DNA from: an uncultured Staphylococcaceae bacterium
GTDB taxonomy: Bacteria; Bacillota_I; Bacilli_A; ML615J-28; CAG-313
Length of the DNA: 64,000 bases
Assembly: GCA_964409955.1 (NCBI GenBank)
Contig: CAYPEY010000005.1
Location: 700-64,699, forward strand
Reading direction: 5' to 3'
Notes under the pieces: generated by a model
Databases searched by the model: none
The model's input: the letters and a program-made list of their open reading frames with translations, nothing else
Told to the model about the DNA's origin: nothing
Made by a program: the position numbers and the translations under genes
In this document: one piece after another, positions 1 through 64,000 of the stretch
How positions within the stretch are numbered: the stretch's first letter is position 1
Layout of the letters: each line of letters starts with the position of its first letter

Positions 1-565
1 GAAAGTGTAGTAACTAATCCTACATGTGAATCACAAGGGTATACAACTCATACATGTACAAGATGTGATGATGAATATGTAGATTCATATACAAATGAAC
101 TTGGACATAATTATGGAACAGTAACATATACATGGTCAACTGATAACAAAACAGTTAAAGGAACAAGAACATGTCAAAATGATTCAACACATAAAGAAAC
201 AGAAACAGTAAATTCAGTATATAGTATAGTAAATAATCCAACATGTACAGAAAAAGGATTAGGTAAATATACAGTAACATTTACAAATGTAGCATTCACA
301 ACTCAAACAAAAGAAGTAGAAATAACTTCTTTAGGACATGATTATGAAAGTGTAGTAACTAATCCTATATGTGAGGAACAGGGATATACAACTCATACAT
401 GTACAAAATGTGATGATGAATATGTAGATACATTTGTGAATAAACTTTGTCATAGTTATGAGAGTGTTATAACTGAACCAACATGTACAGAACAAGGCTA
501 TACTACTCATGTATGTACAAGATGTAATAATGAATATGTAGATTCTTACAGTTCAGCATTAGGAC
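1..565 (+). repeat. Intragenic direct repeats encoding the Cys-rich module (copies near 1-110, 346-450 and 460-565)
   Basis: Bases 1-90 and 346-435 are near-identical at nucleotide level (gaaagtgtagtaactaatcctaYatgtga...gatgatgaatatgtagat). The third copy is more diverged. Confidence 0.8.
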
Positions 566-783
566 ATATAGAAAGCGACTGGATTATAGATGAAGAAGCA
601 AAAAAGAGAAAAGAAGGGCATAAACATACTGAATGCAATGTTTGTGGCAAGATTTTACGAGAAGAAGTAATTCCTGCAACAAGGAAAAAACTTTGTTCTA
701 AAACAGATGCTACTCAACTTGTTTACTTCTTAAGCTTAACTATGAGCTCTCTAGCGCTTGCTTTCTTTAGAAAAAGAAAATAA
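1..783 (+). CDS. C-terminal part of a Cys-rich-repeat cell-surface protein (5' end lies outside the window)
   Basis: Frame 1 is open from base 1 (ESVVTNPTCESQGYTTHTCTRCDDEYVDSY...) and runs into tracked ORF 436..783. It has three copies of a motif (V/I)TxPxCxxxGYTTHxCxxCxxEYVD. It ends in a hydrophobic helix LVYFLSLTMSSLALAFF plus an RKRK tail, with no canonical LPXTG. Confidence 0.7.
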   Translation, partial: ESVVTNPTCESQGYTTHTCTRCDDEYVDSYTNELGHNYGTVTYTWSTDNKTVKGTRTCQNDSTHKETETVNSVYSIVNNPTCTEKGLGKYTVTFTNVAFTTQTKEVEITSLGHDYESVVTNPICEEQGYTTHTCTKCDDEYVDTFVNKLCHSYESVITEPTCTEQGYTTHVCTRCNNEYVDSYSSALGHIESDWIIDEEAKKRKEGHKHTECNVCGKILREEVIPATRKKLCSKTDATQLVYFLSLTMSSLALAFFRKRK

Positions 784-794
784 TTGTTGAGTAA

Positions 795-830
795 AAAAAC
801 AAACCAAGCTTAATTGCTTGGTTTATTTTC
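795..830. terminator. Bidirectional intrinsic terminator between the surface-protein gene and rnhC
   Basis: Stem aaaccaagc (801-809) pairs with gcttggttt (816-824) around loop ttaatt, with an A-run upstream and a T-run downstream. Confidence 0.7.
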
Positions 831-1793
831 ATTATAGATACTTCCTTGTCTAGATTTAGGAAGTGGGTTATTCATAAAGTAATTTTTAATACGTTCAGTG
901 TTTGCAAATTTAAATTTTGCGACTTTTTTAAGGGAATCCCAACCAAAAGATTTTACAAATGCAATAGCATTTCTATCAACTTCAGGTCCTGCACCTTTCA
1001 AGAAGTTTAAATCATATTCTTTAGACATCTTTGAAAGTTCTCTTAAGAAAGTAACTCTTGCAAGGATAGATGCTGCAGCAATACTCATGTGAGCTTTCTC
1101 TCCTTGCTTGATCATTGTAACATTTTCTATCAAATCTTTAGTTGAATGAAGATATTCTAGATACTTTTCTTTAGGTGTAAATTCATCGATTAGAATAGCG
1201 TCGCACTTTACATTTTCGATCTTTTTTAGTATACTATTTATAACTTTGTTGTGCAAATATGCTTTAACAAAGTTAAGATTGTCTTGTTTAGCAGTTAAAG
1301 CATTAAATTTAGATGGATCTAATATTACGATGGCATAAGGAATCATACTAGCAAGTTTAATTCCTAGTGGAATCATTTGTTTATCAGTTAAAAGTTTAGA
1401 GTCTTTTACTCCTAGATGGCGTAATTTTTCAGACATTTCCTGATCAACATAAGTAGCACATACTACAATTGGACCAAAATAATCACCTGTTCCAACTTCA
1501 TCACTACCTACTGCATTTAACATTGAGATGTTATTATTAATAGGTGTTTCTAAAACGGCAGTTTCAAGTCCAAATTTTTCAGCCCAAATGTTGTATTCAT
1601 TTGTTTCATCGATACCTTGAAATAATACTACATTAGTGCGGTAAAAAGTAATTGTACTGCTTGCAAGCTTAGCTCTTGCAATAATGTAATTACTTGCATT
1701 GTATGTTAGATAGCCTTGATAATATTCTAACATTTCATTGATTTGTTCGGACGTGGCATTAATTCTATGAGTAGTATTTGTTTGATTGTTCAT
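810..1793 (-). CDS. rnhC: Ribonuclease HIII
   Basis: 327 aa. N-terminal RNase HIII-specific domain followed by the catalytic core GSDEVGTGDYFGPIVV. SD ggaaggtg lies upstream of the ATG. Adjacent to mutS2, as in Bacillus. Confidence 0.9.
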   Translation of the reverse strand: MNNQTNTTHRINATSEQINEMLEYYQGYLTYNASNYIIARAKLASSTITFYRTNVVLFQGIDETNEYNIWAEKFGLETAVLETPINNNISMLNAVGSDEVGTGDYFGPIVVCATYVDQEMSEKLRHLGVKDSKLLTDKQMIPLGIKLASMIPYAIVILDPSKFNALTAKQDNLNFVKAYLHNKVINSILKKIENVKCDAILIDEFTPKEKYLEYLHSTKDLIENVTMIKQGEKAHMSIAAASILARVTFLRELSKMSKEYDLNFLKGAGPEVDRNAIAFVKSFGWDSLKKVAKFKFANTERIKNYFMNNPLPKSRQGSIYNENKPSN

Positions 1794-1902
1794 CTAAATC
1801 ACCTTCCAACTATATTATAACAAAAAATAAAAAAGTTTTGTTAAAATTTAATAAAAAAAAGTTTAAAAAATTTTTAACAAAAATTAGAAAGGAGTTCTCA
1901 TT

Positions 1903-4245
1903 ATGGATAATAAATTAGCTTTTTATAAATTACAAATGGATGTAATTTTAGAAAAACTTAGTGATTTTGCAATAATACCGAAGACTAAAAAGTTGATTGA
2001 TAATTTAAAACCATCAAGCGATATACTAGGTATCAAAGAAGAACTAGATCATACAGATGAATGTTTAAGAATTTTATATCGAGTTGAAAGAGCTCCAATT
2101 TGTATAAGTTCTGATTACGATAAAATATTAAAACTTGCAAGTAGGGATGCAATAATCCCCGCAATCGATCTATATGAAACTGTTAAGCTGTTTCAAACTG
2201 TTAAAGCTTGTGAAAAACATTTAGCAAATCTTCAAAAAGAACAAATAGAATGTGAATTTTATGCAAGTTTAGTAGAAGGCTTAATAGTTCTTGAATACCT
2301 AGAATCAAAACTTGTGAAATCAATTGATGAAAATGGTTATGTCTTAGATGAAGCAAGTCCAACTCTTAAATCTATCAGACGAAAAATTGCTCAAATTGAT
2401 GCTTCTATTAAGCATAAACTTCAAGAAATTATCGCAAAAGAAGGCGCAAAACTTAGTCAAACAAGCGTCGTGCTTCGAGATAATAGATATTGTTTAGCAG
2501 TAAGAAGTGAATATAAAAATCAAATTAAAGGGGTAGTGCTTGATACTTCCGCAAGCCAGCAAACATGTTTTATTGAACCACTTATTGTTGGACAACTTAT
2601 GAGTGATAAAAATCGCTTATATGAAGAAGAAAAAGAAGAAATTAATAAAATTATAAAAGAATTATCTTTAATGATAAGTGAAAATGTAGAAATATTAGAT
2701 GTTAATTTTCAAAATATTTGTAAAATTGACTATGTTTTTGCAAAAGCAATGCTAGCTATGAGTTATGATGGTAATAAACCAAATATTAACGATAATGCAA
2801 GACTTAATTTAGTAAATGCAAGACATCCTTTATTAAAGGTTAAAAAAGTAATACCTAATAATGTAAGTTTTGGTAAAGATTATTTAGGTATTATCGTAAC
2901 AGGACCTAATACTGGTGGTAAAACAGTGTTATTAAAAACTGTTGGTTTACTTTGCATGATGGTAAAATATGGATTATTAATTCCTGCTGATGAAACTAGT
3001 GATGTGATGATTTTTGATCAAATATTCTGTGATATTGGTGATGATCAAAGTATCGAAAGTAATTTATCGACTTTTTCATCACATATGAATAATATAACTA
3101 ACATTATTAATAATGTATCAAAAAAATCTTTAGTATTATTTGATGAAATAGGATCTGGTACTGATCCAGTTGAGGGAACAAATCTTGCAAAAGCAATACT
3201 TAAATATTTAATTAATAATGAGGTAAGCTTTATTACAACTACTCACTATTCAGAATTAAAAGCTTTTGCTTTTGAGAATCCTTTAATTATAAATGCTTCA
3301 ATGGAATTTGATCAAAACACTTTGTCTCCTACATATAAATTAAATTTAGGTGTAACGGGTTCTAGTAATGCATTTAATATTGCAAGAAAATTAGGCCTTA
3401 AAAAAGAAATCATTGAAGATGCTAAAATGATGGCATCGACAAAAAATGATGATTCTAGAAGGTTAATTTTAAAACTTGAAAAACAATCAAAAGAACTTGA
3501 AGATATAAAGAAGGAATATCTTGCAAAGACAATTGAAGCTGATAATATAAAAAGAGAATTTACTAAAAAGAGTGAAATTCTTGATAAAGAAAAGAATAAG
3601 ATTCTTAAAAAAGCTCAAGAAGAAGCAGACGAATTTGTCGATAAAGTTTCTAAAGAAGCTCTTGACATATTAGAAAAAGCTCATGATATTAAGAAAAACG
3701 ATGCTAAACTTCATCAAATTATCGAAGCAAAGCATCAGGTTAATTCTATTAATACAACAATTAAAAAAGAAAAGAAACCAAAGAAAATAAATAATATAAC
3801 ACTAGATGTTGGTGTAGATGTTTATATTCCGTCATACGATCAATATGGTATAATTGATAAAAAGTTAAATAATGGTTCATATGTTGTAAGTGTAGGAAAT
3901 ATGACACTTACTTTAAAAGCAAATCAACTTGAATCAGTTGAAAAACAAGTAGAGGTTCAAAAAAGCCAATCAAATATCGGTTATTCAGTATCTAAAGCTC
4001 GTATTTCATTAACACTGGACTTAAGAGGTAAAAGATATGAGGAAGCTAAAGATTTACTTGATAAATATATTGATGATTTAATTGTTGCGGGAATTAAACA
4101 GGCTAATATCATTCATGGCTTTGGAACTGGTGTTATTAGAGAACTCGTTAGAAACTATTTGAAAAATAATAAAAATGTTGATTCTTACCGATATGGTGGA
4201 GAAAATGAAGGAGGTTTAGGGGTAACAGTTGTTGTCCTAAAATAA
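1903..4245 (+). CDS. mutS2: Endonuclease MutS2 (MutS ATPase domain plus C-terminal Smr domain)
   Basis: 780 aa. Walker A GPNTGGKTVLLKTVGL, Walker B LVLFDEIGSGTDP and a C-terminal Smr region LDLRGKRYEEA...HGFGTGV. SD aaaggag. Confidence 0.95.
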   Translation: MDNKLAFYKLQMDVILEKLSDFAIIPKTKKLIDNLKPSSDILGIKEELDHTDECLRILYRVERAPICISSDYDKILKLASRDAIIPAIDLYETVKLFQTVKACEKHLANLQKEQIECEFYASLVEGLIVLEYLESKLVKSIDENGYVLDEASPTLKSIRRKIAQIDASIKHKLQEIIAKEGAKLSQTSVVLRDNRYCLAVRSEYKNQIKGVVLDTSASQQTCFIEPLIVGQLMSDKNRLYEEEKEEINKIIKELSLMISENVEILDVNFQNICKIDYVFAKAMLAMSYDGNKPNINDNARLNLVNARHPLLKVKKVIPNNVSFGKDYLGIIVTGPNTGGKTVLLKTVGLLCMMVKYGLLIPADETSDVMIFDQIFCDIGDDQSIESNLSTFSSHMNNITNIINNVSKKSLVLFDEIGSGTDPVEGTNLAKAILKYLINNEVSFITTTHYSELKAFAFENPLIINASMEFDQNTLSPTYKLNLGVTGSSNAFNIARKLGLKKEIIEDAKMMASTKNDDSRRLILKLEKQSKELEDIKKEYLAKTIEADNIKREFTKKSEILDKEKNKILKKAQEEADEFVDKVSKEALDILEKAHDIKKNDAKLHQIIEAKHQVNSINTTIKKEKKPKKINNITLDVGVDVYIPSYDQYGIIDKKLNNGSYVVSVGNMTLTLKANQLESVEKQVEVQKSQSNIGYSVSKARISLTLDLRGKRYEEAKDLLDKYIDDLIVAGIKQANIIHGFGTGVIRELVRNYLKNNKNVDSYRYGGENEGGLGVTVVVLK

Positions 4246-4246
4246 T

Positions 4247-4561
4247 ATGGATATAAAAGACATTCAAAATAGTAATATTGATTTACTTTTACAAAAAGAT
4301 AAATTAATAATTTTAGAATTTTATACTTCTTGGTGTCCTACTTGTAAAATGGTAGCAATCACTTTAGAAGAATTTGAAGAAGAGAATCCTGATGTTTTTA
4401 TTCTTCAAGTAAATGCTGATGAGAACAAGGAACTTGCATCTGTTTATAAAGTTAGAACAGCACCGACTCTTTTATTTATCAAAAAAGGAAAAGTTTTAGA
4501 AACTTATAACGGCTTTATTGATATTGATGAGTTAATAGAACTTGTAAATAACTTAAATTGA
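4247..4561 (+). CDS. Thioredoxin-family protein (CPTC active site)
   Basis: 104 aa. WCPTCK redox motif at the thioredoxin position. The start is 1 nt after the mutS2 stop. Confidence 0.8.
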   Translation: MDIKDIQNSNIDLLLQKDKLIILEFYTSWCPTCKMVAITLEEFEEENPDVFILQVNADENKELASVYKVRTAPTLLFIKKGKVLETYNGFIDIDELIELVNNLN

Positions 4562-4635
4562 AAAAAAATTATATAATTGCTTCTCATTTTATTTAAAAAG
4601 TGGTATACTATTAGTGTATAGGAGGTTCGAGAGAT

Positions 4636-5370
4636 ATGAATTTACAAGAAAAAAGAAATTATGTATTAGAAAATGTAGGATGCGTACCGGCTGAGGAATT
4701 AAAAGCATTTAATTTTAATTTAGCTTGCGTATTAACAAAGAACTCAGTAGGCATGGAAAGTGGTAAAACTGCATCACTTGAAGAAGTTGTATCTATTATT
4801 AAAGGTTACAATGTAAAAGTTGATGAAACTTTAAAAAGAAGTGTTTACAACTATTATAAAGCCTATAATATGGTTCTTGAATATTTAGAAAAGAACGAAA
4901 ATAAGGATTTAACAGAAGATTTCTTAAAAGATTTACATGCACAAATCATGAATGGTTTACTAGATGATGGTGGACTATATCGTAATGTAAATATTAAAAT
5001 TAATGGTTCTAACCATGTTCCATGTGACCATATTAAATTATATGATCGTATGGCAAAATATTTTAATGATGTAAATGGAAGAGAAACTGATAGTATGGCT
5101 GAGATCGCTTATGCACACTTACAACTTGCAAAACTTCATCCATTCCTAGATGGTAACGGAAGACTTGCACGTCTTGTATTAAATTTCTTCTTAATTAAAA
5201 ATGGATACTTACCAATTAGTATCAAGACAAAACGTCGTTTAGAATATTTTGATTTATTAGAAACTTTTAAAGTTGAAAAGAATCCTGTTCCTTTTGAAAA
5301 CTTCCTTGAAGATTTAGTAAGTCGTGAATATGATCGATTAATTGATTTAATCAATCATTTCAAAAAATAA
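4636..5370 (+). CDS. Fic/DOC family protein (canonical active site)
   Basis: 244 aa. Intact Fic motif HPFLDGNGRLAR. SD aggagg. Confidence 0.9.
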   Translation: MNLQEKRNYVLENVGCVPAEELKAFNFNLACVLTKNSVGMESGKTASLEEVVSIIKGYNVKVDETLKRSVYNYYKAYNMVLEYLEKNENKDLTEDFLKDLHAQIMNGLLDDGGLYRNVNIKINGSNHVPCDHIKLYDRMAKYFNDVNGRETDSMAEIAYAHLQLAKLHPFLDGNGRLARLVLNFFLIKNGYLPISIKTKRRLEYFDLLETFKVEKNPVPFENFLEDLVSREYDRLIDLINHFKK

Positions 5371-5402
5371 TACATTTATATTTCTCTTAAAAATATTAAA
5401 AA

Positions 5403-5436
5403 ACGATAATCATTTATAGTTGATTATCGTTTTTTT
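5403..5436 (+). terminator. Intrinsic terminator after the fic gene
   Basis: Perfect 10-bp stem acgataatca/tgattatcgt with an 8-nt loop, followed by T6. Confidence 0.8.
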
Positions 5437-5518
5437 CATGCTCTTTAAATTAATTAATCGTTTTACTTTCAAAAAAATGGTAAATTTGATATAATATTAT
5501 CAAGGAAAGAAGGAAATT

Positions 5519-6079
5519 ATGTTAGATAACCAAGTTCAAATCATTAGTTACAAACATAATGGTGTTCTTCATAGAGTTTGGCAATGTGCTTATGTAATAA
5601 GACAAACAAGCGATGTTATTGTAGTAGTAAATGATCATACTAACGTAATCGATGGTGATGGTCGAAGATGGAAAACAAAAGAACCAGCAGTATGTTATTT
5701 TTTTAAAAACTATTGGTTCAATATTATTTGTATGTTAAGAAATAATGGAATTTACTATTATTGTAACCTTAGTTCACCTTATGTTAAGGATTCTGAGGGG
5801 ATAAAGTATATTGATTATGATCTTGATGTTAAAGTTTTTCCTAGTGGTGATAAGATTATTCTTGACCGTGATGAATTTGAATTTAATAAAATTGATTATG
5901 GATATCCAGAAAAACTAGTTACTATTATTGAAAATGAATTACAAATTCTTTTAAAACGTATTGATAATAATGTACTTGCTTTTGATAAAGAAGTAGTTAT
6001 GAAAGATTTTGAAATTTACCAAAACTTAAAAAAACAAATAGATCGTAAGAAAAAGAAATCTCCAAAACAAAAAAAATAA
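5519..6079 (+). CDS. ntdp: Nucleoside tri/diphosphate phosphatase, UPF0374/DUF402 (YgaC/Ntdp-like)
   Basis: 186 aa. SYKHNGVLHRVWQ...YYYCNLSSP...IDYDLDVKVFPSG is typical of the family. Confidence 0.8.
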   Translation: MLDNQVQIISYKHNGVLHRVWQCAYVIRQTSDVIVVVNDHTNVIDGDGRRWKTKEPAVCYFFKNYWFNIICMLRNNGIYYYCNLSSPYVKDSEGIKYIDYDLDVKVFPSGDKIILDRDEFEFNKIDYGYPEKLVTIIENELQILLKRIDNNVLAFDKEVVMKDFEIYQNLKKQIDRKKKKSPKQKK

Positions 6080-6092
6080 TGTTGTCGCATTT

Positions 6093-6121
6093 GCAACTTA
6101 TAAAATAAGTTGCTTTTTTTC
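6093..6121 (+). terminator. Intrinsic terminator after ntdp
   Basis: Stem gcaactta/taagttgc with loop taaaa, followed by T7. Confidence 0.75.
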
Positions 6122-6159
6122 TTGGCAAAAATTCGCAAAAGTTATATAATTTTTGCGAA
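6122..6159 (+). promoter_or_regulatory. Sigma-A-type promoter of the AbiEi-like gene, with an inverted-repeat operator
   Basis: TTGGCA (6122-6127), 17-bp spacer, TATAAT (6145-6150). A perfect 9-bp inverted repeat ttcgcaaaa (6132-6140) / ttttgcgaa (6151-6159) brackets the -10 box. Confidence 0.65.
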
Positions 6160-6168
6160 GGTGTTATT

Positions 6169-6765
6169 ATGGAATCTGTAAAAAAACAATTGTTAAAAAA
6201 AATTCAATCATTAAAATTTAAGGCATTTACATCTGCTGATTTTTTAGATATAGCTAACTATAAAAGTATTAGTAAAGCACTAGAACAGTTAGAAGATAAA
6301 AAAGAAATAAGAAGAGTAATTAGGGGTGTATATGATTTTCCTAAGAAAAGTGATGTATTTCAAATAGAGGAAGCTCCTAATATAGAAGAGATAGCTAATG
6401 CTATAGCTAGACAATATAATTGGAATATTTGTCCAAGTGGTAATTTTGCGTTAAATTTGATCGGTATTAGTACACAAGTCCCATCTAAATATATTTTTGT
6501 GAGTAATGGACCTTATAGAAAGTATTTAATTGGAAAAAATGTGTTAGAATTTAAACATTCAACTTCTAAAGAAATAAATGCATTACCTTATAATATATTA
6601 TTAATTATTCAAACTTTTAAAGTGTTAGGAAAAGATTATGAATGTAATTCTTATGAAATGCAAAAAATGAAAAATGTTTTAAAAGGTTATGAAGATTTCA
6701 TTAAAAATAATAAATATAATATTACATCATGGATATATGAAAAAATATTTAAATTGATTGATTAG
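6169..6765 (+). CDS. AbiEi-type antitoxin-like protein (DUF6088 family)
   Basis: 198 aa. RRVIRGVYDFPKKS...CPSGNFALNLIGISTQVP...YIFVSNGPYRKYLIGKNVLEFKHS matches my recollection of DUF6088/AbiEi N-terminal wHTH proteins. Confidence 0.75.
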   Translation: MESVKKQLLKKIQSLKFKAFTSADFLDIANYKSISKALEQLEDKKEIRRVIRGVYDFPKKSDVFQIEEAPNIEEIANAIARQYNWNICPSGNFALNLIGISTQVPSKYIFVSNGPYRKYLIGKNVLEFKHSTSKEINALPYNILLIIQTFKVLGKDYECNSYEMQKMKNVLKGYEDFIKNNKYNITSWIYEKIFKLID

Positions 6766-6790
6766 AAGAATAAAAATTTCTCTTATATCT

Positions 6791-6818
6791 TTACAAATTA
6801 ACCATTTTTTAGTATAAT
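6791..6818 (+). promoter_or_regulatory. Orphan sigma-A-like promoter downstream of the AbiEi gene
   Basis: TTACAA (6791-6796), 16-bp spacer, TATAAT (6813-6818). Confidence 0.45.
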
Positions 6819-6844
6819 TGAGATACAATATAACAAACATTTAC

Positions 6845-6909
6845 AGTCTTATTCATATCCCGTTTGTTACATAATTAAACGGGTAAAGAATAGGGCTTTT
6901 TTGTTTTTT
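6845..6909 (+). terminator. Two-tier hairpin with a T-run (intrinsic terminator or attenuator)
   Basis: Outer stem agtcttattc (6845-6854) pairs with gaatagggct (6888-6897). Inner stem cccgttt (6859-6865) pairs with aaacggg (6877-6883). Followed by ttttttgtttttt. Confidence 0.6.
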
Positions 6910-6927
6910 AGAATAATAGGGGGGCTT

Positions 6928-7065
6928 ATGTATAAATTTGCAAAAATTAATAATATCGAAAAGGATATAGTTTATGGAAAAGTTGCTTTTGAAAAGAATA
7001 TCACAAAAGCAATAGTAGAAAAAGATTATTGGGTGTGTTGGTTTTTAGATTTAATTTTAGGCTAA
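6928..7065 (+). pseudogene. Truncated N-terminal remnant of an AbiEii/DUF1814 nucleotidyltransferase toxin
   Basis: A 45-codon ORF after SD agggggg: MYKFAKINNIEKDIVYGKVAFEKNITKAIVEKDYWVCWFLDLILG*. The xxIEKDYWV(T/C) block is characteristic of AbiEii N-termini. Full-length toxins are 250-300 aa. Confidence 0.45.
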
Positions 7066-7293
7066 AAACTTTTGGTATTGATGAAGAAGAACCATACATT
7101 AATAGAATTAATACAAGTCAAGACAAATATAATCAAAACATCAATAATAAAACTATAGAATTTATAAAAAATAAATTTATTTCTGATTTATTAAAAATGT
7201 TAAAAAAATTAATAGGTGAAAAAAATGATATAACAGTTGCATGGTTTATTTTTTTATTTAAACTTATTAATAACAAATGTTATAAACAAGTTC

Positions 7294-7322
7294 TTGACAG
7301 ATTTTAAATTTTATGTTATAAT
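7294..7322 (+). promoter_or_regulatory. Consensus sigma-A promoter of the HTH-DUF3990 cassette
   Basis: TTGACA (7294-7299), 17-bp spacer, TATAAT (7317-7322), with TGT forming an extended -10. Confidence 0.75.
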
Positions 7323-7346
7323 TTATTAAACATGGGGGTATTTATA

Positions 7347-8213
7347 ATGAAATTTAATGTAAGTGATGATTTAAAATGTATTAGAGAAGTATTAAAATTG
7401 TCTCAATTGGAAATCGCTAAAGAATTAGGGATAGAACAAATTACAATAACTAGAACAGAAAGCGGAAAAACTTATCCTAATTTAGAAAACATAAATAAAA
7501 TTTATGATTTTGCATATTCAAATTTAATTAAACTAAATAAGATAAAAGAAATGTTTTATTGTGAAGAACTAAAAAATAACCATAAGCTTTTATTCCATGG
7601 CGCGAAAAATGAAATTAATGGTAATATAGATTTATCACTTAGTCGCTATAATAATGATTTTGGAAGAGGTTTTTATTGCGGTGAAAATTATGGTCAATCA
7701 GCGTCTTTTGTTTCAAGATTTAAAGATTCTTCAGTATACATACTAGATTTTGATTTGACAGGATTAAAAAGTGTAGAGTTTAATGTAAATAATGAATGGA
7801 TGCTTTGTATAGCATATTTCCGTGGTAGATTAGAAAAATTTAAAAATTCTAGATTATTAAATGATATTCTAAATAGATTAAATGGTATTGATTATATTAT
7901 TGCTCCAATAGCAGATAATAGAATGTTTCAAATAATAGATACTTTTATAGATGGTGAAATTACAGATGAACAATGTAAACATTGTTTAGCAGCAACCAAT
8001 TTGGGAAAACAATATGTTTTAGTTAGTGATAAGGCAATAAATAACGTTAAAATCTTAGAAAGATGTTTTATTTCTAATCTTGAAAAGAAAGAATATAAAG
8101 AAAAAAGAAATGATGATTTGAAACTTGGTGATGATAAAGTTAAATTAGCAAGAATCCAATATAGAGGAAAGGGTCGTTATATTGACGAAATTTTAAATTA
8201 TGAAAAAAATTGA
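7347..8213 (+). CDS. XRE-family HTH fused to a DUF3990 domain
   Basis: Tracked ORF is 7332..8213. The ATG at 7347 follows SD ggggg at proper spacing. N-terminus LSQLEIAKELGIEQITITRTESGKTYP is an HTH. The core LLFHGAKNEINGNIDLSLSRYNNDFGRGFYCGENYGQSASFV is DUF3990-like. Confidence 0.7.
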   Translation: MKFNVSDDLKCIREVLKLSQLEIAKELGIEQITITRTESGKTYPNLENINKIYDFAYSNLIKLNKIKEMFYCEELKNNHKLLFHGAKNEINGNIDLSLSRYNNDFGRGFYCGENYGQSASFVSRFKDSSVYILDFDLTGLKSVEFNVNNEWMLCIAYFRGRLEKFKNSRLLNDILNRLNGIDYIIAPIADNRMFQIIDTFIDGEITDEQCKHCLAATNLGKQYVLVSDKAINNVKILERCFISNLEKKEYKEKRNDDLKLGDDKVKLARIQYRGKGRYIDEILNYEKN

Positions 8214-18536: not shown

Positions 18537-19811
18537 ATGCTAGACGAAATTTTATATAAAGAACAATTAGAATTAATTAAAGAATATGTGAAAAAGCATC
18601 AATACATCTCTATTCCAAAAATTAATGAAATTTTTGAAAATAAATTAGATGATGATACTTTAGATGACGTAGTAGAATATTTAGAAAATGCAGGAGTTGA
18701 AATCACTCTATCAAAAGATAATGAAGAAACTCCTAATGAAGAAGAACTATTAGCTGATAGCATCGATGATGATTTTGAAGCATTTGTTGAAGATTTAGAA
18801 ACAGATGATGAATTAAATGAACTAGCATCAGTAGTTGATAGTGAAATCAAGGTAGCTGATTTTGATGAAATTATAGGTTCAAATTATTCTGCAGATGATC
18901 CAGTTAAAATGTATTTAAGAGATATTGGCCAAGTTGAATTATTAACTGTTACTCAAGAATCAGAATTTGCAAGAATGTATCAAGAAGCTTTAATGTGTCA
19001 AGATAAAATTGAAGCTTATAAGAAAAATGGAAAACATTTATCTGATGAAGAATTAGAAATACTAAATGAAAAAATCGAAATGGGTGAAGAAGCTAGAAAG
19101 ATTTTAATCGAGTCTAACTTAAGATTGGTTGTATTTATCGCAAAAAAATATATTGGACGTGGTTTACCATTACTTGATTTAATCCAAGAAGGTAATATGG
19201 GGTTAATGAAAGCTGTTAATAAGTTTGACCCTACCAAAGGATTTAAATTTGCAACATATGCTACTTGGTGGATTAGACAAGCTATTACAAGAGCTATTGC
19301 TGACTATGCAAGAACAATCAGAATTCCCGTTCATATGGTTGAAACTATTAATAAACTTGTAAGAACTACAAGACGATTAACTCAAGAAAAACGTAGAGAG
19401 CCTACTCCAGAAGAAATTGCAGCAGAAATGAAAATTTCAGTTGAAAAAGTACAAACTATTCAACGTATTGCACAAGAACCTGTTTCATTTGACGCAACAG
19501 TTGGTGAGGATGAAGATTCAAGCTACGGAGATTTCATTGCAGATAATGAAACACTAAACCCACTTGAATATACTCAAAACATGATTTATCGTGAAGAAAT
19601 TGAAAAAGTATTACAAACACTTACTCCACGTGAAGAAAAAGTTATTCGTCTTCGTTATGGACTTGATGATAATCGTCCAAGAACATTAGAAGAAGTTGGT
19701 AAAGAATTTGATGTTACAAGAGAACGTATTAGACAAATTGAAGCTAAAGCATTAAGAAGATTAAGACATCCAAGTCGTTTAAAACGTTTAGAACAACATC
19801 GTGTAAAATAA
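18537..19811 (+). CDS. sigA: Primary RNA polymerase sigma factor (SigA/RpoD)
   Basis: 424 aa. Acidic N-terminus, region 2 [19 protein letters not shown] and region 4 [19 protein letters not shown]. Follows dnaG. Confidence 0.95.
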
Positions 19812-19860
19812 AAATACAAATGTTTTATGCATTTGTATTTTTTGAAAAAAAGAGGATAAT

Positions 19861-20532
19861 ATGTTATCAATAAGATTAAGTAAAGTATTAGAGATGATAG
19901 ATAGTGATAAAAAATTAGCTGATATTGGTTGTGACCATGGCTATCTAGCAAAAGAAGCTATAAATAAAGGGGTTTCTTTTGTTCAACTTGTAGATAATAA
20001 AGAAATGCCACTAAACGTAGCAAGAAAAAATTTGAAAGATGATGAGAAAAAAGCAACTATTGTATATACACTTGCTGATGGATTATCTGCAATAAATGAA
20101 AATATTAATGTAGTTGCCATTTGTGGGATGGGATCTGAGTTAATATCTTCAATTATAACTGATAATTTAGATGTAGTTAAAAAAATGGACTATTTAGTGC
20201 TTGAAGCTAATTCTAAAAACCATATTTTAAGAGAAACTTTATCTGATAATAAACTTGAAATTATCGATGAAGATATTGTTTTTGATAAAGGTAAATACTA
20301 TGAAATTATAAAAGCAAGGTATAACCCTAAAATATCTGCTCTCACAGCAACTGAAATTTATTTTGGCCCATTGTTATTAAAGGAACGCTCTAAAACTTTC
20401 TTAAATTATCTAAATAACAAATTAGAAAATCTTAATAAAATTTTAAATCAACTAGATATTAATGATGAAAAATATCAAATTTTAAATAAAGAAAGAATTG
20501 AAATAATGGAGGTATTAAATGAAACAAACTAA
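19861..20532 (+). CDS. trmK: tRNA (adenine22-N1)-methyltransferase
   Basis: 223 aa. LADIGCDHGYLA SAM motif. Follows sigA, as yqfN does in Bacillus. Confidence 0.85.
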   Translation: MLSIRLSKVLEMIDSDKKLADIGCDHGYLAKEAINKGVSFVQLVDNKEMPLNVARKNLKDDEKKATIVYTLADGLSAINENINVVAICGMGSELISSIITDNLDVVKKMDYLVLEANSKNHILRETLSDNKLEIIDEDIVFDKGKYYEIIKARYNPKISALTATEIYFGPLLLKERSKTFLNYLNNKLENLNKILNQLDINDEKYQILNKERIEIMEVLNETN

Positions 20533-21307
20533 AATAACTCATTATTTAGAAACTAAATATCCTGTTAGTTTAGCCTCAAGTTTTGATCTTGGTAAGATTG
20601 GTTTACAATTTGGATCAAAAGAAAAAGAAATTAAAAAGATTTTGATAGCTCTTGATGGAACTATGGAAGTAATTGATGAGGCATTAGATAATAATGTAGA
20701 TTTATTAATAACTCATCATCCATTTATGTTTAATCCACTATTGAATTTAGATTATGATTCACCTTTTGGTAAAAAACTAATCAAAGTATTAGAAAATAAA
20801 TTAAATATCTATTCTATGCATACTAATTTTGATACATCATGTGGAGGCATGAATGACATACTTGCAAGTATCATCGGATTATCTAATGTTCACTCACATA
20901 AAGAAGAATTAGATAATAGCTGTTTCATAAGAATAGGTAATGTTGATACTGTAATTCTAAAAGATTTTGCGAACGATGTATTAGAAAAGTTAGATGAACC
21001 ATCAGGAAGAGTAGTTGGTGCACTTGATAAAAAGATATCTAAAGTTGGTATTGTTGGTGGTGCTGGTGCAAGCGAGTTAATGATTGCAATACGTCATAAA
21101 TGTGATTGTTTAATAACTGGTGAGGTAAAACATAATCAAGCCCTTGATGCTTTAGATTATGATATTGCGATTATAGAAGTAAGTCATAGTGTTGAATGTT
21201 TATTTAAAGATTATTTAAAAAAGGAACTAGAACTTGAGTTCCCAAGTGTGGAAATAATATTATCTACTAAAGATACATTACCTTTTAAACATATTATAAA
21301 AAAATAA
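20519..21307 (+). CDS. Nif3-family dinuclear metal-centre protein (YqfO-like)
   Basis: 262 aa. LITHHPFMF and GGAG...GE..H motifs. Confidence 0.85.
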   Translation: MKQTKITHYLETKYPVSLASSFDLGKIGLQFGSKEKEIKKILIALDGTMEVIDEALDNNVDLLITHHPFMFNPLLNLDYDSPFGKKLIKVLENKLNIYSMHTNFDTSCGGMNDILASIIGLSNVHSHKEELDNSCFIRIGNVDTVILKDFANDVLEKLDEPSGRVVGALDKKISKVGIVGGAGASELMIAIRHKCDCLITGEVKHNQALDALDYDIAIIEVSHSVECLFKDYLKKELELEFPSVEIILSTKDTLPFKHIIKK

Positions 21308-21346
21308 AATAAGACTCTAAGAGAATGCTTAGAGTCTTATTTTTTG
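21303..21346. terminator. Bidirectional terminator between the nif3-like and ferredoxin genes
   Basis: Perfect 11-bp stem aagactctaag/cttagagtctt with a 6-nt loop, flanked by A-rich and T-rich sequence. Confidence 0.85.
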
Positions 21347-21355
21347 ATTCGTTAA

Positions 21356-21523
21356 TTATTCTTCAACGATAGCTTCAACTGGGCAGTTACCTTCGCAAAC
21401 ACCGCAGTCTATACATTGATCAGGATCAATTGAATAGATATCACCTTCAGAAATACAGCTAACTGGGCATTCAGCTGCACATGTTCCACAAGCGATACAA
21501 GCATCTGTAATTTTTCTTGGCAT
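21356..21523 (-). CDS. Clostridial-type 2x[4Fe-4S] ferredoxin (55 aa, below the ORF-track cutoff)
   Basis: The reverse strand reads MPRKITDACIACGTCAAECPVSCISEGDIYSIDPDQCIDCGVCEGNCPVEAIVEE*. It has two CxxCxxCxxxCP motifs and SD ggagg 7 nt upstream. Confidence 0.88.
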   Translation of the reverse strand: MPRKITDACIACGTCAAECPVSCISEGDIYSIDPDQCIDCGVCEGNCPVEAIVEE

Positions 21524-21631
21524 AATTAATTCCTCCGTCTATTAAAATTATACTTAAATTATAGATTAAATTCATAAAAAAATCAAGAATATTGATAAGA
21601 AAAAAAGCAAAAAGTTAATTTCGCATATAAG

Positions 21632-21660
21632 TTGATAAAAAAAAGTTTTTTTGATATAAT
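21632..21660 (+). promoter_or_regulatory. Sigma-A promoter of yneF
   Basis: TTGATA, 17-bp spacer, TATAAT, with a TGA extended -10. Confidence 0.6.
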
Positions 21661-21693
21661 AGTATTAAAGAAGTAATCGAAAGGAGATTATAT

Positions 21694-21912
21694 ATGGTAC
21701 ATTGGGGATTTTTAGTAGGAGGAATCGTAGTTGCATTACTTGTTGGTGCTGTTATTGGTTTCTTAGTAACTAGAAAAATATTTGAAAAACAATTAAAAGA
21801 AAATCCACCTATCAATCGTGATATGATTCGTGCGATGTTCATGCAAATGGGAAGAAAACCTTCTGAAAAAGACATTACAAGAGTAATGAATTCTATGAAC
21901 CAATATAAATAA
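21694..21912 (+). CDS. yneF: UPF0154 small membrane protein YneF
   Basis: 72 aa. N-terminal TM segment followed by KENPPINRDMIRAMFMQMGRKPSE. Confidence 0.85.
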   Translation: MVHWGFLVGGIVVALLVGAVIGFLVTRKIFEKQLKENPPINRDMIRAMFMQMGRKPSEKDITRVMNSMNQYK

Positions 21913-21939
21913 TAAAAATAGTACTTGGAATGCCAAGTA

Positions 21940-22569
21940 CTATTTTTTCTTTTTAAATAATTCAGTTTTATTTTCTGATTTAGTTAATAATCTTTTAATA
22001 TTAGATCTATGTTTTATTACAACTAAGGTTGATAGAATGCATACAACTATAATCATATAAGGATCATCTACGCCTAGTATCCAGTAAAAAGGAATAGTTA
22101 AGGTTACTGCTAAGATTGAGCCAAGGGATACATACTTTGTTAGAAGAAGTGTAATAACAAATATTGAAAAAGCAATAATTGCAAAAGGCCAGTAGTATAC
22201 CGCAATTAGGCCTAAATAACTTGAAACACCTTTTCCACCTTTAAATTTTAAGAAGATAGGGAATAAGTGTCCGATGAATGAAGCAAGACCATAGAACATT
22301 GGATGAATCTTTAAAGTAAAGAAATCACTATCCCAAACAAGAATATATTTTGTTATGAATACAAATATCGTTGCTTTAAAAATATCAAGAAAGAAAACTA
22401 GAAAACCCCATTTTTTACCAAGTGTTCTTAAAGTATTGGTTGCGCCAATGTTGTGGCTTCCTTTTGTTCTAATGTCAATACCGTTTAATTTTCCAATCAA
22501 ATATCCAAAAGGAATAGAGCCTATAAGGTATGCAAGTATTAAAAAAATGATAGGTAAAGCTGTGCCCAT
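21940..22569 (-). CDS. plsY: Glycerol-3-phosphate acyltransferase PlsY
   Basis: 209 aa. YLIGSIPFGYLIGK...GSHNIGATN and KGGKGV motifs. Next to parE, as in Bacillus. Confidence 0.92.
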   Translation of the reverse strand: MGTALPIIFLILAYLIGSIPFGYLIGKLNGIDIRTKGSHNIGATNTLRTLGKKWGFLVFFLDIFKATIFVFITKYILVWDSDFFTLKIHPMFYGLASFIGHLFPIFLKFKGGKGVSSYLGLIAVYYWPFAIIAFSIFVITLLLTKYVSLGSILAVTLTIPFYWILGVDDPYMIIVVCILSTLVVIKHRSNIKRLLTKSENKTELFKKKK

Positions 22570-22704
22570 ATAATCACCTCGAGTTGTTTAAATTATACCA
22601 AAAAAAGGATAATTTTTCAACCTAAAAGGCATTAAAAAAGAAACAAAAAAAATGTCAAATTTTGATTTTTTCCATAGTTTAGTTATATTTTTTAATTATT
22701 TTTC

Positions 22705-22733
22705 TTGCCAAAAAATAAAGTTTATGTTATAAT
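22705..22733 (+). promoter_or_regulatory. Sigma-A promoter of parEC
   Basis: TTGCCA, 17-bp spacer, TATAAT, with a TGT extended -10. Confidence 0.65.
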
Positions 22734-22775
22734 AAAAAATGTAGTGTAAAAATTTTTAGAAAGTAAGGTGAAATC

Positions 22776-24716
22776 ATGGCAAAAAATGTAAATACTTATA
22801 ATGAAGATTCCATACAAGTCTTACAAGGACTAGAAGCCGTTAGAAAAAGACCAGGGATGTATATCGGGTCAACTGATTCAAGAGGGCTTCATCACCTCGT
22901 ATGGGAAATTGTCGATAATGCGATTGACGAAGCACTATCAGGCTATGGTTCTCAAATAATAGTAAATATTCATAAAGATAATAGTGTTGAAGTTATTGAT
23001 AATGGTCGTGGTATTCCAACTGGTATTCATAAAGTTGAAAAACGTCCGACACCAGAAGTAATCTTTAATACCTTACATGCCGGTGGTAAATTTGATGCCG
23101 AAGGCGGATATAAAGTATCAGGGGGATTACATGGTGTAGGTTCAAGTGTTGTTAATGCTTTAAGTGAATGGCTAACAGTAACAATTCACAGAGATGGTAA
23201 AATCTTTAATCAAACTTATCGTAATGGTGGCAAGATTATAGAAAAGCCAAAGAATCTTGGAGACACTAAAAGAACTGGATCTACAATTCACTTTAAACCT
23301 GATCCTAAAATCTTTTCAGTAACTATTTACGACTATAAAACAATTGCACAAAGGCTAAAAGAATCTGCATATTTAATTAAAGGGTTAAGAATTGAACTTA
23401 ACGATTTAAGAACAAATAAATCAGAAACATTCTTATTTGAAAATGGAATTGTTGAATTTATCAAGAGTTTAACAGCTGGAAAAGAAGCTTTATATGAACC
23501 GGTATCTCTTTCTGGGAATATGTTGAAAATTAACATTGAAGTTGCAGCGGTATATTGTGAAAAGAGCTTTAATGAAAATATACTATCTTTTGTTAATAAT
23601 ATTAGAACTCGTGATGGCGGAACTCATGAAGTAGGTTTCAAATCAGCATTTACAAGAGCATTTAATGAACATGCAAGATTAATAGGCGCTCTAAAAGAAA
23701 AAGATTTAAATTTAGAAGGTGCAGATATTCGTGAAGGTTTAACTGCAATCATTTCAGTTCGTATTCCTGAAGATTTATTACAATTTGAAGGACAAACTAA
23801 GAATAAACTAGGTACAGCTGAAGCTAAGATGGCAGTTGAACAAGTTGTTTATGAACAAATGAAAGCTTATCTTGCTGAAAACGGTCAAATCGCTAGTAAC
23901 TTAATAAATAGAGCTCTACGTGCTCTAAAAGCACGTGAAGCTGCTAAAAAAGCTCGTGATGAAATCCGAATGGTTAAACAAAAGACTTCTAAACCTGCTA
24001 ACTTAATAGGTAAACTTACACCAGCTCAATATAAGAATCCAGATAAGAATGAATTATTCTTAGTCGAAGGGGATTCTGCCGGTGGTACTGCAAAACAAGG
24101 TCGTGATAGAACATTCCAAGCAATTCTTCCTTTACGTGGTAAAGTTGTTAATACCGCAAAAGCAAAACTTGAAGAAGTTCTTAAAAATGAAGAAATAATG
24201 TCTATTATAAATGCTATAGGAGGAGGATTTGGTCCAGATTTTGATTATACTAAATCTAATTATAATAAAGTTATTATAATGACCGATGCCGATACCGATG
24301 GAGCTCACATTCAAACCCTACTTTTAACTTTCTTCTATCGTTATATGAAACCTCTTGTAGAACAAGGAATGGTTTATATTGCAACTCCACCTCTATATAA
24401 GATTACTTATAAATCTAATATTGAGTATGCATGGACTGATGAAGAGTTAAGAGAAAAGATTCAAAAACGTAATGTTCAAATTCAACGTTATAAAGGGTTA
24501 GGGGAAATGAATGACCAACAATTATGGGAAACTACAATGGATCCTACAAGAAGAACTTTAATAAAAGTATTAATAGGCGAAGATGGCGCTGCAGAAAATA
24601 AGATGAACATTCTTATGGGTGATGATGTTGAGCCTCGTAGAGAATGGATTGAAAATAATGTTGTATTTGACAATGATGATAATTTCATTTTGGAAGGAGG
24701 AATGCTAGATGAGTAG
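22776..24716 (+). CDS. parE: DNA topoisomerase IV subunit B
   Basis: 646 aa type IIA B subunit (GHKL, Toprim EGDSAGG, PLRGK). Called ParE rather than GyrB from the plsY-parE-parC context. Confidence 0.85.
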
Positions 24717-27177
24717 TAAAAATAATCTTTCTAAAAAAATGGAAAAGTTTGTTGAAGAATTCTTAACAGAAAATTTTGAAGATATTATGGGAGATAGATT
24801 TGGAAGATATTCAAAATATATCATTCAAGATCGTGCTCTTCCAGATGTTCGAGATGGTTTGAAACCTGTTCAACGTCGTATCTTATTTGCGATGTTTAAA
24901 TTAGGACTTTTCTCCAATAAACAATTTAAAAAATCAGCCCGTATCGTCGGGGACGTTATTGGTAAATATCATCCACATGGTGATACTGCAGTTTATGATG
25001 CAATGGTTAGAATGAGTCAAGACTTCAAAATTTTATTACCGCTTGTAGATATGCATGGTAATAATGGTAGTATTGATGGTGACCCTGCTGCCGCAATGCG
25101 TTATACAGAAGCCAGAATGAGTAAATACTCAGAACTTATGCTAGAGGATTTAGGAAAACATACAGTAGGTTTTGTTCCAAACTTTGATGATGAAGAACTT
25201 GAACCTATTGTCCTTCCATCAAAATTTCCAAATATCTTAGTTAATGGTGCTTCAGGTATTTCAGCTGGTTATGCAACAGAAATTCCTCCACATAATCCAG
25301 GTGAAGTAATTGATGCGACAATTTATAGAATCAATAATCCTGCTTGTACAGTTGATGAATTAATGCAATTTGTAAAAGGCCCAGATTTTCCAACAGGAGC
25401 TATCATTCAAGGATTAGATGGATTAAAGAGTGCATATGAAACTGGACGTGGAAAAGTAATTGTTAAATCAGATGTTGAGATAGATAGAAGTAAAGCTGAA
25501 CCTAAAATTATCATTTCTTCAATTCCATTTGATGTAAACAAGGCTGTGTTACTTAAAAAAATGAGCGATTCTCTTCAAGCGAAAAACATTGAAGGCGTTA
25601 AAATGATTCGTGATGAATCAAGTAGACAAGGTTTAAGAATTGTTATAGATATTAGACGTGATGTTAATCCAGAAAACATTTTAAATTTCTTATACAAACA
25701 AACTGATTTACAAACAACTTATAACTTTAATATGGTCGCAATATCACAAGGCCGTCCAATGCAAATGGGACTTGCGGACATATTAGATGCTTATATTGTT
25801 CACCAAAAAGAAGTAATTACAAATAGATGTAACTATGAACTAGAAAAATCTCTTAAACGTATTGAAATCGTTCAAGGTTTAATCTCAATGGTATCTATCT
25901 TAGATGCGGTTATTACAACAATCAGAAATTCTAAAAACAAGATGGATGCTAAAGAAAATATTATTTCTAAATATGGATTTACAGAAATTCAAGCTGAAGC
26001 TATTGTTACTTTACAATTATATCGTTTAACTAATACTGATATATTTGCTTTAAAGACAGAATATAATGAACTTGAAAAAGCTATTAAACAATTAAAACAT
26101 ATCTTATCTAGTGAAACTGCTTTACTAAAAACAGTAGTTGCGGAACTTACACGTGTTAAAGAAATAGTAAATGTTGAAAGAAAAACAAAGATTGAAGATG
26201 AAGTTGAAGAAGTCGAAGTTAATACTGAAGAATTCATCCCTAAAGAAGATGTAATGTTAATGATTACTCATGACGGATACTTAAAACGTCTAAGTAAGAA
26301 AGCATTCCTTGCAACAACAGAACCAACTAAACTTAAAGAAGGCGATGTTATCACTGATATTTACGAAGTATCAACTACTGATACCCTTCTACAATTCACT
26401 GACTTCGGAAATTACATATTCTTACCAATTCACAAGATTCCAGAGTGTAAACATAAAGATCTTGGCTTCCATGTAAGTACTTTAATTGGTATGGAACCTA
26501 ATGAAAAAGTAATATTCTCATTCCCTGTTGATGATTTCAATAAAGAACGATATGTATTACTTGCGACAAGATCAGGTTTAATCAAACGTATTCAATTATC
26601 TAGCTTACATGTGACTCGTTATTCTAAAGCATTAAAAGCTACCAAACTTAAAGATGGTGATTGCGTAGTTAGTGCTGACGTTGTAACAGGAAGTAACTAT
26701 GAAGTAGTAATAGCTACGAAAGACGGATTCATGAACCGTTATGATGCTTCCGAAGTTAGTATTATAGAACCTGCATCATTTGGTGTTAAATCTATAGAAC
26801 TTAAGAACAGACCTAATGACTATGTAGTAGGTGCTAAATATGTCAGTGAAAAAGATATTGTATTAATTCTTACTAATCGTGGTAATATTAAACGCTTAAG
26901 ACCTGAAGAAATTAATAAGGGTAAGAAGAACAACGTTGGTAAGATGTACTTAAAAGCTGTTAAGTCAAATATGCATGAAGCAATTGATTTAGAAGTCATT
27001 CACGGAAAGAATGCAAATTCTGATCTTGCAAGTTATGTATTCTGTGATGATAACTATGTAGATATTGATTATACATTACTTAGAACTGCGATAGCTGATA
27101 ACGGTAAAAAGTTTGTATCTAAAGGTAAACCTCAAGAAATTGTAGTTTGCCGAAATCAATTTGATTTAGAGTTATAA
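24709..27177 (+). CDS. parC: DNA topoisomerase IV subunit A
   Basis: 822 aa. [11 protein letters not shown] and [10 protein letters not shown] (catalytic Tyr). No GyrA-box noticed in the C-terminal domain. Confidence 0.85.
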
Positions 27178-27243
27178 ATGTTTGCAAAAATTTAGTTTAA
27201 TTATTTAATATGTGATATAATATCACAAGTGAGGTAAATTAAT

Positions 27244-29280
27244 ATGTTTAAAATTGCAATAGATGGACCTGCCGGAAGTGGCAAATCAACAATTTCTAAA
27301 ATCATAGCTAAAAAGTTAGGCTATGAATACATTGATACAGGCGCAATGTATAGAGCTATTACTTTAAAAGCTATGGAACTTGGTATTAATATGGAAGATG
27401 AATCAGCTTATTCATTCTTACAAACTACTGAACTTGACATTTGTAATGGACGTTTCATTATGGATGGACGTGATGTTAGTGAAGAAATCAGAAGTGTTGA
27501 AGTAACAAATAATGTTTCAACTCCTTCTAGAATCGGTGTAGTTAGAGATTATTTAGTTGACTACCAAAGAAAAATAAGTAATTCTAAAAACTGTATTATG
27601 GATGGTAGAGATATTGGTACTGTAGTTTTAAGAGATGCTTCACTAAAAATTTATTTAGACGCATCAGTAGCCTGTCGTGCAAAAAGAAGAATGCTTGAAA
27701 GAGCTGAAAAAGGAGTTATCTTACCACTTGAAGATACTATTTATGAAATAGAACTTCGTGATTGGAAAGATTCTACAAGACTCCATAGCCCTCTAAGATG
27801 TGCAGAGGATGCTATAGTCATTGATAGTTCCGATTTATCAATTGATGAAGTAGTTAGTCGGATTTTAAATTTAGTTATTGAGAGGACAAAGAAAATGAGT
27901 AAAAACACTTACTATGAAGGACAAAATGTCAAAGGTTGTATCGTAAATGTTACAAAAGAAGCAATCTATTTAATGGTTGGAGAAGATGAAAAAGCAGTAA
28001 TCTATTCTAACGATTTAAAAGATTATCAAGAAAATCAAAAATTATACAATGTATATCATGAAGGTGAAGAATTTGTTGCAACAGTTAAAACTGTAACAAA
28101 AGATAAAAAAACTGGTGAAACTTTATACATTCTTTCAACAAAATTAGAAGATGAAAAAGAAAAATTATCATTATTTGAAGAAATCAAAGAAAATGATGAA
28201 ATCATCCAAGCTAAAGTAGTTAAAGTTACAAATGCTGGAGCAGACTTAGAATATAAAGGGTTCAAATTATTCTTACCTATCAAATACATTGATGTAAAAG
28301 AAGAAGCTTTAAGAAGCTTAAGAGGTCAAACATTAGATGTTATGGTAGTATTTGTAAATAAAGAACGTTTACAAGTTACTGTATCTAATGTAATGGCAAT
28401 GAAAAAGCAATACAGACTTGCTAAGGAAGCTGCTTATGCTGCAATTTCTGAAGGTATGGAAATTGAAGGTACAGTAGAAAATGTTCTTCCTTATGGAGCT
28501 ATCGTTAACCTTGGAGAAGTAAGTGGTTTATTACATCAATCAGAAATAGATCATAAACCTGTTAGAAATGTATCTGCAGTTCTAAAAGCAGGTGACAAAG
28601 TTAAAGTTAAAGTATTAAAAATCGAAGGTCAAAAAATTGCTTTATCTAAAAAAGCATTATATGCTCATCCTTGGGATGTATTAAAAGGGCAATATTCTGA
28701 AGGAATGGTATTTGATGGAACAGTTGAAAAAGTAATTCCAGCTGGTTTAATTATCAAACTTACTGATGATTATTCAGGATTAATGCCAAGAAGCGAATAT
28801 TCATGGTTTGCTAATGTTAAAGTAGATGACAATGTTAAAGAAGGTGATACTTTAACAGTTAAAGTTATGACAATTGATGATGCTAAACACAGAATTAGCT
28901 TATCTCATAGAGAAACTTTAGAAAATACTTGGAAAGATATCGAAGTTCGTCGTGGAGACAAAATTGAAGTTGAAGTAGCTTCAGTTAATGAAAAAGGTGC
29001 TTTAGTTAACTATAAAAATGTTCAAGGTTTCTTACCAGTTAATGAAGTAACTGCTGCTAAACGTATTTCAAAAGTTGATGAAGTATTCCCTGTTGGAACA
29101 GTTGTTGAAGTATTAGTTCAAGATTGTGATCCAAGTGTTGCTAAACTTCGTGTTAGTGCTAAAGCAATTGAAGTTGCAAAAGAAAGAGAAACTTTCGATA
29201 AATATTTAAAAGTTCAAGAAGAAGAAACACCTACAAATACAATCGGTGATTTACTAGGAAACTTTAAATTAGACGAATAA
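27244..29280 (+). CDS. cmk-rpsA: Cytidylate kinase fused to ribosomal protein S1 (four S1 domains)
   Basis: One continuous 678-aa ORF. Residues 1-215 are Cmk (IAIDGPAGSGKST, DGRDIGT). Repeated S1/OB domains run from about residue 225. Confidence 0.85.
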   Translation: MFKIAIDGPAGSGKSTISKIIAKKLGYEYIDTGAMYRAITLKAMELGINMEDESAYSFLQTTELDICNGRFIMDGRDVSEEIRSVEVTNNVSTPSRIGVVRDYLVDYQRKISNSKNCIMDGRDIGTVVLRDASLKIYLDASVACRAKRRMLERAEKGVILPLEDTIYEIELRDWKDSTRLHSPLRCAEDAIVIDSSDLSIDEVVSRILNLVIERTKKMSKNTYYEGQNVKGCIVNVTKEAIYLMVGEDEKAVIYSNDLKDYQENQKLYNVYHEGEEFVATVKTVTKDKKTGETLYILSTKLEDEKEKLSLFEEIKENDEIIQAKVVKVTNAGADLEYKGFKLFLPIKYIDVKEEALRSLRGQTLDVMVVFVNKERLQVTVSNVMAMKKQYRLAKEAAYAAISEGMEIEGTVENVLPYGAIVNLGEVSGLLHQSEIDHKPVRNVSAVLKAGDKVKVKVLKIEGQKIALSKKALYAHPWDVLKGQYSEGMVFDGTVEKVIPAGLIIKLTDDYSGLMPRSEYSWFANVKVDDNVKEGDTLTVKVMTIDDAKHRISLSHRETLENTWKDIEVRRGDKIEVEVASVNEKGALVNYKNVQGFLPVNEVTAAKRISKVDEVFPVGTVVEVLVQDCDPSVAKLRVSAKAIEVAKERETFDKYLKVQEEETPTNTIGDLLGNFKLDE

Positions 29281-29294
29281 TAAGGTTAAGTCTT

Positions 29295-30605
29295 ATGAAA
29301 AGAGGTACAGTAGCGATTGTAGGGCGTCCGAATGTCGGTAAATCAAGTATCTTTAATAGACTTGCAGGTGAAAAATTAGCTATAACGGACGATCAAAGTG
29401 GTATTACACGTGATCGTCTTTATACTAAATGCGAATGGCTTGATCAAGAATTTTCTTTAATTGATACAGGTGGTATTGAGTTAAAGAACGTTGCTTTTAT
29501 GGATGAAATAAGAGCTCAAGCTCAACTTGCAATCGATGAAGCTGATTTGATTGTACTAGTAACTGATGGACGTGTAGGAATAACAAACGGAGACCGCGAT
29601 GTAGTAAATATCTTACATCGTAGTAAAAAACCTGTTATCGTTGCTGCAAACAAAATAGATGATGTAAAATTCATGGATAGTATCTATGAATTTTATAATT
29701 TAGGGGTAGATGAAGTCTTCCCGGTTAGTGCATTACACGGTATTGGGTTTGGAGATATGCTTGATAGAATCGTTCAACTTCTTCCAGAAAAGAAAGAAAA
29801 GAAATATGAAGATGCTATTGAGTTTTGTGTTATCGGTCAACCTAATGTTGGTAAGAGTTCACTGACTAACGCCATCTTAGGTACTGAACGTGTTATCGTA
29901 AGTGATGTTGCGGGGACAACAAGAGATGCAATTGACTCTAAATTTATTAGAGATGGTAAAAATTACGTAGTTATTGATACAGCCGGTATTAGAAAACAAG
30001 GTAAGATTTATGAAAATGCTGAAAAATATAGCGTACTACGTGCGATGAAAGCAATTGAAAGATCTAATATTGTCCTTGTTGTTCTAGATGGCACTAAAGA
30101 TATCGAAGAACAAGATAAAAGAGTTGCAGGATATGCTGCAGAAAACAATAAAGCTGTAATTATTGTTGTTAATAAATGGGATGCAGTAGATAAGGATGAA
30201 AAATCTATGAAAGAGTATACAGAAAAGATTAGAGAGCATTTCTTATTCTTAAAATATGCTCCAATCGTATTTGTATCAGCTCTTAAAAATCAACGCATTC
30301 ATACATTATTTGATGAAATTAAGCGAGTTAATGAAAACTATACTCGTAGAGTTTCAACTAATGTATTAAACGATGTTATCTTAGATGCGACGATAATGAG
30401 TCAAGCACCTATCTTTAATGGTGATAGAATTAGAGTATATTATGGTTCTCAAGTAGATACGATGCCTCCAACATTTGTACTATTTGTAAATGACCCAGTT
30501 TATATGCATTTTTCTTATCAAAGATATTTAGAAAATAAATTTAGAGAAGCATTTGAACTTGATGGAACTCCGTTAAAATTAATCTTAAGAAAGAAGGAAA
30601 GCTAA
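29295..30605 (+). CDS. der: Ribosome-biogenesis GTPase Der (EngA)
   Basis: 436 aa. Two GTPase domains (GRPNVGKSS and GQPNVGKSS) plus a KH-like C-terminus. Confidence 0.95.
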   Translation: MKRGTVAIVGRPNVGKSSIFNRLAGEKLAITDDQSGITRDRLYTKCEWLDQEFSLIDTGGIELKNVAFMDEIRAQAQLAIDEADLIVLVTDGRVGITNGDRDVVNILHRSKKPVIVAANKIDDVKFMDSIYEFYNLGVDEVFPVSALHGIGFGDMLDRIVQLLPEKKEKKYEDAIEFCVIGQPNVGKSSLTNAILGTERVIVSDVAGTTRDAIDSKFIRDGKNYVVIDTAGIRKQGKIYENAEKYSVLRAMKAIERSNIVLVVLDGTKDIEEQDKRVAGYAAENNKAVIIVVNKWDAVDKDEKSMKEYTEKIREHFLFLKYAPIVFVSALKNQRIHTLFDEIKRVNENYTRRVSTNVLNDVILDATIMSQAPIFNGDRIRVYYGSQVDTMPPTFVLFVNDPVYMHFSYQRYLENKFREAFELDGTPLKLILRKKES

Positions 30606-31606
30606 TGTCTAAAGTATCTGTTATTGGTGCAGGTAGTTGGGGTAGCGCCCTTGCAAGAATTCTTGGAGATAATAATAATAATGTATTGTTATACGATACA
30701 GACGCTTCTATAGTAGATGAGATTAACAATTATCATACAAATAAATCTAAACTCTCCTCAGGAGACTTACCACTTAATGTTTTAGCTACTACAAATTTAA
30801 AAGAAGTAGTTAACTTTAGTGATATTATAATCATTTCTATTCCAACAAAAGTTTTAAGAATTGTTCTTAAAGATATTAATAGTATTATAGAAGAACCTAA
30901 ACTTTTTGTTAATGCGTCAAAGGGTCTTGAACCAAATACTTTCTTTAGAGTATCTGAAGTTGTAAAACAAGAAATAGATAATGATAAAATTAAAGGCTTT
31001 GTAGCATTAACTGGTCCATCGCATGCGGAAGAGGTAATCCACCAACTTCCAACAGCAATTTGTTCTGTTAGTGAAAATGAAGACTACGCAAAACAAATTC
31101 AAACATTATTTAATAATAATACTTATTTTAGAGTATATACAGGCAGTGATTTAATCGGTTCTGAACTTTGTGGAGCTATTAAAAATGTTTATGCCATTGC
31201 ATCTGGTATGCTATATGGTGCAGGGTTTGGAGATAATGCTAGGGCTGCGATGATAACAAGATCAACTGTAGAATTAAGAAGAATTGTACTAGCACTAGGT
31301 GGTCGTGAAGATACAATTTTTGGTTTAACAGGAATTGGAGATTTAGTAGTTACAACATCTTCACATCATTCAAGAAACTTCCAAGCAGGTGTTAAACTTG
31401 CTAAAAACCATGACCTTGAAGAAACAATTAATTCGATGACAATGGTTGTTGAAGGCGCAAGAACATGCGAGGCTGTTTATAAATTATCAAAAGAATTAAA
31501 TATTGATACACCAATTATCGATGCGGTATATAACGTTATATACTTAAAACAAGATGTAAAAGAACAAGTTCATTTAATAATGAATCGAGTTGTAAAAGCA
31601 GAGTAG
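30605..31606 (+). CDS. gpsA: NAD(P)H-dependent glycerol-3-phosphate dehydrogenase
   Basis: 333 aa. VIGAGSWGSALA and KG.E motifs. Follows der, as in Bacillus. Confidence 0.93.
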   Translation: MSKVSVIGAGSWGSALARILGDNNNNVLLYDTDASIVDEINNYHTNKSKLSSGDLPLNVLATTNLKEVVNFSDIIIISIPTKVLRIVLKDINSIIEEPKLFVNASKGLEPNTFFRVSEVVKQEIDNDKIKGFVALTGPSHAEEVIHQLPTAICSVSENEDYAKQIQTLFNNNTYFRVYTGSDLIGSELCGAIKNVYAIASGMLYGAGFGDNARAAMITRSTVELRRIVLALGGREDTIFGLTGIGDLVVTTSSHHSRNFQAGVKLAKNHDLEETINSMTMVVEGARTCEAVYKLSKELNIDTPIIDAVYNVIYLKQDVKEQVHLIMNRVVKAE

Positions 31607-31630
31607 CTCTAAAGAGTTACTCTTTTTTTG
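31601..31630 (+). terminator. Intrinsic terminator after gpsA
   Basis: Hairpin gagtagctct/agagttactc overlaps the stop codon and is followed by T7. Confidence 0.6.
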
Positions 31631-31682
31631 ATTTTTTAAGATAGTTTATGCTATAATATAATTGTTTAAAGGAGAACATTTT

Positions 31683-32777
31683 ATGAAATATCGTAAATTA
31701 CCTCATGGAACTGAAATGATAGGAGTACTTGGCCTTGGTCTTGGTGGTATTCAACACACGCCAAGTGATGAAATAGAAGCAATAATAAAAAAAGCCATTA
31801 GTAATGGTATTAATTTTTTTGATTTATGTGCAGGAGGCAACGTTTATAAACCTTTTGGAAGAGCTATCAAAGGAAATCGTGAGAATATTTATATTCAGTG
31901 TCACTTCGGTGCAGTATATGATGAAAATGGAGAATATGGTTGGTGTAGAGACGCTGAGATCATAAAGAAAACGTTCTGGTGGGAGTTAAGTGAACTAGAA
32001 ACCGATTATGTTGATTTCGGCTTCTTACACTGCGTAGATGAGGATGAAGATTTTGATAAACTAGTAGAAATTGGCATCTTTGACTTTATTAAAGAATTAA
32101 AATCAAAAGGTATAGTTCGCCACATCGGTTTTTCTTCTCATACTCCATCGGTTGCAAATCGAATTATCGATACAGGTGTAGTTGATATGATGATGTTTTC
32201 TATCAATCCTGCCTATGATGCTGAAGTAGGTGATGAATATGGGATCGGAACTTTAAAAGAAAGATATAATTTATTTAAACGCTGTGAAAAAGAAGGTATT
32301 GGAATAAGCGTTATGAAACCTTTTCATGCAGGAATATTACTAGATAAGGAAAGATCACCTTTTAAAATTGCTTTAAACCATTATCAATGCCTTCAATATG
32401 CACTTGATAGACCTGGAGTAATGTGTGCAGTACCAGGAGTTCAAACTATGAAACATCTAGATACTCTACTTGGCTTTATTAATGCAACAAAAGAAGAAAA
32501 AGATTATTCAATTATTGGAACATTCAAAGCTGATGCAATTGTAGGGACTTGTGTATATTGTAATCACTGCGAACCTTGTCCTGCAGGAATTGATATTGGG
32601 CTTGTTAATAAATATTATGATCTTGCAAGAGTTGGTGATAGGCTTGCTAAAAATCATTATGATAAGTTATCCATAAAAGCAGATGCTTGTATCAAATGTG
32701 GTCATTGTAATGATAGATGCCCTTTTAAAGTAAACCAACAAAAAAGAATGGATGAAATAAATAAATATTTTAAGTAG
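31683..32777 (+). CDS. Aldo/keto reductase with a C-terminal 4Fe-4S dicluster domain
   Basis: Tracked ORF starts at TTG 31662. The ATG at 31683 follows SD aaaggaga. C-terminus carries CVYCNHCEPCP and CIKCGHCNDRCP. Confidence 0.8.
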   Translation: MKYRKLPHGTEMIGVLGLGLGGIQHTPSDEIEAIIKKAISNGINFFDLCAGGNVYKPFGRAIKGNRENIYIQCHFGAVYDENGEYGWCRDAEIIKKTFWWELSELETDYVDFGFLHCVDEDEDFDKLVEIGIFDFIKELKSKGIVRHIGFSSHTPSVANRIIDTGVVDMMMFSINPAYDAEVGDEYGIGTLKERYNLFKRCEKEGIGISVMKPFHAGILLDKERSPFKIALNHYQCLQYALDRPGVMCAVPGVQTMKHLDTLLGFINATKEEKDYSIIGTFKADAIVGTCVYCNHCEPCPAGIDIGLVNKYYDLARVGDRLAKNHYDKLSIKADACIKCGHCNDRCPFKVNQQKRMDEINKYFK

Positions 32778-32792
32778 ATAAGGGGTAATAAT

Positions 32793-33215
32793 ATGAAAGT
32801 ATTTTATGAAGAACCAAAAGATAATCGCCATTACTATAAATGGATGGATAATGATGGCGTACATAACATTTGGTACGAAAACACAACAATAGTAATTAAT
32901 TATAAAGATATGGATATTCCTACAGAACTAAGAGATTTTTTAGACAAATGGAATAAAAAAATATTAGAATACAAAGAAGAATACATAGAAATGTATCCAG
33001 TAAAGCTAGCAAAAATCGAATTTATCTATAAAGATGTAGTTTATGCCATTTATCCTAAAACCGTTTCAGCAACCTATATGACTGATTTTTTAAGAGATGA
33101 GCCATATGAGGCATCTTGGGATTCTTTATTCGAATCATATCAAAGAGAAATTAGAGATGATTTAGAGGGTAGTCTTGGTGTTATTTACTCACATTATATT
33201 GGTTTTTTAGATTAG
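32793..33215 (+). CDS. Hypothetical protein
   Basis: 140 aa with a good SD (aagggg) and tight spacing after the upstream gene. No family recognised. Confidence 0.5.
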   Translation: MKVFYEEPKDNRHYYKWMDNDGVHNIWYENTTIVINYKDMDIPTELRDFLDKWNKKILEYKEEYIEMYPVKLAKIEFIYKDVVYAIYPKTVSATYMTDFLRDEPYEASWDSLFESYQREIRDDLEGSLGVIYSHYIGFLD

Positions 33216-33272
33216 TTATAAAATTATAAATTTTGCAAATACTATAAAAATGGAAAATAGGAGGAATTTAAA

Positions 33273-33650
33273 ATGATAGATTTTAATAATAATGGTTTTT
33301 TTGCAAGACTAAAAAAAGTTGACTTAAATGAATTTGACAAAATGGTTAATGAATTTTTCATAGTTGATGAAATTGTAGTTGGCGCATACAAAAGTGTTAG
33401 AGATGGAGTTTTATTCACTAATAAAAGAATTATCGCAATCAATGTTCAAGGCCTAACAGGAAAGAAAAAAGATTTTACTTCACTTCCATATAGTAAAATT
33501 TCTACTTTCTCATTAGAAACAGCAGGAACATTTGATATGGATGCAGAACTTGAAATTTATTTATCTGGTGTAGGTAGAGTAAAGTTTGAGTTTACTGGGA
33601 ATACTAATGTAAAAGAAATTTGTAAACAAATTTCTACTTACGTTCTATAA
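33273..33650 (+). CDS. Bacterial PH-domain protein (YokE-like)
   Basis: 125 aa. GVLFTNKRIIAINVQGLTGKKKDFTSLPYSKISTFSLETAG fits bPH/YokE-like proteins. SD aggagg. Confidence 0.65.
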   Translation: MIDFNNNGFFARLKKVDLNEFDKMVNEFFIVDEIVVGAYKSVRDGVLFTNKRIIAINVQGLTGKKKDFTSLPYSKISTFSLETAGTFDMDAELEIYLSGVGRVKFEFTGNTNVKEICKQISTYVL

Positions 33651-33656
33651 TTAAAT

Positions 33657-33686
33657 AAGGGTTGCTTTAGCAACCTTTTGTTTTTG
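33657..33686 (+). terminator. Intrinsic terminator after the PH-domain gene
   Basis: Stem ggttgc/gcaacc (extended by A-T and G-U pairs) with loop ttta, followed by a T-run. Confidence 0.6.
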
Positions 33687-33765
33687 AAAAATAACCGATT
33701 ATATTAATTTCGTTTACTAAAATAAAAAAATATGATATAATTTTATAGAACAAAAGAGGTATTAT

Positions 33766-34674
33766 ATGGAAAAAGTAATAGAAATAAATAATCTTTCAAA
33801 AAGTTATAAAGACTTAAAGGCTGTAAACAATTTATCCTTTTATGTTAAAGAATCTAGCCTTTTTGCTTTTTTAGGAGAAAATGGTGCTGGAAAAAGTACA
33901 ACTATATCAATAATTTGTGGTTTATTAAATAAAGATGCAGGAACTGTAATAGTTAATGGACATGATATAGATAAGGAAATGAACTTAATTAAAAATGATT
34001 TAGGCGTTGTTTTTCAAAATAGTGTTCTTGATAAACAATTATCTGTTCGTGATAATTTAAAACACCGAGCATCACTATATGGAATTATCGGTAATAAGTT
34101 TGAAGAAAGATTACTTGAACTTGCAAACTTATTTGATTTTACTGATTTTATAGATCGCCCAATTATGAAATTATCAGGTGGTCAAAAACGAAAAATCGAT
34201 ATAGCAAGAGCTTTAATTCATAAACCTAAAATATTAATATTAGATGAACCTACAACTGGACTTGATCCACAAACTAGAAAGAACGTTTGGGACGTTCTTA
34301 CAAGATTAAGACAAGAAGAAAAGATGACAATCCTTTTAACTACCCATTATATGGAAGAAGCAAGTGAAGCTAATCATATTTTAATTATTGATAAAGGTGA
34401 AATGATAGCAGAAGGTACTCCTATTGAATTAAAAGATAAATATGCTAATGATAATATCTTTATCTATGATGTAACAGAAGATGAAATAAAAAAATTAAAT
34501 GTGCCCTATGTTAAAATTCCAAGTGGTTACAAAATAGAAGTAGAATCAACAAAAGATGCAACAAAACTTATTTCAACTCACCCTGAACTTTTTAAAAACT
34601 TTGAAGTAATAAAAGGTAAAATGGATGATGTATTCTTAAATGTTACAGGTAAGACATTAGAAGAGGTGGAATAA
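33766..34674 (+). CDS. ABC transporter ATP-binding protein
   Basis: 302 aa. Walker A GENGAGKST, signature LSGGQKRK and Walker B ILILDEP. Confidence 0.92.
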   Translation: MEKVIEINNLSKSYKDLKAVNNLSFYVKESSLFAFLGENGAGKSTTISIICGLLNKDAGTVIVNGHDIDKEMNLIKNDLGVVFQNSVLDKQLSVRDNLKHRASLYGIIGNKFEERLLELANLFDFTDFIDRPIMKLSGGQKRKIDIARALIHKPKILILDEPTTGLDPQTRKNVWDVLTRLRQEEKMTILLTTHYMEEASEANHILIIDKGEMIAEGTPIELKDKYANDNIFIYDVTEDEIKKLNVPYVKIPSGYKIEVESTKDATKLISTHPELFKNFEVIKGKMDDVFLNVTGKTLEEVE

Positions 34675-35576
34675 TGAAAACTTTAACTCAAATAATAAAA
34701 AGAAACATCTCATTGTTTTTTAAAGACAAAGGATTATTCTTTACTTCACTTATTACACCTTTAATTTTACTGGTTTTATATGCAACATTTTTAGCTAATA
34801 TTTACGAAGATAGTTTTACAACAATTCTTTCTGAAATCGGCCTCACAGCGGATGAAAAAATTATTAACGGACTTGTGGGCGGTCAACTTCTCTCATCGCT
34901 TTTATCAGTGAGTTGTATAACAGTATCATTTTGTTCTAATATGTTATCGGTTCAAGATAAAGTTACTAAAGCAAAAGATGATTTACTAATGACTCCTTGT
35001 AAAAAAGAATATTTTGCGATAGGATATTTCGCATCTACATTTATTGCAACATTAATAATTTGTTTAATTGCACTTATAGCCGGACTTATTTATTTAAGTA
35101 TTATCGGTTGGTATTTAACTTTAAATGATATACTAGTGATCCTTTTTGACGTAATAATCTTAGTTCTATTTGGTACTACATTATCTTCATTTATCAATCA
35201 TTTCTTAAGTTCGCAAGGACAAATTTCTGCTGTGGGATCAATTGTTAGTTCATGTTATGGTTTCTTATGTGGAGCTTATATGCCAATATCACAATTTAGT
35301 AAAGGCCTTCAACAAGCATTAATGTTTTTTCCAGGAACTTATGGTACATCACTTATGAGACGTCATGCTATGGGAAGTGCATTTGATGCATTAAAAGGTG
35401 AAAATATTCCCGATGCATTAATTAATGTGATGAAAGATGTAGTCGATTTTAACATTTATTTTGATGATAAATTTGTAGAATCATACGTAATGTATTTAGT
35501 TTTAATTGGTTCGACAATTATCTTTTTAACAGCTTATATTTTAGTACATAAATATTCAAAAAATAAGAAAAAATAG
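34674..35576 (+). CDS. ABC-2 type transporter permease
   Basis: 300 aa with about 6 TM segments. Start overlaps the ATPase gene stop (ATAATG). Confidence 0.8.
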   Translation: MKTLTQIIKRNISLFFKDKGLFFTSLITPLILLVLYATFLANIYEDSFTTILSEIGLTADEKIINGLVGGQLLSSLLSVSCITVSFCSNMLSVQDKVTKAKDDLLMTPCKKEYFAIGYFASTFIATLIICLIALIAGLIYLSIIGWYLTLNDILVILFDVIILVLFGTTLSSFINHFLSSQGQISAVGSIVSSCYGFLCGAYMPISQFSKGLQQALMFFPGTYGTSLMRRHAMGSAFDALKGENIPDALINVMKDVVDFNIYFDDKFVESYVMYLVLIGSTIIFLTAYILVHKYSKNKKK

Positions 35577-35586
35577 AAATTTTTAA

Positions 35587-35620
35587 TAAAACACCTCATA
35601 TAATAATGTGAGGTGTTTTT
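35587..35620 (+). terminator. Intrinsic terminator after the ABC operon
   Basis: 11-bp stem aaaacacctca/tgaggtgtttt followed by a T-run. The 3' arm doubles as the SD of the next gene. Confidence 0.7.
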
Positions 35621-35621
35621 T

Positions 35622-35861
35622 ATGAATTTTAATAAAGTTATGAACTTTATAACAGAAAATAATATTAGTCCAGAAGCTGTTTTTACTCTGGTAGAAAAGG
35701 TGAGAACAATGGATTTAAATAATGAAGAAAGCATAAGAACTGTGATTAAAGATGTTTCCATTTTGGCAGGTAAAAACTTAAGTAAAGCTGATGAAAATAA
35801 ACTAGTTAGAGAAATAATGGACAACGGAGTTAATGAAAACCTTTTCAACGTTTTTAAATAG
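35622..35861 (+). CDS. Stage VI sporulation protein F-like (SpoVIF/YjcC family)
   Basis: Tracked start is GTG 35613. The ATG at 35622 follows SD gaggtg. DLNNEESIRTVIKDVSILAGKNLSKADENKLVREI aligns with recalled B. subtilis SpoVIF (FKDENTVRSVINRVAQMANRRVPKELEDKIVESI). Confidence 0.6.
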   Translation: MNFNKVMNFITENNISPEAVFTLVEKVRTMDLNNEESIRTVIKDVSILAGKNLSKADENKLVREIMDNGVNENLFNVFK

Positions 35862-35924
35862 CAAAATCACTTTATTTTTATCTTCAATAATGGTATAATT
35901 ATATTACCTAAGGAGGTAGAAAAC

Positions 35925-37340
35925 ATGAGTGTAAATCATAAAGAAATGTTTGGAATTAATGAAACTTCCGCAAAATCTATTTTAGAAGTATTACTTTCTA
36001 CTGGCGGAGAATTTGCAGAAGTATTTATGGAAAATTCTACAAATGAAGTATTTTCAATGAGATCAGGAATTCTTGATCGTATAAATTTATCTAAAAATAA
36101 AGGTGCAGCTATTCGTATTATCAAAGGTAATACTGAAGTTAATGCATCAGTTACAGTAGCAACTTATGAAAATATGCTTGCAAAAGCTAAAATTTTAGCA
36201 GCAAGTTTTTCAGGAGAAAAAACAACTGAAGTAGAACCTTTTGTTGAAAAGAAAGTAACAAAAGTAGTAGATCCTAAATGCGTTAGAAAAGATAACAACG
36301 ATTATGAAATTGAATTATTAACAAGAGTATCTAAAGCAGCAAAAGAATATAGTCCAGAAATCGTTCAAGTAATCGTTAACTTAACAAAACAAGAAAAAGA
36401 AATCTTTGTTTTTGCAAGTGACTCTACTTGGCAAACTGACTATAGATGTAATACTCGTATTAGTTGTAATGCAATTGCAAGTGATGGAAAATCTATGCAA
36501 CCTAATGGAAGTAGCTTTGGACGTAACCAAGGTATGGAAATGTTTGAAGAATTTAATCCTGAAGAATTTGCAAAGGAAATTGCTCACGATGCAGTGAAAA
36601 TGCTACATGCTGAAGAAATTCAAGGTGGAGAAATGCCGGTTGTAATCCATAATGGTTTCGGTGGTGTTATCCTTCATGAAGCTTGCGTTCATGGACTTGA
36701 AGCAACTTCAGTTGCCAAAGGTATGTCTGTATTCTGCGGTAAACTTGGTGAAAAAGTTGCTAGTGATATTGTAAACGCAGTAGATGATGGAACTAATCTT
36801 AATGCTTGGGGTTCAATTAATGTTGATGATGAAGGTACTCCGTCACAATGTAATGTTTTAATTGAAAACGGTATTTTAAAATCATACTTAGTTGATAAAC
36901 GTAACTCTAAGAAAATGAATCATCCTATTACTGGTTCATCAAGACGTGAATCTTACAAATATCAAACTACATCTCGTATGACAAATACATACTTTTTAAA
37001 TGGTACTTCAACATTTGAAGAAATTATCAAAAATACAAAAAAAGGTTTATTTGCTAAACAAATGGGTGGAGGAAGTGTTCAACCTGCAACAGGTGAATTT
37101 AACTTTGCCGTAAACGTTGGATACTTAATCGAAGATGGAAAAATCACTAAACCTGTTAAAGGGGCTACACTTATCGGTTCAGGTAAAGATGTATTACTTA
37201 GAATTGATATGATTGCTGATAACCTAGCTTGTGGTTATGGTGTATGTGGTTCAGCAAGTGGATCTGTTCCAACAATTGTAGGACAACCTACAATTCGCGT
37301 ATCAAGCATGACAGTTGGTGGAAAAGGAGGTAACAAATAA
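35925..37340 (+). CDS. tldD: Metalloprotease TldD
   Basis: 471 aa. HEACVHGLE zinc motif. Paired with pmbA. Confidence 0.9.
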   Translation: MSVNHKEMFGINETSAKSILEVLLSTGGEFAEVFMENSTNEVFSMRSGILDRINLSKNKGAAIRIIKGNTEVNASVTVATYENMLAKAKILAASFSGEKTTEVEPFVEKKVTKVVDPKCVRKDNNDYEIELLTRVSKAAKEYSPEIVQVIVNLTKQEKEIFVFASDSTWQTDYRCNTRISCNAIASDGKSMQPNGSSFGRNQGMEMFEEFNPEEFAKEIAHDAVKMLHAEEIQGGEMPVVIHNGFGGVILHEACVHGLEATSVAKGMSVFCGKLGEKVASDIVNAVDDGTNLNAWGSINVDDEGTPSQCNVLIENGILKSYLVDKRNSKKMNHPITGSSRRESYKYQTTSRMTNTYFLNGTSTFEEIIKNTKKGLFAKQMGGGSVQPATGEFNFAVNVGYLIEDGKITKPVKGATLIGSGKDVLLRIDMIADNLACGYGVCGSASGSVPTIVGQPTIRVSSMTVGGKGGNK

Positions 37341-38671
37341 TGACTTTAGAACAAATCATTGAAAAAGGTTTAGCTTTAGGCCTTGAAGCAGTAGAAGTAT
37401 ATGCAAGTTCAAGAGAAAGCAACACTTTAAAAGTTAATGATGGAAACCTTGAATCATATAATATGTCGGATTTTCTAGGTATCTCAATTCGAGGCTTACT
37501 TGATGGTAAAATGGCTTATGTTTATGTTGAATCATATGATGAAGAAACAATCAATACAGCTTTAAAAACATTAATTGATAATGTTAAAGTTATTGGCGTT
37601 ACAGAACCTGAATTTATGTTTGAAGGTGGCGCAACTTATCAAGAAGTACCTGCCGTTGTATCAGACTATAAAGAACATACAACAGAAGAAAAGTTAGAAT
37701 TATTAAAAGATATTGAAAAACAAATTCTTGCAAAAGATAATAGAATTGTAAAGGTTGGTTATTGTCAATATTCTGAAGTATCATCTAGTGTTCAAATCAT
37801 GAATTCTAAGGGGTTGAATTTAAAAAGAGCTAATTCTTATATTTCAACTTTTGCAGGAGCGCTTGCAACTGATGGTAAAGACACTTACACTGGTTTTTCT
37901 GGAGATGTTAATTTTGACTTTGGTAAGTTAGAAAAATCAAGAATTATCGATGAAGCAGCAACTCTTGCATTAGAACAAATAGGTGCTGGATTCGTCCAAT
38001 CTGGACATTATCCTGTAGTATTAAAAAGAGATGTAGCATCTGAAATTATTGGTGCTTTCGCATCAGTATTTGTAGGAGATTCTGCAATTCGTAAAATGAC
38101 TATATTAACAGATAAAATTGGTGAAAAAGTATTTGGAGATAATATCAATTTAATCGATGATCCATTCTGTAAAAAAGCTTTAGTTCACTCATCATTTGAT
38201 GATGAAGGTGTACCTTGTTATACTAAATCAATTGTAGAAAATGGTGTATTTAAAGGCTTTATGCATAGTTTAAAAACTGCTAATTTCTATGGTGTAAAAC
38301 CTACAGGTAATGGTTTTAAAGCTGGTGCTGCAGGTGGTGTTTCAACAAGTCCTGTAAACTTATATTTACAAGAAGGTGATTCTTCAAAAGATGAAATTAT
38401 CGCAACAGTTGATAAAGGTATCTTTGTAACAGAAGTAGCAGGTTTACATGCCGGACTAAATCCAATTTCTGGTGACTTCAATGTTCAAGCTAAAGGCTTT
38501 ATGATAGAAGATGGTCGTCTTGGTGCTCCTATTACATTATTCGTAGTATCAGGTAACTTCTTTGAAATGATGAATAATGTTGAAATTATCGGTAACGATA
38601 TTGAAGAACGTTTCAATGGTGTTGCATCCCCTACTTTAAAAATCAAATCATTAGCAATTTCTGGTAAATAA
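37340..38671 (+). CDS. pmbA: TldE/PmbA protease partner
   Basis: 443 aa PmbA_TldD family protein without HExxxH. Start overlaps the tldD stop. Confidence 0.88.
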   Translation: MTLEQIIEKGLALGLEAVEVYASSRESNTLKVNDGNLESYNMSDFLGISIRGLLDGKMAYVYVESYDEETINTALKTLIDNVKVIGVTEPEFMFEGGATYQEVPAVVSDYKEHTTEEKLELLKDIEKQILAKDNRIVKVGYCQYSEVSSSVQIMNSKGLNLKRANSYISTFAGALATDGKDTYTGFSGDVNFDFGKLEKSRIIDEAATLALEQIGAGFVQSGHYPVVLKRDVASEIIGAFASVFVGDSAIRKMTILTDKIGEKVFGDNINLIDDPFCKKALVHSSFDDEGVPCYTKSIVENGVFKGFMHSLKTANFYGVKPTGNGFKAGAAGGVSTSPVNLYLQEGDSSKDEIIATVDKGIFVTEVAGLHAGLNPISGDFNVQAKGFMIEDGRLGAPITLFVVSGNFFEMMNNVEIIGNDIEERFNGVASPTLKIKSLAISGK

Positions 38672-38677
38672 AATGTT

Positions 38678-38708
38678 AAAATCGCATCATTTTGATGCGA
38701 TTTTTTTC
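38678..38708 (+). terminator. Intrinsic terminator after pmbA
   Basis: Stem atcgcatca/tgatgcgat with loop ttt, followed by T7. Confidence 0.8.
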
Positions 38709-38832
38709 TTTTTTACAAAACATTAACATTTAGAAAATAATAATTTAACATATAAATAGTAAAATATTATTGCAATAAACGAAGGAGTTATTGTATGTTA
38801 GAATAAATAAAAATTAGGAGGAATAAAAAAAC

Positions 38833-39141
38833 ATGGCAAATTTATTAAAAAAAGCATTTAATGATATGAAAGAAAGTGCAAAAGCACAACATGAAGTAGA
38901 TAAAGCAAATTTTCAAGCAGTAAAAGCAGAATCAAAGGCAGACTTTGAAGAAAACAAAGGTTCTAATACTTATAAAAAAGCAAAAGCAGATGCTAAAAAA
39001 AATTGGGATGAAGCTCATATGACACCTGCAGAGAGAACTGCTAAAGTACGAGAAGAACAAAAGAAACAAATCGAAGAAGCAAATGCTAGAACTGCTGCAG
39101 CAAATGAAAGATATAATAACGCTAAAGTTACAAAAAAATAA
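38833..39141 (+). CDS. Lys/Ala/Glu-rich hypothetical protein (predicted coiled coil)
   Basis: 102 aa with a strong SD aggagg. Low-complexity charged sequence. Confidence 0.55.
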   Translation: MANLLKKAFNDMKESAKAQHEVDKANFQAVKAESKADFEENKGSNTYKKAKADAKKNWDEAHMTPAERTAKVREEQKKQIEEANARTAAANERYNNAKVTKK

Positions 39142-39211
39142 ATAATATATTTAATTTTAAAGAAACTTTTTATTGAAAGTTTCTTTTTCTTTATTTCATT
39201 AAGTGATTAAC

Positions 39212-39240
39212 TTGTAAAAAACTAAAATATTTGCTATAAT
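39212..39240 (+). promoter_or_regulatory. Sigma-A promoter of proS
   Basis: TTGTAA, 17-bp spacer, TATAAT, with a TGC extended -10. Confidence 0.65.
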
Positions 39241-39276
39241 ATATAAGATGAAATTATATAAAAAGAAGGTATTAAT

Positions 39277-40983
39277 ATGAAAGCAAGTAGAATGTTAATT
39301 GCAACATTAAAAGAAGCTCCAAATGAAGCTGTTATTTCAAGTCATATCTTACTTATAAGAGCTGGTATGATAAGAAAACTCGTAGCTGGTGTTTATAACT
39401 ATTTACCACTAGGTTTAAGAGTTTTAAATAAAATAGAAAAAGTTATTAGACAAGAAATGGATAATGCGGGAAGTTTAGAAATTTTATCTTCAGCAATCCA
39501 ACCAAAAGAACTTTGGGAAGAATCAGGACGTTGGCAAAAATATGGTCCTGAACTAATGAGATTTAAAGATCGACATGACCGAGATTTTTGTTTAGGTCCA
39601 ACTCATGAAGAAATCTTTACAGACCTTGTTAGAACAGAAATTAAGTCTCGTAAAAACTTACCTATTAACTTATACCAAATTCAAACTAAATACCGTGATG
39701 AATTAAGACCTCGTTTTGGCCTTATGAGAGGGCGCGAATTTATTATGAAGGACGCTTATTCATTTGACCTTACTACAGAAGGGTTGGATGAGTCTTACAA
39801 AATTATGCATAAAGCTTATGAAAATATTTTTACAAGACTTGGTATCAATTATAAAATCGTACTTGCTGACACAGGCGCAATCGGTGGAACAGGATCTCAT
39901 CAATTCATGGCATTATCTGATGTAGGTGAAAGTAACATCATTTACTGTGACACTTGTGGTTATGCAGCAGACGAAGAAAAGGCTGAACATAAGCTTAAAA
40001 AAGTTGAACTTGATGAATTTAAGGGTATAGAAAAAGTAGAAACTCCTAGGAAAAAATCAATTGAAGAAGTAGCTGAATTTTTAGGACAAACTGCTAAAAA
40101 TATCGTTAAATCAATGGTTTATAAGAACTTAACTGACAATAGTTTAGTTGTAGTACTAGTGCCAGGATATCGTGATGTTAATGAAATTAAACTTGTAAAT
40201 CATTTAGGAATTGCAGAACATGAAATTGCTCTTGCAACATTTGATGAAATTGCAAGCCTTAACTCTTTTGAAGGATTTGTTGGACCTGTTGGACTTAATG
40301 CTCGCTTGCTAGTAGATGAAGAAATTCCTACTATGTCTAACTTTACAGTTGGTGCAAATGAAAAAGATTGCCATTTAATTAATGTTAACTATGGAAGAGA
40401 CTTTACAGGAGAAGTAATTAAAGTTGCTACTACCCTTGAAGGTGACCTTTGTCCAATTTGTGGAAAACCACTATCTATGGAACGTGGTATTGAAGTAGGT
40501 CAAATCTTCAAACTTGGAACTAAATATTCTGAACCACTAAACTGTGTATACCAAGATGAAACAGGTAAAAATATACCTATGGTTATGGGATGTTATGGTA
40601 TCGGTGTTACTCGTACAATGTCTAGTATCATCGAACAAAACCATGATGATAGTGGTATAATTTGGCCACTTAATGTTGCTCCATATCATGCAGTTATTGT
40701 ACCAATCAATTATAATGATCCTGATATGAAAAAAGGTGCCGATGAAATGTATGAAGTTTTAAAACAAGCAGGCGTTGAGGTTATCTTAGATGACAGAGAC
40801 GCAAAACCTGGTTTCAAATTTAAAGACTGGGAATTAATCGGTATTCCATATATTATTACAGTAGGTCGTCTTGCAAAAGATGGTATTTGTGAATTCAAAG
40901 AAAGAAGAACTTTAGAAAAAGTAGAACACTCATTTAGTGATGCAACTTCAATAGTAATCGAAGCAGTTAAAAATATAAAATAA
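39277..40983 (+). CDS. proS: Proline--tRNA ligase (bacterial type with INS editing domain)
   Basis: 568 aa. Class II motifs (FRDE..PRFGL.RGREF, GCYGIGV) and a central insertion. Confidence 0.95.
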   Translation: MKASRMLIATLKEAPNEAVISSHILLIRAGMIRKLVAGVYNYLPLGLRVLNKIEKVIRQEMDNAGSLEILSSAIQPKELWEESGRWQKYGPELMRFKDRHDRDFCLGPTHEEIFTDLVRTEIKSRKNLPINLYQIQTKYRDELRPRFGLMRGREFIMKDAYSFDLTTEGLDESYKIMHKAYENIFTRLGINYKIVLADTGAIGGTGSHQFMALSDVGESNIIYCDTCGYAADEEKAEHKLKKVELDEFKGIEKVETPRKKSIEEVAEFLGQTAKNIVKSMVYKNLTDNSLVVVLVPGYRDVNEIKLVNHLGIAEHEIALATFDEIASLNSFEGFVGPVGLNARLLVDEEIPTMSNFTVGANEKDCHLINVNYGRDFTGEVIKVATTLEGDLCPICGKPLSMERGIEVGQIFKLGTKYSEPLNCVYQDETGKNIPMVMGCYGIGVTRTMSSIIEQNHDDSGIIWPLNVAPYHAVIVPINYNDPDMKKGADEMYEVLKQAGVEVILDDRDAKPGFKFKDWELIGIPYIITVGRLAKDGICEFKERRTLEKVEHSFSDATSIVIEAVKNIK

Positions 40984-40989
40984 TAAAAT

Positions 40990-41022
40990 AATGAAGGTTT
41001 TAGGACCTTCATTATTTTATTT
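40990..41022. terminator. Bidirectional terminator between proS and the 41017..41529 gene
   Basis: Stem aatgaaggt/accttcatt with a 6-nt loop. Confidence 0.7.
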
Positions 41023-41529
41023 TTGTCTAAAAGTTATATAATTTTCTTTTGTAAAAATTCTCGCACCATAAACATCAGTTTTAGCATTTACAAAGACAAT
41101 TTCACATTCATTAATATACTTCACAATCTTTTTAGGCTTAGGTGAAAAAATAACAATTTTTTCAATATCTTCATCAAAATCTCTTCTCATAAACGATGAA
41201 ACTTCAGTTAAGTATCTTTTATGCGGTTGAACTTTCCCAGGAGTGTTTCCTGCTCCATATTTTACTTCCCAAGTTGATTGGTTATTTATTTGAATTTCAG
41301 AATATGCAGGAACTAAAACTACTTTAATCGCAAAATGATGATTATTTATTTTTAAGTCGATTTCGTGAGTATCATTTTCAAGATAGGTTAAAGTATACTC
41401 CTCATTATAACTTTTTAAGTATTCATCTACACTATGAAGTAAATTTTTTGTTGCTTTTTTTGTTAAAATTGCATTAGCAATAACAACCCCAATAACAATA
41501 ACTACGATACCTATTACTACATATTCCAT
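41017..41529 (-). CDS. N-terminally membrane-anchored hypothetical protein
   Basis: 170 aa with SD gaggtgagg and TM segment VVIGIVVIVIGVVIANAIL. No family recognised with confidence. Confidence 0.6.
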   Translation of the reverse strand: MEYVVIGIVVIVIGVVIANAILTKKATKNLLHSVDEYLKSYNEEYTLTYLENDTHEIDLKINNHHFAIKVVLVPAYSEIQINNQSTWEVKYGAGNTPGKVQPHKRYLTEVSSFMRRDFDEDIEKIVIFSPKPKKIVKYINECEIVFVNAKTDVYGARIFTKENYITFRQK

Positions 41530-41643
41530 AGCCTCACCTCGCGCTTAATATAACATAAAAAATTTTTTTACACAAGCAAAAAAATCTTAAAAATTTCTTT
41601 TTTATCAACAAAAAAATTTGTCAAAAAATAATTAGTATTTTAT

Positions 41644-41672
41644 TTGAAAAAAATTAAGGTTTAAGATATAAT
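41644..41672 (+). promoter_or_regulatory. Sigma-A promoter of nrdDG
   Basis: TTGAAA, 17-bp spacer, TATAAT. Confidence 0.55.
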
Positions 41673-41751
41673 TTAACTACTCACTTTTGAGAACAAATTT
41701 AAAACTGGTAACAATTGTAAATAAATATATCAATATAGGAGGAATTATTTT

Positions 41752-44085
41752 ATGGTAAAAAAGATCATCAAGCGTGACGGAAGACGCAATGTATTTAATG
41801 AGAAAAAAATCGAAATGGCTATTTATAAAGCTCAACTTGCGTGTGGTGCTGATGATATTGAGCTTGTTAAAATGATAACTTCTAAAGTAGTAGAAAAAAT
41901 TAATGAGACATATGAAAACAACGTTAAAGTTGAAGAAGTTCAAAACATTATTGAAAATGTATTAATTGATTCTGGGGAACATGAAATTGCAAAAACTTAT
42001 ATTAAATATCGTGCAGAACGTACTAAGGTTCGTGAAAGAAAAACTAACCTTATGAAATCTTTATATGACATTACCTTTAAAGAATCAAAAGCAGAAGACT
42101 CAAAAAGAGAAAATGCTAATATCAATGCCGATACACCAATGGGTATGATGTTAAAATATGGTAGTGAATCTGCAAAACAATTCTATTTAAATGATTTAAT
42201 TAAACCTGAGGTTGCAGCAGCACATGCTCGTGGTGATATTCATATTCATGACCTAGATTTCTATGCATTAACTATGACATGTTGTCAAATTGACTTAGTT
42301 GAATTATTTAAAGGCGGTTTTTCTACTGGTAATGGTTTCTTACGTGAACCTGGAGGAATTAGAAGTTACGCATCACTTGCTTGTATAGCAATTCAAGCTA
42401 ACCAAAATGACCAACATGGTGGTCAAAGTGTTCCTAACTTTGATTATGCTATGGCAATCGGTGTTAAGAAAACTTATAAAAAAGAATTAAGAAAAGCTCT
42501 TGTTAAAATGTTAGCATTTAATGGTTATAACACATCAAATGATGAAATGAAAGAAATCTTTGCTGAAATGGAAGTTGCTAATAATTTTGAAATTAGAATG
42601 AACTCTGATGTTGTTAAAGAAGCAATTTATAATACTTTAACTAATAAATTCGGTACATTAAATGATAAATGGTTCGATATCGCATTTGATCAAGCATATG
42701 ATGAAACTAAAGATGCTACATACCAAGCAATGGAAGCACTTGTTCATAATTTAAATACAATGCACTCTCGTGCTGGTGCCCAAGTTCCATTTAGTTCATT
42801 AAACTATGGTACTGATACTTCAAATGAAGGTCGTATGGCTATGCATGCATTACTTGATGCAACAATGGCTGGTCTTGGAAATGGTGAAACTCCTATCTTC
42901 CCTATCCAAATCTTCAAAGTAAAAGAAGGTATCAACTATAATCCAACTGATCCTAACTATGATTTATTCAAAAAATCAATGTTGTGTTCAAGTAAGAGAT
43001 TATTCCCTAACTTCTCATTTATCGATGCTCCATACAATCTTCAATATTATAAAGAAGGAGATTATAGAACTGAAGCAGCATACATGGGTTGTAGAACAAG
43101 AGTAGTTGGTAACACTTATGATCCAGAAAACGAAATTGTTACAGGTCGTGGTAACTTAAGTTTCACTTCTATCAACTTACCTCGTATTGCGTTAAAACTT
43201 TCAAAAATTAAAAATACAGAAGAAAAAATCGAAAAATTCTATGTTGAACTTAACAATATGTTAGAACTTTGTGCTCAACAATTATTAGAAAGATTCGAAA
43301 TTCAACAAAACAAATACGTTTATAACTTCCCATTCTTAATGGGGCAAGGTATTTGGCTTGGAAGTAAAGATTTAAAACATGATGATAAAGTATCAGAAGT
43401 TATCAAACATGGTACATTAACTGTTGGTTTCATTGGACTTGCAGAAACATTAAAAGCATTAATCGGTGTTCACCATGGTGAATCAGCTGAAGCTCAAAAA
43501 TTAGGTCTTGAAATCGTTGGATTCATGAGAGAGAAGATGGACAAATATGCTAAGAAGCATAAACTTAACTTCTCATTAATCGCAACTCCAGCTGAAGGTT
43601 TATCAGGTCGTTTTGTTAAAATGGATAAAGAATTATTTGGTGAAATTGAAGGTATCACAAATCATAAATTCTATACAAACTCATTCCATATCCCTGTATA
43701 TTATGACATTTCAGTATTTGATAAAATCAAACTTGAAGGTCCTTACCATGCATTAACAAATGGTGGTCATATTTCATACATTGAAGTTGATGGTGACATT
43801 GCGAAAAACATTGACGCATTTGAAACTATCATTCATGCAATGAAAGAATCGGGTATTGGTTATGGTGCTGTTAACCATCCGGTTGACCGTGATACAGTTT
43901 GTGGATATAATGGTATTATCGATAATGTATGTCCTAAATGTGGTCGTGAAGAAGGAGATATTCCTTTTGAAAGAATTAGAAGAATCACAGGTTACCTTGT
44001 TGGTACACTTGATAGATTTAATGATGCTAAACGTGATGAAGTTGAACATCGTGTAAAACATATGAAGGCTAACAATGAAAATTAA
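41752..44085 (+). CDS. nrdD: Anaerobic ribonucleoside-triphosphate reductase
   Basis: 777 aa. N-terminal ATP-cone (IIKRDGRRNVFNEKKI), C-terminal Zn site CPKCG and glycyl-radical motif RRITGYLVG. Confidence 0.95.
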   Translation: MVKKIIKRDGRRNVFNEKKIEMAIYKAQLACGADDIELVKMITSKVVEKINETYENNVKVEEVQNIIENVLIDSGEHEIAKTYIKYRAERTKVRERKTNLMKSLYDITFKESKAEDSKRENANINADTPMGMMLKYGSESAKQFYLNDLIKPEVAAAHARGDIHIHDLDFYALTMTCCQIDLVELFKGGFSTGNGFLREPGGIRSYASLACIAIQANQNDQHGGQSVPNFDYAMAIGVKKTYKKELRKALVKMLAFNGYNTSNDEMKEIFAEMEVANNFEIRMNSDVVKEAIYNTLTNKFGTLNDKWFDIAFDQAYDETKDATYQAMEALVHNLNTMHSRAGAQVPFSSLNYGTDTSNEGRMAMHALLDATMAGLGNGETPIFPIQIFKVKEGINYNPTDPNYDLFKKSMLCSSKRLFPNFSFIDAPYNLQYYKEGDYRTEAAYMGCRTRVVGNTYDPENEIVTGRGNLSFTSINLPRIALKLSKIKNTEEKIEKFYVELNNMLELCAQQLLERFEIQQNKYVYNFPFLMGQGIWLGSKDLKHDDKVSEVIKHGTLTVGFIGLAETLKALIGVHHGESAEAQKLGLEIVGFMREKMDKYAKKHKLNFSLIATPAEGLSGRFVKMDKELFGEIEGITNHKFYTNSFHIPVYYDISVFDKIKLEGPYHALTNGGHISYIEVDGDIAKNIDAFETIIHAMKESGIGYGAVNHPVDRDTVCGYNGIIDNVCPKCGREEGDIPFERIRRITGYLVGTLDRFNDAKRDEVEHRVKHMKANNEN

Positions 44086-44578
44086 TTTATCTGGTATCGC
44101 TTTAGAATCAATTGTTGATGGTCCTGGAATTAGATTTGTAATCTTTACTCAAGGATGTCCTCATCACTGTCCAGGTTGTCATAATCCTGAAACTCATGAC
44201 TTTAATGGTGGGACAATTTATGAACTTGACTACATAATTGATGAATTTAAAAAACACCCATTTATGTCCGGTCTCACAATGAGTGGTGGTGAACCATTTT
44301 CTCAACCAAAAGAAGTTCTAACTATTATAAAAGAGTTCAAAAAATTATATCCTCAAAAAAACATTATGATTTATACAGGATATTTATTTGAACAATTATT
44401 AGGTATGAATAATTCTGATATAAATGAAATCTTAAGTTTAACAGATTATTTAGTTGATGGCCCTTTCATTCTAAATAAAAGAGATATTTCTCTAAAATTT
44501 AAAGGAAGTTCCAACCAAAGAATAATTGATCTAAAACAAACATTTATTAATAATCAAGTAGTAGAAAAGGAGTTTTAA
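44075..44578 (+). CDS. nrdG: Anaerobic RNR activating radical-SAM protein
   Basis: 167 aa. GPGIRFVIFTQGCPHHCPGCHN. Overlaps the nrdD end. Confidence 0.93.
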   Translation: MKINLSGIALESIVDGPGIRFVIFTQGCPHHCPGCHNPETHDFNGGTIYELDYIIDEFKKHPFMSGLTMSGGEPFSQPKEVLTIIKEFKKLYPQKNIMIYTGYLFEQLLGMNNSDINEILSLTDYLVDGPFILNKRDISLKFKGSSNQRIIDLKQTFINNQVVEKEF

Positions 44579-44590
44579 ACTCCTTTTTTT
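44566..44590 (+). terminator. Intrinsic terminator after nrdG
   Basis: Stem aaaggagtt/aactccttt with a 3-nt loop and T-run. Confidence 0.7.
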
Positions 44591-44634
44591 CACAATCTAA
44601 CTGTTTTTTACATAAAATGATAGTGGTGATAAAA

Positions 44635-44967
44635 ATGAAATTAATAATTGGCAATATGAACCCCAAAATGCGGGATTTTATCAAACTTAATAACTTTACT
44701 GATAAAATACTAGTCATCAATAAAATGTGTAACGTTAAAACTATCAAAGAAAAAGTAGATATTATCATTCCTTTTGGTGTAATAGGTCCTAATGGTCTTA
44801 TAAGTAATACTCAAGTTCATATGGAAGAACTCTTAATGAGTGTTGATGCAATATCCATAAAATATGGATCTCATGCAAATACAAATATTTTAAAAAAATT
44901 AAGTGGTATTTATCAAGTTCCAATAGAATTCATAAATTTAAATAACAACAAAAGACTACTCTTATAA
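44635..44967 (+). CDS. Hypothetical protein (weak DUF2325-like resemblance)
   Basis: Tracked start is 44617. The ATG at 44635 follows SD gtggtga. 110 aa. The resemblance to DUF2325 is impressionistic only. Confidence 0.4.
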   Translation: MKLIIGNMNPKMRDFIKLNNFTDKILVINKMCNVKTIKEKVDIIIPFGVIGPNGLISNTQVHMEELLMSVDAISIKYGSHANTNILKKLSGIYQVPIEFINLNNNKRLLL

Positions 44968-44977
44968 ATAAAACTAC

Positions 44978-45006
44978 TTGCAAAAAAACAAAAATTAATG
45001 TATAAT
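44978..45006 (+). promoter_or_regulatory. Sigma-A promoter of lepA
   Basis: TTGCAA, 17-bp spacer, TATAAT, with a TG extended -10. This gives a 5' UTR of about 100 nt. Confidence 0.7.
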
Positions 45007-45037
45007 ATCATAGTATAAAAAATTCAAAACCGTTTTT

Positions 45038-45051
45038 TGAGCGTTCGAAAT
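45038..45051 (+). repeat. Copy A of the TGAGCGTTCGAAAT motif (lepA 5' UTR)
   Basis: This 14-mer is identical to 51548-51561, and 12 of 14 positions match 50806-50819. Confidence 0.8.
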
Positions 45052-45114
45052 AAAAAAAGATAGCCAAATACCCATTCAAACTCTCAGAAATCGATTTTAT
45101 AAAGGTAGTAAAAA

Positions 45115-46950
45115 ATGAATATTCCAACAAAAGAACAATTATTAGAAAGACAAAAACATATTAGAAATTTCTCAATTATTGCTCATATCGACCATGGTAA
45201 AAGTACACTTGCGGATAGAATTTTAGAGAAGACTAAAACCGTTGAAACAAGAGAAATGAAGGAGCAATTACTAGATTCAATGGATCTAGAAAGAGAACGT
45301 GGGATTACAATCAAGTTAAATGCTGTAGAATTAAACTACAAAGCAAGCGATGGAAAAGATTATATTTTTCACTTAATTGATACTCCTGGGCATGTTGACT
45401 TTACTTATGAAGTTTCACGTAGTCTTGCCGCATGCGAAGGAGCTGTACTTGTTGTAGATGCTGCACAAGGGATCGAAGCACAAACTCTTGCTAACGTTTA
45501 TCTTGCAATAGATAACGATTTAGAGCTTTTAACATTAATTAATAAAATCGACCTTCCTGCTGCTGATCCAGAGCGTGTAAAAAAAGAAGTTGAAGATGTT
45601 ATTGGACTAGATGCATCAGACGCTGTCCTTGCCAGCGCAAAAGAAGGTATTGGAATTGAAGAGTTACTTGAAAAAATTGTAACTACATTCCCAGCACCAA
45701 CAGGAAATCCAGATGCACCAGTACAAGCGTTAATTTTTGACTCATTCTATGATCCTTATCGAGGAGTAATTCCATCAATAAGAATCTTAAATGGGACTAT
45801 TAAGCGTGGAGATAAAATCAAAATGATGTCAACAGGTGCTGTTTATGAAGTAGTCGAACTTGGTGTAAACACACCTAAAGAAAAGAAAAAAGATTTTCTA
45901 ACAGTAGGCGATGTTGGTTGGGTTGCAGGTAGTATTAAAGAAGTTCAAAACGTAAACGTTGGGGACACTATTACAACTATTGAAAATGAAGCGTCTATCC
46001 CACTTCCAGGATATCGTAAAATGAATTCAATGGTTTTCTGTGGTATCTATCCTGTTGAGCCTAATAAATATGAAGACTTAAAAGAAGCTCTTGAAAAACT
46101 ACGATTAAACGATGCTGCTTTAGTATTTGAACCTGAAACATCACAAGCCCTTGGATTTGGTTTTAGAACGGGATTCCTCGGATTACTTCATATGGATGTA
46201 ATTCAAGAAAGAATTGAAAGAGAATTTAAAATCCCTTTAATCGCCACAGCACCAAGCGTTGAATATCACGTTTATTTAACAAATGGGACAATGGTAAAAG
46301 TAGATAATCCAAGCGAACTTCCTGATTTTACCACTATTAAAAAAATCGAAGAACCTTACGTTGAAGCAACCATTATGGTTCCAAACGAATATGTAGGTTC
46401 TATTATGGAATTATGTCAATTCAAGCGTGGTACATTCGTAGGAATGACTTACATTGAAGAAACTCGTGTATCTATTAGATATGATATACCACTTTCAGAA
46501 ATTGTATTTGATTTCTTTGATCGTCTAAAATCATCAACTAAGGGTTACGCATCACTTGACTACACTTTATCTAATTACCGTGAATCTAAACTTGTTAAGA
46601 TGGATATCTTATTAAACGGTGAAAAAGTTGATGCTTTATCTGTAATCGTTCATAAAGATTTTGCTTACGGTAGAGGTAGAGCTTTAGTTCAAAAATTAAG
46701 AGGTTTAATTCCTAGACAACAATTTGAAATTCCTATTCAAGCTGCTGTTAATAGTAAAATCATCGCTCGTGAAAATGTATCAGCTCTTAGAAAAGACGTT
46801 CTTGCAAAATGTTATGGTGGCGACGTTTCTCGTAAAAAGAAATTATTAGAAAAACAAAAAGAAGGTAAAAAACGTATGAAACAAGTAGGTAGTGTAGAAA
46901 TACCTCAAGAAGCCTTCTTAGCAGTACTAAAACTTGACGATGATAAATAA
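45115..46950 (+). CDS. lepA: Elongation factor 4
   Basis: 611 aa. [28 protein letters not shown] and the LepA C-terminal domain. Confidence 0.96.
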
Positions 46951-46957
46951 TATCAAT

Positions 46958-46991
46958 AAAAGTTATAGAATTTATTTTCTATAACTTTTTT
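46958..46991 (+). terminator. Intrinsic terminator after lepA
   Basis: 13-bp stem aaaagttatagaa/ttctataactttt with a 6-nt loop. Confidence 0.8.
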
Positions 46992-46999
46992 AATTTCAT

Positions 47000-47028
47000 T
47001 TGTAAAAAATAAAAAACTATGTTATAAT
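47000..47028 (+). promoter_or_regulatory. Sigma-A promoter of hemW
   Basis: TTGTAA, 17-bp spacer, TATAAT, with a TGT extended -10. Confidence 0.65.
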
Positions 47029-47057
47029 AAATTGAAATATGTTTAAGGAGTAAAATT

Positions 47058-48179
47058 ATGTTAGGTCTTTATATTCACATTCCTTTTTGTAATAATATCT
47101 GTCCTTACTGTGATTTTACAAAAACCGTAAGCACAAGTGAACGTAAAAATTCTTACATAGAAGCGCTCTGTCGTGAGATGAAATTAAAAAAACTGGATAA
47201 TTATTCGTTCAAGTCCGTTTACATCGGGGGCGGAACACCTTCATCACTTGACTTAAACAAGTTAGATTATTTACTGACTTCCTTAAATAATTACATAAAT
47301 TTATCAGATCTTGAAGAATTTACAATCGAATGTAATCCTAAAGACATAACTTTAGATTTTATTAAATTAATAAAAAAACATCATATAACTAGAGTAAGTA
47401 TTGGTGTTCAAACTCTTAATCCTAAACTTCAAAAAACTATTAATCGTTTTGTGACAATTAACGAATTAGATGAAATCGTAAATAAATTAAGATTAAATGG
47501 AATTGAAAATATTAACATTGATTTAATGTATGCCATACCTGGTGAAACCCTAGATGATCTAAACAATGATTTATCAGAAATTATAAAACTTAATGTTCCT
47601 CATCTATCAGTTTATTCTTTAATTTTAGAAGAAAAAACTATTTTCTATCACTTATACAAAAAAGGAACATTAGATTTAATATCTGAAGATTTAGAAAGTA
47701 CCATGTACAAAACAGTAGTTTCAAGATTAAAATCTAACGGTTATAATCACTATGAAACTAGTAATTTTTCTAAAATTGGTTATGAATCACGTCATAATCT
47801 CATATATTGGAATTGTGATGAATATATTGCCATAGGTGCAGCTGGTAGCTCATATTTTGAAAACAGACGTACTACTAACACAAAAAATATCACAAAATAC
47901 ATCAATAAAATTAATAACTTTATTATCGAACTAGATGAAGACGAATTTATATCAAAAGAAGAAGCTATGAATGAAATGATTATCCTAGGACTTAGAAAAT
48001 GTTCAGGTATCAATACAAGTGAATTTCTAAAAAAATTCGGCACTGAAATAACTGAACAATTCCCAAAAATTCATGATCTTATTAAAGAAGGTTTATTAGC
48101 GTTTTCTAATAATCATTTATTTATACCAGAAGAACACATCTATATTAGTAATCACATTATCGTAAAAATACTTAATTAG
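47058..48179 (+). CDS. hemW: Radical-SAM haem chaperone HemW (HemN-like)
   Basis: 373 aa. YIHIPFCNNICPYCDF. Follows lepA, as in Bacillus. Confidence 0.9.
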   Translation: MLGLYIHIPFCNNICPYCDFTKTVSTSERKNSYIEALCREMKLKKLDNYSFKSVYIGGGTPSSLDLNKLDYLLTSLNNYINLSDLEEFTIECNPKDITLDFIKLIKKHHITRVSIGVQTLNPKLQKTINRFVTINELDEIVNKLRLNGIENINIDLMYAIPGETLDDLNNDLSEIIKLNVPHLSVYSLILEEKTIFYHLYKKGTLDLISEDLESTMYKTVVSRLKSNGYNHYETSNFSKIGYESRHNLIYWNCDEYIAIGAAGSSYFENRRTTNTKNITKYINKINNFIIELDEDEFISKEEAMNEMIILGLRKCSGINTSEFLKKFGTEITEQFPKIHDLIKEGLLAFSNNHLFIPEEHIYISNHIIVKILN

Positions 48180-48190
48180 GATGATATAAT

Positions 48191-48739
48191 TTGTTAAAAA
48201 AGACTATAAAAAAAACTAATAAATTAATATTTAGTATTATATTATTTTTAACTATTGGAATAATAATAGGTGTAATAACAACAAATAATTTAAAAGGTAT
48301 CGATTATGAAATTGTTAAAAGTGACAAGAGTTATTTAGAAATATTCCTTAATTCTTTTTCACTAAATTATTGGTATTTATTCATTATTTGGTTTTTTGGA
48401 CTTGTTCCAATAGGCTTTATTATCGATTATTTTATTGTCTTTTTTAAAGGATACATTCTTGGAATTACCATAGGTGTTGCTTTAAAGAGTGTATCAGTTA
48501 TAGGAATTTTTATGTTTCTAAAATTCAGTTTTTTAGAAATATTAATAATTATACCAACTCTTATTTATCTAGCTAATAAAAGTATAAAAAACTCATTTGT
48601 TGGCAGAAGAATTCTTGAAAAAAGTAACGAAAATTACTTTAATGTTTTAGTTAAAGTAACCATTATTATCATAATATTTGCAATATTAACATGTATAAAA
48701 TTTACCACATTGGAGGCACAAACATGCATGATTTATTAG
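48191..48739 (+). CDS. spoIIM: Stage II sporulation protein M
   Basis: 182 aa polytopic protein with a TTG start after SD aggatga. Sequence pattern and the spoIIM-xerD-deoB context match B. subtilis. Confidence 0.7.
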   Translation: MLKKTIKKTNKLIFSIILFLTIGIIIGVITTNNLKGIDYEIVKSDKSYLEIFLNSFSLNYWYLFIIWFFGLVPIGFIIDYFIVFFKGYILGITIGVALKSVSVIGIFMFLKFSFLEILIIIPTLIYLANKSIKNSFVGRRILEKSNENYFNVLVKVTIIIIIFAILTCIKFTTLEAQTCMIY

Positions 48740-49620
48740 TAGAATACCAACATTACCTCATCTCAGAGAAGATGAAAGGTGAAAATACTGTAAAATCGTA
48801 TTCAAGTGATTTAGAAAACTATCTATATTACCTAGAACAAAAGTTATTAATTGATGATGTGAGCCTTATTACAACTGATTCTATAAAGAAATTTTTAACT
48901 TATCTAAAAAAACTAGGTTATAGCGCATCATCATCTAGTAGAGCACTAAGTGCAATTAAAAGTTTTCATAAATTTTTATTTATAGAACACCATACAAAAA
49001 CTAATCCGGCAACATCTCTTTCTAGTCCAAAACTTGAAAAGAAATTACCTACTGTTTTGTCAATAGAAGAAGTATTAAAGCTACTTGATACTCTTGATTC
49101 ATCTACGCCCTATAATCAAAGAAATCAAGCAATGATTGAGTTAATGTATGCAACAGGTCTACGTGTATCAGAGCTAGTTTCTCTAAAATTAACTGATTTA
49201 CATCTAACAAATAAAATGATTTCAACTACAGGTAAAGGAAATAAAGAACGTATTGTTCCTATTAACGACTATGCTTCTAAAATTTTAAGAAATTATATAA
49301 TAGAAGCCCGTCCAAAACTCGTAATACCATCACGTGATGAAGGTTATGTCTTCTTAAACAACCAAGGTACAGCAATTTCTCGTCAAAGTTTCTTCCTTAT
49401 TTTAAAAGAAATAGCTAAAAAAGCAGGAATTTCTAAAGAAATTTCACCTCATACCTTAAGACATTCGTTTGCAACTCATTTACTAGAAGCTGGAACAGAT
49501 CTAAGATTAATTCAAGAAATGTTAGGTCATGAAGACATATCAACTACCCAAATTTACACACATTTAAGTAATAAAAAATTAAAAGAAATTTATAAAGGAG
49601 CCCATCCTCATGAAGAATAA
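48724..49620 (+). CDS. xerD: Tyrosine recombinase XerD
   Basis: Tracked start is 48691. The ATG at 48724 follows SD ggaggc. ATGLRVSEL, HTLRHSFATHLL, GHEDISTTQIYTH. Called XerD rather than XerC from synteny with ripX-drm. Confidence 0.8.
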   Translation: MHDLLVEYQHYLISEKMKGENTVKSYSSDLENYLYYLEQKLLIDDVSLITTDSIKKFLTYLKKLGYSASSSSRALSAIKSFHKFLFIEHHTKTNPATSLSSPKLEKKLPTVLSIEEVLKLLDTLDSSTPYNQRNQAMIELMYATGLRVSELVSLKLTDLHLTNKMISTTGKGNKERIVPINDYASKILRNYIIEARPKLVIPSRDEGYVFLNNQGTAISRQSFFLILKEIAKKAGISKEISPHTLRHSFATHLLEAGTDLRLIQEMLGHEDISTTQIYTHLSNKKLKEIYKGAHPHEE

Positions 49621-50794
49621 ATTTAAAAGAATATTTGTTATAGTTGCTGATTCACTAGGGATTGGTGAGGCAGATGATGCTAGATATTATAACGATTTAG
49701 GTGCTAATACCTTTGGCCATATTGCAAATTTCTCAGAAAATTTCGAAATCCCAACATTAAAACGTCTTGGAATCGGTAATCTTTGTCCAAATCGTAAAAT
49801 TTCTCCAGTTTTTCCACCACTTGGAGTTGTGATGAGACTAAAAGAAACAAGTGTTGGTAAAGATACGCTTACAGGACACTTTGAAATAATGGGATTAAAG
49901 GTAGATAATCCTTTTCCATCTTTCACAGATACCGGTTTTCCTCAAGAATTAATCGAAAAAATCGAAAAATTTAGTGGAAGAAGAGTTATTGGTAACATCT
50001 CAGCAAGCGGTACCGAAATAATCAAAGATTTAGGTGAAGTTCAACTTAAAACTGGAGCATTAATAATCTATACTTCAGCTGATTCAGTCCTTCAAATTGC
50101 CGCAAACGAAGAAATTATTCCACTTGATGAACTATATAAAGTTTGTGAATACGCAAGAAAAATCACAATAGAGAACAAAGAATGGCAAGTTGGGCGTATT
50201 ATTGCCCGTCCATTTGTTGGAAGTTCAAAAGAAAACTTCAAAAGAACGACAAATCGCCACGATTATGCCTTAAAACCATTTGATAAAACTGTTTTAAATC
50301 ATTTAAGTGAAGAAAATTATGATGTAATTGCTATTGGAAAGATAAATGATATCTTTGATGGCTATGGAATTACTAAAGCACTCAGAACAGTTTCTAACCA
50401 TGATGGTATGGAAAAAACAATTTCTATGATAGAAGAAGACTTTACCGGGCTTTGTTTTACAAATTTAGTTGATTTTGATGCTTTATACGGCCACAGACGT
50501 GATTTAGAAGGTTATAAAAACGCTATTGTTGAATTTGATGCTGATTTAAATAATTTTATTTCTAAAATGAAAGATGATGACTTGCTAATGGTTGTTGCCG
50601 ATCATGGAAATGATCCAGTTCATCATGGAACTGACCATACTCGCGAAAACGTACCATTAATAATCTATCATAAAAATATCGTTGGTAAGATGTTACAAGA
50701 TCAAAATTCATTTGCTACCGTTGGTGCAACAATTTCCGAAAATTTTAAAGTGAAGATGCCTAAAATTGGAAATTCCGTTCTAAAGGAACTTTAA
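49610..50794 (+). CDS. deoB: Phosphopentomutase
   Basis: 394 aa. VADSLGIGE, LVDFD..YGHRRD and ADHGNDP motifs. Confidence 0.95.
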   Translation: MKNKFKRIFVIVADSLGIGEADDARYYNDLGANTFGHIANFSENFEIPTLKRLGIGNLCPNRKISPVFPPLGVVMRLKETSVGKDTLTGHFEIMGLKVDNPFPSFTDTGFPQELIEKIEKFSGRRVIGNISASGTEIIKDLGEVQLKTGALIIYTSADSVLQIAANEEIIPLDELYKVCEYARKITIENKEWQVGRIIARPFVGSSKENFKRTTNRHDYALKPFDKTVLNHLSEENYDVIAIGKINDIFDGYGITKALRTVSNHDGMEKTISMIEEDFTGLCFTNLVDFDALYGHRRDLEGYKNAIVEFDADLNNFISKMKDDDLLMVVADHGNDPVHHGTDHTRENVPLIIYHKNIVGKMLQDQNSFATVGATISENFKVKMPKIGNSVLKEL

Positions 50795-50805
50795 AAGGCC
50801 TTCTC

Positions 50806-50819
50806 AGAGCGTTCGAAAC
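50806..50819 (+). repeat. Copy B of the GAGCGTTCGAAA motif (just after the deoB stop)
   Basis: agagcgttcgaaac. CATTCAAA follows 22 nt downstream, the same spacing as in copy A. Confidence 0.75.
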
Positions 50820-50867
50820 TTTTTTTGACGATTAATTATTCATTCAAATTTTTTTAGGAGCCCTTAT

Positions 50868-50900
50868 AAGTGATTCATTTATTGAATCACTTTTTTATTT
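50868..50900 (+). terminator. Intrinsic terminator after deoB
   Basis: Stem aagtgattc/gaatcactt with a 7-nt loop and T-run. Confidence 0.75.
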
Positions 50901-51233
50901 TTTAAAAAATTATAAGTTTTCTATAAACAAACGAAATATCATAAGATGAATAAGTGATTGCTCGTTTACTAATAAAATAATATTTTTATAACAAATAAGC
51001 TTCGTCTAAAAGGGTGAAATAAAATTATATGAATAAATGATTATTTATTAAATAATAAGCTTCTAAAATTGACCCATTCTGTAAAACGATGAAATTAAAA
51101 AAGACAAACGATTAACCATTCAAATTATAAACGATTTAAATAACATAAATGTTGATAAAAATACAGTTATAAACAGTTATTAACATATTTAAATTTTTAT
51201 TAATTTTAGTCCTTTTTACCTTTGTTTTTTATC

Positions 51234-51261
51234 GGTTAACATAATATATATTATAGGAAGT
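51234..51261 (-). other. dif: dif chromosome-dimer resolution site (XerC/XerD target)
   Basis: The minus strand reads ACTTCCTATAA-TATATA-TTATGTTAACC. This matches recalled B. subtilis dif ACTTCCTAGAATATATATTATGTAAACT at 25 of 28 positions. It lies in a gene-free region at the point where gene orientation converges, 1.6 kb from xerD. Confidence 0.85.
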
Positions 51262-51276
51262 TAAACACAAATATAA

Positions 51277-51310
51277 AAACTAGTTCAATTAAATAAATAA
51301 ACTAGTTCAA
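51277..51310. repeat. Two copies of AAACTAGTTCAA (each holds the 8-bp palindrome AACTAGTT), 22 bp apart
   Basis: Identical 12-mers at 51277-51288 and 51299-51310, 16 bp from dif. Confidence 0.8.
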
Positions 51311-51456
51311 CTCGTATAGATTAAGCGTTTATTGGTTAATTTCTACTTGTTTTTTAATTTAAACTAACTCAAAACCACTGCCTATGACTATATTTATTTT
51401 CTCGAATTTTGATGGTTCTTTTAAAATTCACGATATATCGTTTTAAACCGACAACG

Positions 51457-51485
51457 TTGACATTTATTCGTTTTGTTGATAAAAA
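51457..51485 (+). promoter_or_regulatory. Orphan promoter-like element in the terminus region
   Basis: TTGACA (51457-51462), 17-bp spacer, TAAAAA with an upstream TG. The perfect 12-bp palindrome ACGATATATCGT sits at 51430-51441, just upstream. Confidence 0.3.
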
Positions 51486-51547
51486 TCTTATATTCGCTTA
51501 ATTTTAGCCCCAGATTACCATTTAACTTCTACTTCTTATCCCCTCTG

Positions 51548-51561
51548 TGAGCGTTTGAAAT
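51548..51561 (+). repeat. Copy C of the TGAGCGTTCGAAAT motif
   Basis: Identical to the 14-mer at 45038-45051. It forms a direct repeat with copy B, and the two bracket the dif region. Confidence 0.8.
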
Positions 51562-51602
51562 TTTAAAACCTTAACAACCAATTGTTCGTTTTATTTAAAA
51601 GC

Positions 51603-51640
51603 AACAAAAAAAGGACTAAATTTTGTAATTTAGTCCTTCT
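51603..51640. terminator. Bidirectional terminator overlapping the 3' end of the PHP gene
   Basis: Perfect 12-bp stem aaggactaaatt/aatttagtcctt with a 3-nt loop, flanked by A7 and a T-run. Confidence 0.85.
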
Positions 51641-52443
51641 ATTTTGTCTACCGGTTCAAGTCCGATTTTTTCTACTATTTCATAAATATATAAAGTGTAT
51701 TCATCTTGAATTCTGTTAGGTGCGTGTGCATCATCATTAATCATAACTTTAGCGTTCATCGATTTTGCAAGTTCCCAAAACTCACGTCTTGGATACGCAA
51801 AATTAATTCCTTTATCATCGTAAAATTCTTTTCTTTGATAAAACGAATTTCTAACACCATTAACATTAATTTCTAAGATTACGTTGTTTTCGATTGCAGA
51901 GGTGATGATTTGTTTTGATGCTTCTATTACTTCATCATTCCATTCTCTAATGTTCCACATAAAGATTTCTGGATGTGCTACTACCTTAAATAAGCCACTT
52001 TCAATCCCGTCAACAATCGTTTGTGCATAAATTTTAATTTCGTCAGCTGTAAGAGGTTGATAAATACTCTTATAACCATCTTTTACTTTAATGTAATGTT
52101 GACCAAGTATCATTAAATCTAAATCTCTTTGAAATTTCGGATAAATCGGTTTTAGTTCATCTAAGTATTCGATTTCAACACCTTTAAAGATATTAACCTT
52201 ATCACCTAGATTATTTTTAGCTCTATTTAAATGATCTAAGTAAATTTCATCATATTGTTCCATTGTCATTCGACGAGATTTTAACTTCTTTTGAAGAAAT
52301 TTTGGAAAAGGTCCATGGTCAGTGATTGCAATAGAATGATATCCCAACTCTATAGCACGTTTTACATAGTCTTCAACATCACCTATTGCATGTTTGCATA
52401 AAAATGTATGAGTATGATAATTTGATTTAATCTTTGTTTTCAT
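51616..52443 (-). CDS. PHP-domain phosphoesterase (HisJ-family histidinol-phosphatase-like)
   Basis: 275 aa. NYHTHTFLCKHA, ITDHGP, GVEIEY, AHPE and NDDAH metal-ligand pattern. Confidence 0.85.
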   Translation of the reverse strand: MKTKIKSNYHTHTFLCKHAIGDVEDYVKRAIELGYHSIAITDHGPFPKFLQKKLKSRRMTMEQYDEIYLDHLNRAKNNLGDKVNIFKGVEIEYLDELKPIYPKFQRDLDLMILGQHYIKVKDGYKSIYQPLTADEIKIYAQTIVDGIESGLFKVVAHPEIFMWNIREWNDEVIEASKQIITSAIENNVILEINVNGVRNSFYQRKEFYDDKGINFAYPRREFWELAKSMNAKVMINDDAHAPNRIQDEYTLYIYEIVEKIGLEPVDKIEGLNYKI

Positions 52444-53482
52444 ATTTTACTCCAAATAACATTTTTGGGTCATCTTCTTTCATTATTTTCATCCAACGAG
52501 CACTTCTTCCTTTTCCAAGTGGCATAATTACGCCCATGTCACGCAGTTTAAATAAGCTTCTATTAATTGTAGAATCGCTCGCATCAGGATGATATCTTCT
52601 CACATCGTCTTTTGTGAAAAACTCAGGAACTTTATGATAGATAGTTTCTTCAATAACATCACTTTTAAACGCATGTGATTGAAAAGCATAATTTTTTAAT
52701 ACTACATCAAGATCATCATAAGCTTCTTGAATCATTTTAAACATAAGTCTAACAAGACCACTCGCTTGAAGATAGTTTTCTGTATAATTCAAACTCCCCA
52801 GCCTTACCTCTTCTTTTATTTTTGTTAAATTTTTATATAATAACTCAAAAAAACTCACATATCTAAAGGCTTCAACTTTTGAATACAACATCATATAATA
52901 CATCGCAAGATAGGTTGCCATTTCATTATAGTTTGTATATGGTTCAATGTTAGTCATTTCCATAAAAGCAATAACAGATAAAAATATCGGTTCGAAAATT
53001 CGATTATTACTAAAATTAAAATATTCTTCTAAGACTTTTTCATAAACCAACCTTTTACTTATTGGTTTAATGTTTTTCTTTCCTTTAAACATATCTTTAG
53101 AAAAACTAACTTTACCCTTTCCAAAAATAATATTTAAATAATCTTGAACATCACTGCCATTAAAAGGCAAATTATTAGTAGTATCTCTTGTGATTAAAGT
53201 TAAGACTTTTTTAATTCCTACTATCGCTTCTTCTTGCTTATTTTTAGGAATAGAATCTTTTGTTATCAAAAGTCTTAATCTATTTTCAGTGATTTCAAGT
53301 CCTAATAAACAAGCTACAAAGAATGTATCTTTATCAAGAGTATCTTTTATTAAAACATCTTTTTTATCACCTATTTTTATTAAATATTCATTATTCATTC
53401 CAAGGAGTTTATAAGTATCTAACATGTCCATTAACACATCCGATGGAATGCTGTAATGTTTTAAAACTTCAAAATTATTCAT
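52427..53482 (-). CDS. Fic-like protein with a degenerate active site and C-terminal wHTH
   Basis: Tracked TTG start is 53530. The ATG at 53482 follows SD gaggt. EPYTNYNEMATY occupies the HPFxxGNGRxxR position. The C-terminus DASDSTINRSLFKLRDMGVIMPLGKGRSARW is a Fic-type wHTH. It overlaps the PHP gene by 17 nt. Confidence 0.6.
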   Translation of the reverse strand: MNNFEVLKHYSIPSDVLMDMLDTYKLLGMNNEYLIKIGDKKDVLIKDTLDKDTFFVACLLGLEITENRLRLLITKDSIPKNKQEEAIVGIKKVLTLITRDTTNNLPFNGSDVQDYLNIIFGKGKVSFSKDMFKGKKNIKPISKRLVYEKVLEEYFNFSNNRIFEPIFLSVIAFMEMTNIEPYTNYNEMATYLAMYYMMLYSKVEAFRYVSFFELLYKNLTKIKEEVRLGSLNYTENYLQASGLVRLMFKMIQEAYDDLDVVLKNYAFQSHAFKSDVIEETIYHKVPEFFTKDDVRRYHPDASDSTINRSLFKLRDMGVIMPLGKGRSARWMKIMKEDDPKMLFGVKYENKD

Positions 53483-53589
53483 AGTACTAACCTCACTTGT
53501 AATTATATCTAAAATCAATATTTTTCGCAAGTAATTTTGTAAAAAAAATAAGTAAACAAGAGTTTTAAGAGACTTCTTGTTTACTTTAT

Positions 53590-54486
53590 TTATTTATTTT
53601 TTTTATTTTCTATTTTATTAAAAACGAGTGGTGCTAAAAAGAATCCGCCAAATGCAATTAAAAAATGCATAACGAACACAAAGAAATAATTACTATGAAT
53701 TGGATCTGGAATTAACGAATACACTAAATAAAATCCGCCAACTATTACTAGTCCGATCAAAATTCTTATAATTCTATGTTTTGTATTTTTAGTATCATTA
53801 AATTTCACAAATCTTTTTTCTAAAAGATTCCCAATAACATATCCTTCTAGCATTCCAATACTTTTCATACCATCTTTTTCAAGTCCAAAGAAAAGACATA
53901 CTAAAAAGAATATAGCAAGCACTAAAAACATAATATCTACTTTATCTTTTAACACATCATATAATTTGTTTAACCCAATTGTCACAAGCACTCCAAGAGT
54001 TACACCTACAAGCACATCACTTGGAAAATGAACTCCAAGATAAAGTCTTGTTAATGCGATAGTTACGATTAAACATATTAAAAGAATTCTAACAAATTGA
54101 TTTTTACCCTTATAATTAATAAAAAGACCAGAATAGAGACTTGCGGCATTTTGAGAGTGTCCGCTAGGAAACGATGAACCTGTTGCGCCATCAGATAAAG
54201 ATGTATCCGAAAGACTTCTTAAATACTCTTTACCCTCGTGTTCAAAAGGTCTTTTTCTCATTATTAAACCTTTTAATAAATTATTTAAAGACATCGAAAC
54301 TACAAGCCCAAGTCCAAGACGGCGTCCGGTTTCTTTATTTATAATCCAATATGTTACAAACATTATAACAACTAGTGTGATACCACCAAGAATTGTTGTT
54401 AAGAAATAATTTAAATAATCCATAAATGGCGATTTAATTTTTTCAAATAAATCAAGTATTTTCCATTCGATTAAAAGTGCAGCCAT
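53590..54486 (-). CDS. PAP2-family membrane phosphatase
   Basis: 298 aa. KRPF, PSGHS and SRLYLGVHFPSDV motifs. Confidence 0.88.
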   Translation of the reverse strand: MAALLIEWKILDLFEKIKSPFMDYLNYFLTTILGGITLVVIMFVTYWIINKETGRRLGLGLVVSMSLNNLLKGLIMRKRPFEHEGKEYLRSLSDTSLSDGATGSSFPSGHSQNAASLYSGLFINYKGKNQFVRILLICLIVTIALTRLYLGVHFPSDVLVGVTLGVLVTIGLNKLYDVLKDKVDIMFLVLAIFFLVCLFFGLEKDGMKSIGMLEGYVIGNLLEKRFVKFNDTKNTKHRIIRILIGLVIVGGFYLVYSLIPDPIHSNYFFVFVMHFLIAFGGFFLAPLVFNKIENKKNK

Positions 54487-54494
54487 ATTTACCT

Positions 54495-55268
54495 CTAATT
54501 ATAAATACGATATTTTCTAATATTCTCACGTTTTAAGATTTTTGATGCTTTAGAAAGTTCGATTAGGGTTTTAACCTCATGAACAGTTAATTTTCTTACC
54601 TCTCCTTCTTTTAAAGTACCAAGTTGAATATTCCCAAATCTAATTCTTGTAAGACGTTTTACTTCATGTCCTACCGCTTTAAACATTTCTTTTACTTGAT
54701 GGTTCATACCTTGAGTTAAAGTGATTCTTACAAGCGATGAGTTGTTAGTTTTATCTAAGTCTTCAATATCTACAAGGCATGGCAGGGTCACTTTATTTTC
54801 AACCATAACGCCTGTTTCTAATTTCTTAACAGTTGCTTGATTGATCAAACCTTTAACCCTTACTAGATATTCTTTTTGAACACCGCTCTTAGGTCCTGTC
54901 ATCATATTCATGAATTCTCCATCATTTGTTAGAAGGATAATCCCTTTTGTATCATAATCAAGGCGTCCTACCGGATATAGCCCCTTACCTTGAAATTCAG
55001 TAGGTAAAAGATCAATGACCGTTTTCCTTCCCACTTCATCTGAAACTGATGAAATAATACCTCGTGGTTTATTTAATACAATATAAAGTGGACTTTGTTT
55101 TGTAAGTAATACTCCATCTACCATAACATCATCTTTAGTTGATACTTTTGTTCCAAGTTCGGTTACAACTTCATTATTTACTTTAACACGCCCTTCAAGT
55201 ATTAATTCTTCAGCTTTTCTACGTGATGCAACACCGCTTGATGCAATTCTTTTTTGTAATCTTTCCAT
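54495..55268 (-). CDS. rluB: 23S rRNA pseudouridine synthase (RsuA/RluB family)
   Basis: 257 aa. S4 domain RLQKRIASSGVASRRKAEELI and catalytic GRLDYDTKG. A TTGCTA-17-TATAAT promoter lies upstream on the minus strand (about 55296-55324). Confidence 0.88.
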   Translation of the reverse strand: MERLQKRIASSGVASRRKAEELILEGRVKVNNEVVTELGTKVSTKDDVMVDGVLLTKQSPLYIVLNKPRGIISSVSDEVGRKTVIDLLPTEFQGKGLYPVGRLDYDTKGIILLTNDGEFMNMMTGPKSGVQKEYLVRVKGLINQATVKKLETGVMVENKVTLPCLVDIEDLDKTNNSSLVRITLTQGMNHQVKEMFKAVGHEVKRLTRIRFGNIQLGTLKEGEVRKLTVHEVKTLIELSKASKILKRENIRKYRIYN

Positions 55269-55452
55269 AAAAGTCTCCTTGCTATAAAATCATCTTTAAT
55301 TATACCAAAAATAACATTTTATAGCAACCAATAAACACAAGATTTGCGGCGAAATTTGGGGGTGTTTTTGCATTTTTAATCAAAATTCAAGTATTTATTC
55401 GTATTCGTTTTATTTAAGTAAAAACACGCTTTTTTAAGTTTTATTAAAATTG

Positions 55453-56769
55453 TTACATAAACATAATGTAATATATTGGCATATACACTATTTTACCTTT
55501 TTGAACTACATTTCTTTCATTAGATAAAACAAAAGCTTTTTTTATTTTATATTCTTCATTTATAATAAAATTATTCAAGGCACTATGAACATTATAATCT
55601 TTACCTACTTTTACTTCAATAAGAACTACAGATAAACTATCATAATCATCAATTAAATAATCTACTTCTCCTTTATTTCTATTATCATAGTAAAATAATT
55701 TATGATTATGGGCAACTAACTCACTAGCGACAATCGTTTCATATACCGAACCTAAATTTACGCTTTTTTCATTATCTAAAACTGCTCTAATATTATTTCC
55801 ATACAAAACATTAGTTAAAAGCCCTACATCATTTAAATATAGTTTTAAAAGATTTTTACTAGTAGATTCGACCAAAGGAAAAACCGGATTAGAAATCGCC
55901 TGAACATTAAGCGCGATTCCTGCACTTATTAAATATTCAAACTCGTCAGAATAATCATTAAAAGTTTTACCTCTTTTATTTTCAATATTTTGGACAACAA
56001 CGCGCTTTTTCTTATTTTCCATATTTGAAGGAATAAGATCATAAATCTTACGAATTTTAAGTTTTCTTTCATTATCATATTTAGAAGCATCCGCTTTATA
56101 GTACTCTTGAATTTCAGCTTGAATTTCTCTAACCACTTTAATATTTTTCTCTTTTAAATACGCATTTACCGCATCAGGAAAGCCACCCACTAATAAATAC
56201 TTGCAAAATAAATCCATAATTTTGTTATGCACATTTTCATCTAAAGTTTCCATCTTCTCAAACTTAGTCTTTAGTGAAGAAACAGTTAATTGATTCATCC
56301 CGTTAGCATACAAAAATTCTTCAAAATCCAACGGAAACATTCTAACCTTTCGAATACTTCCCATTGGAATGGATGGAGTTTCAAACAAAGTAACCCCTAG
56401 TAGCGATCCGCTTGCAACATATTTGAAACGATCATCTTTAACCAAAAATTTTAATAAAGTAAGTAAATGTGGATAAGCCTGAATTTCATCAATAAAAATA
56501 AGCGTATTTTCTTTTTCTTTCATTTTATCGCCATAAATCATACTCACTTGAAGATAAAAATCTTCTACTGTGTTTACTTTTTCAAATAATCTCGGACCAA
56601 TACTGTCTTCAACCATATCTATTTCGATATAATTTTCAAAAAGTTTAGTTCCTACATGACGAATAATATAGCTTTTTCCTATTTGACGTGCTCCATCAAT
56701 TAATAAAATTTTTTTAGAATCAGATTTCAAATGATTTTCTATTAAACTTTCAATTTTTCTAAACAGCAT
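55453..56769 (-). CDS. AAA_14 ATPase with a C-terminal DUF4143 (PD-(D/E)xK-like) domain
   Basis: 438 aa. Walker A GARQIGKS, Walker B LIFIDEIQ and C-terminus GEVDYLI...VVLIEVKVG. Confidence 0.85.
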   Translation of the reverse strand: MLFRKIESLIENHLKSDSKKILLIDGARQIGKSYIIRHVGTKLFENYIEIDMVEDSIGPRLFEKVNTVEDFYLQVSMIYGDKMKEKENTLIFIDEIQAYPHLLTLLKFLVKDDRFKYVASGSLLGVTLFETPSIPMGSIRKVRMFPLDFEEFLYANGMNQLTVSSLKTKFEKMETLDENVHNKIMDLFCKYLLVGGFPDAVNAYLKEKNIKVVREIQAEIQEYYKADASKYDNERKLKIRKIYDLIPSNMENKKKRVVVQNIENKRGKTFNDYSDEFEYLISAGIALNVQAISNPVFPLVESTSKNLLKLYLNDVGLLTNVLYGNNIRAVLDNEKSVNLGSVYETIVASELVAHNHKLFYYDNRNKGEVDYLIDDYDSLSVVLIEVKVGKDYNVHSALNNFIINEEYKIKKAFVLSNERNVVQKGKIVYMPIYYIMFM

Positions 56770-56783
56770 AACACTATCTCCTT

Positions 56784-56859
56784 ACTTTTCAATATGATAT
56801 TGATTATATTTTTATGACTTTTCAATAAAAATAATAAATAAAAACGTGACTTTTCAATA
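56784..56859 (-). repeat. Three direct copies of TATTGAAAAGT (minus-strand reading) upstream of the ATPase gene
   Basis: acttttcaata occurs at 56784-56794, 56817-56827 and 56849-56859, spaced 33 and 32 bp. The proximal copy abuts the SD. Confidence 0.8.
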
Positions 56860-56914
56860 TTTTTTATTCTTTTCTAGTTGATATGTATTTATTAAACGAT
56901 TTAATTCTAAGATA

Positions 56915-57952
56915 TTATTCCATAAAAACGCACTTTTTTGCGATTAATTCATTTTCAAGATAATAATTTATAAAAATAGCTTCATCTGTTTCTATAATTT
57001 CATAATCTATAACTTCATTTTTTAAAACAGGTAAAAGCAGTTCACTCACATCAACCTGTTCATTTATACTTGTTGTAAGATACAAATCAAATAAAGAAAT
57101 TACTTGAACCATTTTATATTTATTAAAAATATATTCTTTTAAGTTTTGATGAAGAGTCCAATCATCACTACATTTAAAAGTTACAACAACAATTTCAAAA
57201 CCATCCTGCTCAAATAAACTAACCAGCGTTCGATGCGCACTTTTCGTATAACCTGTTTTTCCAAGTAACGCAACATTGTTTCTAACAAGGCGATGTTTAT
57301 TTACAAAGTACATCTTCTTACCACTTGCGATAGTTGGATAATATTCTTTTGTACTAGCAATTTTTTTAAACTCTTCATTTTTAGATGCGTACGATGTAAG
57401 CAATGCCATATCATAGGCGGTTGTATAATTTTTGGTTTCTTCATCTAAACCACTGGGGTTATTGAAATAAGAATTCTTCATCCCAATCTTTTTAGCAGTT
57501 TTATTCATTAAATCAATAAAATCTGATTCTTCTCCAGATAAAACAAAAGATAGCACCTTCGCCGCATCATTTCCACTACATAGCATAAGTCCATATAAAA
57601 GATCTCTAATGCTAATAACATCACCACTAGCTAAATATATTGAGGAACCATTTGTTTTTATCATTTCATCAGTTACAACTACAAGACGATCTAAATCATA
57701 ATTTTCAATTGCAACTATACAAGTTAAAATTTTAGTAATGGATGCGGGGAGAAGTTTTTCATAAGCGTTTTTCTCATATAAAATTCTACCTGTTCCAACA
57801 TCCATAACAATTGTACTTCTTGCGTTATCATATATTTTACTATTTACTACCATTTCCGATTTTTCTGTAATTCCAGAAATTATTACAATAATTGCACAAG
57901 CAAGTAACACCAACCATAACCATATTTTTTTCAAGATCATCACCTTATTCAT
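56915..57952 (-). CDS. D-alanyl-D-alanine carboxypeptidase (S11 PBP, DacB/DacF-like)
   Basis: 345 aa with a signal/TM segment. Motifs SITKIL, SGND and KTGYT. Confidence 0.9.
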   Translation of the reverse strand: MNKVMILKKIWLWLVLLACAIIVIISGITEKSEMVVNSKIYDNARSTIVMDVGTGRILYEKNAYEKLLPASITKILTCIVAIENYDLDRLVVVTDEMIKTNGSSIYLASGDVISIRDLLYGLMLCSGNDAAKVLSFVLSGEESDFIDLMNKTAKKIGMKNSYFNNPSGLDEETKNYTTAYDMALLTSYASKNEEFKKIASTKEYYPTIASGKKMYFVNKHRLVRNNVALLGKTGYTKSAHRTLVSLFEQDGFEIVVVTFKCSDDWTLHQNLKEYIFNKYKMVQVISLFDLYLTTSINEQVDVSELLLPVLKNEVIDYEIIETDEAIFINYYLENELIAKKCVFME

Positions 57953-57979
57953 TATAGAAGTAAAGTTTTATTTTTATAA

Positions 57980-58039
57980 CAAAAAAAGATAAAGAACAAA
58001 TCTTTATCTTCTAAAAAAAGGAACCTTTCGGTTCCAAAA
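57980..58039 (-). terminator. Tandem intrinsic terminators downstream of the 58046 gene
   Basis: ggaacc-tttc-ggttcc (58020-58035) followed by T7 on the minus strand, then aagataaaga/tctttatctt (57986-58010) followed by a T-run on the minus strand. Confidence 0.75.
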
Positions 58040-58045
58040 TTAATA

Positions 58046-58773
58046 TTATTGGTTAAAATCTTCATCCGTTACTTCAATGCTTTCACTACTAATTAATAAA
58101 TCAATTACCCTATAAATAGTTTCATTAGTATATTCTTTTACTGCCCTATTGTTTCCGTCAACAATTATATATACAGCATTTATATGAATTGTAATATCGC
58201 CTTCAAGTGTAATAGTATATGCACCAAGCCATGCAGGTTCTACTAACTTATTTTTTGAATATAGCTTATATTCAATAGTGTCAAGCATCGCTAATGCTTT
58301 ATCTTGAATATTCTCTTCAGCAGGATCTAAATAATGTCTTTCCCCAGTACTGACTTCGTATAAAGATATTTTAACATCTTCTAAATTTCCTAATTTATCT
58401 AATTGCTTGGATAAGGATTTCGGCATTAACGATGTAAACAAAATAATTGTTGTAATAATTAAAACAACTAAAGCAGATGATAAGGAGATATAATTGCTAA
58501 TGAATATGAAACTAACATTACATTTTTAAACTTAATTGATAGTGTGTCAGCCACCGCAAGTTGAGTATTTTTATTAATAGGTTCATTAGATTGTAATAAT
58601 TCATCTAATGATATTTCTAACGCTTTACTTAATTCAACTAATATGGATGTATCTGGTACACTTTTACCAGTTTCCCATTTAGAAATAACCTTATCGCTTA
58701 CAAATAGTTTATCAGCTAACTCTTGTTGAGTTAATCCTAATTCTTTTCTTCTTTTTGATATTATATCTTTCAT
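58046..58773 (-). pseudogene. XRE-HTH / single-TM / extracytoplasmic-domain regulator split by a frameshift
   Basis: ORFs 58468..58773 (HTH, ends ...KFKNVMLVSYSLAIISPYHLL*) and 58046..58441 overlap in different frames. Adding one A to the A5 run (T5 on + at 58523-58527) gives a continuous ...KFKKCNVSFIFISNYISLSSALVVLIITTIILFTSLMPKS... Confidence 0.7.
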
Positions 58774-58850
58774 TTAAATGCACCTCCACATTAATTATAT
58801 AATATGACTTTATCATTACCTATCTCCATAATGTGGAAATACTCTACGTT

Positions 58851-64000: not shown

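Follow-up and report, generated by a model that had tools for sequence, protein, structure and literature searches.

A predicted chromosomal dif site at the replichore junction of an uncultured low-GC gut bacterium

The replichore junction and its 28-bp site

The window, by which we mean the whole 64,000-nucleotide stretch that was analysed, has a G+C content of about 29% and contains a single place where genes and skew change direction together. Its first 50 kb or so have positive GC skew, and everything beyond about 51 kb has negative skew; a change from positive to negative on the given strand is the polarity of a replication terminus. The preliminary description had proposed a dif site at this polarity switch, and a two-segment change-point analysis of GC skew agrees, placing the switch at 51060, 174 bp from the site. 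The cumulative A-T curve reaches its maximum at 51175. The cumulative G-C curve peaks at 50612, on a flat plateau of ∼4 kb (47060–51507), so that skew alone places the switch only within a few kb. Gene orientation follows the same division: among open reading frames (ORFs) of at least 150 aa, 33 lie on the plus strand and four on the minus strand to the left of the site, compared with none and 10, respectively, to its right.

The site lies in the sole convergent intergenic spacer of the window, which is ∼820 bp long. The features considered here are as follows.

48724–49620, plus strand: xerD, a tyrosine recombinase gene (NCBIfam XerD equivalog; alternative start 48691)
49610–50794, plus strand: deoB, flanking the spacer on the left
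50795–51615, no strand assigned: convergent intergenic spacer at the replichore junction, from the deoB stop to the stop of the PHP gene
51234–51261, minus strand: predicted dif site of 28 bp, reading ACTTCCTATAATATATATTATGTTAACC and matching reference dif sites
51234–51244, minus strand: putative XerD (RipX) binding arm TTATGTTAACC, 9/11 to the E. coli XerD arm
51245–51250, minus strand: central region TATATA (6 bp), the same as the B. subtilis central region
51251–51261, minus strand: putative XerC (CodV) binding arm ACTTCCTATAA, from alignment to B. subtilis and E. coli dif
51616–52443, minus strand: PHP/HisJ-family gene, flanking the spacer on the right
52427–53482, minus strand: ORF of 351 aa (367 aa from an alternative start at 53530) with a Fido-domain match to PDB entry 8uqu

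Apart from the site, the spacer (50795–51615) has few recognisable features. It contains no ORF longer than 45 aa, and an Rfam search of 50500–51900 returned two sub-threshold chance matches and nothing with E < 0.4. Terminator-like hairpins follow deoB (50868–50892) and mark the end of the PHP gene (51609–51640). A search of a plasmid collection with the spacer in distant mode gave no match. The spacer is 100% identical in two Logan metagenome assemblies (SRR14307658 and SRR14307642), which makes the source of the DNA metagenomic.

The minus strand of 51234–51261 reads ACTTCCTATAA TATATA TTATGTTAACC, exactly as first described. Its architecture is 11+6+11, with two 11-bp arms that show inner dyad symmetry around the 6-bp central region. 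The inner ATAA and two further positions are common to both arms; the outer positions are asymmetric, with differences at five of seven. The preliminary description had given the B. subtilis and E. coli dif sequences, and both proved to be the experimentally confirmed ones (ACTTCCTAGAATATATATTATGTAAACT and GGTGCGCATAATGTATATTATGTTAAAT, respectively; Kono et al. 2011, PMC3025954). A recount of the claimed match to B. subtilis dif again gave 25 of 28 positions. The claimed resemblance of the XerD arm to that of E. coli also stands: TTATGTTAA is common to both, and the arms agree at nine of 11 positions within an overall identity of 20/28. Among dif sites predicted for other species, the site is identical at 26/28 positions to that of S. 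aureus, at 26/28 to that of B. anthracis, and at 25/28 to that of Acholeplasma laidlawii, which has the same XerD arm, TTATGTTAACC (Kono et al. 2011, Table S1). The exact 28-mer is absent from this 2011 catalogue of predicted dif sites (PMC3025954, Table S1).

Such a sequence is not expected by chance in the window. Matches to B. subtilis dif with three or fewer mismatches occurred in none of 100 dinucleotide shuffles, and the analytic expectation at the base composition of the window is ∼1e-5 per 64 kb. The second-best match to the 28-mer in the window has eight mismatches, which is the chance level seen in shuffled sequence. XerD-only sites have been reported in B. subtilis for SMC unloading; in the window, XerD half-sites with at most one mismatch are found nowhere else (2.8 expected by chance). 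The preliminary description had named two findings that would count against a dif site, namely many equally good copies or a position far from the skew switch, and neither appeared in the available data.

Candidate guide motifs for a DNA translocase are also polarised about the site. GAAGAAG is the KOPS motif shown for the FtsK protein of Lactococcus lactis (PMC3384302). To the left of the site, 31 copies point toward it and one away; to the right, eight point toward it and none away (39 versus one in total). This polarity is only suggestive because nearly all genes run in the direction of replication and GAAGAAG can be read as a string of Glu-Glu codons. The window has essentially no copies of the B. 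subtilis SRS motif GAGAAGGG or of the G-rich E. coli KOPS GGGNAGGG.

The neighbouring recombinase and conservation of the site in relatives

A xerD gene had been noted 1.6 kb from the site, and profile searches bear out both the identity and the distance. The product of ORF 48691/48724–49620 scores 363.9 bits against an XerD equivalog cut-off of 329.6, and falls below both the NCBIfam XerC cut-off (314.9 versus 335.15 bits) and the XerS cut-off (121 versus 267 bits). Among solved structures its best match is E. coli XerD (1a0p), to which it aligns over its full length. The YATGLRVSEL, GKGNKER, SPHxLRHxFATHLL, and LGHxDxSTTQIYTH blocks are identical in this alignment; we take the catalytic residues, R-K-H-R-H-Y, to lie in these four blocks (R, K, H-x-x-R, H, and Y). 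Public assemblies call the protein in its 298-aa form, with the start at 48724, and two Logan metagenome assemblies contain it; an exact-protein search with the 309-aa form gave no match. The 64-kb window contains no second tyrosine recombinase, including any XerC/CodV paralogue, and no FtsK/SpoIIIE gene.

A SpoIIM-family ORF (48191–48739) overlaps the start of xerD; it passes the Pfam threshold for PF01944 (48.5 bits) and scores 45.7 bits against an NCBIfam SpoIIM equivalog cut-off of 100.2. The parE and parC genes (22776–27177) encode Gram-positive-type topoisomerase IV subunits, both above their equivalog cut-offs, and lie about 24–28 kb from dif on the same replichore. A D-Ala-D-Ala carboxypeptidase-like gene at 56915–57952 suggests that the organism has a cell wall. 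Its closest relatives are labelled Mollicutes, Bacilli, or Erysipelotrichaceae.

The 28-mer is shared well beyond the species of the window. In a species-representative genome collection, the exact sequence occurs in 70 stretches from 70 different assemblies, one copy in each; by chance 0.0014 copies would be expected in the entire 596-Gb collection. Most of these genomes belong to Anaeroplasmataceae, Acholeplasmatales, Izemoplasmatales, or uncultured Bacilli or Mollicutes; Virgibacillus litoralis is also among them, as are two complete chromosomes (OW818673.1 and CP074575.1). None belongs to the species of the window, and the highest DNA identity between the window and any of the 70 loci is 76%. 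Flanks outside the 28-mer are unconserved across the set, a contrast between flank and site that is partly built in, since the loci were picked by the exact 28-mer.

These loci were oriented on the site and their two sides compared. Of the 38 informative loci (those with at least 1.5 kb on both sides), 32 show positive GC skew to the left and negative skew to the right, and the reverse is seen in none. In half of the exact-site loci (35/70) a xerD gene was found, without exception on the side of the XerD arm, on the same strand, and at a distance of 1–8 kb; deoB usually follows it. The XerC-arm side usually carries a homologue of the 351/367-aa ORF of the window, and often the PHP gene. Some loci (such as L022, L030, L043, L050, and L054) are without these neighbour genes, and there too the skew flips at the site. 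This persistence of the skew flip among unrelated neighbours indicates that the sequence tracks the terminus and not a particular gene.

Loci chosen without reference to the site give a complementary picture. Eighty metagenome loci were retrieved by XerD homology alone. We used the 19 in which XerD was at least 48% identical and downstream sequence extended for 4 kb or more. Seventeen of the 19 contain a site with zero to four mismatches, located 2.3–3.8 kb downstream of xerD and always in the orientation seen in the window; in shuffled versions of these loci the best match never had fewer than seven mismatches. Variation among the sites of relatives is confined to positions 2, 4–7, 24, 27, and 28, in the outer arms, and falls mainly at XerC-arm positions 2 and 4–7 among the XerD-selected relatives (e.g., ACTTCCTATAATATATATTATGTTAACT, ATTTCC..., ACTACCGATAA..., AGTTATCATAA..., and ...TTATGTAAAGT). 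The core ATAA-TATATA-TTATGT is invariant in all variants with zero to four mismatches. The pattern described for dif sites by Kono et al. is likewise one of a variable XerC arm with a conserved XerD arm and core (PMC3025954).

Two XerD-related loci depart from this arrangement. The close relative L081 (XerD 77% identical) has no dif-like sequence within 8 kb despite carrying xerD-deoB. Its gene order is lepA-hemW-spoIIM-like-xerD-deoB, followed by an extra 300-aa ORF, and its skew flips near 6 kb; either dif has moved in this genome or the contig is rearranged. The more distant L105 (XerD 49% identical) also has xerD-deoB, with no dif-like site within 8 kb and no skew flip.

The proposed reaction and its alternatives

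We conclude, with a probability of about 90%, that the 28-mer at 51234–51261 is the chromosomal dif site of a low-GC uncultured gut bacterium. This assignment draws on the 11+6+11 layout of the site, its near-identity to Firmicutes dif sites, both validated and predicted, and its position at the switch in skew and gene orientation. It also draws on the nearby cognate xerD, the single copy in the window, the exact copies in 70 species at syntenic, terminus-like positions, and the XerD-selected loci, in which the site is conserved and its variation confined to the outer arms.

A mechanism can be proposed by analogy with B. subtilis and E. coli. Sister chromosomes would become fused into a dimer after an odd number of crossovers between them. 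An FtsK/SpoIIIE-type translocase, reading strand-polarised motifs that converge on dif, would then bring the two dif copies together at the closing septum and activate strand exchange. A XerC/CodV-type recombinase encoded elsewhere in the genome would bind the ACTTCCTATAA arm (51251–51261), and the XerD encoded 1.6 kb away would bind the TTATGTTAACC arm (51234–51244). The recombinases would exchange pairs of strands at the borders of TATATA (51245–51250), resolving the dimer.

The position of xerD raises an alternative in which the adjacent XerD-like recombinase processes dif alone, as a single-recombinase system of the XerS/difSL, XerH/difH, or archaeal XerA type. A recombinase gene adjoining its site is typical of such systems, and here xerD lies near the site, on the same side and strand, in 35/70 exact-site and 17/19 XerD-selected loci. 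Kono et al. found xerD genes generally near the origin and not near dif (PMC3025954), and the absence of a second tyrosine recombinase from the window points the same way. The arms of the site argue otherwise: they differ at most of their outer positions and the left arm is of the Bacillus/Staphylococcus XerC type, which together imply two different binding specificities. The encoded protein also passes the XerD equivalog cut-off and falls short of those for XerS and XerC, and the 28-bp site with its 6-bp spacer is shorter than the 31-bp difSL. Linkage of xerD to dif may instead be historical, since a xerD-deoB neighbourhood is also found in B. subtilis, far from dif. Furthermore, A. laidlawii, whose predicted dif has the same XerD arm, was among the species selected by Kono et al. 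as bearing XerCD (PMC3025954). Given the asymmetry of the two arms, we consider a single-recombinase system unlikely.

Mobile elements that exploit Xer recombination use the same sequence, and it is conceivable that the site is an attachment junction or pseudo-dif left by such an element (IMEX) instead of the functional dif of the host. The clearest example is a relative, L057, that carries an identical dif (1865–1892) and, in the same orientation, a pseudo-dif ACTTCCTATAATATATACTAAATTATCT (6745–6772), with 4.85 kb between them. The pseudo-dif reads ACTTCCTATAA TATATA CTAAATTATCT, in which the XerC arm and central region are intact and the XerD arm is degenerate. The intervening element (1865–6772) has small ORFs all on one strand, encodes a protein with a rolling-circle Rep origin-binding domain (Rep_OBD, PF01719, 57.5 bits), and has a weak Zot-like match. 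This layout appears to be the signature expected of Xer-mediated integration at dif, and the element is probably a filamentous-phage-like IMEX. The dif/pseudo-dif pair suggests that the site recombines in vivo.

Two viral contigs also carry dif-like sites with the same XerC arm and central region. One is a 5.9-kb contig (L155) with the site ACTTCCTATAATATATAAAATGTTAACT, which has three mismatches. The other (L156) has ACTTCCTATAATATATATTATGTTAAAT 73 bp from the end of an 8.4-kb stretch taken from a 47.5-kb provirus call. No element of this kind is present in the window. It contains no second dif-like site with seven or fewer mismatches that would mark an IMEX, the next best match being the one with eight. 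The XerD arm of its site is intact and not degenerate, the flanking genes are housekeeping genes that are syntenic in many species, and no phage or plasmid genes adjoin the site. We therefore regard the idea that the site is a remnant of integration as very improbable.

The weakest alternative is that the sequence arose by chance as an AT-rich palindrome, or serves the neighbouring genes as an ordinary promoter or terminator element. It would account for the TATAAT within the site, the sigma-70-like match TTTATA-16-TATAAT on the minus strand, and the very AT-rich surroundings, yet it has almost no probability left. Promoter-like matches in the region are no more frequent than in shuffles (five found, 7.7 expected). 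Downstream on the minus strand the first gene met is deoB, in antisense orientation; the site is without a GC-rich stem; and the low chance expectation of a dif match stands beside 28 bases identical across 70 species with differing flanks and, in some cases, differing neighbour genes. Conservation and skew data effectively refute it.

Conserved flanking elements and relation to known systems

Several further elements near dif are conserved among close relatives. They are seen when the spacer of the window is aligned with those of its 25 distinct closest relatives (XerD identity 61–82%; 26 sequences). Tandem DnaA-box-like motifs, GTTATAAACA and GTTATTAACA, occur at 51166–51185, and inverted DnaA-box-like copies of TTATCAACA at 51150–51158 and 51474–51482. 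The consensus is GTTAT-N-(C/A)-ACA, and its GTTAT..AC core is invariant, and its distance from dif constant, in every one of the 26 aligned sequences. Many relatives have a perfect TTATCCACA and a second DnaA-box-like copy upstream. In the window, TTATCMACA occurs seven times against 2.6 expected, an excess that is reached in two of 100 shuffles and is only suggestive.

A T-rich block, CTTTTTACCTTTGTTTTTTATC (51212–51233), directly adjoins the XerD arm. Its consensus is TTTTTACTT..TTTTTTA, in which TTTAC is nearly invariant across the 26 aligned sequences, where the rest of the spacer has diverged. The pattern of this T-rich flank shows no enrichment elsewhere in the window.

On the other side of the site, an inverted repeat, AAACTAACTCA-N13-TGACTATATTT, spans 51361–51395 and has the consensus AAAC-N4-TCA...TGA-N4-GTTT. 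Its arms pair in 75% of cells of the alignment; sliding the partner columns lowers this to 34–41%. Invariant positions are the outer AAA/TTT and the inner TCA/TGA, with variable sequence between them, and some relatives (L004 and L097) have perfect arms of 11–12 bp. The pattern occurs once in the window, where 2.9 occurrences are expected by chance at that stringency, and RNAalifold found no consensus structure for the conserved palindrome. From its sequence, the palindrome looks more like the binding site of a dimeric protein than an RNA hairpin. A direct repeat, AAATAnAnAAACTAGTTCAA, occurs twice within 51269–51310, 22 bp apart and starting 8 bp past the XerC arm. It is private to the species of the window (identical in L071) and unconserved in relatives.

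The ORF at 52427–53482 matches the Fido-domain protein of solved structure 8uqu (E = 1.6e-8 in a PDB sequence search), and has no Pfam or NCBIfam match, even at E = 10. The Fic motif is HPFxxGNGR; the ORF reads EPYTNYNEM where 8uqu has HPFPDGNGR, and the motif thus appears not to be preserved. The C-terminus (...STINRSLFKLRDMGVIMPLGKGRSARW) looks like a winged helix. Homologues of this protein (28–46% identity) are encoded on the XerC-arm side in most of the 70 exact-site loci, often ∼440 bp away.

These observations allow a conjecture, to which we give little credence, that dif is the centre of a conserved terminus module comprising xerD-deoB, the degenerate Fido/winged-helix protein, and the conserved spacer elements. 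Such a module would have xerD-deoB on the XerD-arm side and the putatively catalytically degenerate Fido/winged-helix protein on the XerC-arm side. Its spacer would contain the tandem DnaA-box-like GTTATNMACA motifs ∼50–70 bp from dif, the T-rich block at the XerD arm, and the palindrome with 12-bp arms ∼100 bp from the XerC arm. One or more of the spacer elements could bind a factor specific to the terminus, for instance a protein that arrests forks, unloads SMC, or assists Xer; the winged-helix (Fido) protein is a possible candidate. A parallel to the proposed module is provided by rtp and tus, which sit beside their Ter sites.

The dif assignment places the replichore junction in the DNA of an uncultured gut bacterium, and through it part of an 820-bp non-coding spacer acquires a function. 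Related metagenome-assembled genomes can be oriented and closed with the site as an anchor. Small Rep/Zot-like elements also use the exact 28-mer, common to at least 70 species, as a landing site, which helps in annotating prophages and IMEXs. Our understanding of dimer resolution is unchanged by the site. What is mildly notable is that the xerD-deoB-dif arrangement is conserved and that an identical 28-mer is so widely shared.

Several known systems offer points of comparison. IMEX attachment sites, such as those of CTX-phi and TLC, belong to the same sequence family; the window site differs in having no partner site or element. The XerS/difSL system of streptococci and lactococci resembles the window in that the recombinase gene is close to a site at the terminus. 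Its difSL is 31 bp long and divergent (PMC3025954). Membership of the window site in the XerS/difSL system is ruled out by its 28-bp length, its 6-bp spacer, and the XerS score of 121 versus 267 bits.

The E. coli dif/XerCD/FtsK system has the same architecture as the window site, with the XerD-arm sequence TTATGTTAA and the inner ATAA/TTAT dyad in common. Its XerC arm is unrelated to that of the window, leaving the overall identity at 20/28, and its KOPS is the G-rich GGGNAGGG, whereas the polarised motif of the window is the A-rich GAAGAAG.

For S. aureus, the B. anthracis/cereus group, and A. laidlawii, the comparison is with dif sites predicted for cultured species (Kono et al. 2011, Table S1). 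The 2011 catalogue failed for Clostridium perfringens and C. beijerinckii, and it placed 'dif' sites of C. botulinum 137–175 degrees from the skew shift (PMC3025954, Table S1). Its predictions for Clostridium sensu stricto look unreliable; the organism of the window is not among them.

The closest experimentally confirmed counterpart is the B. subtilis dif/CodV/RipX system. Both sites are 28 bp long in an 11-6-11 arrangement with the same TATATA, and both are at the replichore junction of a low-GC Firmicute with a XerD-type recombinase. Relative to B. subtilis dif (25/28), the window site is changed at one position of the XerC arm (G9T) and at two of the XerD arm (A24T and T28C). The B. subtilis ripX gene is far from dif, whereas xerD in the window is 1.6 kb from it. 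The site is a canonical Firmicutes-type dif, of an ordinary and well-known kind that is routinely predicted.
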